A DNA stretch of 64,000 nt from assembly GCA_973895155.1 (NCBI GenBank), contig OZ316894.1, forward strand, positions 1,340,953 through 1,404,952. Direction: 5' to 3'. The DNA is from Marsupella aquatica (lineage: Eukaryota > Plantae > Marchantiophyta). The position numbers and the translations under genes were made by a program. The notes under the pieces were generated by a model. It did no database searches and was not told the DNA's origin. It saw only the letters and a list, made by a program, of their open reading frames with translations. Positions 1 through 64,000 of this stretch are shown piece after piece (position 1 is the stretch's first letter; the number at the start of each line of letters is the position of its first letter).

Positions 1-1597
1 CCCTCCCCTTTGACAGAGGTCTATACAGGCATAGTTATCAAGGGAATCTCAAGCTACGTATTTTCTTCTATTGTACATCTTTTACACATGATTATCTTAC
101 CCTATATATGTTTGTACTTGTTTTGCAGGTGACTGTCAAGTTGGAAAGTAGCCCAATTGAAGAGCATAGAAAGAAGCCATCACCCAGCTTGGCTTATGGA
201 CGCAGGATTAGTGGTCAAAAGAAATCACAATCGAAAGCCACATTGTCTAGGTGTCTTGCTGATTCTCAGTCAGAAGGAGAAATGGAGACAGAAGTGACAA
301 ATGCGAAATCCTTGGAGGAGCTCATGTCAAGCCCCTTGTCAAGCCCAACCAAGTTTCAGGCTAGCTTCAGTAATAAAGAGTCAAAACATTTTGGCAAGTT
401 TACCCAAACCAAGGAGGCCATGTCCTGGAGAGGACAATGGTGTGAAGATGAGAAGTTTAAAAGACATCACTAACTCCAAACCATTGTATGTCACAAGAGT
501 CACAACACCGCTACTTGCTTTCCAGGTTTGTAATTCACATGATTATAAAACTCTGACTAGGTCCATGTAATCCATGGACCTACCATGGACGATGGTTATA
601 ACAATAATAAAGTTCTGGAATTCTCACACTTGTCAGTATGGGTGTGGGCCTGCTGGGTGGTGCCTTCTAGTGGTGCCTCCTGGATTTCCCTTACCTCTAT
701 TCTGTCATTTTAGTTGCAGACATTGAATGGCAGCCCAATTCACCTTCCCAGCACTTCCACATTATTTATATTCTATCATTTTCTGTGGCCATTCTCTTTT
801 GCAGGCGTTGAGTGGCAGCCCGGATCACAAAGTTCCAGGTTCAAAATCTACAGCACCTGTTTTGAACTGCAAGACAAAGGTAATCATTTAGTCTATACTT
901 TAGCCCTTATTTATTTGTGCATTAGAGTAGTTTTTTTAATTTGAGGTATGAAAAGATACTGAAATCCTCATGCTATTAGATTTTGTTTGGTGTGCATGCA
1001 GGAATACACAAAGTACACTACAAGCCCAATTACAAGCTCAAAAACAAATTGGAATCGGTTAACCTATCAAGCCCAAGTCAATGTCTGTATATTGGTCATG
1101 AATGTCAAAAACCGTAATGAGGTGGAGACCAAGATAACAGATTGGATTGGTACTAAAAATGCTAAATGTAGAGTGGGCAAAAATTATTTGCTGGACACTT
1201 GAAGTATGGCGTGGTTGAAAAAATAGAAATGGTGACCAATTGAGCACTTGATGCTGGAATAGCGGAGATAGTAGATGCTCCACCTATGGTAAAGGGTAGG
1301 CTAGATTTAACCATGGATAATCTAAGGCTTGGTGAGGAAGTTTGACTTCAGCAACCGAATCCTAATATATAGAGATCTAAGGTTCAGTAGTAATTGACTA
1401 GTAGTCAATAATATATAATGGTCAACATATATGTTAATTGTAAAAGATACCTATGCAATTAGGTGGATACGAATGTAGTAGACTTTTACCAATTGTACAT
1501 TGATACAATTATTGTAATTCAATGGAGGCTGGTGCTACTACCTCTAGCTCCTGCTATTTCCTATATAGTATTACTAGCTCAATACCCGTGCGTTGCA

Positions 1598-2850
1598 CAA
1601 AAGATGTCGTGACGGCCAAGATGTCGTTGAGAACAAAAGAGGTCATGTCGGCCAAGAGGTTGTTGAGAAGAAAGATGTCGTGTCGCCCAAGAAATTTTTG
1701 AGAACAAAAGATGTCGTGTCGGCAAGATGTTGATGATAAACAAAATATGTCATGTCGACCAAGATGTCGTTGAGAACAAAAGATGTCATGTCGACTAAGA
1801 TGTCATGTCGGCCAAGATTTGGTTGAGAAAAAAAATGTCGTGTCGACCAAGAGGTTGTTGAGAAAAAAAGTTGTATTGGCCAAGAGGTCATTGAGAAAAA
1901 TGATGTCGTGTTGGCCAAGATCTCATTGATAAAAAAGATGTCATGTGACCGGCCAAGAAATCATTGAGATAAAGGATCTTGTGTTGGCAAAGAAGTCGTT
2001 GAGAAAAAAGATGTCATGTTGGCCAAGACGTCGTTGAGAGAAAATATGTTGTGTCGGGCAAGACATCATTGTGAAAAAGAGTCGTGTCGGCCAAGACGTC
2101 GTTGAGAAAACAGATGTCGTGTTGGCCAAGACGTCATTGAGGAAAAATATCAGTGCATTGCACAAAAGATGTCGTGTCGCCCAAGATGTTGTTATCTGAA
2201 AGATGTCATGAAGTAAAAAGATGTCGTTAAGAAAAAAGAAGTCATTTTTCCAAAGATGTCATTATGTGAAAGATGGCGTTAAGGAAAAGGTGTCCTTTTG
2301 CCAAACTAAGTGATTGTGAAGTAAAAGATGTTATAAATAAAAAGGTATCGTTTCACCCAATATGTCATTAATATGTGAAAGATGGCTCAATACCCGTGCG
2401 TTGCACAAAAGATGTCGTTAAGAAAAAATATGTTGTGTTGCCAAAGATGTTGTCATGAAAAAAGGTGATGTTGCCAACAATTTTGTTAAGTAAAAACATG
2501 TTGTGTTGTCAAAGATTTTTTTAAGAAAAAAGATGTCATGTTGCCAAAGAAGTTGTTAATATGTGAAAGATGTTGTGAAGTAAAAAGATGTCATTAAGAA
2601 CTATGATGTCGTGATGCCAAAGGTGTCGTGAAGAAAAAATGTTCTTATGTGAAAAATGTTGTGAAGTAAAAGATGTCGTTGCACCAAAGATGTCTTTATG
2701 TCCAAGATGTTGTCAGGTAAAAGATGATGTTTTACGAAAGATGTTATTAAGTATTTTTTTGTTAAGTACAAAATGGTCGATAAGTAAAGGGATGTCATTA
2801 GACAAAGATGTAAGTTGTGAAGTAAAAGATGTTCTTAAGTACAATTGAAA
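1598..2850. repeat. Degenerate minisatellite (unit ~ AAAGATGTCGTGTCGGCCAAGATGTCGTTGAG, built of GATGTCRT subunits)
   Basis: Dozens of imperfect head-to-tail copies of about 35 bp, degrading rightwards; no unique spacers. Confidence 0.9.
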
Positions 2851-2904
2851 ATATTGCTAGTAAACATGTTAAGTAAAAAAAATTGTTAAGTTGTTGCCAC
2901 TTTT

Positions 2905-3460
2905 TTGCCACCCCTTGCATCCTGAAGCCCCATTGATAACCCCAATTCAATGTTACTTTAAGCTTTTTACTTAAAGTTACCATGGCTGCTTACTTGGCTT
3001 TGGCCGCCCCAATGCCGAGCGGGATGCCAAGACCCCTTGGGATAATGACACGGCTTGGCTGACTTTTCAACAACTCTTCACTACCCCTTGCATCTTAGAA
3101 CCCCATTGGGCCCAAAGTTTTGGCTACCTTAGAGTTCTTACTTAAAGTTGCCGCAATAGCTTAATTGGCATTGGCCGCCCCAATGTCAAGACCCCCTTGG
3201 GTAACGGAGCAGCTTGGCTGACTTTTCAACGGCCCTTTCCCTACCCTTGCATATATCTTGGAACCCCATCAGTAACCCCAATTTTTTTGGTTACTTTAAG
3301 CTTAGTTTGCTTAAAGTTGACTATGGCTGCTTACTTGGCTGTGGCCGCCCCAATGCCAATTCCCCTTGGGGCAAAGGCACGACTCAGCCCACTTTTCAAC
3401 AAAACAATTTGCCTACCCCTTGCATGGAACCCCTTTGGTAACCTCATCCAAGTTTACTCG
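2905..3460. repeat. Three to four degenerate ~160-175-bp tandem units inside the Helitron
   Basis: CCCCTTGCAT...CCCCAT...TTAAAGTT...TTGGC...GGCCGCCCCAATG recurs at ~2910, ~3085, ~3245 and partly ~3415. Confidence 0.75.
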
Positions 3461-5199
3461 GCTCCTTACTCGCCAATACCATGCCCCCCTGGGGTGGTGG
3501 TGTGATTTGCAACACTTTCCAACATTGGAGGACCTGCCACCCCCGGACCAACTTTGGTCCAGATATTTTGGCCCCCACCCCATGCCTCTTCCTGTGCTAA
3601 ACAAAGTGGCAAGACATAACAACAACTGAGGGGTTGTTGGGGAGTTGGAACCCAGGGCAAGATTGAGTTAGGTTGGGGATGGGACCTTGGGGTCTCGGGT
3701 TTCATTCCACCCCGGGATGTTGGGTCTAGCATTTTTTACAACATTATTTTTTTTGTTTTTGGCCAGTGTGACAAATGTCAGCCTCTCAAAGGAAGGAAAT
3801 GCTAGGAGTATTCTTCAACAATTTTTCTTGAATTATATCTTCTTCATCAGATATCCCTAGATTGACGTACAACGGTTAGATTTTGGCAAATGGGGTCCAT
3901 GATTTGGTGGGAGAGTGGCCAATGGTATGCAAAGAATCTAGCAATTTTTTGGCAAAAGTGACTGAAAAAGTGGTGAACATATTTTGGGGAGGTGGAATTT
4001 GGCAAAAGTTTGCACCTAAAAACTACGTTGTTTGGATGAGGCCAGGGCCAGGGTAGTCTCAGGAGTCATCATCCCTCCCTCTTCACTCTCCCTCATCGCT
4101 CTCCCTCTTCTAGCTATTGGGTAATGGGTATTGCTCCTCTTCACACTCCCTCTTCTTGCCATTGGGTAGTTGTTGTTGCTTAAAAGTACTCATTAAATGC
4201 CTGGAGCCCTTATAAGCTCACATAGGCTTGGAATAGAGAGCTCCAAACTCCAAAAGGAAAGAAACTACGCTCTTCCCTCTCTCTTAAAAGTTGTACTCTG
4301 ATGGTACAATTGTACCTCCTTTTACAGGACCTCTATCCCCTTTGTACCTTGTACCTGGGGCTCCTAAGAGTAATGAGCTCATATCCTGTACCTGAAGGTA
4401 CAATAGTACTTGTCTTGTGCATCTTTGTGTACTTGTTTTGTGCACACCAAGCCCTGTACTAGGTTTCCTCACGTTCCTTTTTTTTCCCCCTTATTGGTTC
4501 CATATTTACAGGTTTCAATTATTCTCACCAAAAAGGACACTCCAAATTTGAATGACGACCACGCTATTTTTTGGCGCAACTGTGTATTATAGTTTAGGAT
4601 ATTTGTCAGTGAATTGAATACCAGCATGAGTACTTTGTCTTATGCTCAAAAGGTTGAATTGGTTTGCTTTGTCTACTAAAAGAATAATGTTTGCTTAAAT
4701 AAATATTTTAGATTATAAAAATTGACAACTGAGATGAAAAGAGAGCCTTCTTATCAAGGTTGGCAAAACAAGAACACTTCTCATTATAATATTCAGGTAT
4801 ATATGTTGGCAAACCAAACGTTTACTGTAGGAATATTGAGTTCTCCAAATAGGCTGATGTAAATCAAGGAATATACAAAATACCCAAATCATTTTGCAAA
4901 AGTAGGATTTTACAATACGCCAAAGTAGGATTTTACAACATGCCTATGATTTATCTTCAAGGACTTTGTCCCACATGTGAAATCTGGGTATAGTGAAGTT
5001 TCCTACGCCCTCCAAACAGCCAACATACCATCCCGGGGAATGTTTCATAAACCCATTTAAGGTCAGTTTCCCCACTTCTTTGTCAAAAATATGGGGGAAA
5101 TGGGTTTACATCTAGGATATTAGCCAAGGTGGGGGTAAGACAGAAACTCCTTGTGTCCTATCGTTAGAAGGCTAGTGAGGGTCCTGCCAAGCTGTGAGC

Positions 5200-6030
5200 T
5201 ACCCTTAAGCAAAAGTTTTAGTCATCAACACTCCAGCTAAAGTTGGACCTCACACCTGCTAGCACTGAAGCTCGCATGAGTGAGTGGTCCTTAGTGGAGA
5301 ACTACCGCAAGAAGATCAAGCACGATGTAATGTAACTAGGCAGCATAGGAGATGAAATAGATGATAAGGACCTCATTTAAGAAATCTGCCTGCAAGCTGG
5401 TCAGCGTTCAAATCAGTGTATGGTGTCATCAGTCTATGGTGTCATGTATGCGAAGGATACTCTAGTCACTTTTGCAGATCTGGAAAAGTATTTACAGGCT
5501 GAAAAATTCAGTCTTAAAACCATGCAACGAAGTTGGTGAACAATCCCTGGTTGCCCTCTCTTACCCAAAACATGGAGAGGGAAGTAGAGGTCATCGTGGA
5601 TGCGGAAGGGGTTGATGTCATGACCGATGAAGACCTCATAGAGAATATGATGGCGGACCAGATTGACAAAACTGCAATTTTTGTGGGAAGCGAGGCCACT
5701 GCTTCAATCATTGACTGCTTCATTAAAATGGCTGACACAGAGATCAAGACATGTCTGTGCCTCAGCTGAAGGACCTAGCTGCACTCAAAAATCAAAGATA
5801 TAAAAGCCACTCCTGCATCAAAAGCGTACTTTGCTGAGGAGTACATTGGAGACAACAACTCTGAGTTTGGCAAATCCAGTGAGCCCAAATTTTCACTCAC
5901 TGTTGAAGCAATGCTCAGTGAACTCAATGTCAACAGCACCAAAGACAAGACCTGGATTCTTGACAGCCAAGCCTTAGCTGATATTAGGCGAGACAATACT
6001 ATTAGCAGTCTCCTCAATCTAACTGGAGAC
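5200..6030 (+). pseudogene. Decayed Ty1/Copia gag-protease remnant
   Basis: Fragmented ORFs ending in DKTWILDSQA, resembling the Copia aspartic-protease motif WILDSGAS; stops throughout. Confidence 0.4.
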
Positions 6031-6189
6031 ACGTCTACCTCCATATATACCTCCATATATATAGCATGTTCCATGCTAATCCTGGAACATGTACTTTTTG
6101 TCTGGTAGTGATGTGTAAGTGTATAAAATTAGAGAGTAAAACTAGAATACATTTAATGTGAATGCCCGTGTGAATGTGATAAAATAATA

Positions 6190-6770
6190 TAAGTAAAGCA
6201 CATCCAAATAAAAGCACATAGTGACCAATGAAAAGTACAATTAGTACAATTAAATTTTATGACACAAAGATGCTAGGAGTTGTGCACTTAACTCAATGTG
6301 CCTTATTAATGACACTCATTTCAATAAAAACCATAAATTTAGGAAAGAAAGCCATGAGGGGAACTTAAAATAGATGTGGTCACCTTACTTAGAATCATTC
6401 CTCTCCATCATGAGAATACTTAAAAGTGGTAGTTTCTCTCTAGAAGATAACAAACTTTAAAAGTTTTAGGGGGCTGCCAAAATAAATTCAAAATACTATA
6501 GGATACCAAAAATTAAAGGGGTCCAAAAATGAATTAAAAGTATATATGATACAAAGGATGTCCCTTATTAAGGTACATTCAAATAAAAATACATGACGGG
6601 TTTGGGATGATTATCTATGAGGCAATTTTCTATCTTGAACCCTAAGTATATACTGTCGGGTTTTTATGTTGCTAATTAAAAAAAATTAAAAAAAATTAAA
6701 ATTAAAAAAATGACACATAAATATGAATAAGACAAAACATGAAAGTTTGATTCTCCATATAGATATAGAA
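6190..6770 (+). repeat. Dispersed AT-rich repeat family A (second copy at ~61150-61560)
   Basis: Shares GTGCACTTAACTCA..TGCCTTAT.AATGACACTC.TTTCAATAAAAACCATAAA..TAGGAAAGAAA and GGGGCTGCCAAAATAA.TTCAAAA with 61150-61560. Confidence 0.75.
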
Positions 6771-7942
6771 GTGTCATAGAGTGAAGATGCAAATTTAAAA
6801 TCTTTAGCAGCTCCATCGCGGCAAAGTACTTGAAGCACTCCTTGGAATAGGAGCAACTCTCTCTAAAAAATAGGATTCATCAACAAATTTCCCCAAAAAA
6901 TTTCAAGTAGCTCTATAGCAATATATTAGTCAAAACACTATTTATAACAAGAAAAGTGTTCTCTGAAAAAATAATATTCAACAACAATGCTTATGCAAAG
7001 TATAATTTACTTTAGCTCCACAATGAAAAAATCATCACAATCCTGGTAACAAGACCAATGTTTTATAAAATATCCAAAATTATGTAAAAACATTTCTGGA
7101 AGTTGTATAATCCTTACGCAAAGTGTCGATGCCATAGAATCTTAGTGTGTAGGAAAATATGAATCCATTTGTAAAATTTGAGGTTATTTGGGTTTAGTGT
7201 TTAGGAATTGCCCCATAGCCTCCTTGGTGGAATTGTTTTTTGGTTCACGAGTCACTGTTTTGCTTGCTTACCCTTTAGCAAGACTTATAAACATTAAAAA
7301 ACATTTTTGAGTAAATTAAGTTCTCGAGGGTTTCACTTGCACAAAAATGACATATCAAGTGCGACGAAGTATAAGGTCATTTTATTGGTTCAAAAAGAAG
7401 ACTTAAGAAGTTTATGAGAAGAACAATAGGGTCTTTTAAATCCAATTTTGAGACATATAAAAATATTAGGGTCCTTATAACCAATTTTTTAGAAAATAAT
7501 TTTTTTTCTTACATTTTAGGGGGTCTGAGACCTAAAATGTTGCACGTGATGGGGAGACATCCATATAGTGAGACCCCCGAGATTAAGTTCATTTCAAATT
7601 TTACTATGAGCAAATTACTTGAGTTAATATGAGTAAAATGTGAAGCACTCAATAATTTCATAAACCATGAAGGCCAAATCAGGTATTTATGTAAGGACCT
7701 AAATGTACTTTATATTTTATCTTTATAGTGAACTTTATAAAATGGTTGAAGTAATATATGGTGGGGAAAGAGTATTGAATGGGGAATGGAGCGAAGCTTT
7801 CAGCCAAAGTGCTATGGGGATGGGGACTGACAAAGTATTTTTAAGACATGCGTGGGGACAAAGTTAATGACCGGGAAAAACTTCGGAAAGAAATGATTAT
7901 TTGGTCATTGACACTCTACTTTATGGATAGAAAAATAAACAC

Positions 7943-7944
<2 letters not shown>

Positions 7945-7978
<34 letters not shown>
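7945..7978. repeat. (TA)n microsatellite
   Basis: Uninterrupted TA run of roughly 16 units. Confidence 0.95.
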
Positions 7979-7981
<3 letters not shown>

Positions 7982-8644
7982 AATGTTTTAGCCCACTTCA
8001 TCCAAGTTTCATTTATCCATGGTGGTTTCATGGACAACAAGTCCCTCGTGCCTCCAAGTTTCATGGATACTCCAAGTTTCATTTATCCATGGGGGCTTCA
8101 TGGACAACCTACAGGTCCATCGTGGCTTTAAGTTCTGGGTAGACCAGTAAAGCTACTTCACTTCTCTGTTAGAGCTAAATTGATGTCGACCTTGGTGTTT
8201 GGTGTTTGAGGGGGTGTTGGAATTTGTCAGTGAGTCCTGTCCCCGTTGGTGACTCGTTGGTGACTTCCTTTGGCTCACTGTCGGAAGTTGTTACTTTACT
8301 AGCAATCTCTCCGACTCGCTGCGGTAGTTGGTACGAAGGCGTCCCTAGATCCGTTTTGGATCAGTCTGACTGCGCCCCACTTATCACAGTCCCAACCTTA
8401 ATCAAACAGGCTGATCTGGGATTATTAGTGTCGGCTGTATTCCGGTGCCCCCCGCTCCCTAAAGCTGTATATATGAGCCTCAGTGCTCCCCCATTACTCT
8501 TGAAGTTTCACACATATCAAAAACTTCCACAGTTTGTAGCTACTTTGCACTTCGGGTTCTCTTCCTCCTCGTTGGGTGCTTGCTGGGGTCTGATGTTCTG
8601 TTGTTCTCCATAAAGTAAGGAAATTTGGCCATAAGAGCCCCTTC

Positions 8645-11600
8645 TTAAGATCGGCTGGAGGACGTGAAAGTCGGCAGATGACTAATACTGGAGGATTGCT
8701 CGACACTGGACACGCTATATGGCATGATGAGTCTCCCTGCCTCCGAATCAGATGATTCTACATTGGAATCATGTGCGCTGAAGAGCCAGTCGCTACTTGA
8801 GTTCCTAGGATTCTGAATTGGGATTTCGTCCTTTCGGAAAAAAGACTCGGCCTTTAGCTTTGAACCTCTTATTCTCTGCAGCATTTCCACGACCTCGGTC
8901 ATACATGGCCTCGATTCTCTTTCCTTCACCAAACATGCTACTGCAACCTGTCGATTGAAAGGGGCACGTACAGCAGTGAGATCACCCTCAAGTAGAACCA
9001 TAATACATCCTACGCATAAAGAAAATTATCCTGGCCCACGTATATTACAGTACTCCGTTAGAAGAATTAGCATCAATCAACGCTAGAATGACAGCTCATG
9101 CCAAGCCCTTCTAGACACTCAACTATAGGGCCATACTGAAATCGATCGGTGGCCCTTGGAGGGTAGAATGCAGTGGAATTTTGTTCGTGCAAGATACCCG
9201 AATAAAACCTTCCAAAAAATCCAATAAACATCTCTGAAATAAAAGACCGAATTCTCAAAACGGACTTGATGGCAAGTTTATTGTGATCTACCTTCTGGAG
9301 TACGTAGTAAACCATTGAACCTCGATCTAATCGACCCATACATCCACACGGGGTTAAGTTTGCATGGATTACCTCTGCAACAGCTTCCACTATTTGAAAG
9401 TCTTCTTCTGACAATCCATTCACCAAATGTCGGTCTATGATGCCTCTGGCACCCTTCGTCATAATCACAGGCACCAATCTGACTGCCAAATTTTGTTCCT
9501 TAGGCCCCAAGGTGAGATCAACAGGCTTCTTGGAGGTGATTAATTCTAGCAGCACCATCCCATAGCTGTAGACGTCCGACCTGTCTGTGAGCTGAGAATT
9601 GAAATAGTACTCTGGATCCAAGTACCCTGGTGTGCCCTTAATTGCAGTGGAGACGTGAGTGGCTCCAATGTCAACCAACTTCGAAAGCCCAAAATCCGCT
9701 ACTTTAGCTCCGAAGTCATCGTCCAGCAAAATGTTTGCTGCCTTCACGTACAAGACAATAAAGTTTGACGAGTGAAACAAAAAGGAGGAACAAAAATTGT
9801 TTCGCTATCATTCTACTTCCGGGTCTCGAGAGTGAGTATACATAATCATGGAAAGAGACAATTTCTTACATAGGCTAAAATCAAAGCCTCAACAATGACT
9901 ACACTGCCAGGACAATAGTCTGAACAAGATGCATTGATTGAGACACACCTTTACATCACGATGTACTATTGGAGGGTTGGCCTGTGAATGAAGATACTTC
10001 AGTGCTTCTGCTGTGTTTGTGGCGATATTGAAGCGGCGCGGCCAGTCAAGCTTGGTCGAGTGGCCTAGTCGGGACTGGCTGAGGTGCTCTTGGAGGGTGC
10101 CATTGGGGATGAACTCGTACACCAAGAGGGGCACCTTGAGCTCCAGGCAGCACCCGAGGAGCTTCACGAGGTTGCAATGATTCACCTGGAAGAAAATTCA
10201 CACCAAGTCACCCGGCCAATGATGAGTCGAAAACCAAGTGGAAGGGATAACGAAACAGGCTGAAACTGTTCTCAATTAAGCGACTCGAGCTACAGGCGAA
10301 AGTCTTTATATATATCGTACTATGTAACAGAAGGGAGAACTGTGTTTGACGCTGATATATATCTAGTCCATTCATCTCATAAATCACCCACCTGAGAAAG
10401 GATGGACACCTCGTTGATGAATTGCTCGACGTCTGTGGCTCTTTGAAACATCGCCCGTTTAACAGCCACGGATTGCCCATCTTTCAAGAGTCCTTTGTAC
10501 ACAGTCCCAAATGCTCCACTTCCTAGCTCGTTTTCCTTCGAGAATTGGCTTGTGGCCACCTCCAACTCTTTTAATGTAAATAGCTTGCACGTTTTTATCC
10601 CATTCCTTTCTGTACTCTCCCAAATGAGAATAGCTCACGGTGAGTTTCTAATAAAGAAAACACTCTGGTCAAAGCACGAACGACATATTTTCGATCTCAT
10701 TGGTTGCCCGTAATTTAGTGCAGAAAGTCTAATCAAGGATTCATCCAATTTTGCGCACTTTGCAAATGTTGGTGATCTAGTGACACATGATTGAGTCACA
10801 TTGAAGCGAAAGGATCAAAGTCTCTGCATATGATCACATAATGGAAGGCAAACAGGCGACCCAGGGAAAACAAGAAGACTCTTATAGGGAAACAAAGAAA
10901 ATAAAAAATTGCTGACTAATGGTCGGCTAGGAGTCCCCAACCTTAAAAACCCAAACCTAGTTTATCAAAGAAATTGAAATGAAGTGTGTAGTAGTCCAGA
11001 CTTCAACCTCTTAGCATGCCGTCACGAAGCTGTTTGTCTTGCAAGGCTTTCTCTTTGCCGTCTTTGGCGTCGTATGATCCGCCATCTGTGACACTTCTCC
11101 ATTTCGTTCGTCGATGCGCTCTTCGTTTTCGGCACATGTAGACGATGGGACAAAGGATTGCAAAAGCCAAGGCTATGCCCGCCAAAACAGACAGAACTGC
11201 CACACTTACTGCAATCAAATGGTGGTGATCTTAAAATGTAGTTGAATAATTGCTAATATCGGTTGATCACGTGCATGTCCCCGGTCCAGCAAATAGACAG
11301 TGTTGGCCAAACAAATGAAACCATTTCAACATGGTACGCTGTTTTCTGTTACAGAAGCATCATAGTACTGTAATAATTATAAAGTTCTTGACAATGCGTG
11401 GGATGGCAAAAGTCATTCGTGTTGATCTTGTCAATGCACACGCTAAGGGTCCACAACCTGGCATGCATTTCTTCACATCATGACAATTCAGCCGGCCGAA
11501 ACGACTAAGTTTCTAAATCATTATTACAATATACCAGACATACAGTGGCCCTTAGACTGAGCCTAATAGTCCATGCAAGCCTAAATGCAGCGGTAAATTG

Positions 11601-14179
11601 TTAGAAGGTCTTCCAAGAAGCTCAGACATAATTAGAGATCTTATCTGCTGGACTTCGAATCAGGGAAAAGGGAGGAGTCAGGTTACACTCCAGAGAATTA
11701 CATGGAACATTTGAATGACTTACGAGATATGGCCATTGACCAACTGCAAGTGTAGCATCACGTACACAGATTAATCTTGTCAGTAATGAGGGAGATTATA
11801 CAGCCAACCAGCTATGGGAATTTTGTGACAAAATCTAACTGTGTCTAATTTAGATCGGGTAACTACTTTCTTTAGATGCGATCGTTGTACAAAACCCCTT
11901 GCTTAACCAGTTACGAATCATCACTTCTTAAGCTAGCGAACGCTTAACCTCCAGATTTTTCAGATAAGAAAGTATTCAAATACATGCATGCAGAAATCAT
12001 TCTATTGAGATGCAAACGAAGGAAATACAATTAGTTATGGTTGTCTTTAGTTTAGGAAACTCTTGCTAAATCACCTACGCATCATCACTTCTAAAGCTAG
12101 CGAACCTTTAACCCACAGATTTTTCAGATCAGAAAATATTCAAATACATGCAGAAATCGTTAAATTGAGATGCAATCGAAGGACATACAAACACCTGATA
12201 TGGTTACTTTCAATCTCATGTTACTGTTTATGCACAGAGACTGGTTGCCATCAATAAAGTAATATACTCCGGAAAAGAGATGTTCGCTAGCTCCAAACGC
12301 CATCTTCGTTGTGTTGGAGATGTTACATTGATTGTAGCCGTCCTCTGCCACGCGATACACGCTATAGCTATCGCTCTTTGAGTAGTTGAATGTTACTACG
12401 TAAACACGAACAAGTTTGATACTTCACATCATCAGTTTCCAATCTTTCTAAGCTAACTTCTAGGTACAGGATCGGGAAACTTCACATCATCAGTTTGATA
12501 CTTCACATCATCAGTTTCCAATATTTCTAAGCTAACTTCTAGGAAACAGGTCACCCAGGATATTTTAGACAGTCGAACTTCGATCCACAGCCGAATATAT
12601 TGTGCTAATACCAAAACTAGATGCACTGATACAAACAAAGTACTCAAGAAGGGAAGAACGAACTACCGAACGAACGTTTACGTAGGTACGTACCCAGGGC
12701 AGAAACTGCAGTATGCGTGTAAATAGGAATGCGCCAGTTTGAATCCGCGGGCATCCAGGGGACAGTGGTCACGCCCAAGCTGGAGACAATTTCATCAGTG
12801 ACTACCTGCCGACCGTTAGAACAAGAAGATGCGGAACTTGTATAATTGCAGGTCGACCCCACGGAAAACGCGAAACTCATTCCCTCAATGCAGTCGTTTC
12901 CATCGCCGGACAAACTCATAATATAGTAGTTGGCATTATTGCTGGTGAGGGTTATCTCCGCGGTGCCACCCGTACTTGAAGCAAGGGGGTTGGTTGTATT
13001 GCAATGTAACACTTCCTCGGGAGTTCCCACCACTAAAACGTTGTGCAACTTGCTGTCGTACTGAAAATCTATATTTTTATGGAAATGAAACACGAAGCTA
13101 AAATTAGAAAGTCCACATGAGATCGATCAGTTTAAAGGAATCCAAGCCTTAAGTTGCGAAAAGTCCTAACATGTTGAACACTGTGAACACTAGCCACTTA
13201 ATTTGAGAGCTGCAAAGCGTGCAAGTCCCAAAACTTCTATCATTTTGGTCTCACAATATTTATGATCCACTTTCCTGACAAAGACGAATCACGACATTCG
13301 TTTTGAAAACTCTAAGTTTTATAGACCATATAACCGGAAGTGACGAGAATCACGTCATTCTTTCCCTTGAGTTGCTTTGCTCTCTGCATTCAATTTTAAT
13401 TAAAGTTGGTATCGATGCTTATATCGTACGTGAAGAGCAAGTGTAAGTTCGATAGCTAGCTAGTATAATTGTTGTTTCATTATGATTCCACACATTATCT
13501 GAAATTAGTTCGGAAGTGGCCGTCACCAGCCTTATTCTTAAAGAGCCAGTGTCCATGACAAAACCGCCAGTGTCCATGATAAAACCTGGATCACCACTGT
13601 CCATGATAAGACCTGGATCACCAGGTTCACCATTTTTAGACCATTTTCCCTGAAATTGCAGGAGCAAAGTAGATCTCATCCTGGAGGAGAGAAATGTGAA
13701 AAAATGAGAAGTATTGGACACTTGTCCTTTTATATGGACAGTGGTGGTAAGACGACGTCTTAGCTTGGTAAGGAGATGAGGTTCTCTCATATCATTGATT
13801 GTTATCTAACTCAGTTCTTATTTCATCAGGTTATTCTACGTACCTCTAAAGTAGCTAGGTTCCCCTTTGAGGATCTGAGGGTATCCCCAACTACTGTAGC
13901 TAGCATCCAGCATTGCAAAGCAAAGAAAGTGACGACGGGCTGGAGATGATGAGGAAGAGGTCGGTTCATACAGAGGGTGTCGTTGACATGGAAATTCCGA
14001 TCGTCAGCCCAGCCCTGGTAATAATCTCGAGTACGAGGAACAGTCCACTGGAGGTTCTCGCCAACCCCGACAACATAGAGTGACTGGCAATGACACCCAG
14101 TTGCGAAAGCCACGAGTATCATGGCCAGTGCTGCCATCCATGATCCAGACGAACGCTCCAAGTATCTTGAGTTCTTCAT
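8645..14179 (-). CDS. Receptor-like kinase: signal peptide, two phytocyanin (plastocyanin-like/ENODL) domains, TM helix, WAK-type Ser/Thr kinase
   Basis: Phase-consistent GT-AG exons: 14179-13972 (signal peptide, YVVG..W..P...[14 protein letters not shown]); 13068-12682 (FQY...HNV...C....P...YYI...C..GM); 12395-12195 (FNY...SVYRV...YNQC...YYF...C...MRLKV); 11229-11008 (TM then RKRR); ~10609-10392 ([22 protein letters not shown]); 10185-9949 ([13 protein letters not shown]); 9741-9373 ([18 protein letters not shown]); 8947-8645. Confidence 0.9.
11900..12190. repeat. Intronic ~160-bp diverged tandem duplication
   Basis: ATCATCACTTCT.AAGCTAGCGAAC..TTAACC..CAGATTTTTCAGAT.AGAAA.TATTCAAATACATGCA occurs at ~11918 and ~12081. 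Confidence 0.85.
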
Positions 14180-16013
14180 CTCGATCAGCCCCACTGAATC
14201 TCTGCAGTTCTCTTTAGGAGTTTATGTGGCAATCCATATTAGTCTTACTGTACGTGTATCCACTTCAGAACTTCATGAAATCAATCCACCCCGGCCAGTG
14301 CAGACCATACCCACGCCAGGGCAACTAATTACAAGTAAACAATCTTATCTTCTGGAATCCGTCCATCCGTCTTACCAGTTCTCGTCGGATATCGCTGCAC
14401 GGTCCATACTAACTCCAAGAGCACTGATTGTTTGTTTGAACTGACAGTCGGCTCTCTCGTTCTCCATCTCCATCATGAGTGCGATCTCGAGGGCCAACTC
14501 AACGGGGCTTATCCGCCCATCCCGACAGAGAGAGAGAACACAAACTCAAATAACTAAATATCTAAACTGCGACGCAAGATTTGAATCGTATTAAGCCTCT
14601 TTCGATGGGAGGTAGCGCGTCCAGGCTTTCGTTAGCACCCCATGGCTGTTTCTGTGACACTGCTCAGATCAGATCGACATATGTGCATGCCCAGAAGCTT
14701 CGATTCTCGCTCATTGTTGATCGACCTCCCACGTACCCCGCCACCCCCATGCAGGACAAATTCTCCGTCCATTCCTGTAGCCTCGATTGAGCAATGTGAT
14801 TCAGACTCAAGCCGACTCTCACATTGTAATGCACATCTCACACTATCGAAGAGCTTAGTTCTGGACGCACTAGTTCCCCCACTTTGCACTCAACTAGATT
14901 TGGATGCGGGATCAGGGCTCCTGCGGTTGTCCATAATTGCAGTCTCGATTTTTTCCGTCCAACAAATAAAACAAAAAAATGAGTGGATATGCCAAATATT
15001 CCTGGTATGTACTGCCCACGAGAAGTTAAATCCCTTCAAGATATCTCTCGTTTATTTTTGTTTACTTTATGGAAGAGAATTCGATCCCGTCACAGGCTGT
15101 TCAAGCCATCTTGAGATTTTCCTGTACTTCTCTCTTGGTAAAATGAACTGAACCAGCCAGCCAAGAGGTATACACGACCAAAATCTGCAGCAATTTGGCA
15201 ATCACTAATGCGTCCCAGAAGTCAAAACTGGTAATATTCTTTTGGCAGACATGAGTGGCGGTGCCTGGCAAATGGAATCCCGGCAGGGCAAGTCGTCGGA
15301 AAGACCGTCTGTTTTTACGAGATTTGATTGACCCACAGCCAGACACCCGAGCAGGTGGGTCGCCAATGCTTCCAATATGATTCATCGGATTGCATAATTT
15401 AGACCGAATTATGGAGGTAACTAAGAACGTCAAGAGAACTAAGACAGACTTCTTGTAGAGCAATCACCGACTCTTTCGATGTGCGAGGCCAGCCCTCCTT
15501 GGAGCATTCTGTGGAGATGAATGCTCCGAGAATTGAATTAGTCACTTCATGAGAGACAGGAGCGACTGTAGCTCCGTCCCCCGAAGGATCTGAGTTTTTT
15601 AATCACCACTTTCTAACGAGAGTTTCTAATTATAATAAGAACACTGACCCCTCAGGAAAATATAAGTGTGACCAAAGTATATTCTCTTTTCATCTTTGCT
15701 CTTCTCAAGGTTAATGAAATAATATAAAAGCCATCATGCATGGTATCATATCATTTTTGTATGGTATCATTTTAATAATCATATAACATCATATATGCAC
15801 ATCTCTCTTTCTACATAACATACCATCTTCTTTTCTATGCGCACATCCCTCTTTTTATGCAACATCCCTCTTCGTATGCACTCGTTCTATGCACATATAT
15901 TAGGATGGGCCATAGAGCACATTTTTTGAATTAAATAAAAATCATGACAAAAAGCATACATTATAGCCATGACTGTCTTTTATTATTCCCATGATACATG
16001 GTGAGCCATGGAG

Positions 16014-16150
16014 TTAAGGTCTAGAGAGTTCACTCTAGAAGTCTAGGCTCCAACTCTAGATTGTAATTGACACACTACAAGTAAAATTATTAAGGTCTAG
16101 AGAGTTCACTCTAGAAGCCTAGGCCCCAACTCTAGCTTGTAATTGGCGCG
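16014..16150. repeat. ~77-bp tandem duplication
   Basis: TTAAGGTCTAGAGAGTTCACTCTAGAAG.CTAGGC.CCAACTCTAG.TTGTAATTG present twice. Confidence 0.85.
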
Positions 16151-19149
16151 CACTATATCTAAGTAAAAATTTTAACTATGGTGACCTGAATCACTCTAAT
16201 TTTAATTTTGGTTTTTTGGGTGGCCTGTGGAGTATGTCACCTTGTATGAAGGGGAGATACAGACTACAGTAGGAAGATTCCTTGTCAAATTTTGCTAGAT
16301 TAATTTCTGACCATTGGCTGGCCCCAGATTTAGGGATGATCTTTACATTCTGGCTGCCTAATGGAGTTTGTTTCTAGGTGAAAAACTGGCTAGATAATGG
16401 AAAAACAGGAAACCTACATTAGCAAATTTTAGCCAAGGCTCAAGACCTAAGGGAAGTGGAATCTACGAAATATTTGCCACCAAATAACATATTGACCTGG
16501 ATCCAATCAGGTTTTGAAAATGAACTGTGACATTTAGATGTTAGAAATATATGAGCTACTTACAGATGCAGATTTTCTGTGGTGAAAAGTAATGAGTTCA
16601 ACGTTTTGAGCCTGGATTGCCCCCTTGGTGAATTCACTAGATGACATCGGGGATGACATCACACTCTGAAATTCCTGGGTGAAAGTAGGGTATGTTCTTT
16701 CATATACATGATGCTCTGTGTGAAATGAACAATTATACCACTTACCTAGAAAAGTTTTTAGTGGAACTTTAAGGGCTGACGGATAGTGCCCTAGCTTGCA
16801 TTTAAAGTTATCCATTTGGCCCAGGATTTTACCCTCATATTAATGACACAAACTTTAAGAACCCTTGGTAAGTTTGGCAACTTGGATTGAGGGGTGATTT
16901 AGTGATTTGTAACACTCTTTTGTAACACTCCCTTTGTAACACTCCCTTATATCCTGTCTTTCTATGAACTTTCTTAGCTCCCAAAGTGCCCATGTCCACT
17001 TTCTGGACCTACTCTCCTAATTTTCCCTTTCTGTCAACTTTCCGCCCCATGCCATCTGCAAAAAGGTGACCGGTGAAGTTCTCCAAAATATAAGCCCCTT
17101 GAGACTTTATTTAGCATCTAACCCCTACTAGAAAGGCGCAGGGGTTACATGGCCAATGTTGCATTTGTATTATTAGCCAACTAGCCTGATACTCATGCAT
17201 TTGTATTATTAGCCAACTAGCCTGATACTCATGCATTTCAGAGAAGGTGTCAATGCAAGGCAAAGAAGCAACTTCAGCGCCATTATTGAGGTGATTGCGG
17301 CTATGTTGTTGTCCTAGTGATGCAGTCATTGCAGCGATGCCATTGTTCCAATAGCCAGGTTTGCACAATTGTGGTTGTTGCCATGCTGTCGTTGTGGCTA
17401 TGAGGTTGTTGTAGCCATCTTATTGTTGTGGCAATACGACCATTCTGGCCATTCTATTATTGCATCCACATGGTCATTCTGGTCATACAGTCCTTGCGGC
17501 CATATTATTTTTGCATGCATGTGGTTGTTGCACCATGGATGTTGTTGCTCCATCCAGGCATGTGGTCATGATTTTGGGTGTGCAAGTTTAGTGTCCAGTA
17601 AATATCGAAGAATATAAGTCTTGATTCATCTCAATGAAGACATAATGCATGTTTAGGACTACACTAAATGCTATTTATAGGTTAGGAGGCCCAATTCTCA
17701 CAGACCAGATACCAACAGTGTGAGCATTAAGCTCGTTCATTATATGTTACTGGCCCAATGGACGTTATCATTGCTACCAGGGTTTGTTGGTGTAACAAAG
17801 CTTGCAATACAGGTGGACATTGGATCCAGACGTGGTCACATGGTGCCGTATATATGGAGGGAAATGTTTTTCTCCTTTTTTGGATCAGGTGGCATGCAGG
17901 CAGGTGCAGGGCCTCACAGGGCAGGGCTTTTATACGCAGGCGGCCACGGTCCTGGGTCACACAAGCTGGGCCAGCACATGCAGGTAAGGCAGGCCGGTGA
18001 GACAAGGGTGGTTCTAGCAGCGATGAAAGACCCAACCACCCAAACAACTAGAACTTATTTTTGCAATTTGTCTTTTTGGTAAACAGACATTCCTCCAGAT
18101 CGGGCAGGATTGCTTATTGCCTTATTGTGCTTATTGTGGTCGTGGATGAAAGCTACTGGTAGACCTCAAAGAACACAGGCAGATGGAAGCTCTACCTAAA
18201 GGGGCCTTTATTCATGAAAGGCCCAACTACTGTAGGCAGATGTATAATCATGAGGACTTTTTAGGAATCTTAACAAATTAATCCGGGACACCTTAAGTGG
18301 AATGTTCTATCCACAAATGATCAGCAAGGCACTTTTATTTGCCTAAACCGCCCACACATATCAACCCTCCCCGCTCCTAGCGAGAGTGACATTGACATTT
18401 TTACCTTGTGTTTTTACCTCGTAAAAACACAAGGGCCATATTTTTCAGCCAAAATCTTCCAATGGTTTAAGATGTGTCCCTGCTATTTCCATAATCTCCT
18501 GCCTGGATAATCATAATTGTTAAATATTCTTTTGACCATATTTTTGCACTATGATGACAGTCTGGGCTGGAGTTGTAGCCTGAACCTTACTCCAAGAATG
18601 CTCAGAAAAGTTTCGAGCTTCTCGACTACCTCTGGACAGGTTATCTTCACTTCCTGGTCAAGGATTAGAGCCTACTAACCCTGTGCTCACATAGTCATTA
18701 TTATCCTACACATAAAAGCCACCAACAGTCCTGTCCCTCGTCAAATAAGAGAAGGGTGCAGCTGAGATTCAAAGAAAGAAGGCGCTTCACCCGTGCTTCT
18801 CATTGGAAGTGGCAAGTTGCCATTAGACAGAGTTCAAAAACATCTTTGACAGTGTAAGTGAAGACAAAAAACAGTTGTGTTAGATCAAGAGAGAGATCAA
18901 GTGTCAAGACCAGAGCAGAAAAGAGAAGAGAACATTTCCAGTCACAATTTTACCCTGAACAACATCCTCCTTACTTCTTAAGGATAGTAAAAGCTGGACA
19001 CTTTGATGCGCAAGACATCTAAGAAGTGTTCCTGCAGATTGATTGGTAGTGGCTTTGGTTTATCTTGCTGGGTCCATTGAAGAGGACCTGAAAGCAGGAC
19101 TGCATATCACCATGCTTTCAGTCGCCTCCTGGGACGTGAATTGGATAGT

Positions 19150-19800
19150 TCAGGCTCAATTCTCCTGAAAACAGAGAGTACACTCATTTCTGGACTAAAT
19201 TGAGAATCTGATCTCACATACTTGAATGCCAACTTGTGTCAATGTGTCTTTGTACAATCATGGATTTCACTGTTGAAAAGGACCAATGTTCTTTTGTGTT
19301 AACCTTTGAACATTCCTATCGATTGGTCACTATGTCATACGATACAGCGTTCAATTTCGAGATTCCAATGTCAGTCAATTTGCATTGACTGTAAGAGAAC
19401 ATGATTGGAAGCTCCTTCAAAATGCCGTTATTGTAACTTCGAGCTGAGAATATCTCAGCTCAGCAGTTGTCCTTTCAGTCTGCAGGTTACCTACAATTGG
19501 AACGGGAATTGGATACTTTAACTTCAACTCTAACCAAACAGATCATAGAGTGGCAAGTTCACTTCAAGACTCAATTGAGAACCAGGTATAACTCAATTGA
19601 ATGTAAACTGAACTGTTGTGTCTTGTCTGTACATGGATTTGCAACGTTAAGGATAGATGTATTGGTACCCTTGCAATTCGTCACAAGGTCCAACCTCACA
19701 TTTAATTTCCACATTCTAGTGATCCCAATAGGCTACTTCCTGTCCAAAGTTTCTTCAATATACAAGTGGTTGTAAGGTCTCCATAGAGCTATGCTTACTC
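19150..19800 (-). pseudogene. Highly decayed Copia RT/RNase H remnant
   Basis: Minus-strand fragments PIGITRMWKL (cf. PIG.KWVFK) and NSEIHDCTKTH (cf. NPVFHDRTKHID); many stops. Confidence 0.35.
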
Positions 19801-19954
19801 CGTGCAATGACAGAACTATCTAGATCTTTATTTTGTGTTCGCCAAGGTTGGAATCTCTTCAAATCACAATAGTGAATCTGAAACGATGGTCTGCAACATT
19901 TCATCGATGCTTGGGATGAGACTCGAATAATACCTGTAGATTTCTGCGATGAGA

Positions 19955-20509
19955 CTATTCCTTGAGCGCAGGGCCTTCATCTCCATAGAGCGGGTCACTC
20001 TTCACCCATTCTAAAGTCGATATCCTCTGAACTGCTTTCTCCTCGCCTTCTCTTCCGAAACACATATCCCACTGTGGCCCGCCTTTTGGATAGCTGCCGA
20101 CCATCTCAAACCCACCTTGAAGGTCGTCCAGCAACCTGTGAGCCAGTCCTGCCGGAACGAGAATCGCGTCTCCTTTCTCCACTTCTGCCTCGACCCTATC
20201 CGGGTTCTCCTCCCCACCAAAGCACAGCCGTGCCCGTCCAGTCGCGATGCAGAGAAACTCGTGGGTGGTCGAGTGGAAATGCGAGAAGGGGTACATGGAG
20301 TAACGCCACTGGGGCTCCATCACTCCAACTTTGCGGAGATGCGCTTCTATTTGGCTCGCAGTCGCTGAAGGCTGAAAGGCGCCATGGTAGATCACCAGCG
20401 GCTTCTGCTGCACAGAGCAATTCGGATAACGGGCATGGCGGGGGATGATATGTCTAGAGACACGTAGACTGCCCAAGGGGACAGTAACGTTGTCTGCGCC
20501 GTGGGACAT
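19955..20509 (-). CDS. Intronless cupin-fold protein (YjlB-like), 184 aa, fungal-looking
   Basis: Single intact ORF from the ATG at 20509. Cupin motif 1 HFHSTTHE and motif 2 KGDAILVPAGLAH, plus PLVIYHGAF, QWRY, GSYP and the C-terminal DPLYG motif. GC-richer than its flanks. Confidence 0.85.
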   Translation of the reverse strand: MSHGADNVTVPLGSLRVSRHIIPRHARYPNCSVQQKPLVIYHGAFQPSATASQIEAHLRKVGVMEPQWRYSMYPFSHFHSTTHEFLCIATGRARLCFGGEENPDRVEAEVEKGDAILVPAGLAHRLLDDLQGGFEMVGSYPKGGPQWDMCFGREGEEKAVQRISTLEWVKSDPLYGDEGPALKE

Positions 20510-23500
20510 TTTCGAACAGTATGTTTGAGCATGGAGTATGTTTAGACAAAAACGGGCTTCCCAGAGGTTTGGACGATTGTAGAGGCGATGACCAACTACG
20601 AACGTCATGTCCAACTACTCAAAGTCATGTCCAACAACTTCATGGCCAAACTTACACATTCGATATGCGTTTTCTCTACAGACCGAACATGTCTCACAGT
20701 TCTGAAGCACCCTATCAATGATTTTGATCCGTGCTCCGTTTCAAATGAATCTAACTACGAATGATATGGACGACAAAGATGATCGATGCTCCTCCGTGAG
20801 ACTAGTTTTGAAAGCAGGTGCCGTACCCCCGGCTCAAAGAATCGTGTGAAGACGAAATCCATCCCGCAATTGCAATCAAAGAAAGCGCTTTACTCTGCCT
20901 GTAAATCACAAAAGCAAATGCAGAACGTGGAGATGAAACAGATGGCAAAAAGCAAGAATGATTAGATATCATGAATGAGCCAATTTAAGACAATTAGACA
21001 CCAGGTCATTGGTGACCTTTTACAACCGAGACAAACAGAGACAGTATAGAATTTTAGTACCAGACTCAAGAAAGTTCCGTTCTCACGTTTCTTACAAAAA
21101 CAAAAGTGATTGGTGAGGACTCTTGAAGATCCTTTCGCGGGCTCGTGTGTAGTTCAGCTGAAATGTGGAGATACACGGTGGTAGTCAATCGGGGAGACGA
21201 ACTCGATCACCTGGCGGAGCAGAAACCTCAAGAAAAGCACGATTCACTCTTTCAATTGAACAGGACCTTCGCCCTTTTCAATTCGCCCAATTCTCCATAA
21301 CTTATTAGATCTATTCATCAATTTTTAGGAATTCTCGATGAAAGTGATCCTAAGGTCGAGCTGCTCAGCGAGCAACCTTGCGCATTGTACGGAGTACATC
21401 AGTTCTTTTCTTATCTTGAAAATTTCCGGTCATGGAATTCGACACTTGTGTAGTGATAGCCCCCTATCTCGAGCTGATGACAACTGTACTCCACGTCATT
21501 GCCTCCCCCAAGACACTTGTCTCCCTCGCCCTTTCCAACGCCCCGCTCATGGCCTAGCATGCCCTTCGTCTGCTCGGGTTGTTCCTCTCACGAATTCTGT
21601 CAACTGACGAAAGCATGTTTCACCCACATTGTCATGTTGGTGACGGCACTCGGAAGAGTACACCCAAGTCGAGATGAATGACGCAATTCTTCACGGTCCC
21701 AGATAACCTATATATTTCCCCCCCTCCCAGATAACCTATGTTGTAAGTGGATTGCCACTCTCTCGCTATGCAAGTATCTATCGAGACTGAACTGATCGCT
21801 GTCCTAGGAAATTATTGTAACATTAGAAGTCACTCGCCCTTTGAACTGAAACAGCCTCACAAATAAATGTATTTCTCTGTGGTCGTAAATCACCAAAGTT
21901 TCTCTCTTTGCAAGTGGCTCTCTTACCTTAGCGTCCAGCTCCTTAAGGTCTTGATGCATGTGAAATTAATTAAAGCCTCGGTGTGTTTGAACTGAAATGG
22001 TGTTCCAGATGCGAGAAGATGATGCTGGTACTGGAGCTCACAAACACTCTCAGGTGGGCACTCCGTGAACAATCGTATCGCCTTGTACGTAGGATCCTCC
22101 CGAGGATCCGTAGATTTGAAATCAGGGCCGGCAGGAGGGCCTTGACCAACAATCGCTGGTCTGTATTGTCCATCATTCCGATGTGTGGATCACAAATTCA
22201 ATGTTTCAATAATTTCCGCAAGGGCGAGCATTTACCATGTGCTAGGTCAATTGGTTATTTATAGGGAATTGCCAGACCATAGAAAGCAGTCTTCAACAAG
22301 TTCCATCGATTCTTCGTTGAGTGCCAGCTGAAATTTGCAAGGCGAGAGCGATTCTAGATACTTCTCCGTTGTGTTTGCTGTTCCATTTAGAACGTTCATT
22401 CTTGTAGGCACTTGACAACCATTACAGATAACCTTGAATGAGTTTAATTTGAATTTGACTTCAATTTTGGTAGAAAAGCGGTGTCGAATTACCTTTTAAT
22501 TCACTAGACAAGGCCATGACCGCCACCTAACTCGAGCAATATCTACTGACTTATCACGATATCAGATTTCGTACTGAAATTTAACTCATTGGGTACGCAT
22601 TATAACATGAAACCATGACATTTTTCTTTCCAATTGTGAATTTCATGATTTGAAGCAATTCTTTCTTTGTTTTAACAATGACTTACTCTGTTTCCATAAA
22701 GAGAAAGTGCCTAAACATAATGGAGAAGCTGGCATTTTCAGACACGCTTGAAGGAGTTTGACTCTTTTACAGAATTATTCTCTCATAAGAATTTTCGTTC
22801 CAGACTTTCATATTCATTTGTTCATTGCAGATTCGTTCACATTCAGTCAACACAAATTTGAAAGAAGAATCAATGTGCCAGAGACATACAGAGCTATGAC
22901 TCAGTAATCATTAGGAATTTGATTGTCTACAGCTAGAACAAGAACATCATTATCCTGGTAGTGTAGTTGTTTCGAATATTGTAGATCCTTATTCTTATAC
23001 TGCACTAAGGCATAGAGAATTTACTCAACTATGGTTATTATTCTTATACTCATTACCCTGATACTGCATAAGGAAAACAAAACTCTCTGCAGTGTGTTGT
23101 TTAGTGATCCCTCTGTTACAGCGGACCATCAAGAATCTGTTCATTCGATCGGATGGGATTGCACACATCATTACGAATTCTCAGCTCAAGCTAATCCCAG
23201 TGATTTCCCAGTTTCTGAACCAGCTTGGAAATGAATGAACACAGTTTAACAGGGGAGAGAGACATGTATCGAAGAACATTCATTTCACAGTAAACCGTGT
23301 AAAACTACAGCCGTTCTTTCTGTGTCATGTGGAACCGCATATGAAAGAAAGAAATCGCACCACTAGAATTGTAGGGATGGAAGACATATCCGAAATGAGG
23401 ACGTAAAATTTAGTCGTTCTCTCTGTGTCATGTAGAACAGCACATGAAGGAAAGAAATAAAATCGAACTGTAGGAAAGGAAGACATCCGTAATTGAGGAG

Positions 23501-25059
23501 GTCTTCTTGTTGGATCTGAAATTTCATGAATTCACTAGTTGCATTGCACAGGATCATTAAAGAAGTGTGTCCTTGTTGTGGCCGTGCTATCTTTGCAGAA
23601 CTTTTGTCACTATGGTCACAATGACAGAGCAAAAGTGATATCAAGCATGAGTGATTTTGAGTGAAAGAGTTCTCAATGTGGAAGTTAGATATATGGGAGG
23701 GACATATGGTCAGAATGTAAGTGTTGAAATGATAGTCGAAAGGAAAGCACTGCAACATTTGTAAATAGGGAGGAGAGTGAAATGTTACAAGGACCAGGAG
23801 GAGAATGCAAAGAGAAGATAAGAATCACAAGTACAGGGGAGAGACAAAGGTGTTGCACAAACAATAACAAAAGCGTAGACCTAAAATTTAATGCCCTGTC
23901 TATGTACCTAGTGGGCAACATGGAGATGATCGATGGAAGAAATTGCTGGTCTGGAAGATGTGCAAGAGTTATGGGAAAGAGGTACAAAAGGAGTAAAGGT
24001 GAGGGTTGAGATGAGTATGTCCATAAGGCGATCATGACAAGAACATTTGAGTCCACTTCTAGTACCCAAACTTTGCAACTTCCCTGAATTTACTTTCCCT
24101 CTCCTTGCCCATGCTCAACCTCCCACTTGGTTTTTCTCCTTTTTCCTTCCCCAACCCCCAGCCCACTGTTTTTGTTTCTTATCTGACTCCCTCCTCTTCA
24201 TCTGATTGGTTGGAAGAGGATGATCAGAAAGGTTTGGAAAATCCATTTTCCCTCAAATTTTATAGTGATTAGGTGGAGCAGCCAAAAAACTCTTAGCCCA
24301 ACTAAACTTGAAAGACAAAGTTAAACCTAGAAAACTCTTCGAATTCAACTTAGGATGCTAGTATACCCCCACCCAATAGCACAGTAACAGCACTATGAAA
24401 ACCGAAAAAGAATACCTGACAAACAGTACTGCTGTGTGAAGTGCTCACCATCACCTTCGGGATCACCATTCATCAACGTTTGATCCCATCTGTGAATCAA
24501 AGCAATCCAATGGCTTGCACGTTGCCTTGTGGCCATAGTGCACTGTTGTCTTTTTTTACAATGCTCAATCAGATTTGTAGATCAATTAGATCCAACAGCG
24601 AGAGTTTCCTGTAGATTTTAATAGCTTCCAGGCCTTGTTTTAGTGTCCCTTGTGGAGAATCTGATGCTGTAGAAAATACCAAAGATAAATGTGATGGCAG
24701 GGTGGGGATCATTTCCTCCTCTTCTGATTTTGTAAACAGACAACCGGCTACCTGTTTGCGGGATTGCATGTAGTAGTAGTTTGATTTATAATAAATGTTC
24801 AGCAAATAAAGATTACTAATGTTCTTGGGGCATACTTTGGGTTGCACATGATAACAAAAACGTATGAGTTCCTCATGTCTACTGGAGAAAGCATAATTAT
24901 GTTGCAAGCACATAACAAATGTTCTCTAGACTGGTAAAATGTTAACAGGAATTTGTTGGCATCACATCTTAACTATTTGGAGTTACCACCAGTGCAGTTT
25001 TTACTGAACCCCATGGGAAGCTAAGTCCAAAATCCCTAGAAGCATGTCCAGCCATATCA

Positions 25060-25700
25060 GTGCTATTGGTCACAAACAAAAATGATTAGTTAATTATATG
25101 CAAGACGAGCCAAACTTGATTATCTGTGTTGGAGACAAGGCAAACAAAAACAGTTAGACCCCGTTACTCTAAAAACAATGGAACTCTGTAAACAATGGAA
25201 AACTGGAAAATAACACTTCAGATAAACAAAGAAATGGATAAAAGAAGGGTAAAAGAAAATAACCTTAGGATGGCTTGTGATTGATATATCCGTGTTTTTT
25301 GGTAAATTGTTTGAATTTCCTATTTAATTGGCAAATTTTTGAAATAACCAAGAGTAGAAAGAAAATCTTTAGCTTCTGACTATGGTAACATAAGAAACAC
25401 TTTCACTACTATGGCCAGAGGAATAACAAAGGAATGTAAAAAACCTTTTGGTTACTATGGGAATACCAAGAAAACATAAGACATTGGATACTATAACATT
25501 TTGCATGGACTCTATGGAATGTTACATGGGATGTATGATTGGACATAGGAATACTGGAGTAGCAAGCTAGGTAATGTTTGGTCTGTTACCATGAACAATA
25601 TCCTATTTTTGTCCTCTTATCTTCATTGATATTCAAATCTATTCCAACATGTTGAATAATAAAACCAAGGGGTCCTCAAACTAATTTCTTAGTTTTGGTT
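25060..25700 (+). repeat. Dispersed repeat family B (second, split copy at ~60720-61050 and ~61600-62030)
   Basis: Shared blocks AATGATTAGTTA, AAAAACAATGGAA, TAACACTTCA.ATAAACAAA, GATTGATATATC, AAATTTTTGAAATAACCA, GGT.ACTATGG and TGTTGAATAA. Confidence 0.7.
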
Positions 25701-26040
25701 TCCTAGTTTTGGTCTACCAACTTTCACTGTGTAGGAAAGTTCTGTTGTTTGTGCAACTATAATTGATGAAACCTATTATTGTCTAAATAATATGAAGTAG
25801 CTATTATACTCAGAAAAACTTTGGGAAGAGATTTATTTGAACCCCTTTGTATAAATAAAACAGTCCATTGAATAGAGACCTGCTCAAAACCACAACAACC
25901 AAAAACTAAGATAGTTCGCAGCACCTCAATGGAAGCATGGTAGTCTCGTGTGTCTTTGAACCCTTCAAGGTTCTTATGGAAAGGGGTCAAGGAAGCATCG
26001 CAATTCTCCACCATTCACCTGGTGGAAAGAAGGACATCAA

Positions 26041-26336
26041 ACCAACTTGCTTTGGTCAGTTGACCAGGGGATGAGCCTAGAACCAAGGAGATCCCAGGTT
26101 CAATCCCCCCTCCACTCGCAAGAGGTGTGGAGGGTATGTGTGGATGGGATGTCATGGTGGTCTTGGTTTCTCGGTCTGGTCCGATTTGGGGCCCTGGTGT
26201 AACCACTCTCCCACCTGGTCTGGGTCCCTGTCGGATCTCTGGGTATTGTCCCCTTGTGGGTACCCTACATAGAATCAAAGTAACTCTGGAGCAGGAAGTC
26301 TATCCTGTGTAGATTTTCAAGGCAAAAAACATAGAA
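26041..26336 (+). mobile_element. tRNA-derived SINE, copy 1
   Basis: A-box-like TGGTCAGTTGA, B-box GGTTCAATCCC, A-rich tail after TTCAAGGC, TSD AAGGACATCAAA (26030-26041 / 26337-26348). Homologous to 56908-57221. Confidence 0.8.
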
Positions 26337-27449
26337 AAGGACATCAAAAGTTTCTTTCCATACTTCATCAAAGTGCGTGCTATGGATAAACATTCTCAAG
26401 TGCTTCTTATTTTCTAGCATTAAATCTGCTGACTTTGCCAATTAAGCTCTATGAACCGTCTTCACGTTTGTTCAATATAAAACACACCTTAAAATGCTGG
26501 CCTGTAGAGCTCAAAAGTGGCTCTAGCATAATTTTCGGGAGTAGGGGTTCAACTAGGGGTGCTTGCTGGCAATATGAGAACCTTCCCTAAGGTTGTGTTC
26601 CATGGGAGTTTAGCACTCGGTTTAGCAGCTTGTCCACACAAAGTTCTTGGACCCAATTCAAGTTGAGAAGTTAATAACCACAATGCTTGGGATGACTTGG
26701 AGGCTCTACTCCATGTAGTCCACGGCTCAAACTCATCAACTCTTGGCTCCAAAAATGAAATTTCCACTGTTTCTCTTGTTGATTTCTTCTGAATTGTGGG
26801 TGGCCGCATGCATCTAATGCACTAGATGTATACACTGAAAGTATACACTGAAAGTATACACTGAATGTATATTCTATTTCAGTGTATAGAAAATGCTCTA
26901 TTTCAGTGTATACAAAATTTATGAGGAGAATATAAGTTTGGAACTATTTGATGGAAAAAATAAATTTTATATTTTTGCGCAGGTCCTGGGCTAACCGGGA
27001 TAGCATAACGGTATACACAGCTTTTTACTACCCTGTCCCCCAAACTACCCAATATTATTTACATGCCCCCCACACAAAATTAATTATCAACCTGTCCCCC
27101 ATTTGTGCTCAGGTCAGTATTAACTCGAATATGAGTTGTCAGTATGGCTAGCCTTAACCCGCCGCTACCCCCTCGGCCACCCTTCCCCGCTGTGTTTTCC
27201 TGTGTAAAAACGAGGGCTGAAACTGTTGGGGTTTTGTGAGGGGAGTGTGAACAAAAAATGGCATATTTTCGTAAGGTGGGTCATAAAAGAGGGCGAAATG
27301 GAATACTACCTGAAGGGTTAGGTAATTCGGTTCCATGAAGGATTGCCCACCACCAGCCATAGGACCAAACTAAGGGTGACTGCAGGCGCCGGAAATTTCG
27401 CTGTCCCTCCCCCTCAACTGCCGGCCGCCCGCCGTCGGACGGCGAGCTT

Positions 27450-27760
27450 AACCAATAATCAGTTAATTAATTAAACCCATTGAAACCGGAGTCATACGCA
27501 AAATGTGTTGTCCCGATCGATCTCATTGGCTGCCCGATCACAACGACGCGTCCCATTGGCTGTCATGCGTCGAATTACGTGCAGCTATTACGAAAATACG
27601 CTAATCATGTTTACGACTTAAACAAAGATTGGTGGCACTGGACTGAGCTCCGAAAACAGGAGTCTGTTGCTGATTTGACAATCGTCATCTCCTCCACTCC
27701 AATGCACTGTAATAAGTTCGAGACCATGTTATGCTTTGAGGTCGTTGGGCATTGGAGCTA
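27450..27760 (+). promoter_or_regulatory. Calnexin promoter with clustered CCAAT/ATTGG boxes
   Basis: CCAAT at ~27452 and ~27699; ATTGG at ~27526, 27555, 27628 and 27752. NF-Y boxes are typical of ER-chaperone promoters; no exact ERSE seen. Confidence 0.35.
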
Positions 27761-28053
27761 CAGCAGCTGCGAGGTCTCGTTTTGGCAGCAGCACGTTTCA
27801 CGTTGATTTCTTCAACCATCATCACACACCTCGAGCGCACCCTGGGGCCTGGAAGCTTCTTCTTGTGGAATGAAACGCAGCGCACGCATTGCCTCCAGCA
27901 TTTCGTGTGAGAGCATTTAAGACTCCTCGTCCGAGACAGTTTTTCTGTTGGGTGCAGAGGTGGTGGAAGTGAGATCCAGAGAGAGAGAGAGTCTTCACAA
28001 TTCTTTGTTTGGTTTGTAGATCTGGTTCTCTTGTGCTGGTGGAGGAGGTGGCG

Positions 28054-29601
28054 ATGGCGAGGGTCTGGTTGGTGGCCGGCCTGCTTGGGTTCCTGACTGT
28101 GGCCAGTTTGAGTTCCGGTCTTGTTGGAGCTGATGTTGCCGATGCTGATGCCGATGAGTATTCCGAGACTACCGTGTTTTATGAGTCTTTTGACACCCCG
28201 TGGGAAGGCCGGTGGGTCGTTTCGGAGAGCAGTGACTACAAGGGAACGTGGAAGTACGAGAAGAGTGAGGGTCATGAGGAAGAGTATGGGTTGTTGGCGA
28301 GTGAGCAGGCCAAGAAGTATGGAATAGCGGTGGATCTCCCTGAGACCGTGGAGTTTGCCGAGAAACCAGTGGTGTTGCAGTACGATCTGCGTCTGTACAA
28401 TGGACTGGAATGCGGAGGAGCTTACTTGAAGTTCCTGCTGCCCCAAGAAGCGGGATGGACTCCCAGTCAATTCGACAATGCGGCTCCTTACTCGATCATG
28501 TTTGGGCCTGACAAGTGTGGGAGTACCAACAAGGTGCATTTCATCTTCCGTCACAAGAGCCCCAAGACAGGCGAGTATCTGGAGCATCATCTCAAGTCTC
28601 CCCCATTCCCTGAGGGTGACAAGGCTTCTCATGTGTACACCGCTGTGATCTACCCGAACAACACTGTCAAGCTGTTGATTGACGGAGAGGAGAAGAAGAC
28701 GGCCGATTTACTCTCTGATGACTTCGAGCCTCCTGTGGTTCCCGCGAAGACCATTCCGGATCCGGAGGATAAGAAGCCAGAGGATTGGGATGAAAGAGCC
28801 AAAATCCCTGATCCTGAAGCAGTGAAGCCTGAGGACTGGGATGAGGAGGCGCCGAAAGAGATTGAGGATGCAGAGGCTGTGAAGCCTGAGGGGTGGTTGG
28901 ATGATGAGCCTGATGAGATTGACGATCCGGAGGCAGAGAAGCCGGAGGATTGGGATGAGGAAGAGGACGGTGAATGGGAAGCGCCGAAGGTACCGAACCC
29001 CACCTGTGAGGAAGTGGGGTGTGGAGAGTGGGTTCGCCCGACGAAGAAGAACCCTGCCTACAAAGGCAAGTGGTATGCGCCCATGATCGAGAACCCAGCT
29101 TACCGCGGGATCTGGAAACCGAGAGACATCGAAAACCCTGACTGGTTTGAGCTGGAGAAGCTGAATCTTGAGCCCATTGCTGCGATTGGTATTGAGATCT
29201 GGACTATGCAGGACGGCCTTTTGTTTGACAACGTCCTCATCACTTACGATGAAGCTGAGGCAGAGGCATACAGAGAGACTACGTGGAGACCCAAGTGGGA
29301 TGTAGAGAAGGTGTTGAAAAGAGAAGAAGACGAAGAGACTACCAAAGAGGCGGAAGAAGTTGCACCTTCGACATTCAACAAAAAGGTTTTTGAATTGTTG
29401 TATAAAATTCCTGAACTTCCATTTTTGGCTGCTTACAAGGAAAAAATCACTGAATTGCTGGAGAAGGCTGAGGAGAATGAGACCCTGACTGTTGCTGGTA
29501 TCTTCGGAACAGTAGGCATCTTCCTCGCCCTTTTCTACAGGAGTATTTTTGGTCGAAAGAAGACCGTAGTCCCTGTACCTGAGTCTAAGAAGGATGACTA
29601 A
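28054..29601 (+). CDS. CNX: Calnexin (ER lectin chaperone), coding region intronless, 515 aa
   Basis: Signal peptide, GLECGGAYLK, YSIMFGPDKCG, P-domain repeats (IPDPE.KKPEDWDE, GEW..P.), IGIEIWTM, C-terminal TM helix and terminal KKDD. Confidence 0.97.
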   Translation: MARVWLVAGLLGFLTVASLSSGLVGADVADADADEYSETTVFYESFDTPWEGRWVVSESSDYKGTWKYEKSEGHEEEYGLLASEQAKKYGIAVDLPETVEFAEKPVVLQYDLRLYNGLECGGAYLKFLLPQEAGWTPSQFDNAAPYSIMFGPDKCGSTNKVHFIFRHKSPKTGEYLEHHLKSPPFPEGDKASHVYTAVIYPNNTVKLLIDGEEKKTADLLSDDFEPPVVPAKTIPDPEDKKPEDWDERAKIPDPEAVKPEDWDEEAPKEIEDAEAVKPEGWLDDEPDEIDDPEAEKPEDWDEEEDGEWEAPKVPNPTCEEVGCGEWVRPTKKNPAYKGKWYAPMIENPAYRGIWKPRDIENPDWFELEKLNLEPIAAIGIEIWTMQDGLLFDNVLITYDEAEAEAYRETTWRPKWDVEKVLKREEDEETTKEAEEVAPSTFNKKVFELLYKIPELPFLAAYKEKITELLEKAEENETLTVAGIFGTVGIFLALFYRSIFGRKKTVVPVPESKKDD

Positions 29602-30630
29602 GGAATTAAGGTAGAAGTGGAACTCGATGCATCTCGACGGCGGCGTTGTGGAGCAACTGAGGTTTTCAGCAAGTGCAGAGTTCGTAACAGATAATTCTGT
29701 ACGTTCTTTGTATGTGAGGATCTCAAGTTGTCGATTAGCGTCTTTGCTAAACGTAGATTGACAGCTGATGCAGAGTGAGGCAGGTAGAACTATGAGCTCT
29801 CGTCCCGTACCGTTCTGGATCTTCACCAGGTCGGAAGTTTTGCTAGGAAATTGATTTGCTTGAAGGAGAGGTTCTTGTTGGATGATTATCTTTGAACGGA
29901 AAAGACCGTTCTGAAGTAGCTCCAAATTAGGTGATTTCAGCACAGATTGGCTTACTAAGGCTTAGTTGATTCATGTACGCTGAATACATATCTCTAGATG
30001 GCAGACGTCGGTAGTCGCGATTTGGCTACTATACTTGGCTGTAATTCCCTTAAACGGAGAAAGCCTGTAGAAAACCAGAGGTTTGATTGGAAGCATTGGA
30101 TTGGAACTCAATTTTATGCATTGGACAGAAGAAAATTCCATTGTTGCCTGGTTGATTGTTTTAAACAAGATTATTCTCTTAAATTGTGTGCCAGTTCGCA
30201 CAGCGTTCTTCAGTGGAGAAAGCCCTCATCTCTCTTAGGTAAACACCATCTCGGACCTGTCTTCGACGTTGATTTGGGACACGAGTGAACAACGAGAGCA
30301 GCCGTTCTTAAATCAGAATCCATTGCTCACATTACTATCTACTTCTATTGCAAAGGCTTGATACCCGAAAGAAGCGTATGTATTCCTAACTTGTCAAAGT
30401 AGTTTCCCCGAATTTGGAGATCTGATCTCTCCAATATGACCCCCCAATCATGGTGCGAAGTGTTCAAGTTTACGTGAAACGGGTGCAAAGTGTTGTTAGT
30501 CAGTTGCATGATGCGAAGGCAGGTCGGAAACCTAAGTGACTCCTTTTTTGAATGTAGATAGTACCACTTGCTGAAATAGATTCTTGCGTTGAACATTTGA
30601 CGAAAGACTACTGTGATCACACTCAAACAA

Positions 30631-30874
30631 CACCAGGCTTGGGACCAAAGAGTGTTGTGACCACAAGAGGACTGAACAAAACTTCCTTGCCAAAGCCCTG
30701 CAAATGGGCCTTACACCGAACCTTCAGCAGTTCATTACACCACAACAGTTTGCACCAGGCTTGGGACCAAAGAGTGTTGTGACCACAAGAGGACTGAACA
30801 AAACTTCCTTGCCAAAGCCCTGCAAATGGGCCTTACACCGAACCTTCAGCAGTTCATTACACCACAACAGTTTG
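30631..30874 (+). repeat. Perfect 122-bp tandem duplication at the 5' truncation point of the LINE
   Basis: CACCAGGCTTGGGACC...CACAACAGTTTG at 30631-30752 and 30753-30874. Confidence 0.92.
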
Positions 30875-32960
30875 CCTTTCTCCCCGGAAGGAATATACAT
30901 CACTCCCTTATGCTTCTCAATGAATCGGTACATCAAGCGGCATCCACTGGTCTGGATTACATTTTCATGAAGCTGGACGTATCTAAGGCTTTTGATAAGC
31001 TGGAATGGAGTTTTCTATTATTGATCCTGCAGAAGGCGGGCTTCGGGGGGCAGCTCACGCAATTTCTGTTAGCAATTTCTCCAGCCTCGTCGTCGATTCT
31101 GCTCAACGGGAAGATGGCAACCCCTTTCAGTCTTGCATGCTCAGTCAGGCAGGGTTGTCCTTATTACCGCTTCTATTCTTGATTGCCATTGATGCCCTCA
31201 TGGGTATGATTCGATGGGAAGCTGAATGGGGATCCATCCAGGGAGTGTATTTCCCATCAGTCGATGTCCACTACATTCACAACCTCTTTGCTGATGATCT
31301 GACTATGCTCATCCGTGCAGTAATGGAATACAGTGATGCCTGTGGAGGTCTGTTGGAGTTGTTTGGCAGGGCTTCTGGTCTGATTTGCATCTGGGAGAAA
31401 ACAAAAGCAGCATTCATCTCTCCTAGATCCGATTGTCCGACGGTTGCCCTGGCAATGGGAGGACGCCTCAACTGCCACCAAACTGTTGGGGATTCCCTTT
31501 GCCCAAGGCATTTCAGAACGATGATCCTGACTCTCTCAGAGAAAGTGGAATCGAGGCTGGACAAGATCAAAGGGAGGTCCGGTTCTCTCATTACTCCGGT
31601 CACAGTGGTCAATCACTTAGTTTTGAGCACGCTGTGGTACATGCTCATTGTTTGGGCAGGCCAACAGAGCACACTAGATGCGCTACAAAAGAAAATCACG
31701 GCCTTCATCTGGGCTGGCCAAAACATTCAAGCTCGTCCTATGGTCAATTTCGCCACTATCACCCGGCCCAAACGCTTTGGCGGCCTTGGCTTAATTTCGC
31801 TGGCTGCCCAGTTTTGGGCTCTCACAGGGAACTTTATTCTATGGGCAATGGCGGAGGGAGACCATCCCCTCAGACGGAGTTTGCAGCATAAGATCAAACT
31901 GTTGTCTCTCCAAAAATGGGGATCCGAAGACTTCTCATGGGCTGTATCACGATGTCACACTCTCCTGAGGGATGGCTCGCAGATCTGGAGGAATGTGTGC
32001 ATTGGTTAGAATGTTATCAAACAACACCTTCGACCTATTGCACCTGCTCATCGGGAGGAGTGGCTGGACCTTCCACTTTGGCATCCACATTTGAACCACG
32101 TGAGCTCCAGCCAAGCTAAATGTTCCCGAAACCCTCAAAGACGTATCAAGAGAGCTGGATTAGTGCGAATGCAGGATGTCCTGACTCCTGAAGGGAATTT
32201 CATCCAGTGGGAGGATGGTCCTAATCTACTCCTCCCCGGGAATTGTGCAACCGCTTACAGAAGATTGATAGCCAATCTAATTGGTGTCCCTGCATTCCAT
32301 GGCAACCCCCGACAGAGGATTCCAGTCTTCATGGGGGCCAGACTCCACAACAGGGACCTTGTCATTTGGGAATACAAGCTTCAACGCAACCACATCACCT
32401 TAGACTGGCAGCGCTTCCATGAGGCATCGACACCTCTGAAGACATTCAGGGTCATCAATGGGACTCTTCACAAGATGGAGACTCTGACTCCCCCTACCGA
32501 TACCTTGCTACATCGAGTGATGGTTCGCTCACACAAGGGGGCTCCCCTCAACGTATTGGTAGACCAGTTGACCTCTTTCAAGTTCTATTGCAGTACGAAT
32601 GGAAGGACGGAACTCAATTCCTGGAGACCAACACTGCTCACTTGAGAGAGATTCAAGGTCCATTGCAAACAACAACACACACAACGGTCCGGAAGTGGGC
32701 TGAGAGATTAAATTGGCGCCATTCCGTGCAGCGGCAGAGAACTATTTCCTCTGGCAGCTTACATATCAGATTCCAACTACTGGGCACTGGAGGATGCCAT
32801 CTCTACCACACACGGACCCATTAACCTGGTGTACACGATGCGACCTTAACCAGCAGGAAGATATTGTGCACTGTATCTAGAGTTGCCCCATTTCTTCATC
32901 TGTTTGGCAATGGGTACAATTCATCCTACGCTACACCTCTCCCAAATAACAGACAATTTT
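30680..32960 (+). mobile_element. 5'-truncated, frameshifted L1-type LINE ORF2 (RT plus C-terminal zinc finger)
   Basis: QQFAFLPGRNI, KLDVSKAFDKLEW, SVRQGCP, LFADD, GGLGL and C-terminal WCTRC...EDIVHC..SCP...VW; several frameshifts and stops. Confidence 0.9.
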
Positions 32961-33293
32961 GATATTTAGACAATGTTTGTACGTCTTGAGGGTGAGGAGT
33001 CTAGGTCCAGTAAGGGCCCTTCCTTTGCATATGCACCGGTATTTGGGCTGATAATTACTAGTAGGGGTGATACACATGCAGTGCGTGTGAGGTGAAGCCC
33101 TTTCAGGAAGGCAGGAGAGTTAAGCCCTTGTGGAAGTGCATTACCATATGTAGGACCATAAGCCCTGCCAACTAAGTTATCCTCCCCAGCGCAAGCTTCC
33201 GTGGGAACTAAACATAGTTGGCTGTTGTTTCGGCAGGATAGGCAAGCGGGCCACATAGCTGGGAACATAGCCCATGCAAACCATGAGGACCAA

Positions 33294-33812
33294 TGACACT
33301 GAGACCTAGTTAAGATCAAGAGAAGGTAGTCCTCCTTGAGAGCTTGTCAATGCACCCAAGAAGTTGTCCCAATGGACTTCCCGTTCGAAGAGATATTGCC
33401 ATTTCCATTTTATGACTCCCAATAGTAGCTTGACCGCCACCCTCCACACCTTGGGCCTTGCCCATTAATTGTTGAGCAAAGACGACATCCATAACAGCAA
33501 GCCCATGAATATATAATGTACAAGTAGTCAATACAAAGAGATACATGATTCGCCTCAGTTGAGGCTACATCCACGGGAACACAAGAGAGCTTTATCGCGC
33601 TCTAGGCCGATCAGCCATATATCATGAGTCTTCGCAATACAAGATCTTCCTATCTCTCAATTAGTTCCATAACAATGAGCTTGAGTCCCTCATATCCAAG
33701 CAAACACCCTTTGAGACAATATATTGTGCAACACGGTCAACTAAGCAAGTTTGCAACTAAGGTTAACCCTAACTACGGTTATAGTCGTAACCCTAGACCT
33801 AAGAGTCTAACA
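33294..33812 (-). mobile_element. LTR-like repeat copy A (TG...CA on minus strand)
   Basis: Begins TGTTAGA (33812) and ends TGTCA (33294); preceded by TTGGGGGCTA (PPT-like) and followed by TTGGTCC (PBS-like). Reverse-complement similarity to 33913-34320. Confidence 0.5.
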
Positions 33813-33912
33813 CCATTAGCCCCCAAGAGACACCACTCTCCTCATATATGTTTCTAGTGACCTGCCACCCCGATCAACTTTGTCCCCTAGTTTTGGCCTT
33901 CTACCTAGACTC

Positions 33913-34320
33913 TGTTAGATATTGCTCTAGTCTTGTGACTCATGAGCTAACCACAGTTAGGCTAACTCGGGTTAGGACTTAGTTAGCTAATGTTAGCGGT
34001 AGTGCTGTTGTGTATATAGCCAGGGCTGGTGCTAGACCCTGGTGGAACTTAGGCTCATTGTTACGGAGCTAATTGAGAGATAGGGAGAGCTTGTGCTGTG
34101 GATGCTTGGTATGGCCGTTCGGCCTAGAGTGCAGTAAAGCTCTTGTGTGTTCCCGTGGACGTAGCCTCATGTGGAGGTGAACCACGTATTTCTCTATCAA
34201 TGTCGACTCTTGTGCGTTGGATGGTTCATGGGCTTGCCGTTGCGAATGTCGTCTATGCTCAACAGACTCAAACTTGATCGACTGGACACAAAACTAACTT
34301 ACTAGGCTCATATTAATAAC
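33913..34320 (+). mobile_element. LTR-like repeat copy B, head-to-head with copy A
   Basis: Starts TGTTAGA; GGCTCATTGTTA, GGCCTAGAG and TGTGTTCCCGTGGA.GTAGCCTCA match copy A in the opposite orientation. Confidence 0.55.
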
Positions 34321-34944
34321 TTTCTAATTAGATGTCCGTAGTGATTGGGCAGACCCGGTGCTCATGATTGGGTGCTCGGAACTCATTGTCCATCAGGAGT
34401 CCCAGACAACTCCACTCGAGTCTTGTGTGCCAATCGTCCGTTCCGCATGAACTAAACCTCTATGGCCTTGGGCCCAAGAGGAACTCTCACTCAAGCCCTC
34501 AAAACTCAGAGTCCACTCCAAGTCCAGCCCATCCCACGGCTCCACCAGTTCCATGCGCTAGTTGGTCCCTTGTGCTCTAGCTCAACATGTTTTGTGCTAG
34601 AGCAATGCCCTTGCTCTCAAGTCTCCTCATGTGTAGTCCCCTTTTGGATGGTCATCCTGCACTTGCACCATAGAGGAGCTCAGCATTGAAGTTAGCGATA
34701 CCAGAGCTAAGTGGTAGTGTAGTCAAGTTCCGCAACTTTCTTCCTCCTGGAAGGGCATCCACATCCTTGCCTGGGATCCTTGCTACTTGCTGGCCAAAAC
34801 AAGAGTTACAAAATAAAGTTTTTGATATCCCAAAAAGACTCTTGTTAAAGAACTTTACCAAAATGTAAATTTTGGGCTAATTAAGTCAAACTCCAGTGTG
34901 GGAGGGCTGCACATGAAGGGGAAACTAACCCCTGGCTTTGGTAC

Positions 34945-35230
34945 TTACTCTTAGGTCTAGAATTGTTATGTAATTGTATTTAGTCTAATCCTAGTCAAGT
35001 GCTTGATTAAGGTTAGATGTGCTACTACCATATTCACTTGTTAAGTTTAGTTAATAAGTGAAACCTAGGCTCATTGTTACAAAGCCAGTTGAAAGATAGG
35101 GAGAGTTTAGTCTCTAGAGACTCCATTTGTCAGTAAGCTTAGAGTTCAATAAAACTCTCTTATATATTCTTGTAGATGTATGTAGCCTCTGGTGAGATGA
35201 AACCACATGTCTCCTATGTTGACTCTTGCT
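34945..35230 (+). mobile_element. LTR-like repeat copy C (degenerate)
   Basis: ACTCTTAGGTCTAG, AGGCTCATTGTTAC, GATAGGGAGAG and GTAGCCTC shared with copies A and B. Confidence 0.45.
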
Positions 35231-36256
35231 TTCTTGTCAGATGCCACACATGCGCATTACGTATATAATTAATGGTCCTTTTACTCAACAAGAACCACAC
35301 TCTCCTTCATTAATTAAAACAAGAAGAAGGGCCATGAAACCAAGAATATTATACGAGACAATGGAGCCCACAACAAGTACAAATGCAAAGACAAAGCCTT
35401 GTGTAAGATGGTGTAGGGAAATGCACTCTCATCATGAACAATTTTTGAGAGTATCCTCTGTATTTTCATTGAAGGTGCTCGACCATAACCTAGGGGATTT
35501 CGCAATTTACATCATTGTGGTTGACTGATGTGGATAAGGGCAGTGGCTTCTCACAAGCATAATTATTTTTCCATATTCACTTGTCCATAAATTCATCTCT
35601 CCTTGGAGGGTTGGGGGTTTGCCTGTAACTTTTTTAGAGGGGATGGTTACCCTACATCAAATCCCAAAACAAATTGACAGATGCCACATTGTGTGAAAAG
35701 GGCAGGGAACTGCACCTCCAAATCCCCCCAAAAAATACAAAGGAAAAAATACCGGGAAAAAGACACAAGACACAAGTCACAAGGACTTAGGCAAGCAAAA
35801 AATTACACTGATTCAACATGAATTGCAACGATCGAGATTTCGTTTTCTCGACAATGAGGATTACAGTTGGCGCAAAATGTTCACCAGACTACTACAGACC
35901 AACAGCCCTCTATTTCTGTCTGCAAGAAATCTTCATGCACACGTCTACTGCATTTGACAATCTGGCTATGGCTCAACCGCTGTAAACTAACCCTACTACA
36001 AAGCCAGTTGTTTGCCAATAGTGGCATGCAATTTGATTTCAATCATCCGTTCTTCTCAATGAAATCCGTTCTTTTGATTCACAAAGACCCATAAAGAGTT
36101 GGAGGGATTGTTGTTGGAAGGTTACGGTATAGTGCTCCTGGATTTGTTTCCATGATCGCAGGTTGTAGGGCAGAGTGCCGGTTGGAGCTGTAGCAATTGA
36201 GGAGGATGTCTCTGTGTAACGTTTTCTGGGAGTAGCTGGGAAGCTCTCGTGAGAGC

Positions 36257-39106
36257 TTGGACGCAGTGATGTCGGGTGGATTGATCAGACGTCTGGGTGG
36301 TGAGAAAGTGAAGCAGTATATCACCAGCCCACAGCCTTTCCTTGAAGTGGACTGGTCTGTGCTCTCAGGAGCTGGGCTTGGGTTGGTCTTCAAGGCGCTC
36401 CTCGCTGACTTCGTGGGAGTTCCTCCCCCTCCGGAATTGGAGGCTGAGCGACTCCAATACAGCAAACAAGCATGGAGGCAGGCAAATGTGGAGGAAACTT
36501 ACTTTCACAGGAATCTGGCGACCAGCCTGACGAAGGGGTCTTTGATTCGTGGGGTCATCTATGACATGCCCTCACTCATCCAATCTCCAAATGGAGGAGG
36601 GGAAGTGGCACCGGCGGAGAACACATCTTCGGAATTGACAGGTGAAAGATCTCTTTCAATTTTTCTGAGGGCATGACTGTACTGGGCTCACGGGATGGAA
36701 GACGTGACGATTTGTTTCAGGGTACCGAATGTGGTTACAATTTCATGCCCGGACTGAATGGTTGATTCGTTATGAGGTACAGGGACGACGGATTTTAAAG
36801 CTCGAGATTGGATGTCATTGGTGGACGCCAACATCAGGAAGGAAAGTAAGAGACCAAAGTCCGATTCCGCTGAAGGGAGTGTACAGGCAGTTGATGTCAT
36901 AGAAAAACTCGGTCTAAAGGGGGTTGTTCCTGGCCTTGCTGAGCGATTGCAAGGAGGGGAAAGCAAAGAATATCGGAAGCAAAACTTGGAAGCTCTTATC
37001 GGAAAGACAGATGGCATTCGAGCCAAGTATGCGGATAGAATTCGGACGAAGAAAATCCTAGCAGATGCAAGGCATGAGCAGAGAGAGCTCGGAATCACGG
37101 ACAACCCAGCTCTTAGGTCAACAGGCTCCAAGAAAGGATGGAGAATTGTACCTGGGTCTCCTATATTAATACGATATTTTGAGGTAACTATATAACATGA
37201 AAATTTGAGAGTCTCACATAACCCAAAATGGCCAAATGATGCTGCATGTAAAATACGAGTTGGACAACCCAATGAACCTACTCGCAATGCTGATCCTAAC
37301 TGGTCGTTGGGGGAACCATGTCCAACTTGTGTCCGTTGGATCTCTTTTTGTTCTTAGAATTTACCTGCGTGTGATGAAGTTATATGCTTCCAAATCTATA
37401 AATCCTTGTCACTTTTAAGGCTAGAGTGCAAATGTGGTAGCGAGAAGCTTCTCAGTGAGTGGAGAACAGACCGATTTTGAAGCCGGTGGTGAAACTTACC
37501 GTTAGGAATTTCTAGAAAATTTGTACCCCAGCATATTGACTGTGATGCTCTTGTGTAAATGAAGGCTGATGATGGTGTGAGTTGCTTGTCATGCCACTCA
37601 GAAACGAGGGCTCTCGCAAGGTTTGATTGCCCGGGGCCAAGAAGATGACCTTGACAGTTTTCACGAACAGATTGGAAACTTCCAGTTCCAACATGTAAGT
37701 CGAGAGCTCCTGCAGGGCGGCACTTCTGGTGATGCCAAACACGAGTTGAGGTTAGCTAAGCGATACTATAGTCAACTGAGCTCAACTCTGTACTCACAGT
37801 ATAGCAAAGTCTGCGTATGTGGTGGGCATGGGTCTCAGATGTTTTGCTGGTTGTGAGTACCTTTCCGTCTGCTGGTCAGGTTGGAGATGTATCGTCGGAC
37901 ATTGATGCATGTATCCAACCTATTAGCCATCATGGCATTCAACAATATCGTTTTTTGGAGATGGTAGGCTGTGTTCTGGGATGTGTCCTCGGGCTTTGGT
38001 TGCCCAAGTCAAGCTCATTAGTCCGCGCTTCTTGTGCAGTGCTAAAATATTGAAGGGTATCTGTGATACTTGGGGTCTCCCTCCAAAGCAGATCCTGCTG
38101 GTGAGCGTCTATAAACCTTCTTGTTTGTACTTGTGCCCCCTCTTCGATACCCGTAGCTGGCCAGATTCCTTCAACGTAGGGTCAGTTATGCATATTCTGT
38201 CACAACCGAAGTTAAGGCTTGATTCCAAGCAAGAATAGCAATTTGAACTGGCTTGGCTGAGAAGCTGATTGAGTTTACCTTTGCGACTGAAAGCTATGAC
38301 ACTGGAGGTGAATGCATGGAGCCCTTACATACTTGTCCTCACCAATATCAAACTGCAGGTACTGGGGGACGGCCGGGATAGCGACCCCCTGATTACAAAA
38401 GCTGGTAGTCTTGGCTTTTTTATATGCAAAGTTAAAGGTGCCCAATTTGACGAGGAATCGCAAGCGTTGTCAGCACCTCAGATCAGTCTTCCAGATTATG
38501 GAGACAAGTCTTTGGTGAGCCTTGACACTCAACGAGCTGTCAGCTCTGTGAAGGCCGAAGTCCAGCTTAACCGAGGACTTAGAACCTGGTTTCAAAAGCT
38601 TGCAACAGGCACGTTAGATGTAGACGATCAAGTTCAAGTGGTTCCAAGTGAAGGCGCCCACTTTACTGTTGCTGATATGATTGAGCTGAAGTGGGTAATA
38701 GAGGATCTCAATGGAGTATCATATCGTAGAAGTACAATGATTCGAGGATTTGAAGAAGTAGTTAGACGACGGTAAATAGTTCACCTACACGATTTGCTCC
38801 AGACTTCCTTCATACAAGTCTGGACCGTGTGAGGGGTGCAAATCCTGGCCCGCGGTAGTGCTGGTCTTTACCAAGAATGTACAGTATTATAAGTTTCTCA
38901 GCAGGTCTTGCTTGACATTCGAAGGAAGCCCCACATTGGGACTCTTTTGCAAGGGCTCGGTCCAAAATTTCAGACATGGTGGATGAAAAGTACATCAAAG
39001 ACCTACCACGAATGATGGAACACTGTGGTCCATCCGGGGGTCCACCTCGCTTCCCTAAAGCTGTTCTCGAGGCAGACCTCAGGGACCGGAAGGAACGTAC
39101 GTCTTA
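36257..39106 (+). pseudogene. Degenerate multi-exon gene of unknown family
   Basis: Same-strand protein-like ORF blocks (36257-36641, ~36784-37183, ~37602-37810, 38359-38775, ~38930-39106) with some splice-like borders but in-frame stops; no recognisable motif. Confidence 0.4.
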
Positions 39107-40795
39107 AGATTCTTTCGCTCTGGAAAATTTTGTAATTTGTTGGCTCTATCACCTGTTAGGTCCTTATGGACTTCACGTCAACCAGAAGTCAAAAGCCGAT
39201 TCACAAATAATTGTTGTGAAAAATTTAATGATGCTGAAATATAATCATCACGGAAACTTTATGCCTCGCAGTTTTCTGTTACCATTTGTTTGGAACTTGC
39301 CTTCCACAAATCCAAGTCTTCACGAGGCAACTAGAAACAGCTCAGAATTTAGTATTTTACTTGCGTTGATTCTATTTCTCAAAGCAATTCCTTTCCCTTC
39401 CTCACAATATTTCCTCCAACCTCAAAGTACTACCCGGAACCCCTAAATGTTCTACTGACAGATGATAAAGAAAGGGATAGAAATAGATGTTGGTTAGTGG
39501 GGTGACATCAAGCTTCATCTCTAGTCTGTCTCATAACGTAGAGCTAAAAGCTGTTTTTTTTCCCCTTTTTTGGGGGGGGGAGATGTTGGGGGTTGTGGTT
39601 CAGTGCACTGGTGCTCAGATTCCCTGTCTGTGCAAAGAAGGTTAATACTCTTCTGAGTTGAATGCTGTGCCGCTTTTCAGGATGGGCAGAGACATACAGA
39701 TGGAACGCAAACTAGGGAACGCAAACTCATTCGACAGACTCCAGCTGTTTAAACTACATCACGGACCATAACTGACAGATGACAAATTTTCGCAAAAGTG
39801 TCTCGAGGTCACGTGGGATTTTGAGATGGTGGCAATTTCAAAGATTTGAGCAGTGTTGCACGTATGTTTTTTACTACTTAAACCTTTGGTCTTGAAAAGT
39901 TGTTAGGAGAAATTAAATCGAAAATACATTTAGGTTCTGTCTAACCAATGAAACTAAAAAGACTACAGTACGTTTAAGAGTACCATTCTTGAAATGATGG
40001 AAACTGTTCGAACTTTTCCTATTGAAGTTGGAAGATTGGGTACCGTCCCACTGAAGTTGGAAGATTGTTCGTACTTCCTTCAACTTGGAGCCTAAACTAC
40101 CGTCCTATTGAAGTTGGAAGATTGTCAGTCAATGCGATTGAGACACGCTCTCACATGCAAGACACCTCTAAGCACTACGGAGTAAGTTTTCAGCCGAGAA
40201 GACTGATAGTTGCATCGAAGACACGTCAACGAACGTTCTTTAAGTACTTGTGTTCGGCTGAGTAGAACATCAAAGAATGTCTAAATCTAATCATAAGCCA
40301 AGGCCCCAACCAAAGATCCCATCTTGATGTGAGCTTCTAACTCAATGCTCATTTCCATAGATCCCATCAGACAGGTATTGGCACAAAAGGTTTGGACGGA
40401 CATGAGCTTCTAACTCAGCTCTTAGATTCTTCGGAGGCAAAATTGTAGGGCACACATCTCAATTTAAGGTGTAACTAGAAACACCAGCGGCCCAAATGGT
40501 GTTTTAGCAATCGTAAATAATCGCGCTTTCACTTATAGCAATTTCTTTAGACAAACGATGTGTCAAGCATCGAGTCATAAGCTCGGACGGAATCTCCATC
40601 CATCTCTTGTCCTAAGCTTCGTTCTATACCTCATCAACCATCCGCTTGATGGAGATCCCGTCCGAGCTTATTGCTTATCAACCATCATTGGCCCGCTTTG
40701 GAATTGTCGTCTGCAGCTCTCATCTTCTTGAGAGTGGTTGAAGGAGAGTGCGCCCGCAATCTTTTAGGGGTGATACTGATCCCATTAGACTCATG

Positions 40796-43700
40796 TCAAT
40801 CATGTTTGGGAGAGCTGACTGTCTGATCCTTGTCCACCATTATATCATCTGGTGATTCTGGTGGTCTTCCAACAGTCTCTGCAGGAGTTGTTGTTAGTTC
40901 AGACACTGGCAAGGCAGCGTTGTCTACCGATACGCCGGGCCTTGTGATACAAATCCATTCATGAGGACCATCAACGTCGCTACCACGATCTTTGGGAATG
41001 TGCCACAAACCGTTCTCAGATTCCTGCAATAACAAGAGAGCTCGAAACATTGATTCCAAGTACTCAGATCAAAAGTTATACAAAATTGAAGCGCCAGATA
41101 GACCTTCATGTTCCCGTAGAACTGAACTTCAAAGTTCATACCACAAACCTACCTGGATTACTAACGAGTACGGTGGAGGTAAATGGAATTGTGGGCCTCG
41201 AGAAGTCGCTGAAAATCGGACCTGTATCCAAGAGATTTAGCATGCATGTCAGTTAATAACCATGCTTATTTTGATCAGACGCCGAGACGGTAACCCACCC
41301 GATGTAAAGAAAAATGATACTTCTTGGACTCTTAAGACTAAATGAAAAATGTAGAAGATGAGAATTGCAATCTGGCACCGGTTACGGTATCTCTCTCCTA
41401 AGCTTATCCATTTCAGGAACCTCGTTGGAACTTTACTACTTTACCACATACAATCATTCCATGACACAGCATCATTCCACATTCCAATCTGTGATCAAAG
41501 TCTTCCTAAAAGACTACAGATAAACAGTACCTGATGGCGTTCCTTCCACTTAGGGAAAAAATCACTGCCAAGAAGCTGGAAGAGGTGATCACGCATTTCA
41601 TCGTTTGTTATCAACAAACACCTATTCCTGACAGCGGCATACATCCAATACCTGCACAAAGGCTCTATTGATAGTTAGGAACTCAGAATCATTCCGTGGA
41701 GAGCCTACGAGCTCGTACGAAAGGCTTGACGTCAAGAACATTAAAAACTTGCAATAATACGGACCACAAATCACGCAATCTTGAGTAATTTCAACCCATG
41801 TCACTAAATTTGCTTGCAGACTTGTGACATCTCTCTTACATCAAGAGAACATCCAAGCATGGTACAGCGAAAAAGACACTTGATAGACACACCAAATAAA
41901 AGATATGTAACCTCAAGGACCAGATACTAACCAGTCATCATTTGATCCATAGGGGGTTGTATACAATGTATTAGAAGAGCTCCATTGTTTAAGAAGTTGC
42001 CGGCCTAAGGGAGAATTGGCAGCTCCAAATTTGGTTCTTGCATGATGGAGGATAATGAGAGGAGGCTTTTTCACTAAACCTAGGTTCAGTGCAGCCTGTG
42101 CCACTGACTTCAACTGCATACAACACGCAGCCTCTGATTAAGTCATGTTCAGTGCGTTAAGTATGTATGACACCGTCAGGAAGCTAAGCCCATACTGCAT
42201 CAGTCTACAGAAGAGATAATGGTGACGAAGAACGAAATAGATAGCATTTTCTAAGCCAACTCAGACTTTGAAGAACATTGATAACCTGAAAGAAATTAAA
42301 GCCACCCTGTTGAAAATTTTGATTGTGCAGCCCAACATTTGCGCCGTCAATAATTGCATCAAATGGTCCATTTAGTTCCAGCCACTCCTGCAATTAGCCA
42401 TATGGTCCAAGGAGATATTTACCATGACACAGAATACAGAAGAGCAATAACACACCGACCTGAATCATCATTGGCAGAGTCAAAAGAACGAAAGAAAATC
42501 CGAGACAAACTAACAACTGCAGCAGATGCTGTCACGATAGGCAAAGCCAGAAGGAACTAATCAGATTGTTCTGTTAGTAGATCTTCTTCTTACCCGAAAC
42601 GTTGTAAAATCATTTGGTTTCGTCTCCCTGGCAAAAGCAATCTCTGCTACAGACTGAGCAAAATCATCCGTTTCTTTAGAATCCAGATCGATGGTAACTA
42701 ATTTGTTTTTGCATGAGCGACAAAATCCCTCGTTGTCAATTGTAGTCCACTCCAACTTCCACGCCCCTTTACCGAGCCAACCCAATCCATGCCACCCTCC
42801 TCCCCCTGCTACCATAGCGTGATGAAGAGCCGAAATATCGGGTTGCTGTTCCCACTCTCCAGCTGACGCCCCTGCCTGTCCTGAAAACCACTCTTCTATG
42901 GAAGAAATAGTGCTTGGAGATAGTGCCCTTACTCGAGTCCTTAATCTATGCAACAATGAATACAGTTCCTTCTGCAACCGTTCCTCTACACATAGTTGTA
43001 GAAGAGCTCCCAACTCTGGTTCTTCGGGCTGTACACCGGCGGCCACCATATGGGCATCCACCTCGAAAGCTTTCTCCACTGCCTTACTTTTACAGAACGT
43101 AACGAGAGCAGGACCGTAGGACCTCAGCTTAGGAGCAATGTTTTGGACTGCCATCTCCTTTACCATCTGGAATGCCATGTCCCCATCTTCCTTCTTTATA
43201 GCCAACCTTGCCACTGCCGTCAGCGTTGCTTCATTTGGAGACACTCCTTGCTTCTTCATGTCCTCGAAAATCTCAAATCCTCTCTGCCCAGCCATCTCCA
43301 TTAATTCTGGGCTCAAGCTAATGGGAATGATAGTAGAACCCTGTCTGCTCGTTGCCTCTCCATTGCTGTCCCTATCCTGTTGTTCAACCCCATTTGCAGA
43401 TTCTGAAGGCAAAGTTGCATCCAATCCTTGCTCTGAGGATTTAAGGTTTAGACGCTCCGCATCAGCCCTCTCAGTAGCACTTTTGCGAGCTGTCAGTGTT
43501 CCCAAGGCGGCTGACGAGCAAAGATATAAAAGTATGTTGAAGTTGTACTGGTTCCAAGGAATAACTCCTTCAGAGACTGACTGGTCGTAAATATCCAAGG
43601 CCCGGAGGACATCCCCGTCCTTAGAGCAATTGTTAAGGTCTCTCCGGAGTTGTTCCGTAGGTGGAAGGACTTTCCTTTTGCGTTTCGTCTCCTTTTGCTG

Positions 43701-44690
43701 CCTCGTTTTGGGTTTATCACTAGCCTGCTTTAATTGGTTCAAATTTTGATTCAAATTCATGGCTGATGAGGCAGCGGGGAGGACTTTTGGTATGAATTTA
43801 TGGTCCCCACGCAGCTCCCTGACTGCAGCAGACGCGGCCCTACTGAATCTACTCCTCTTCACTAAATTCGGTGCTCTAGAAAGCTTACCGATAGGTTTCG
43901 GGGTGCTGGATTCGGGAATGTCACTTCCTACAACTACCAATTTCCCACCGAATTGTTTCGACGAATTGTTCACGCCACGAAAAGAAGGTCGGCGTCTATC
44001 AAATGATTCATTTCCCGACCGCCCGTCTTTCTCTCTAGAACCCTGAGTACTAGGTTTACCAACCCTCCTCTTCGATTGCCCTTCGGCAGAGGAAGACGAC
44101 GATTCCTCCTCTTGAAAAGTACGCTGCTGAACTTTTCTTCCGCTACTGGAGGCCTTACTGGCAATCGTCACACTCCTCCTAGCAGATGCTGGTTGTCTAC
44201 TGCGACTTGAGTTCTCCACCTCAAGCTCAACTTCAGGCCCACCATCCGCTTTCAAGCTCCTTATGGGAATGCGGACTGTCAACAAGGAGGGTCTCGGAGG
44301 TGCGATCCAGCTCAGGTACAGAGCTCTCCTCGAAGCGAAATCGAAATGGCAAGCCAATCTGCCCACTAAACAATCAGAAGCAGCAGGAGTATTATTAGAA
44401 TAGAGTGAACTTGCTAGAATCTCAGCAGGGCCTGATCGAGAGGAGGAGTAGACCCTAAACCCCGAGATGGTAGCACAGGGACGTTGAGCTTGGAGTGGCT
44501 TCCTGCCAATGCGATCGAGCCACCAGACCCCGGAGCAGAAGAGCCTTCTCCTGGAGTGGAGAAACAACGACGACGCGGACAACCTTATGAGGCAGGAACT
44601 CGCCCAGAGGTCCGGCATCGGAAACGGTGTGTGCTCTCTGTGTGTCAACAATCCTGGCAGCAGCTGAACTTCTCCATAGAGAGACACCAT
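40796..44690 (-). CDS. PRORP: Proteinaceous RNase P (PPR repeats, Zn site, NYN metallonuclease) with long N-terminal extension
   Basis: Exons 44690 (or ATG 44618)-42594, ~42388-42286, ~42114-41927, ~41650-41531, 41222-41154, 41023-40796. Motifs: PNEATLTAVAR, PKLRSYGPAL, GGGWHGLGWLGKG, CRSC, DGANVG, GSNDDW-YWLYAA, TNDEMRDH, KWKERHQ, PPPYS.VIQES, WHIP. Confidence 0.95.
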
Positions 44691-44872
44691 GAAATGCCCA
44701 CAGGTCCGGCATCGGGAAGGACTGTGCTCAGGCCAATCCTGGAGGCTGCACTTCTGCACAGCGAGAGACCACGAATTTCATGATGGTGAGAGCTTGCGAG
44801 ACCTCCTTTTCCGATGAGGAGTTCATTGGGTCGAAGGTTGGGGATGCTGCTGAATGAATTCATCGATAAAAC

Positions 44873-45410
44873 CTCGTGAAAGTGGATCATGGCCGGATCT
44901 ATCTAGCCCAAGTAGTTTCAACAATTCTGTTTGAGCAGAGGACCACTTGAGTGGGGCCAAATCTACAACTAAGGGCTTGCACTTTATTTAGTCCTTAGTC
45001 CCAATACAAAAAAAGCTCCTGGGGCGAGAAAGATCCATAGACCTTGGATTCTCGTGAAAGTGGATCATGGCCGGATCTATCTAGCCCAAGTAGTTTCAAC
45101 AATTCTGTTTGAGCAGAGGACCACTTGAGTGGGGCCAAATCTACAACTAAGGGCTTCCACTTTATTTAGTCCTTAGTCCCAATACAAAAAAAGCTCCTGG
45201 GGCCAGAAAGATCCATAGACCTTGGATAAGATCCATAGACCTTGGATTCAATTAGCTGTTTTCCTGACCATTGATAAAAGAATTATGCACCCCTGGCACA
45301 TACGTGCTTCCCCTGTCAACATCCATAGACCTTGGATTCAATTAACTGTTCTCCCTGACCATTGATAAAAGAATTATGCACCCCTGGCACATATGTGCTT
45401 CCGCTGTCCC
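44873..45410. repeat. Nested recent tandem duplications in the PRORP upstream region (178 bp x2, then ~90 bp x2)
   Basis: 44873-45050 is nearly identical to 45051-45228, and 45231-45317 to 45321-45408; ATCCATAGACCTTGGAT recurs four times at the junctions. Confidence 0.9.
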
Positions 45411-45889
45411 ATAAATGCCCCGGCCGGCCCTCCTTGCATAGTGCAACGCACTGGCATAGGGCACGTGTTGCATAATAGACGGATGCTCAGAGACAAGTGG
45501 GAGCAAAAGGGCAAGAAGGTTTTCATGGATCCCATTTCTCCAATGTTGGCTTTTCAGGTTAGTGCTCAGTAGGGCTTTAGAGGAGTCTCACCGGTTGAGC
45601 TATTTGCAACCGAGTATTGGGGTCAATGGTGCGGTCACTGGCATTTGGGGTTGTCTTTGGCTGATTGCACCCCACCAGTCGCAATGAGTGAAGTGACACT
45701 CTCAAAGGTCTTGGCAACAAATGAACCTTTTACAAAGATTAAACAATCGGGACCGTCCAGACACACTTCGACAAGACTGGGTGGCAGCAATAACAGCATC
45801 CTGCAGCTTGCAAAGTCTGGCGTGTTAAGCAAAGATGCTACTCACCAAAGTATGCACATGTGACCATCCTACGAACAAGTAATTGACAG

Positions 45890-46080
45890 CACGAGATATG
45901 TGGATTGCCTCCTATATATGAGGTTATGTTCAGGAGAAGACACAAAAGTTGTACAATGAGCCTGAGTTTACACTCCACAAGCTAACATTACTTGTGTATA
46001 TGTATGCACTAACCAAGTCTGCGCCTACAGGTAGCCTAACTACGGTTACATAGTTACTCTAAACTTAAGAGTAAATCCCT
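45890..46080 (-). mobile_element. LTR-like repeat copy D (degenerate)
   Basis: ACAATGAGC.TGAGT and CCTAACTACGGTTA.ATAGT...CT.AAGAGT match copy A. Confidence 0.4.
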
Positions 46081-48323
46081 CACATGGCTAACGGAAGTCA
46101 CCATTTGCTTGGCCCGGTGCCCAGTTTAAATTTTATAGGGCATGGTGGAAAATCTGAAAAGGGCTTTAGCAAGAGCATGTAGCACTAAAGTTGCTCCTGG
46201 CCGAGCATTCCCCGTGATGGGTGTGAATGCTACAATCTTCACTGTGATTAGTCTTACTAATTCTATTTGGAGGACTGATCAAAATATGGACGTCTAAAAA
46301 TTTTAGCCTCCCCTATGTTAATTTTGCAGTGACACTATTTACATGTGCATTAAACCACAGCTGCCAGTATAAAAGGGCCCGTGGTCTGCCCGGCTCATCA
46401 TTGTTTGCTGCCCGGATGTATAGTGATCCCGGGTGAATAGCTCCGCGGCCCGGCAAGTGATCCGCAATCCTCTCCAACCCGGCAAGTGATCCTCATTCCT
46501 CTCCAACGCTGCCTCCAACGCTCACGCTGGGCTGTGGTGTTCTTCGTTGCACATCAGTACTGTAGAATCTCCATAGCTGCAACTTACAATCAAAAGTTCA
46601 GTCATCATTCCTCGCGTTGCCTGTCACCCAGAAAATCTGGGACCTTCGTTTCTACACAATTCCATAAGCAGTCGACGATGAGCTACTCGATCCTAGAGAA
46701 GATGTTGCCTTCCTTCGATTAGTAGGTGAGTCGATCGACCATGAGCTACATGAGCTACTCCAATTTGGCACCACGAGTACCGACACTGCATCTTCTTCTC
46801 CTCCTTTGACTCTTGGCCATCCAGCTGATTCGGATAGGCGTATCACTCTAGGATTCCGAGACCCCATCCTGCCTGGTTGATGTATCTGGAACAGCTTCTA
46901 TGATCTTATGATTCACTCATAAGATACGTTCAAGTCCGGTCAAGAGCCTCCCAAGGGTTTAAAACCAAGATTTAGACTATTGTTCGTTCCCAGAGCTTTT
47001 TGTTGAGCTTCACTGAGCACCGCGTCATAAATTAATACCTAATGTTGTAATCCAAGTGCATCAATTGCTGCCTGTGCGTCAATTCATCCAGTTTGGTATG
47101 ACGTCAAACAGCTCGTTTGTCATCTCACAACCTTCGGGCTGCGCATTCGCTTCTAAGTTCGAGCCCTCTCCATAATGACGCCCTTTGACAGGATTCTCTG
47201 CTCTCCTCCGGCGACCTCCAGCCTCTCGATAACTCTGCTCGACTGAGAATTTCATGCCGACTTGAATCTTTCCAATTCTGCCGATCCTCTACAACTGCTT
47301 GAAAACAAGACGAGGCTGCACGGACAGAATCATCGGCGCGGAAATTTTCACTGAGCAGGGAGCTCCTTCGTGGGAATTTTGGGCAATGTCTCTTGCTCTC
47401 ACAAGTGTCTGTCCTTATGAACGTATGAAGGAGTAGGAGGTGGACCTGGATGTAGAGCAGGGAGCTCGGCCGACACATGAAACTGTGTGAGTGAAAATGT
47501 AGTCCAGACGACAGCACTTGACGAAGCCAGTGCTTACGCCCATCTCTCCCCTCATTTTTGAGTGATTACGTAGCGCGTCGCTGACCAGACCTTCCCTGAG
47601 CTTTTGCACTCATACACAGTGCTTCTCGAAAGTTGTTGCCGTTGCCCAGCCCTCCCTTGAGCTTTTCCACTCATACACAGTTGCTTCCCGAAAGTTGTCG
47701 CCACCTTTTTCTTCCAAATTTCTTTGGATCAATCAATCTTGCTACTCGGATTGGCATCGTTCACTACATTCGGCTGCGTTTTAGTTGAATTGGAACTAGT
47801 TCCACTCATGGTGTTGTCACCAGGGACTGTCATCAGCTACATGTGAATTCAATTTCTTTTTGATTCCTTGCGGCGCCTGCTGAACTGCAGTGTCGACAAC
47901 ATCATCGTGTCTACCGACAGCAAAATTTGTTGGGACATCGAGCCCTCGTTGTTGGATAAAATTCTGACTGTACCTTGTCTCCAAATATTTTTTCAAAGGT
48001 ACAAACTCAATTCGTGACGCCGAGGCCGAGGGAAGAGGAGGAGGGAGGATAGTTGGTCCTACCCTCACAACTATTTCAGGAAGAGGAAGGATAGTTTGCG
48101 TGCCGGGATAGTTTGCGTGCCGAGGGAGAGGAGGAGGAAGGCTACTCGGTGCTTACCCTCACGACCATTTCAGGTTCTCACCCAAGGGTTGGGTGATTCC
48201 ATTCTTACTCCACATCAACTGGTCCCCCTTTATTGTACTACTATAGCTTGAGTTCCACTATAGAGAGTATCATCGTGACCTTCTGGTTGAAATGTTTACT
48301 TTTTCAGAGTTTTGTGCTTGCAA

Positions 48324-48961
48324 ATGGAAGAAGATGGAACCAGGATCGTCACGTTGGTCATGGCTTGCAATCAACATGTCAAAAAAGATTGGCGTTATTG
48401 GACAGTTCCTTTTATGAAACCTTCACAACAATTGATGATAGTTGGCAACAAACATAGGAGTTGTGATACTTTGAGGTAATTTTTTTACCTCAAATTGTTG
48501 TTATGTCATTCCACTCCTTGACTTTGACTAACATCTACTTTCTTTATGGCAGTCCGCGAACAATGGCCAACAAGCACAGGACCAAGGTCACATTGAATCA
48601 ATGCGATGATGGGTCCTTTGTATTGCTTTGGCACAATGCCCAAGCTGAACACGAGGCTCCTCCCATCCAACGTAGGACAAACTTAGACGAGATCCGATCT
48701 GATTTCCCTGAGTTTTGTCGTGTCGTCACACAATATCACAATGCACTCAATCCTGTTGTACCTTTGGAACAAATATTGATTTGTGCTGCATATAGTTATG
48801 TGGATAGTGTGATGAAGCGGAAACGCTACCAAGTGTACACGCACTTGGCTTGGGTATGTGGTTATGCAGAGCGAACAAAGTTCCCAGATGCAGTGGAAGC
48901 AGTCATCAAAGCAACATGGCATGACCCACATGAGGAATTTGTAGGATTTCGTCCATATTAG
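48324..48961 (+). CDS. KolX-like accessory protein 1 (related to the P2X7 intracellular ballast domain)
   Basis: Exons 48324-48475 and 48553-48961 (phase-2 intron, in frame; alternative start ATG 48563). The C-terminus KRYQVYTHLAWVCGYAERTKFPDAVEAVIKATWHDPHEEFVGF fits the KolX pattern R..Y....W..G...R...P..V...I...(F/W)..P...(Y/F).GF. Convergent to the transposase. Confidence 0.65.
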
Positions 48962-49024
48962 TCTATCATATTGTAATGTCCTTTGCTTACTTATAATATA
49001 AATAAATCCCTTCTTTGGGATTGA

Positions 49025-49070
49025 ACTCTCGCTGGTCGGCAGCACAAGGGGTTCAAATCCCCTTGGGAGT
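49025..49070 (+). ncRNA. Predicted mini tRNA-like structure 1 (no anticodon arm)
   Basis: ACTCTC/GGGAGT acceptor-like stem, GCTG-GTCGG-CAGC hairpin, AAGGGG-TTCAAAT-CCCCTT T-arm; ~63 nt after the KolX-1 stop. Confidence 0.55.
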
Positions 49071-49429
49071 ATTTTGCTCACACACGTGATAATAAAATCC
49101 ACCTCTTTTGGTCCCTAGGTGTAATAAGTTATTCCATGCCAAAAGTATGGGCCGAGTATGGGCTGAGTATGGGCCAAGTATGAGCCAAGGGTTGTGTAAG
49201 CCCCAAGTATGGGTCAAGTGAGAACCAAGGCCTGTGTAAATGCAGGATTGGTCGCTATTGCTTCTAAACATAGCATGTCCTCAATCTTACCCCAAAGTGG
49301 TAATGAAATTATTTCTACTCATTCTCACTCCAAAGTTTTTTCATTCTATGTATGCATATGTATGCATATGTTTTAGTCTTCCTTGTACTTAGCTTGGTTT
49401 CCAACCTAACCTTCTTCGTTTCGGGCAAC

Positions 49430-49933
49430 ATGAATTATCTAAGGTTCATTTCATCTTTGCTTTGTCAATTCTTATTCATGATATTTTGCTGCATTACCTA
49501 TCCATTGTTTTCATTATTTGTTACCAATTGCAGCTATTTTTTGTGGCATACCATGTGTAGGGAGGATCCAAATAGACCTGCAGAGATGGTATCCTACGGT
49601 GGGGGATTGTATCGTTTAACATGGCCGGTCACTCCACCTCAGAAAAGGAGGGCTCTTCTTTTGAGGCATGATGATATTGTTGCAAAGTTCTTAGCATTTT
49701 GTGAGGCCATTGACAACAACCTTGTTGAACTCAACGCTGCTCTTCATTCTCCATTGCATGCTGAAGTCTTCCACATGTGTGCGGCTTGGTCTTATGTTGA
49801 GGCCATTCCTTCTCGTCAGCGTCATGTTGTTTCTGAGAAATTGGCATCAGTTGCCAAATTCTTGGAACCGACAGCCCTTCCAGGGAATCTTACATCTGCC
49901 ATACATGCCACCTGGAAGACACTTGGCGAGTAG
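49430..49933 (+). CDS. KolX-like accessory protein 2 (diverged paralogue, 128 aa)
   Basis: Exons 49430-49443 and 49561-49933 (phase-2 intron as in paralogue 1). Aligns with paralogue 1: G.(F/Y).L.W, D.I...F..FC, CAA(Y/W)SYV, LA.V, P....(V/A)I.ATW. Confidence 0.6.
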   Translation: MNYLRFISSLLCQFLFMIFCCITYPLFSLFVTNCSYFLWHTMCREDPNRPAEMVSYGGGLYRLTWPVTPPQKRRALLLRHDDIVAKFLAFCEAIDNNLVELNAALHSPLHAEVFHMCAAWSYVEAIPSRQRHVVSEKLASVAKFLEPTALPGNLTSAIHATWKTLGE

Positions 49934-50149
49934 CATGGTTGATACTTTGTTCTTCATATTTTGGAGTTGGGTTTGTACTTGGTTGTTTTATGTGTTTTTA
50001 ACTTTTTGCTTCTCTTTTCTTCTCTTTTACTTTATCTCTTTCTTCAGCGTTTCTTAACTCTGTCAAGTATAGGATTTATCTGGGTTATTTGTTATAGCAT
50101 ATTTTATATTTTTTTGGCCTGTGCCTCCTTCCTTATCCTTAGGGTTGGA

Positions 50150-50196
50150 ACTCCTGTTGGATGGCAACAAAAAGGGGTTCAAACCCCCTTGGGAGT
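50150..50196 (+). ncRNA. Predicted mini tRNA-like structure 2 (no anticodon arm)
   Basis: ACTCCT/GGGAGT stem, GTTG-GATGG-CAAC hairpin, AAGGGG-TTCAAAC-CCCCTT T-arm; ~216 nt after the KolX-2 stop. Confidence 0.55.
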
Positions 50197-50858
50197 AATT
50201 GTCAACTCAATTGTACCTATGTTGTGAGTATTCTGTTGGGAAACTTTTCACATATGAACTTTTCTCATCCATTTTAGTTTGGCAGTACACCCCATATACC
50301 AAAAGAAAAAGCTTGTCTAGGGAATGGTTGGTTCTCCAACCTTGGATACACACATTCAAAGCATAGTCTGTTTTATCATAATAACATTTTGTGTTTTATT
50401 TCTCTATAGAAGATTTGTGTTACTTACCAAACAATTGTGTGTACAAATTAGGGTTTTATGTACCATATTTTTGTTATATTGGACAAAATTTATATCTTCA
50501 ACAAATTTGGAATCAATAACAAACAAATAGTGGGAAAGGTAAAACCTTTTCATATTATGAGACAAAAGTTGCATCAGTGTGTTACAATGCTCTACATGCT
50601 AAATACTAAAAAATCCAAGTGCCCCCTACAACATAATGGAAGTAAAACATCCCCAGGTCTTACTTGCATGTCTTCAAAGAAACAACCCTCTGCAATTATA
50701 ACATACAATCAATTCATGAAACAATTAGACCACTTGTCAACATACATAAAAACTGAGGTATCTAGTCATTTAACCCACCCTCAATCCAATGTCTCTAAAC
50801 AAAAACAAATGTTATTGTATAGGCAAAATATAATTACCTCATATATGTTGGTTTAGGT

Positions 50859-53800
50859 CTAAGGTACTCCATAGATACGTAGACTTGTTTGCTCCTTCCA
50901 ACTTGTGGTACGATCCACTAATACTCGTGAACGAGAGGGTCTATCACGAACAACTGTGTTTACTGCTCGACGATCACGAACCTTCCAAACATGTCTCCTA
51001 ATATTTTCATTCCAGTCCATAGCAGTACAACATAAACGCGCATCGTGAGTAGCTGGAAAATGAATACGCTTTATGGCATACTTGCCCATTACAGAATGGA
51101 ATGTTTCAGACATAAAGTTCTCACGAGCCATGGTATAAAATCGCATTTTTTCTGGCTTTATGTACTTGGTCATGAAAGCTTTCATGGCCTTGTGAGTTTC
51201 CCCATCTGCATTCCAAAAGAAAAACTGGTTATTTATCTTATAATTACTATGTCATGCAACATCCAAAACATAATATGAATTTGTCTCAATGCAAAATCAT
51301 TGAATATTTGTGGCACAGTATTTGTTTTACCTCTCTCATAGTACAAGTCCAATTGTAAGGCATTAGATTCTCCAAGATGCTGACAAGGCCGATCAGATAG
51401 TGTCATGCACTTTTCATGGTCACCAGCCCAATGATCTGCACAATTCCCTAACTCAAAAGCCAAGGATTCACTGTCTCCACTCCTGCATTGCAAAGTAGTG
51501 AGAATTTTTTTTATAAACAAGCTATAAATTAATTTTCATCTATAAAATATCTATCAAGGTATTCCAAAGATTATATAAATCAAGGTAGCATTTCAAGCAA
51601 TGTGCAATACTTTTGTAATATGGCACACCTGTTTTTACATGTTCTTGAACACACATAGAACCAGGTCTTAAATTTGCTTGCCAAATTATGCTCCGCTAAC
51701 TCTGGAAACTTGAGACCACGGGTGGCAATGTGTACAAGCTCCTCCTCAGGAAGCCCACGCAAATCCGCAACTCGATGAATTAACGCTTCCTTTCTCAAGT
51801 TAGAGTAACCTCTAATACCCCTATCCTTCAACCAGTCTTTCAACTTTTTATTTGTAACTGCTTGCAAATCAGAGCGAGATGTCACAGTGTCTATGTCAAC
51901 AGTTAGGGTAAATGTGGCACTTGCCAACTTGTCCACAAATTTCCTCACCAAATTTTTAGCCTTGTGCCATAAGTCCTTCTGGTTTATAAATCCCATGTCC
52001 TCAATGATTTTATCAATGGTACTTTTGTCATCATGGATAACCTCTTTTATAACAACTCCCGCATCCGTGAGACTATCTAGTACCCTCTTTGCCCCAATTT
52101 CTTCCATGTACCAAGAGTTTCTCTCCTCTCTTCTACTTACAGTGGTCATCTGAAGGACCCTATTATCGTAGCTATCAATGATAGAAGAAGTACCATGATA
52201 CCCACTCCGAGAAGAATCCCAACGACAATCTAGAAACACAACTAGTCCAGGATCTGCAAGAAAACCAAGAATATATGATGTTGGGTATAAAATTATTCAC
52301 AAAAAACCTAAAATTTATTCAATCAAAGTCCAATGTGTAAAGGTTGTTCATGTTAGAGCAAAACTACGAAATAACAATAAAACATGCTTTTGTTGTACAA
52401 ACCTCATTGAAACAAGTTAACTAAGTTATATATAAGCTTAATTTTCTTGTATAATAGTTTCATTTACAAACCTTCATGAGGTGCACATTGCTGCTGGAGT
52501 CGAGTTTTTACATCTTCCCACACCTCACTTTTGTTTACCTCCCATTGCTGCTTTACAGCATCTATCCATCCTGCTTGAGGTCGTCGTCTTCCACTTTGAA
52601 AATCATGCCAATGGGTTGCAGAAGGGACATGCAAACCTAAATGTGATGTCAATGCGGCTAGAGCTGTAAATGTAAGACCAGCACATAAAGTGGAATGATA
52701 TAGCATAGGAGTAATCAATGGTGAATTCCTTCCCGACTCATTCTCACCAGTCACAAACGTCCACCCATGTCCAGCTTGCCCACAACTAATCCTAATAGAC
52801 CACACTTGTTGCAACTCTCCAATACGCTCCACAATAGGAGTCAATGAACATGCAGGTATATGACACCTAGGAAGTAGTCTTTGAACAAAATTATGAATTA
52901 AGTGTCGCTCAAAAAATGCTATTGTAGCTGGTCGACGAGGTAGAGACCTACGTGAAACTGGTGGGTCAGAGGTACTAGGTGGTATTGATTGTGAGTTTGT
53001 AACTATTGATGGTTGCAAGGCAGGTCGTTCTGGTGATTGAGAATCCAAGACTACATCCTCCTAGTTCAATACAAATATTTACATAGTTAGAAGAATTGAA
53101 ATAAACACACAAAGTGTGATATGTGAAAATAGAGTATGCTTTGAAAAAAGAAATGTGTAGGGAATGTAAGTTGTTGCACCTCCTCCACAACATCCTCATG
53201 TATGGGAGCTCCTAAAGCATAATGAACGGTTGTATCTTCATCTCGATACATGGCTTCATCCTCTGCATCTGATGAATATTGTTCAACAATATGCTCTTGC
53301 AATTCCTCTTCCTCTTCCACTTGTGCATCACTTGTTACAGATTGTTGACTCTGTCAAAAGTAGCCACACATGTAATAGCATTATGGACTGGTTATTGTTT
53401 TGGAAAATAGGGCTTGAAAAAGTCCACATCTACAAACCCCAAGAGAAACTTATCCCAAGACAGCCCCGAAGACAGCACAAGTTTCAAAAAAGGAAATTTT
53501 ATTTGCAAGAAAGATTAAAATCTTGTATGCCTGTTCTAGATGAAAAACAAACATATAAAGACATAACAAAATTATCTATTTAAACATACATCATGTAAAT
53601 TTGTATCCTGGTAATGATCCTCTGAACATTGACTGCTCCTAGGATTCATAAAGGTTGACGATGCTCCAATGTCTGTCGCTAATGCAAGTTCATCTTGTAG
53701 CATTCTAGCGGGCGCTGCTTGCCATGTCCTCAAATGCTCAACCCTATCTCGCACTTCATGAAACAACCACTCAATGACAGCTGAGTGTGTAGTATGTTCA

Positions 53801-54000
53801 TCACCAAGTAAAACTCTCAATTCCTCCCATTCACTCCACAAGTGAAGCGGGACTCGGATTGCAGGCCTTGCATCCGGTCTCCGAAGCCTCTTATAGTCTA
53901 TATCATCACTAGGGTATTTTTTCCGAGGAAGGCCACCACGTTGAGGGGGCCGCTTCCGCTGGTCTGAGACACGATGACGTGGGTCATCCTTTGTAGACAT
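50859..54000 (-). CDS. Kolobok-type DDE transposase, six exons, 764 aa, apparently intact
   Basis: Exons 54000-53590, 53350-53180, 53060-52472, 52253-51629, 51482-51331 and 51205-50859 join in phase (2295 nt, no internal stop). Motifs LDCRWDS (cf. DGR.DS), MEEIG, IHDD, DLWHKAKN, HWAGDH..C, SETFHS...KY..KR..F....ARL...MDWNEN; N-terminal RHH-like segment and C-x4-C...C-x4-H zinc motif. Confidence 0.88.
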
Positions 54001-54059
54001 GGTGCACAAATATAGTCTTTACCGCATTTGCCTAAAATCTCATGAGCTGGAAAAAAGGT

Positions 54060-54888
54060 CAGATGTCAAACATAGAAGTGTGCAAAGTATGTGAATATAA
54101 AAATAATAACATGCAACAAAAACTATGTAGAGTGACCAGTGCATAAATAATGTAAAGGATTCAATCATTCGCTCTTTATTCCCCTTTTATGTTGTGGCCA
54201 ATTGATATAGGTTTTATCTCGTAGTCTCCCCATTATACTTTATCTTAGCTCTTCCTCACATACCAAGCGCAAATTCTCTCTAAAAACACAGCCACATTGT
54301 TGAGAGCCGAGAGGACTCTCCTTCTTCTACAAGTCTGCACAATTTAGAAAAAGCAGATAATTGTCAAAACACTAGCTAGCCCCCTACTCATGAGTGTGAC
54401 TCTGCACAATTTAGAAAAAGCAGATAATTGTCAAAACACTACTGTAGCTAGCCCCCTACTCATGAGTGTGACTCTAAACAGATGTCAAACATAGAAGTGT
54501 GCAAAGTATGTGAATATAAAAATAATAACATGCAACAAAAACTATGTAGTGACCAGTGCATAAATAATGTAAAGGATTCAATCATTCGCTCTTCATTCCC
54601 CTTTTATGTTGTGGCCAATTGATATAGGTTTTATCTCATGGTCTCCCCATTATACTTTATCTTAGCTCTTCCTCACATACCAAGCGCAAATTCTCTCTAA
54701 AAACACAGTCACATTGTTGAGAGCCGAGAGGACTCTCCTTCTTCTACAAGTCTGCACAATTTAGAAAAAGCAGATAATTGTCAAAATACTAGCTTGCCCC
54801 CTACTCATGAGTGTGACTCTGCACAATTTAGAAAAAGCAGATAATTGTCAAAACACTAATGTAGCTAGCCCCCTACTCATGAGTGTCG
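54060..54888. repeat. 419-bp near-perfect tandem duplication upstream of the transposase ATG, each unit with an internal ~68-bp duplication
   Basis: CAGATGTCAAACATAGAAGTG starts at 54060 and 54479; TCTGCACAATTTAGAAAAAGCAGATAATTGTCAAAA occurs four times. Confidence 0.92.
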
Positions 54889-54929
54889 GTCAGTTTAAAA
54901 AAAAATGATTTAAAAAACACGGAGATTGT

Positions 54930-55135
54930 CGAAAGCCTCCACTCTTCCGACCATGCACTTACAATTGAAATGTTGAAAGCCTCCCCCACTTCCGACCATG
55001 CACTTACAATTGAAATGACGGTAAAACGTAACTCACGTTCCTTTCGACTGTAGCGCACGTTGGACCTTTCGACTGTAGCGCACGTTGGACCTTTCGACTG
55101 TAGCACACGTTGGACCTTTCGACACACGTTCCTTT
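54930..55135. repeat. Short subterminal tandem repeats (~44 bp x2; 25 bp x3-4)
   Basis: GAAAGCCTCC....TTCCGACCATGCACTTACAATTGAAATG twice; CCTTTCGACTGTAGCRCACGTTGGA three times plus partial copies. Confidence 0.9.
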
Positions 55136-56377
55136 CAATACTACTAGGCACATTCCTTTCGGCTGTGTAGTGCACAATCCTTTGCACCTTGTGCGCCACA
55201 AAATGTAACGCGTATGCAACAACGCCTGCCGACGTTGAACTCGGCACCTCTCACCCGCAAAGGAAACGCACTACCAAGAAGTCGTCCGGACTGTTCGGAA
55301 ATTGTGAGTAAGTACTTGTATTCATACTGAAGCGCAGCGCCAGCTTCAGCCAAGGGTAGTGCAGGAGGCACCCTGGTCCTTCCACCTACCTCCGCTCTCC
55401 CGTAAGTGACAAGATTCAAAAAGAAAGGGCCGCGCAACCATCGGCGCCGCTGAGGCTCGATCCCAGGATCTCCTGCGCTCCAAAGAGGGCCACAACCAGT
55501 AGAGCCATGCGGGCTGTTCGACTGAAATCGGAATCCAGTAGTATATGACCATTTATTTAGTTTAGAAAAGCTCTCTCCACCTGGTGTCCGTCATGCCAGT
55601 GCTTGCTTTCCTTTCCTGGGCATTCCTTGCGGCGCGGCCATCAACTCTCACCCTCTCACATAAGCGCCAGCCCTCCCCTCGCCAAGTGTCGTTGATCCTG
55701 CCAAGGTCACCAGGTGTTTGGTGAGTTCGGAGACTTCACCGACCCCCTCCTGCTCAGGGAATCTCCTTGCCCATCCACCCCGTCCTGGCCAAAGGCCTTC
55801 GCACAAGCGTAGAGCCAAAATAAGCAGAGTTTTGAACTCACGACGTCTCGATTCGCAGGGGACGATGCAACCAATGTGCTATCTAATCGTCATACCTGTA
55901 TTTGCGGACCCATCTGTATCTAAACATGTATCAACCCGGTAAGAAGGCCTGCGAAGCCCGGCTGTCTAGCCGGGCTGCCCCAAGGCAATCCTGCCCGCGT
56001 GCCTCCGTTTTTTCCGGATCCTAGCGAAATGCGACTTGCCTCTGTGTATAATGAGAGGCTACGGGTAACCCGTAGCCTCTTATACTGGCAGCTGTGGTTT
56101 AAATGGAATGTGGCTACTAGTAATTAAAGTGTTTATATATGTACAATTAATTCACTGTGTGTCTGCAAAGCCTCATTTGTGATAGAAAATTAAAATTTAG
56201 GGTTATGGAAAACAACATATTGTGAATCCCCATTGCAAAATGGACGAGTCAATCAAGATTTCTGTTCATCAAACAAATGAACAAAGCAAATCAATGAATC
56301 TTTCAACCACAAATACTATTTCAGGTTACAAATGATCCACAATTATTGTTATTTGCTTGTCAAAAACCTATTCACTT

Positions 56378-56532
56378 GATTTAGACTTACTAACACTAAT
56401 TGAGTGAAACGCTATTTGTGACATAAGACTAATGGTAGTGAGTAGTGTAGTGGATTTAGACTTATACTAACACTAATTGAGTGAAACACTATTTATGACA
56501 TAAGACTAATGGTGGTGAGTAGTGTTGTGGAT
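56378..56532. repeat. ~75-bp tandem duplication
   Basis: GATTTAGACTTA..CTAACACTAATTGAGTGAAAC.CTATTT.TGACATAAGACTAATGGT.GTGAGTAGTGT.GTGGA twice. Confidence 0.85.
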
Positions 56533-56907
56533 CTTTTGCGGTTGTAAGGGCTAGGGTCTCTTGGGCTTTTTGGATGCTTGGGCTTCCTGGGTTTTTATCC
56601 AAGTTGTGTTTTGTGCTCTATTGGTCTTTTGCCTGTGAGGTACTTTGTCCAGGTTTGGATTTCCTTAAGAGTTTCAGAAAAGGCAGGGACCACCTGAGTG
56701 GGGCCTAGTGCTCAATAATATATGGGAGCTCAGACATAATTGAGAGCAAAGGTCACACTTAGGTTCATGGATGCCATTCCTCCAACGTGGGCTTTTTTAT
56801 TGATATATAAGTAGACTCCTTTCCCTGCACATGATTTCCTACCTCATAAGTGCAAATTTTACTCTGCACAAAAATGACTTGCATTTATCTTAGAGTGTAA
56901 GTAGCAG

Positions 56908-57221
56908 AACCAACTGGCACTGGTCAGTTGGCGAGGAGATGCGCCTAGAACCAAGAGGTCCCAGGTTTAATCCCCCCTCCACATGCAAGGGTTGTGGAGG
57001 GTGAGTGTGTGTGTGTGGGTGGGGTGTAGTGGTGGGAGTCCTGGTTTCTCCTCAGCCCCTGCCTACTTGGCTTTGGGGCTCTAGTCCAACCCTCTCTCCC
57101 TCTTGGTACTGGGTATGACCCCCCTTGTGTGCTACCCTACAGAGGTGCATGCTCCGGAGTTGATTGTCTATCCTCTGTTGGATGGGTCAGCTTTCGATAT
57201 TCAAGGCAAAATAAATAAATA
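56908..57221 (+). mobile_element. tRNA-derived SINE, copy 2
   Basis: TGGTCAGTTGG A-box, GGTTTAATCCC B-box, body homologous to 26041-26336, tail TTCAAGGCAAAATAAATAAAT, TSD TAAGTRGCAG (56898-56907 / 57222-57231). Confidence 0.8.
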
Positions 57222-60200
57222 TAAGTGGCAGGAAATGTGTTTTGTACCAATAAGTGTGCATATACCTTTCTTCCAGTTCATGCAAGTGTAAATTTTTAGT
57301 CTGACTAGTGCAACCCTCTTTGTGTTTGAAAAACTGCAAAATAATTGGGGGGAAAAGAAGACTTGGATGCCGTGCAAGTACCCAGGGTTTGTGCTTAAGG
57401 AGTGTGTACTTATTGAAAGGTCACCATAGTGTAGATAACTCTCAGGGTTTTGGCTCCTTGGGCTTCCAGACGTTTTCCCTTGAATTCTCCCTTTTATTGA
57501 GTCTCTTGCCTTTGTTGCTTTTTGTCTTGCTTTTTGTTCTTTGACATTGTGATGTAAATGTGGAGGAAGACCTATTACAAACTGTGCATTTACATGCCAT
57601 TTCTCCAACTTACCCAAGTGCACGAGCTTTGCTCGTTCACACATCATTTGCCCAACTAGTTCCACTTCCACCACTTTGTTCTAGACTGTAGGCCCGACTG
57701 TAGGCCCTTAGCTAGCTGGCCCATTTTGAGTTCCACCACTAGAGTCTTGGTCTAGAGGCATCACTCTAGACCATAAGCCCTTGCCCTAGCTTCCAACTTT
57801 ATGAGATAGATGTAGACAGAGGAAGAACTACAAAATAGGGTCCAAGGTTCTATCCAATTCCCTCTCCCTCATATATTACAACAACAGTGCAGCCTCGAGT
57901 GCACCTAATGCATGCTGATTGAACCCTAAAAAGTACTATACCTGTTTGAGTGGGTGACAAGGTGGGTGAAGCAATTGAAGATGTTCTAAGGGTCCGTGGC
58001 ATTACATGCAAGACTCTGACAAGATAATTATGGGTTTTGGGGAGTTAGCTTACTGACTGTATTTTTCCAGTTATTACTTGTGAGCTTGGCCTAATAAAAG
58101 TTCACATACTTTACAAAGAGAGTATGCTCTAGCTATTCTTATTTTGAATTTTAAATGACACATTTTACTTTATTATAGATCATACCAAATATTCTTTTCT
58201 TGCGACAACCCTAGCTGCAGTGCACCGTCCATGTCAAAATGCATGCTCCCAGCTTGAAGACACCACGAGCCACAGGATATTGTTTATGCACTTCTCTATT
58301 TGTACGGTCTGCACTATGTAATAATTACATAGGAAATCTGTTGCCCGTTGTGTCATCAGGTCACAAACATCAGACTCCTCATACCCCAAGCCCTCATATT
58401 ACAATTTTCAACACTAAGGCAAGAAACTACTAACTTTAAGTAGTTGTGTGCTACACTTACAGACAAATTCTTGATATGCATGCATTGCAGTAACTAATAC
58501 ATGATCGCAGCCAACAATACACAATTGATCAGATCTGATTTCATACATATGTCAAGCCCTAAGCACCTTTCACTCAATGAATGCACTTGCATCTGCACAA
58601 AACCTGGTCAGCCACACCATAGCCACCAAAGCTCATGCTTGAAGGCTCAACATCAAAGGATGAAGCCTCCAAACCACCACAAGTTAAGGGATTTACAAAT
58701 GAAACTTTTTACAGCAAGGTATACATGGTGGCCTGCATTTATTCATGCTGCACTTAGACACTCTTCACTGTATTTGATTTCAAACACTTTACAAAACTTT
58801 GGTCACATAAAATACCAATAATGGATGACACGTGATTTCAATGAGTTTTTGTAGTTAGACTCAGTGAGGACATGGGGCCCAGTGTCTTGTTACGCCCTCT
58901 AAGATTACATCTGGACCATATAATGAGTGGATGTTGTTGCAATGAGCATTACAAAAACTCAAGGTCCCATCCTCTATGCTGAGGGGTGGGCCAAAGTATA
59001 TGTTGATATGGAATGCTTATTTTGTTGGGTGTGGGCCCACGTATATGTTGATATGGAATGCTTAATATTATGGACACGGACCTTTTGAGATCTCCATAGA
59101 TGGTCCAAACAAACTATGGCTCCTTCATTTAAAGGATTTGCCTCGGATATGCAATTATTGAAGTTCATTTCAGAAGATTTTTGATCTCAAGTGTACCTTT
59201 AGAACCACTGGGCATCCAAATTTGCTTTGGCAAAAACAAGCTACAAGTGCCCCAACGTCTTGTAAAGCCACTCTAAAGTCATTTTGTAAGTGTGGCTTTA
59301 CTAGACGTGAGGGGCCTGTTGTATTCTAAATATTCCCTGTCAATTAAAATTATACATGGACAAAATGGGGACAATATAATTAATGCAAATTATTGCAGTT
59401 GGCTTCTATAATGAATGGAAATTAATTATGGAAATTTCTGCAGTTGGCTTTACAATTAAGAACTCAATGAAACATTCAGGTATGGTGCACGTACCAACCG
59501 TGCATGGCAAGGGTGGTCAAGACATTATTTGGCAACCTTCATTCAAGATTAGCAATTATTGAAGTTCAATTTAAACTATTGTTGGTGTGGAGTCTAGCGT
59601 AAAACAAGAAGTTTCCCTGCCTCCAGAAGTCACTAATGCTTCCAATTTCTTGTAAAGCCACCCTAAGTACGTAGTAGAGTTTTGTTTGTTTAATTCCTTT
59701 CTAACTTAGGGGAAACTGGTGTGGAGCAAGCATTAAGTGACTTGGAGGCCAGAGAAACTGGCAAAGATGTTGTTTAATTATGGATAGGGCTTAGAGCAAT
59801 ATTGTTTAATTACCAAAAAGTATGTGGAATGTATTATGTGCCACAGGCCCTTGTATTACAGTAGAAGAAAAATTGTGAAATTAATATATGTGAATTAATT
59901 CTAGCAGTCCAATTCTCTTTAAGACTCCAATGAACATTAGTCCCTTCAACTTAGGTTGTGTAAAAGGGCATGGCCCTGGTTATTGAATAGCAAGCACAAG
60001 ACGGGGAAAAGTTGCCCAACCAGGGATCACAAGAGACATGCAAGGTGTGCTGTCCATTGGCCAAGTGAAGGAAGGTGGAGCACACCTACTCAGGCTATGA
60101 GACCCAAAACTATGAAATCAAGGACTTGCAAACCTCTGTTCATAGTAGTTGAAGGGTTTCTGACATACTCTTTATTATCTACTCCTATGTCCATAGTAGC

Positions 60201-60719
60201 CAAAGTGTTTTTTATGGGAGTTCTTATGATACATTGGTAGATGTTACAATAGTTGAAGAGTTTCTTTTCACCTATGCTTATTTTACAAATTTTCCAATTA
60301 ATTAGAAATTCAAACAAAATACTGAAAAACACTGATATATCAATCACGACCCAATCATCCAAAGGTTATTTCCTTTTACCTTTGTTTTCAGTTTTTGTTT
60401 AGTTGAAATGTTACCTTTCAGTTTTTCATTATCTTTACAGTTACGGGGCGTAGTTGTTTTTATTTCCCTTGTCTCAACCCAAATACTCACGTCTGGTTTT
60501 TTTTGTGTAACTAATGGTTTTTGGTTGTGACCAATTGTGTTGATGAGCTACACATGCTTCTAAAGATTGTGGAAGGAGCTTCACATGACGGGGGTGCGGT
60601 AACCATGGGGGTTTGGTAAGGGTTATAATTTGTCTGTAAAGACAAAGTTTTGATACTTACATACCCCCATGGGAAGCTCCTTCCAAAATCCCTGAAAGCA
60701 GGTGCAACCACGTCAACAC

Positions 60720-62030
60720 TATTGGTCATAAAAAAGAATGATTAGTTATCCAAGAAGGACCAACATGATTGTTCTTGTTTGAGGCAAGACAAAGAAAAAC
60801 AACTAGATCCCGTAATTGTAAAAACAATGGAAACTGGAAAGTAACACTTCAAATAAACAAAAGACATGGGTAGAAATGGGGTAAAAGAGAATAACCTTTA
60901 GATGGGTTTTGATTGATATATCAATTTTTCAAGCAAATTCTTTGGAATTTTATTCAATTGATAAATTTTTGAAATAACCATGGATAGAAAGAAACTGTTC
61001 AACTTCTGTAACATTAATTACCATGATAATGTAAGAACTCTTTGGCTATATAGCATGCTCATCCTTGAACATGCTTAATTTTTTTGTCTTGTAGTGATCT
61101 GAAAGTAAATAAAATATGAGAGCATAGAAGTGCTGTTATATAAGGAAAGTGTCTGCCAAGAAAAGCACAGTGACCAAGAAAAGGTACAGTCAAATCATGC
61201 TACGATGTGTGCACTTAACTCAGGGTGCCTTATGAATGACACTCCTTTCAATAAAAACCATAAACCTAGGAAAGAAAAACATGAGGAGAACTTAAGAGAC
61301 TATGCATTCATGTTCTTCAACATCATTTCTCTCACTCGTGGTGGTGGAGCCTTTGGTTTCATCTCTAAGAAAACACATATTGTCAAAGGGGCTGCCAAAA
61401 TAAGTTCAAAACACTCTAGAATACCTCATCCTCAAACTAAAGGGGTCTAAAAATTAATTAAAAATGTATAGAATACAAAGGCTGCCCCTTGATAAGGCAG
61501 ATTGAAATGAGAATACATGACACAAAAATCTGAATAAGACAAAATCTGAAATGTGCATTCACCATATTAGCAGTTTCAAAATCTTAGATCTTATGGACAG
61601 AGGAATACTAAGGGCACATTACTAACCCTTTGGTAACTATGGAGAAATGAAAACCAAAGGAACCTAAGAAACCCTTTGACTTCTATAATGTTTTTGCATG
61701 TATTGTATAGAATGCTACATGAACATATTAGTATCAAGAAACCCTTTGACTTCTATAATGTTTTTGGATGTATTGTATAGAATGCTACATGAACATATTA
61801 GTATAAGGGAATGTTGTGACTAGACTTGTACCATGAATAACCTACTCTTTGTCTGCACTGAAATGGAAAGTGTTCTAACTACCTTCACACCCCCACTTCA
61901 GTTACCATCCTCCATTTAATCTTTCTCATCTCCATAGTCAAACCAATATGGAACTCTTCATCTCTCCAACTTGTTGAATAACATCAAGCTTACATAACCA
62001 AGTGGGTAACCAAGGGGTACTCGATATAAT
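60720..62030 (+). repeat. Family-B repeat interrupted by a family-A repeat (~61100-61570), plus a 70-bp tandem duplication at ~61667-61804
   Basis: Flanks match 25060-25700 collinearly; the middle matches 6190-6770. Confidence 0.65.
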
Positions 62031-62054
62031 TGGACTCTGTTTGAGAGTGAGGAG

Positions 62055-62600
62055 GGATGAACATGCCCGGTTTGACCTTGCCCGTCAAACTGGGCGTTTT
62101 CGAGTGGCAAATTGACAACCCGGCACCCGGGTTCGGAAGCAGTCCGGGAAAGGAAACGTCCGGTTCGGGGTTCGGGTTCGGGAGGAGGTTCGGGAGGGGG
62201 TTCGGGGTGGGGTCCGGGTGGGGTTCGGGTCCGGGAGGCCGGGGTGGGTCCGGGTGGGGTTCAGGGTTCGGGGTCCGGTTCGGGGTTCGGGGTCCGGTTC
62301 GGGGTTGGAAGTTCGAGGTTCGGGATTGAGGCTCGGAGAATTAGGGTTTCGCGATTTAGGGTTGGAGGATGGGGCCGGCCGGGAAAGGGTCGGGGGCTCG
62401 GGAGAGGATAAAAGGAGGAGATCCCTCCTCCCCCTCCTCATTTTTGGTTTTGCAGAAAGGAGGAGGACGAGGAGGAGAGGAGGAGGACGAGGAGGAGAGT
62501 AGGAGAAGAGGAGGAGGAGGTAAGTGTTTGGTTTTGGTTTTTATTTTTTATTTTTGGTTTGTTTTTGTTTGTTTGTGTTTTAAACCCTAACCTTAGAGCC
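62055..62600. repeat. GC-rich low-complexity tract (GGGTTCGG repeats, GGA repeats, T-rich run) preceded by a hairpin; possible left end of a mobile element
   Basis: Abrupt compositional shift at ~62055; GCCCGGTTTGAC-CTTGCCC-GTCAAACTGGGC inverted repeat; many (G)GGTTCGGG units. Confidence 0.6.
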
Positions 62601-63179
62601 AAATGGAGGGATATAAAGAAACACTTGTACGCGCACGCTTTGAGCCTCGGTTCGGTTTGCGATACTCCGTACAAGAATTTCTTAATATCACCTTAAAAAT
62701 TTAGTCTCCTTTGTTCATTAAGTAAAACATTTGAGGAGATAGAGGAATCCATGTACGCATGCTTAGAGTTTCGGCTCGGTCTGCGATACTTTGCATGGAT
62801 ACCACGATTCGCCGAGAATGTTTTTACTTGAATTACAAATGAGTGTTAAGTTATAGACACCAAATCACATATGTCAAAGCAGGAATATAACAACTTTGAA
62901 AGAAAAGAACACTTTTGTGCGCATGCTTTGAGCGTCCGCTCGGTCTGCGATATTTCACAACTGTTGTCTTTCTCTTTTATTGTTGTTATATTGAAAGGTA
63001 ATTAAAATCATGTGTGCAATAAAAATACATAATGCATGGGAGAAACAAACCGGGAAAAGATAATAACAATACGACTTGTAATTTTCAGGTTGGTCGTTGA
63101 ATCCTTATTGGAAGGATTTTATTTAAATCCCGGTAAGATCTTGTTCCTCCCTCACATATTCCTTTTGTGAAGGGAAAAC

Positions 63180-64000
63180 ATGGCCATCGAAAATTTTAGT
63201 TTAGAGTATAGGCAAGTGTTGGAGATGATCACAAAACATGTGAATGAGGGATATGAGCCGAATCTTGTTGCTCTGGATGCATTGAAGAACGCTCGAAACA
63301 CTCTCGAACATGCTAGGAATTCTAGCAAAGTGGCCGGGAAACAAAAATGGAAGGGGGCAAACGAAGAGGCAAAACAGGTTCGACACAATGTGGTAGTGTC
63401 GATATGGAAAGAGATACTTTATCGCTACACTCAACCGAAACAGTATGGGGTGGACGGGTTCGAGAGGGAGTTCACAAGACACGGAGAGAAAGGATACAAG
63501 AACTTTCTTGGTGAGATAACCCGTTGTATGCGGGAAAGTGTACAAAAGGAGGACAATTTCACACGAGAGCAAATGAAGTCATTTGAAGATGAAACTGAGA
63601 AACCGGGAGGATTTCTGGAAAATTTGACACTCAACTTGGAGAAGCATGTTTGGGATAATTTGGCAGCCAAAGTGGAAGAGGGTGACACTACATTGCTTGG
63701 AAACCCCGGGATGTACACACACAAGAGAGAATTGCTAGCGAAGTGGAGTAAGGAGTTGGCAATGGCGAAATCTGATAGCAATGTCAAATATGCTAACGAG
63801 ATTGTGCACTTTGGGGATGTCAGCATCAAAAGTGCTCGAAAAGGAACACGTCCATCGCGTGTAGTTCCAGAGGTTAGGAGTATCCATTTTCTTAAACCTG
63901 AGCAGGTGCACAACACACATCGCATTGGGAAAGGAATCCAAGGAGAGGTATACACTTGTCGTATATTACATTGTCCTCTCATTCCCGTCAACGTGACCTT
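63180..64000 (+). CDS. Partial ORF (273 codons, open at window end): helical-looking N-terminal region followed by a probable protein-kinase N-lobe
   Basis: Manual translation from ATG 63180 has no stop up to 64000 (absent from the ORF track) and ends ...FLKPEQVHNTHRIGKGIQGEVYTCRI..., a GxGxxGxVY glycine-rich loop. Confidence 0.6.
   Translation, partial: MAIENFSLEYRQVLEMITKHVNEGYEPNLVALDALKNARNTLEHARNSSKVAGKQKWKGANEEAKQVRHNVVVSIWKEILYRYTQPKQYGVDGFEREFTRHGEKGYKNFLGEITRCMRESVQKEDNFTREQMKSFEDETEKPGGFLENLTLNLEKHVWDNLAAKVEEGDTTLLGNPGMYTHKRELLAKWSKELAMAKSDSNVKYANEIVHFGDVSIKSARKGTRPSRVVPEVRSIHFLKPEQVHNTHRIGKGIQGEVYTCRILHCPLIPVNVT

What the first reader, a model, noticed from the sequence alone, without database searches (positions are those of the whole stretch)
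49005..50196. Anticodon-less mini-tRNA mimics downstream of each KolX-like gene inside the Kolobok transposon
Seen: two 46-47-nt elements (49025-49070, 50150-50196) lie 3' of each accessory ORF, on the sense strand, in otherwise unalignable 3' regions. Both fold the same way: a 6-bp acceptor-like stem (ACTCTC/GGGAGT vs ACTCCT/GGGAGT, with the G-U shifted), a 4-bp hairpin with a GG-ending 5-nt loop and a compensatory change (GCTG/CAGC vs GTTG/CAAC), and a 6-bp T-stem with a TTCAAA(T/C) loop. The G-U pairs favour the plus strand. A pyrimidine-loop hairpin ending GGG precedes both (AATCCC-TTCTTT-GGGATT in copy 1). Known: 12 stacked acceptor+T base pairs and D-loop GG/T-loop contacts form the tRNA elbow read by RNase P (PRORP in plants) and RNase Z; mascRNA/menRNA use tRNA-like folds for 3' processing. 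Inference: the transposon may borrow host tRNA processing to make accessory-mRNA 3' ends, split a dicistronic transcript, limit antisense read-through into the convergent transposase, or release small RNAs. A TFIIIC B-box insulator role (GGTTCAAATCC) is an alternative. I know of no such element described in a DNA transposon.
Basis: partly seen in the sequence, partly recalled or inferred. Interest (0 to 1): 0.85.

Follow-up and report, generated by a model that had tools for sequence, protein, structure and literature searches.

The report
Mini-tRNA mimics in a liverwort transposon
A cut-and-paste transposon, probably of a liverwort, carries after each of its two helper-gene exons a 46-47-base tRNA look-alike without an anticodon, built like the human mascRNA and kept with sharp ends across diverged copies, which likely lets the host's tRNA-trimming enzymes cut the transposon's messenger RNA, though no cut has yet been observed.

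Summary
Confirmed. Both elements (49025-49070, 50150-50196, +) lie in a 9.7-kb TTAA-flanked Kolobok transposon, 63 and 216 nt after two paralogous KolX-like exons. They are Rfam's two best hits in 14 kb, both to mascRNA/menRNA (below gathering score). Read as 7-bp acceptor, 3-bp D stem, 5-bp T stem, they match mascRNA position by position (G14 G15, G10-C16, UUCAAA loop) with the anticodon arm replaced by 4-5 nt. The two agree at 40 of 49 columns while their ORFs are saturated at third codon positions. In four public DNA assemblies depth rises 3-7-fold exactly over 49024-49071, so many diverged copies keep this unit and nothing beside it; the rough count (2-4 per transposase copy) does not suggest a high-copy SINE, but where the extra copies sit was not seen. 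New: one upstream exon fits both ORFs in frame, so they may be alternative last exons, each closed by a mini-tRNA, rather than a dicistron. Best reading (0.55): RNase P (PRORP) and RNase Z cut sites that end the accessory mRNAs before the convergent transposase. No RNA data were available. No such element in a DNA transposon was found in 10 paper searches.

The parts
46350..46376 (+). TTAA target duplication (46350-46353) and left terminal inverted repeat of the Kolobok element
   Evidence: 27-nt inverted pair, 96%; contigs join 46349 to 56099 in 3 of 4 runs
48308..48475 (+). Predicted shared upstream coding exon (ATG 48324, 50 codons + 2 nt, donor GT at 48476)
   Evidence: Phase fits both downstream acceptors; region shared by diverged copies, next ~100 nt not alignable (tables 2, 5, 8); inferred, no RNA
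48553..48961 (+). ORF1, KolX-like exon (predicted last exon 1)
   Evidence: Liverwort protein family; C-terminal 46 aa 33% identical to P0037, which carries PF20478
49001..49006 (+). AATAAA, ending 18 nt before the predicted RNase P cut; overlaps a TATA-like tract
   Evidence: kept in diverged copies (table 7)
49005..49022 (+). 6-bp hairpin that would cap the cut 3' end
   Evidence: z -2.2, 5 of 200 shuffles
49025..49070 (+). Mini-tRNA 1: acceptor 7 bp, D stem 3 bp + 5-nt GG loop, 4-nt linker, T stem 5 bp + UUCAAAU; A at -1 (49024) and discriminator A (49071)
   Evidence: depth step at 49024/49071 in 4 of 4 runs
49534..49933 (+). ORF2, paralogous KolX-like exon (predicted last exon 2; acceptor AG ends 49533)
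   Evidence: 34% identical to ORF1 over 94 aa, E 1e-14; phase
50126..50149 (+). Interrupted hairpin abutting the second predicted cut
   Evidence: z -1.8, 10 of 200 shuffles
50150..50196 (+). Mini-tRNA 2: same 7/3/5 fold, 5-nt linker; A at -1 (50149), discriminator A (50197)
   Evidence: core kept in a diverged copy whose upstream 222 nt do not align (joint 49947-50170, runs X2, X4)
50395..50400 (-). AATAAA on the minus strand, candidate transposase poly(A) signal, about 200 nt beyond mini-tRNA 2
   Evidence: inferred
50859..54000 (-). Intron-containing Kolobok-type DDE transposase, convergent with the KolX-like gene
   Evidence: 35-36% identical to two Riccia sorocarpa proteins; exons by tblastn; D, D, DxxH, zinc-finger residues and E in the order of PMC9587614 section 10
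56076..56102 (-). Right terminal inverted repeat and TTAA (56099-56102)

Best explanation
Each of the two KolX-like exons of this Kolobok transposon is followed by a conserved, anticodon-less tRNA mimic of mascRNA geometry, which likely acts as a cut signal: nuclear RNase P (PRORP) would cut just before it and RNase Z just after it, giving the accessory mRNA its 3' end and stopping read-through toward the convergent transposase. Shown: the fold, its position, its conservation with sharp ends, its fit to published PRORP requirements. Inferred: that the region is transcribed on the plus strand; that one upstream exon is spliced to either ORF1 or ORF2, so that each isoform ends at its own mini-tRNA; that cuts fall at 49024/49025 and 50149/50150 (P) and after 49071 and 50197 (Z); that the new mRNA end is protected by the adjacent hairpin and, for isoform 1, probably polyadenylated under the AATAAA 18 nt upstream; that the 5'-phosphate left downstream lets a 5'-3' exonuclease terminate transcription about 200 nt before the transposase's own 3' end, limiting double-stranded RNA and silencing; that a 47-48-nt RNA is released and may get CCA.
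For: Fold in both copies 15 of 15 pairs, 1 two-sided and 2 one-sided changes, plus G-U to A-U at pair 7 in other copies. Position-by-position match to the mascRNA crystal structure: acceptor 1-7 abutting an 11-nt D stem-loop 8-18 with no linker, G14 G15, G10-C16, T-loop C and the A of the C16-G10-A44 triple, 17-nt T stem-loop (PMC11693755, first 10,000 characters read). PRORP3 data (PMC4797305, passages): anticodon arm dispensable, cut site set by the 12-bp acceptor+T length, position-1 pair irrelevant, A at -1 with A73 doubles efficiency; both window copies have A-1 and A73, and the high-depth contigs span exactly -1 to 73 (49024-49071; table 8). Selection: 40 of 49 columns identical against 32 of 118 third codon positions between the ORFs and chance-level flanks. 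Depth over the element is 2.9-5.1 times the upstream and 4.6-7.1 times the downstream flank in 4 of 4 runs. One X1 contig has a second copy 11 nt after the first, with no T-run between (table 7), as in a processed array. Splice phases.
Against: No RNA evidence of transcription, cleavage or a small RNA. Two sequences give no significant covariation (237 of 500 shuffles reach the score). In a 166-nt context ViennaRNA gives the acceptor stem of element 1 only about 0.2 probability (0.6-0.7 for element 2), and the 7+3+5 register lies about 5 kcal/mol above the minimum. No ENE or A-rich tract is seen upstream, so how a cut mRNA would be stable and translated is open; element 2 has no AATAAA. The commonest extra copies have an upstream flank that lies nowhere in this element (table 7, place 49024), so they may belong to other repeats. 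Element 1 also has a TATA-like tract at -33 to -22 and T4 after the discriminator, which fits the Pol III rival. Gene conversion could contribute to the likeness of the two copies.
Confidence: 0.55

Rival explanations
1. The mini-tRNA stays uncut in the 3' untranslated region and works as a binding or stability signal (blocking exonucleases, aiding translation or cell-to-cell movement), like tRNA-like structures of plant viruses or of mobile plant mRNAs.
For: Same structural conservation. A second AATAAA lies 20 nt after element 1 (49091). tRNA-like structures act as mRNA mobility signals in vascular plants (PMC8166872, passages).
Against: Exact 12-bp stack, unpaired A-1/A73 and free ends make it a near-ideal PRORP substrate, so escaping cleavage would need explaining. 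The same paper found no tRNA-mRNA dicistrons in Marchantia or moss. The downstream AATAAA is not present after element 2.
Confidence: 0.15
2. Each element is a small Pol III gene (upstream TATA, internal B box, T-run) making a tRNA-like small RNA that acts in trans, for example as a decoy for tRNA-binding or silencing proteins; PRORP and RNase Z only mature it.
For: Element 1 has a TATA-like tract at about -33 to -22, a perfect B box and T4 right after the discriminator. Explains conservation limited to the 48-nt unit.
Against: Element 2 has no T-run for about 50 nt and no TATA at the same distance; downstream flanks of the other copies shown table 7 carry no T-run; a tandem copy follows after 11 nt; D-loop GG to B box is only about 10 nt, far shorter than in tRNA genes (spacing recalled, not from a call); the position after each coding exon is unexplained.
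Confidence: 0.12
3. The element is a passenger: a short tRNA-derived repeat or piece of another mobile element that landed in this Kolobok and was duplicated with the exon.
For: Its 3' 20 nt equal the 3' ends of real tRNA-Glu/Asp genes (6 of 7 viral loci). Most extra copies have flanks not found in this element.
Against: It outlasts synonymous saturation between the two exons; all stem changes keep pairing; rough copy ratio only 2.0-3.5 (peak 2.3-4.1) per transposase copy at 80% identity; copies share only 48 nt, too short for a SINE; the window's SINE-like repeat is unrelated.
Confidence: 0.1
4. The element works as DNA: a TFIIIC B-box site that insulates the accessory gene from the transposase gene or from heterochromatin.
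For: Both T arms match the B-box consensus (consensus recalled).
Against: Conservation runs from 24 nt upstream to 12 nt downstream of the B box and stops at the acceptor-stem ends; stem changes are pairing-neutral; none of this is needed for a DNA site.
Confidence: 0.08

Closest known systems
mascRNA / menRNA at the 3' ends of vertebrate MALAT1 and MEN-beta (Rfam RF01684; PMC11693755 first half read; PMC8457004 abstract and passages)
   Same: 7-bp acceptor directly abutting an 11-nt D stem-loop with G14 G15 and G10-C16; 17-nt T stem-loop with UUCAA; lies downstream of the RNA whose 3' end it would define; best Rfam match.
   Different: No anticodon-like arm (4-5 nt linker instead of 15 nt); no ENE or A-rich triple helix upstream but a short hairpin; follows protein-coding exons in a DNA transposon of a plant; cutter would be protein-only RNase P; scores below the family's gathering threshold; most likely convergent, not orthologous.
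t-elements of plant mitochondria (PMC1920247 abstract; PMC11658184 passages)
   Same: tRNA-like structures next to mRNA ends that PRORP and RNase Z cut; some are CCA-tailed and not aminoacylated.
   Different: Organellar, degenerate whole tRNAs, each gene-specific; here nuclear, minimal, strongly conserved and carried by a mobile element.
Kolobok superfamily, Kol0 group with KolX (PMC9587614: passages, section 10, and passages of supplement 3)
   Same: TTAA duplication, short inverted repeats, DDE transposase with DxxH and zinc finger, accessory gene related to the P2X7 ballast.
   Different: [quoted passage not shown]
Anticodon-less tRNA mimics between phage and giant-virus genes
   Same: Same top-half-tRNA fold placed just after an ORF; L131 has the same D-loop and T-loop letters.
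   Different: Prokaryotic or viral context; not published as far as those notes say; not tested here beyond L131.

Membership tests
mascRNA-menRNA (RF01684) | Reaches the Rfam gathering score 42.5 | tested here: not met
   29.3 and 26.8 bits
mascRNA-menRNA (RF01684) | 7-bp acceptor, 11-nt D stem-loop with G14 G15, 17-nt T stem-loop, no linker residues | tested here: met
mascRNA-menRNA (RF01684) | Anticodon-equivalent hairpin (positions 19-33) | tested here: not met
   4-5 nt linker instead
mascRNA-menRNA (RF01684) | Upstream ENE and A-rich tract forming a triple helix | tested here: not met
   Short hairpins instead; no Rfam MALAT1/ENE hit among the 7 hits; judged also by eye
mascRNA-menRNA (RF01684) | Cut by RNase P and RNase Z, CCA added | not testable with these tools
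   No RNA run listed
PRORP substrate | 12-bp acceptor+T stack, 7-nt T loop with U54 U55 C56 R57 A58, D-loop GG, unpaired -1 | tested here: met
   Sequence against PMC4797305; in element 2 the upstream hairpin may pair -1
tRNA gene | Cloverleaf with anticodon arm | tested here: not met
   ARAGORN 0 genes
tRNA-derived SINE | A and B boxes at tRNA spacing, body and tail, high copy number | tested here: inconclusive
   Shared unit only 48 nt and rough ratio 2-4 per transposase copy, but flanks of most copies were not seen and contig depth is no copy number
Kolobok superfamily | TTAA target duplication and terminal inverted repeats | tested here: met
Kolobok superfamily | Termini 5'-RR and YY-3' | tested here: not met
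   Termini read AC..GT (rule)
Kolobok superfamily | DDE transposase with C/DxxH and zinc finger before the last E | tested here: met
   Motifs seen; judged by eye, no Kolobok profile was available and Pfam gave no transposase family
KolX (Kol0 group) | Similarity to the P2X7 C-terminal ballast | tested here: inconclusive
   Only transitive and only the last ~50 aa: profile hit P0037 (E 5.3e-7) carries PF20478 (E 8e-12); 1 of 41 hits scanned; ORF1 itself has no PF20478 hit
KolX (Kol0 group) | Seven conserved zinc-binding cysteines | tested here: not met
   No conserved cysteine cluster in alignment A4; PMC9587614 describes such cysteine-poor forms in piggyBac elements

The most novel reading that the evidence does not exclude
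Liverwort Kolobok transposons end their protein-coding mRNAs with host tRNA-processing enzymes: a minimal, convergently evolved mascRNA after each alternative last exon is cut by nuclear PRORP and RNase Z, selects the isoform and terminates transcription before the convergent transposase. This would be a natural nuclear protein-coding mRNA whose 3' end is made by RNase P, and a new way for a DNA transposon to avoid double-stranded RNA.
Probability: 0.4. Interest if true: 0.88.

Novelty: new variant of a known kind. Interest (0 to 1): 0.74.

Why it matters
RNase P-made 3' ends of nuclear Pol II transcripts are known from MALAT1 and NEAT1 only (so stated in the abstract of PMC12941219), both non-coding and vertebrate; few non-tRNA substrates of PRORP are known (PMC4919922 passage). 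A plant DNA transposon that has arrived at the same mascRNA geometry for protein-coding exons would widen that mechanism to another kingdom and enzyme type, give nuclear PRORP a natural non-tRNA substrate, and show how a convergent two-gene transposon may limit antisense RNA. A 46-nt natural P/Z cassette without anticodon arm and with weak Pol III promoter character could also be useful as a compact spacer in plant multiplex RNA arrays. All of it is directly testable in Marchantia or Riccia.

Tried and rejected
No whole genome is held. No RNA holder listed among 5 runs; this says nothing on expression. Pattern scans for relatives with flanks: viral 3'-half pattern gave 7 loci, 6 inside ARAGORN tRNA-Glu/Asp genes and 1 (L001) a tRNA 3' remnant; a looser viral pattern gave 85 stretches, none passing the fold descriptor (0 of 92 viral loci); the metagenome pattern gave 111 matches, 110 of them 33-nt matches with at most 3 acceptor pairs that look like the variable and T arm of an actinobacterial tRNA-Ser (relaxed ARAGORN called a tRNA in 80 of 111 contexts) and 1 true mini-tRNA, L131; none of these loci encodes a relative of the six protein pieces of the element; genome contigs gave 17 matches, all 33-nt actinomycete sites, 16 with a tRNA call. 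No relatives of the transposase exon or ORF1 in viral contigs. So no related element with flanking DNA from another species was obtained and cross-species covariation is untested. ORF1 model (pLDDT 73) gave no Foldseek match at E 0.001 and best Z 5.2; PDB sequence searches gave nothing below E 0.3; P2X7 was not among the rows, which is no evidence against. The protein atlas gave no answer. A model of the two elements finds no third copy in the window (best other hit 11.8 bits). Paper searches (listings and abstract starts only unless stated) gave no report of such an element in a DNA transposon: Kolobok + tRNA-like 0 papers, mascRNA-like 0 papers; subscription journals and Repbase are not covered, and Zhang et al. 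2017 on MALAT1-like loci was not held. Rejected: dicistron splitting (see above); leader-trailer pairing as in MALAT1 (no conserved complement seen by eye); a causal link to the neighbouring PRORP gene (one insertion, target also seen empty in 3 of 4 runs).

Full report
Observation. A generic descriptor of the upper half of a tRNA finds these two and nothing else in 64 kb; 150 shuffles of the window gave 0.007 hits on average and never two. An unbiased Rfam scan of 14 kb ranks them first and second of 7 hits, both to mascRNA-menRNA over the whole model, at 29.3 and 26.8 bits, under the gathering score of 42.5. ARAGORN sees no tRNA. Single-sequence folding is only modestly unusual (z -2.7 and -1.2) and does not choose the strand.

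Structure. The 3' twelve bases can pair in three registers (5+7, 6+6, 7+5), all giving a 12-bp acceptor+T stack. The 7+3+5 register pairs 15 of 15 positions in both copies, with one two-sided and two one-sided changes (two sequences cannot give significance, 237 of 500 shuffles reach the score), and other copies turn the G-U at pair 7 into A-U (50156 G>A, all 4 runs). In this register the elements follow the mascRNA crystal structure number by number: acceptor 1-7, D stem-loop 8-18 with no linker, G14 G15, G10-C16, 17-nt T stem-loop with the C that pairs G15 and the A of the C16-G10-A44 triple (PMC11693755, first part of the text read). The 15-nt anticodon-like hairpin of mascRNA is replaced by 4 or 5 nt. 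Against: ViennaRNA puts this register about 5 kcal/mol above its minimum and gives the acceptor stem of element 1 only about 0.2 probability in context; such models ignore tertiary contacts and coaxial stacking (established knowledge).

Host element. Inverted repeats of 27 nt including TTAA bound 46350-56102; contigs of 3 of 4 runs join 46349 to 56099, the empty target (28-29 letters on the short side; allele or paralogous repeat not resolved). The minus-strand transposase has the DDE, DxxH and zinc-finger order of Kolobok (by eye) and its only relatives found are two Riccia sorocarpa proteins at 35-36%. The two plus-strand ORFs are paralogues (34%) of a family of 43 proteins; of 20 looked up, 8 carry liverwort names (Calypogeia fissa, Riccia), the rest are unnamed or hypothetical. 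One distant member carries the P2X7 ballast domain (1 of 41 scanned) and aligns to the last 46 residues of ORF1, so KolX-like holds for the C-terminal part only. The host is therefore probably a liverwort (inference).

Conservation. Between the two modules the core is identical at 40 of 49 columns, whereas third codon positions of the ORFs agree at 32 of 118 and the flanks score at chance, except a weak likeness in the 25 nt upstream. Four public assemblies (2 studies, 2 organism labels; one may be the window's own source) hold a family of diverged copies. Laid on 48995-49100, summed contig depth over the element is 2.9-5.1 times the upstream flank and 4.6-7.1 times the downstream flank in 4 of 4 runs, stepping at 49024 and 49071, and many short contigs cover exactly 49024-49071 with 5-6 differences. 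These limits are position -1 and the discriminator, both A. Loose ends show other upstream contexts, one with AATAAA 17 nt before the element (18 nt in the window), and one contig with a second copy 11 nt after the first (table 7). A diverged copy keeps the core of element 2 while the 222 nt before it do not align (X2 and X4). One copy with G>A and C>T changes in the GG and the T stem looks decayed (table 3). Depth over the element is 2.0-3.5 times the highest transposase bin: a rough figure, since contig depth is no copy number and bins differ in width, but it fits two to four mini-tRNAs per element better than a high-copy SINE. The limit is that the flanks of the commonest extra copies lie nowhere in this element (table 7), and I could not read further into them.

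Gene layout. An exon at 48308-48475, shared by diverged copies, ends in phase 2, and both ORFs have a phase-2 acceptor (48552, picked by eye; 49533, found by the scan). The stretch 49233-49569 is not shared by diverged copies, so ORF2 shows no conserved exon of its own. The simplest reading is one gene with two alternative last exons, each followed by hairpin plus mini-tRNA (inference; no RNA). Element 2 ends about 200 nt before a minus-strand AATAAA that may serve the transposase.

Mechanism. For Arabidopsis nuclear PRORP3 the anticodon arm is dispensable, the D domain aids binding, the cut is measured from the T loop over the 12-bp stack, the first pair does not matter and A-1 with A73 doubles efficiency (PMC4797305, passages). 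Every one of these is met here, and the cut would fall at 49024/49025 and 50149/50150 in any register. Mosses have a nuclear PRORP, though it is not the only nuclear activity (PMC4201334, passages). I therefore put 0.55 on a P/Z cut signal that forms the 3' end of the accessory mRNA isoforms and stops read-through into the transposase; about 0.8 on a functional RNA tRNA-mimic of some kind. Rivals: uncut 3'-UTR signal (0.15), Pol III small-RNA gene (0.12; element 1 has a TATA-like tract and T4, the others do not), passenger repeat (0.10), DNA B box (0.08). How the cut mRNA is stabilised and translated without a triple helix is the main gap.

Known relatives and novelty. It works like mascRNA/menRNA and mitochondrial t-elements but is not a member of RF01684 (score, no anticodon-like arm, no ENE). 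Ten paper searches found no such element in a DNA transposon; the one Kolobok/KolX paper does not use the word tRNA in its main text (of its 4 supplements only passages of file 3 were seen). Unchecked notes of this scan describe like folds in phages, a giant virus and a prokaryotic TnpB transposon, none in this family; L131 is one such case seen here. Verdict: real, selected, new variant of a known kind in a new setting; function untested; interest 0.74.

Noticed in passing
window 42561-44690 (-): A PRORP (protein-only RNase P) gene (PF17177 E 1.5e-68, PF16953) starts about 1.7 kb from the transposon's left end. Probably chance for one recent insertion, but it is the enzyme class predicted to cut the elements.
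   Followed up: partly
L131:1234-1280 (+): A 45-nt anticodon-less mini-tRNA with the same D-loop and T-loop letters, 99 nt after an ORF stop in a phage-like metagenome contig; best non-window hit of the model, 38 bits.
   Followed up: partly
window 26040-26172 and 56908-57050: Two copies (78%) of a tRNA-derived SINE-like repeat with A- and B-box-like motifs; unrelated to the mini-tRNAs.
   Followed up: partly
window 54060-54886: 419-bp tandem duplication (98%) with nested 72-bp repeats upstream of the transposase; further short tandem repeats at 54939-55166 and 49138-49228.
   Followed up: no
window 51583-52296 (-): The transposase and its Riccia relatives carry a SAP-like insertion between DxxH and the zinc finger (PF02037 in P0002 and P0003), not mentioned in the Kolobok passages read.
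   Followed up: no
window 46350-56102: A Kolobok lineage in liverworts; PMC9587614 lists no land plants among hosts. Termini are AC..GT.
   Followed up: partly
window 60241-61014: Long imperfect palindrome (71%) related to 25001-25459, probably a non-autonomous element.
   Followed up: no
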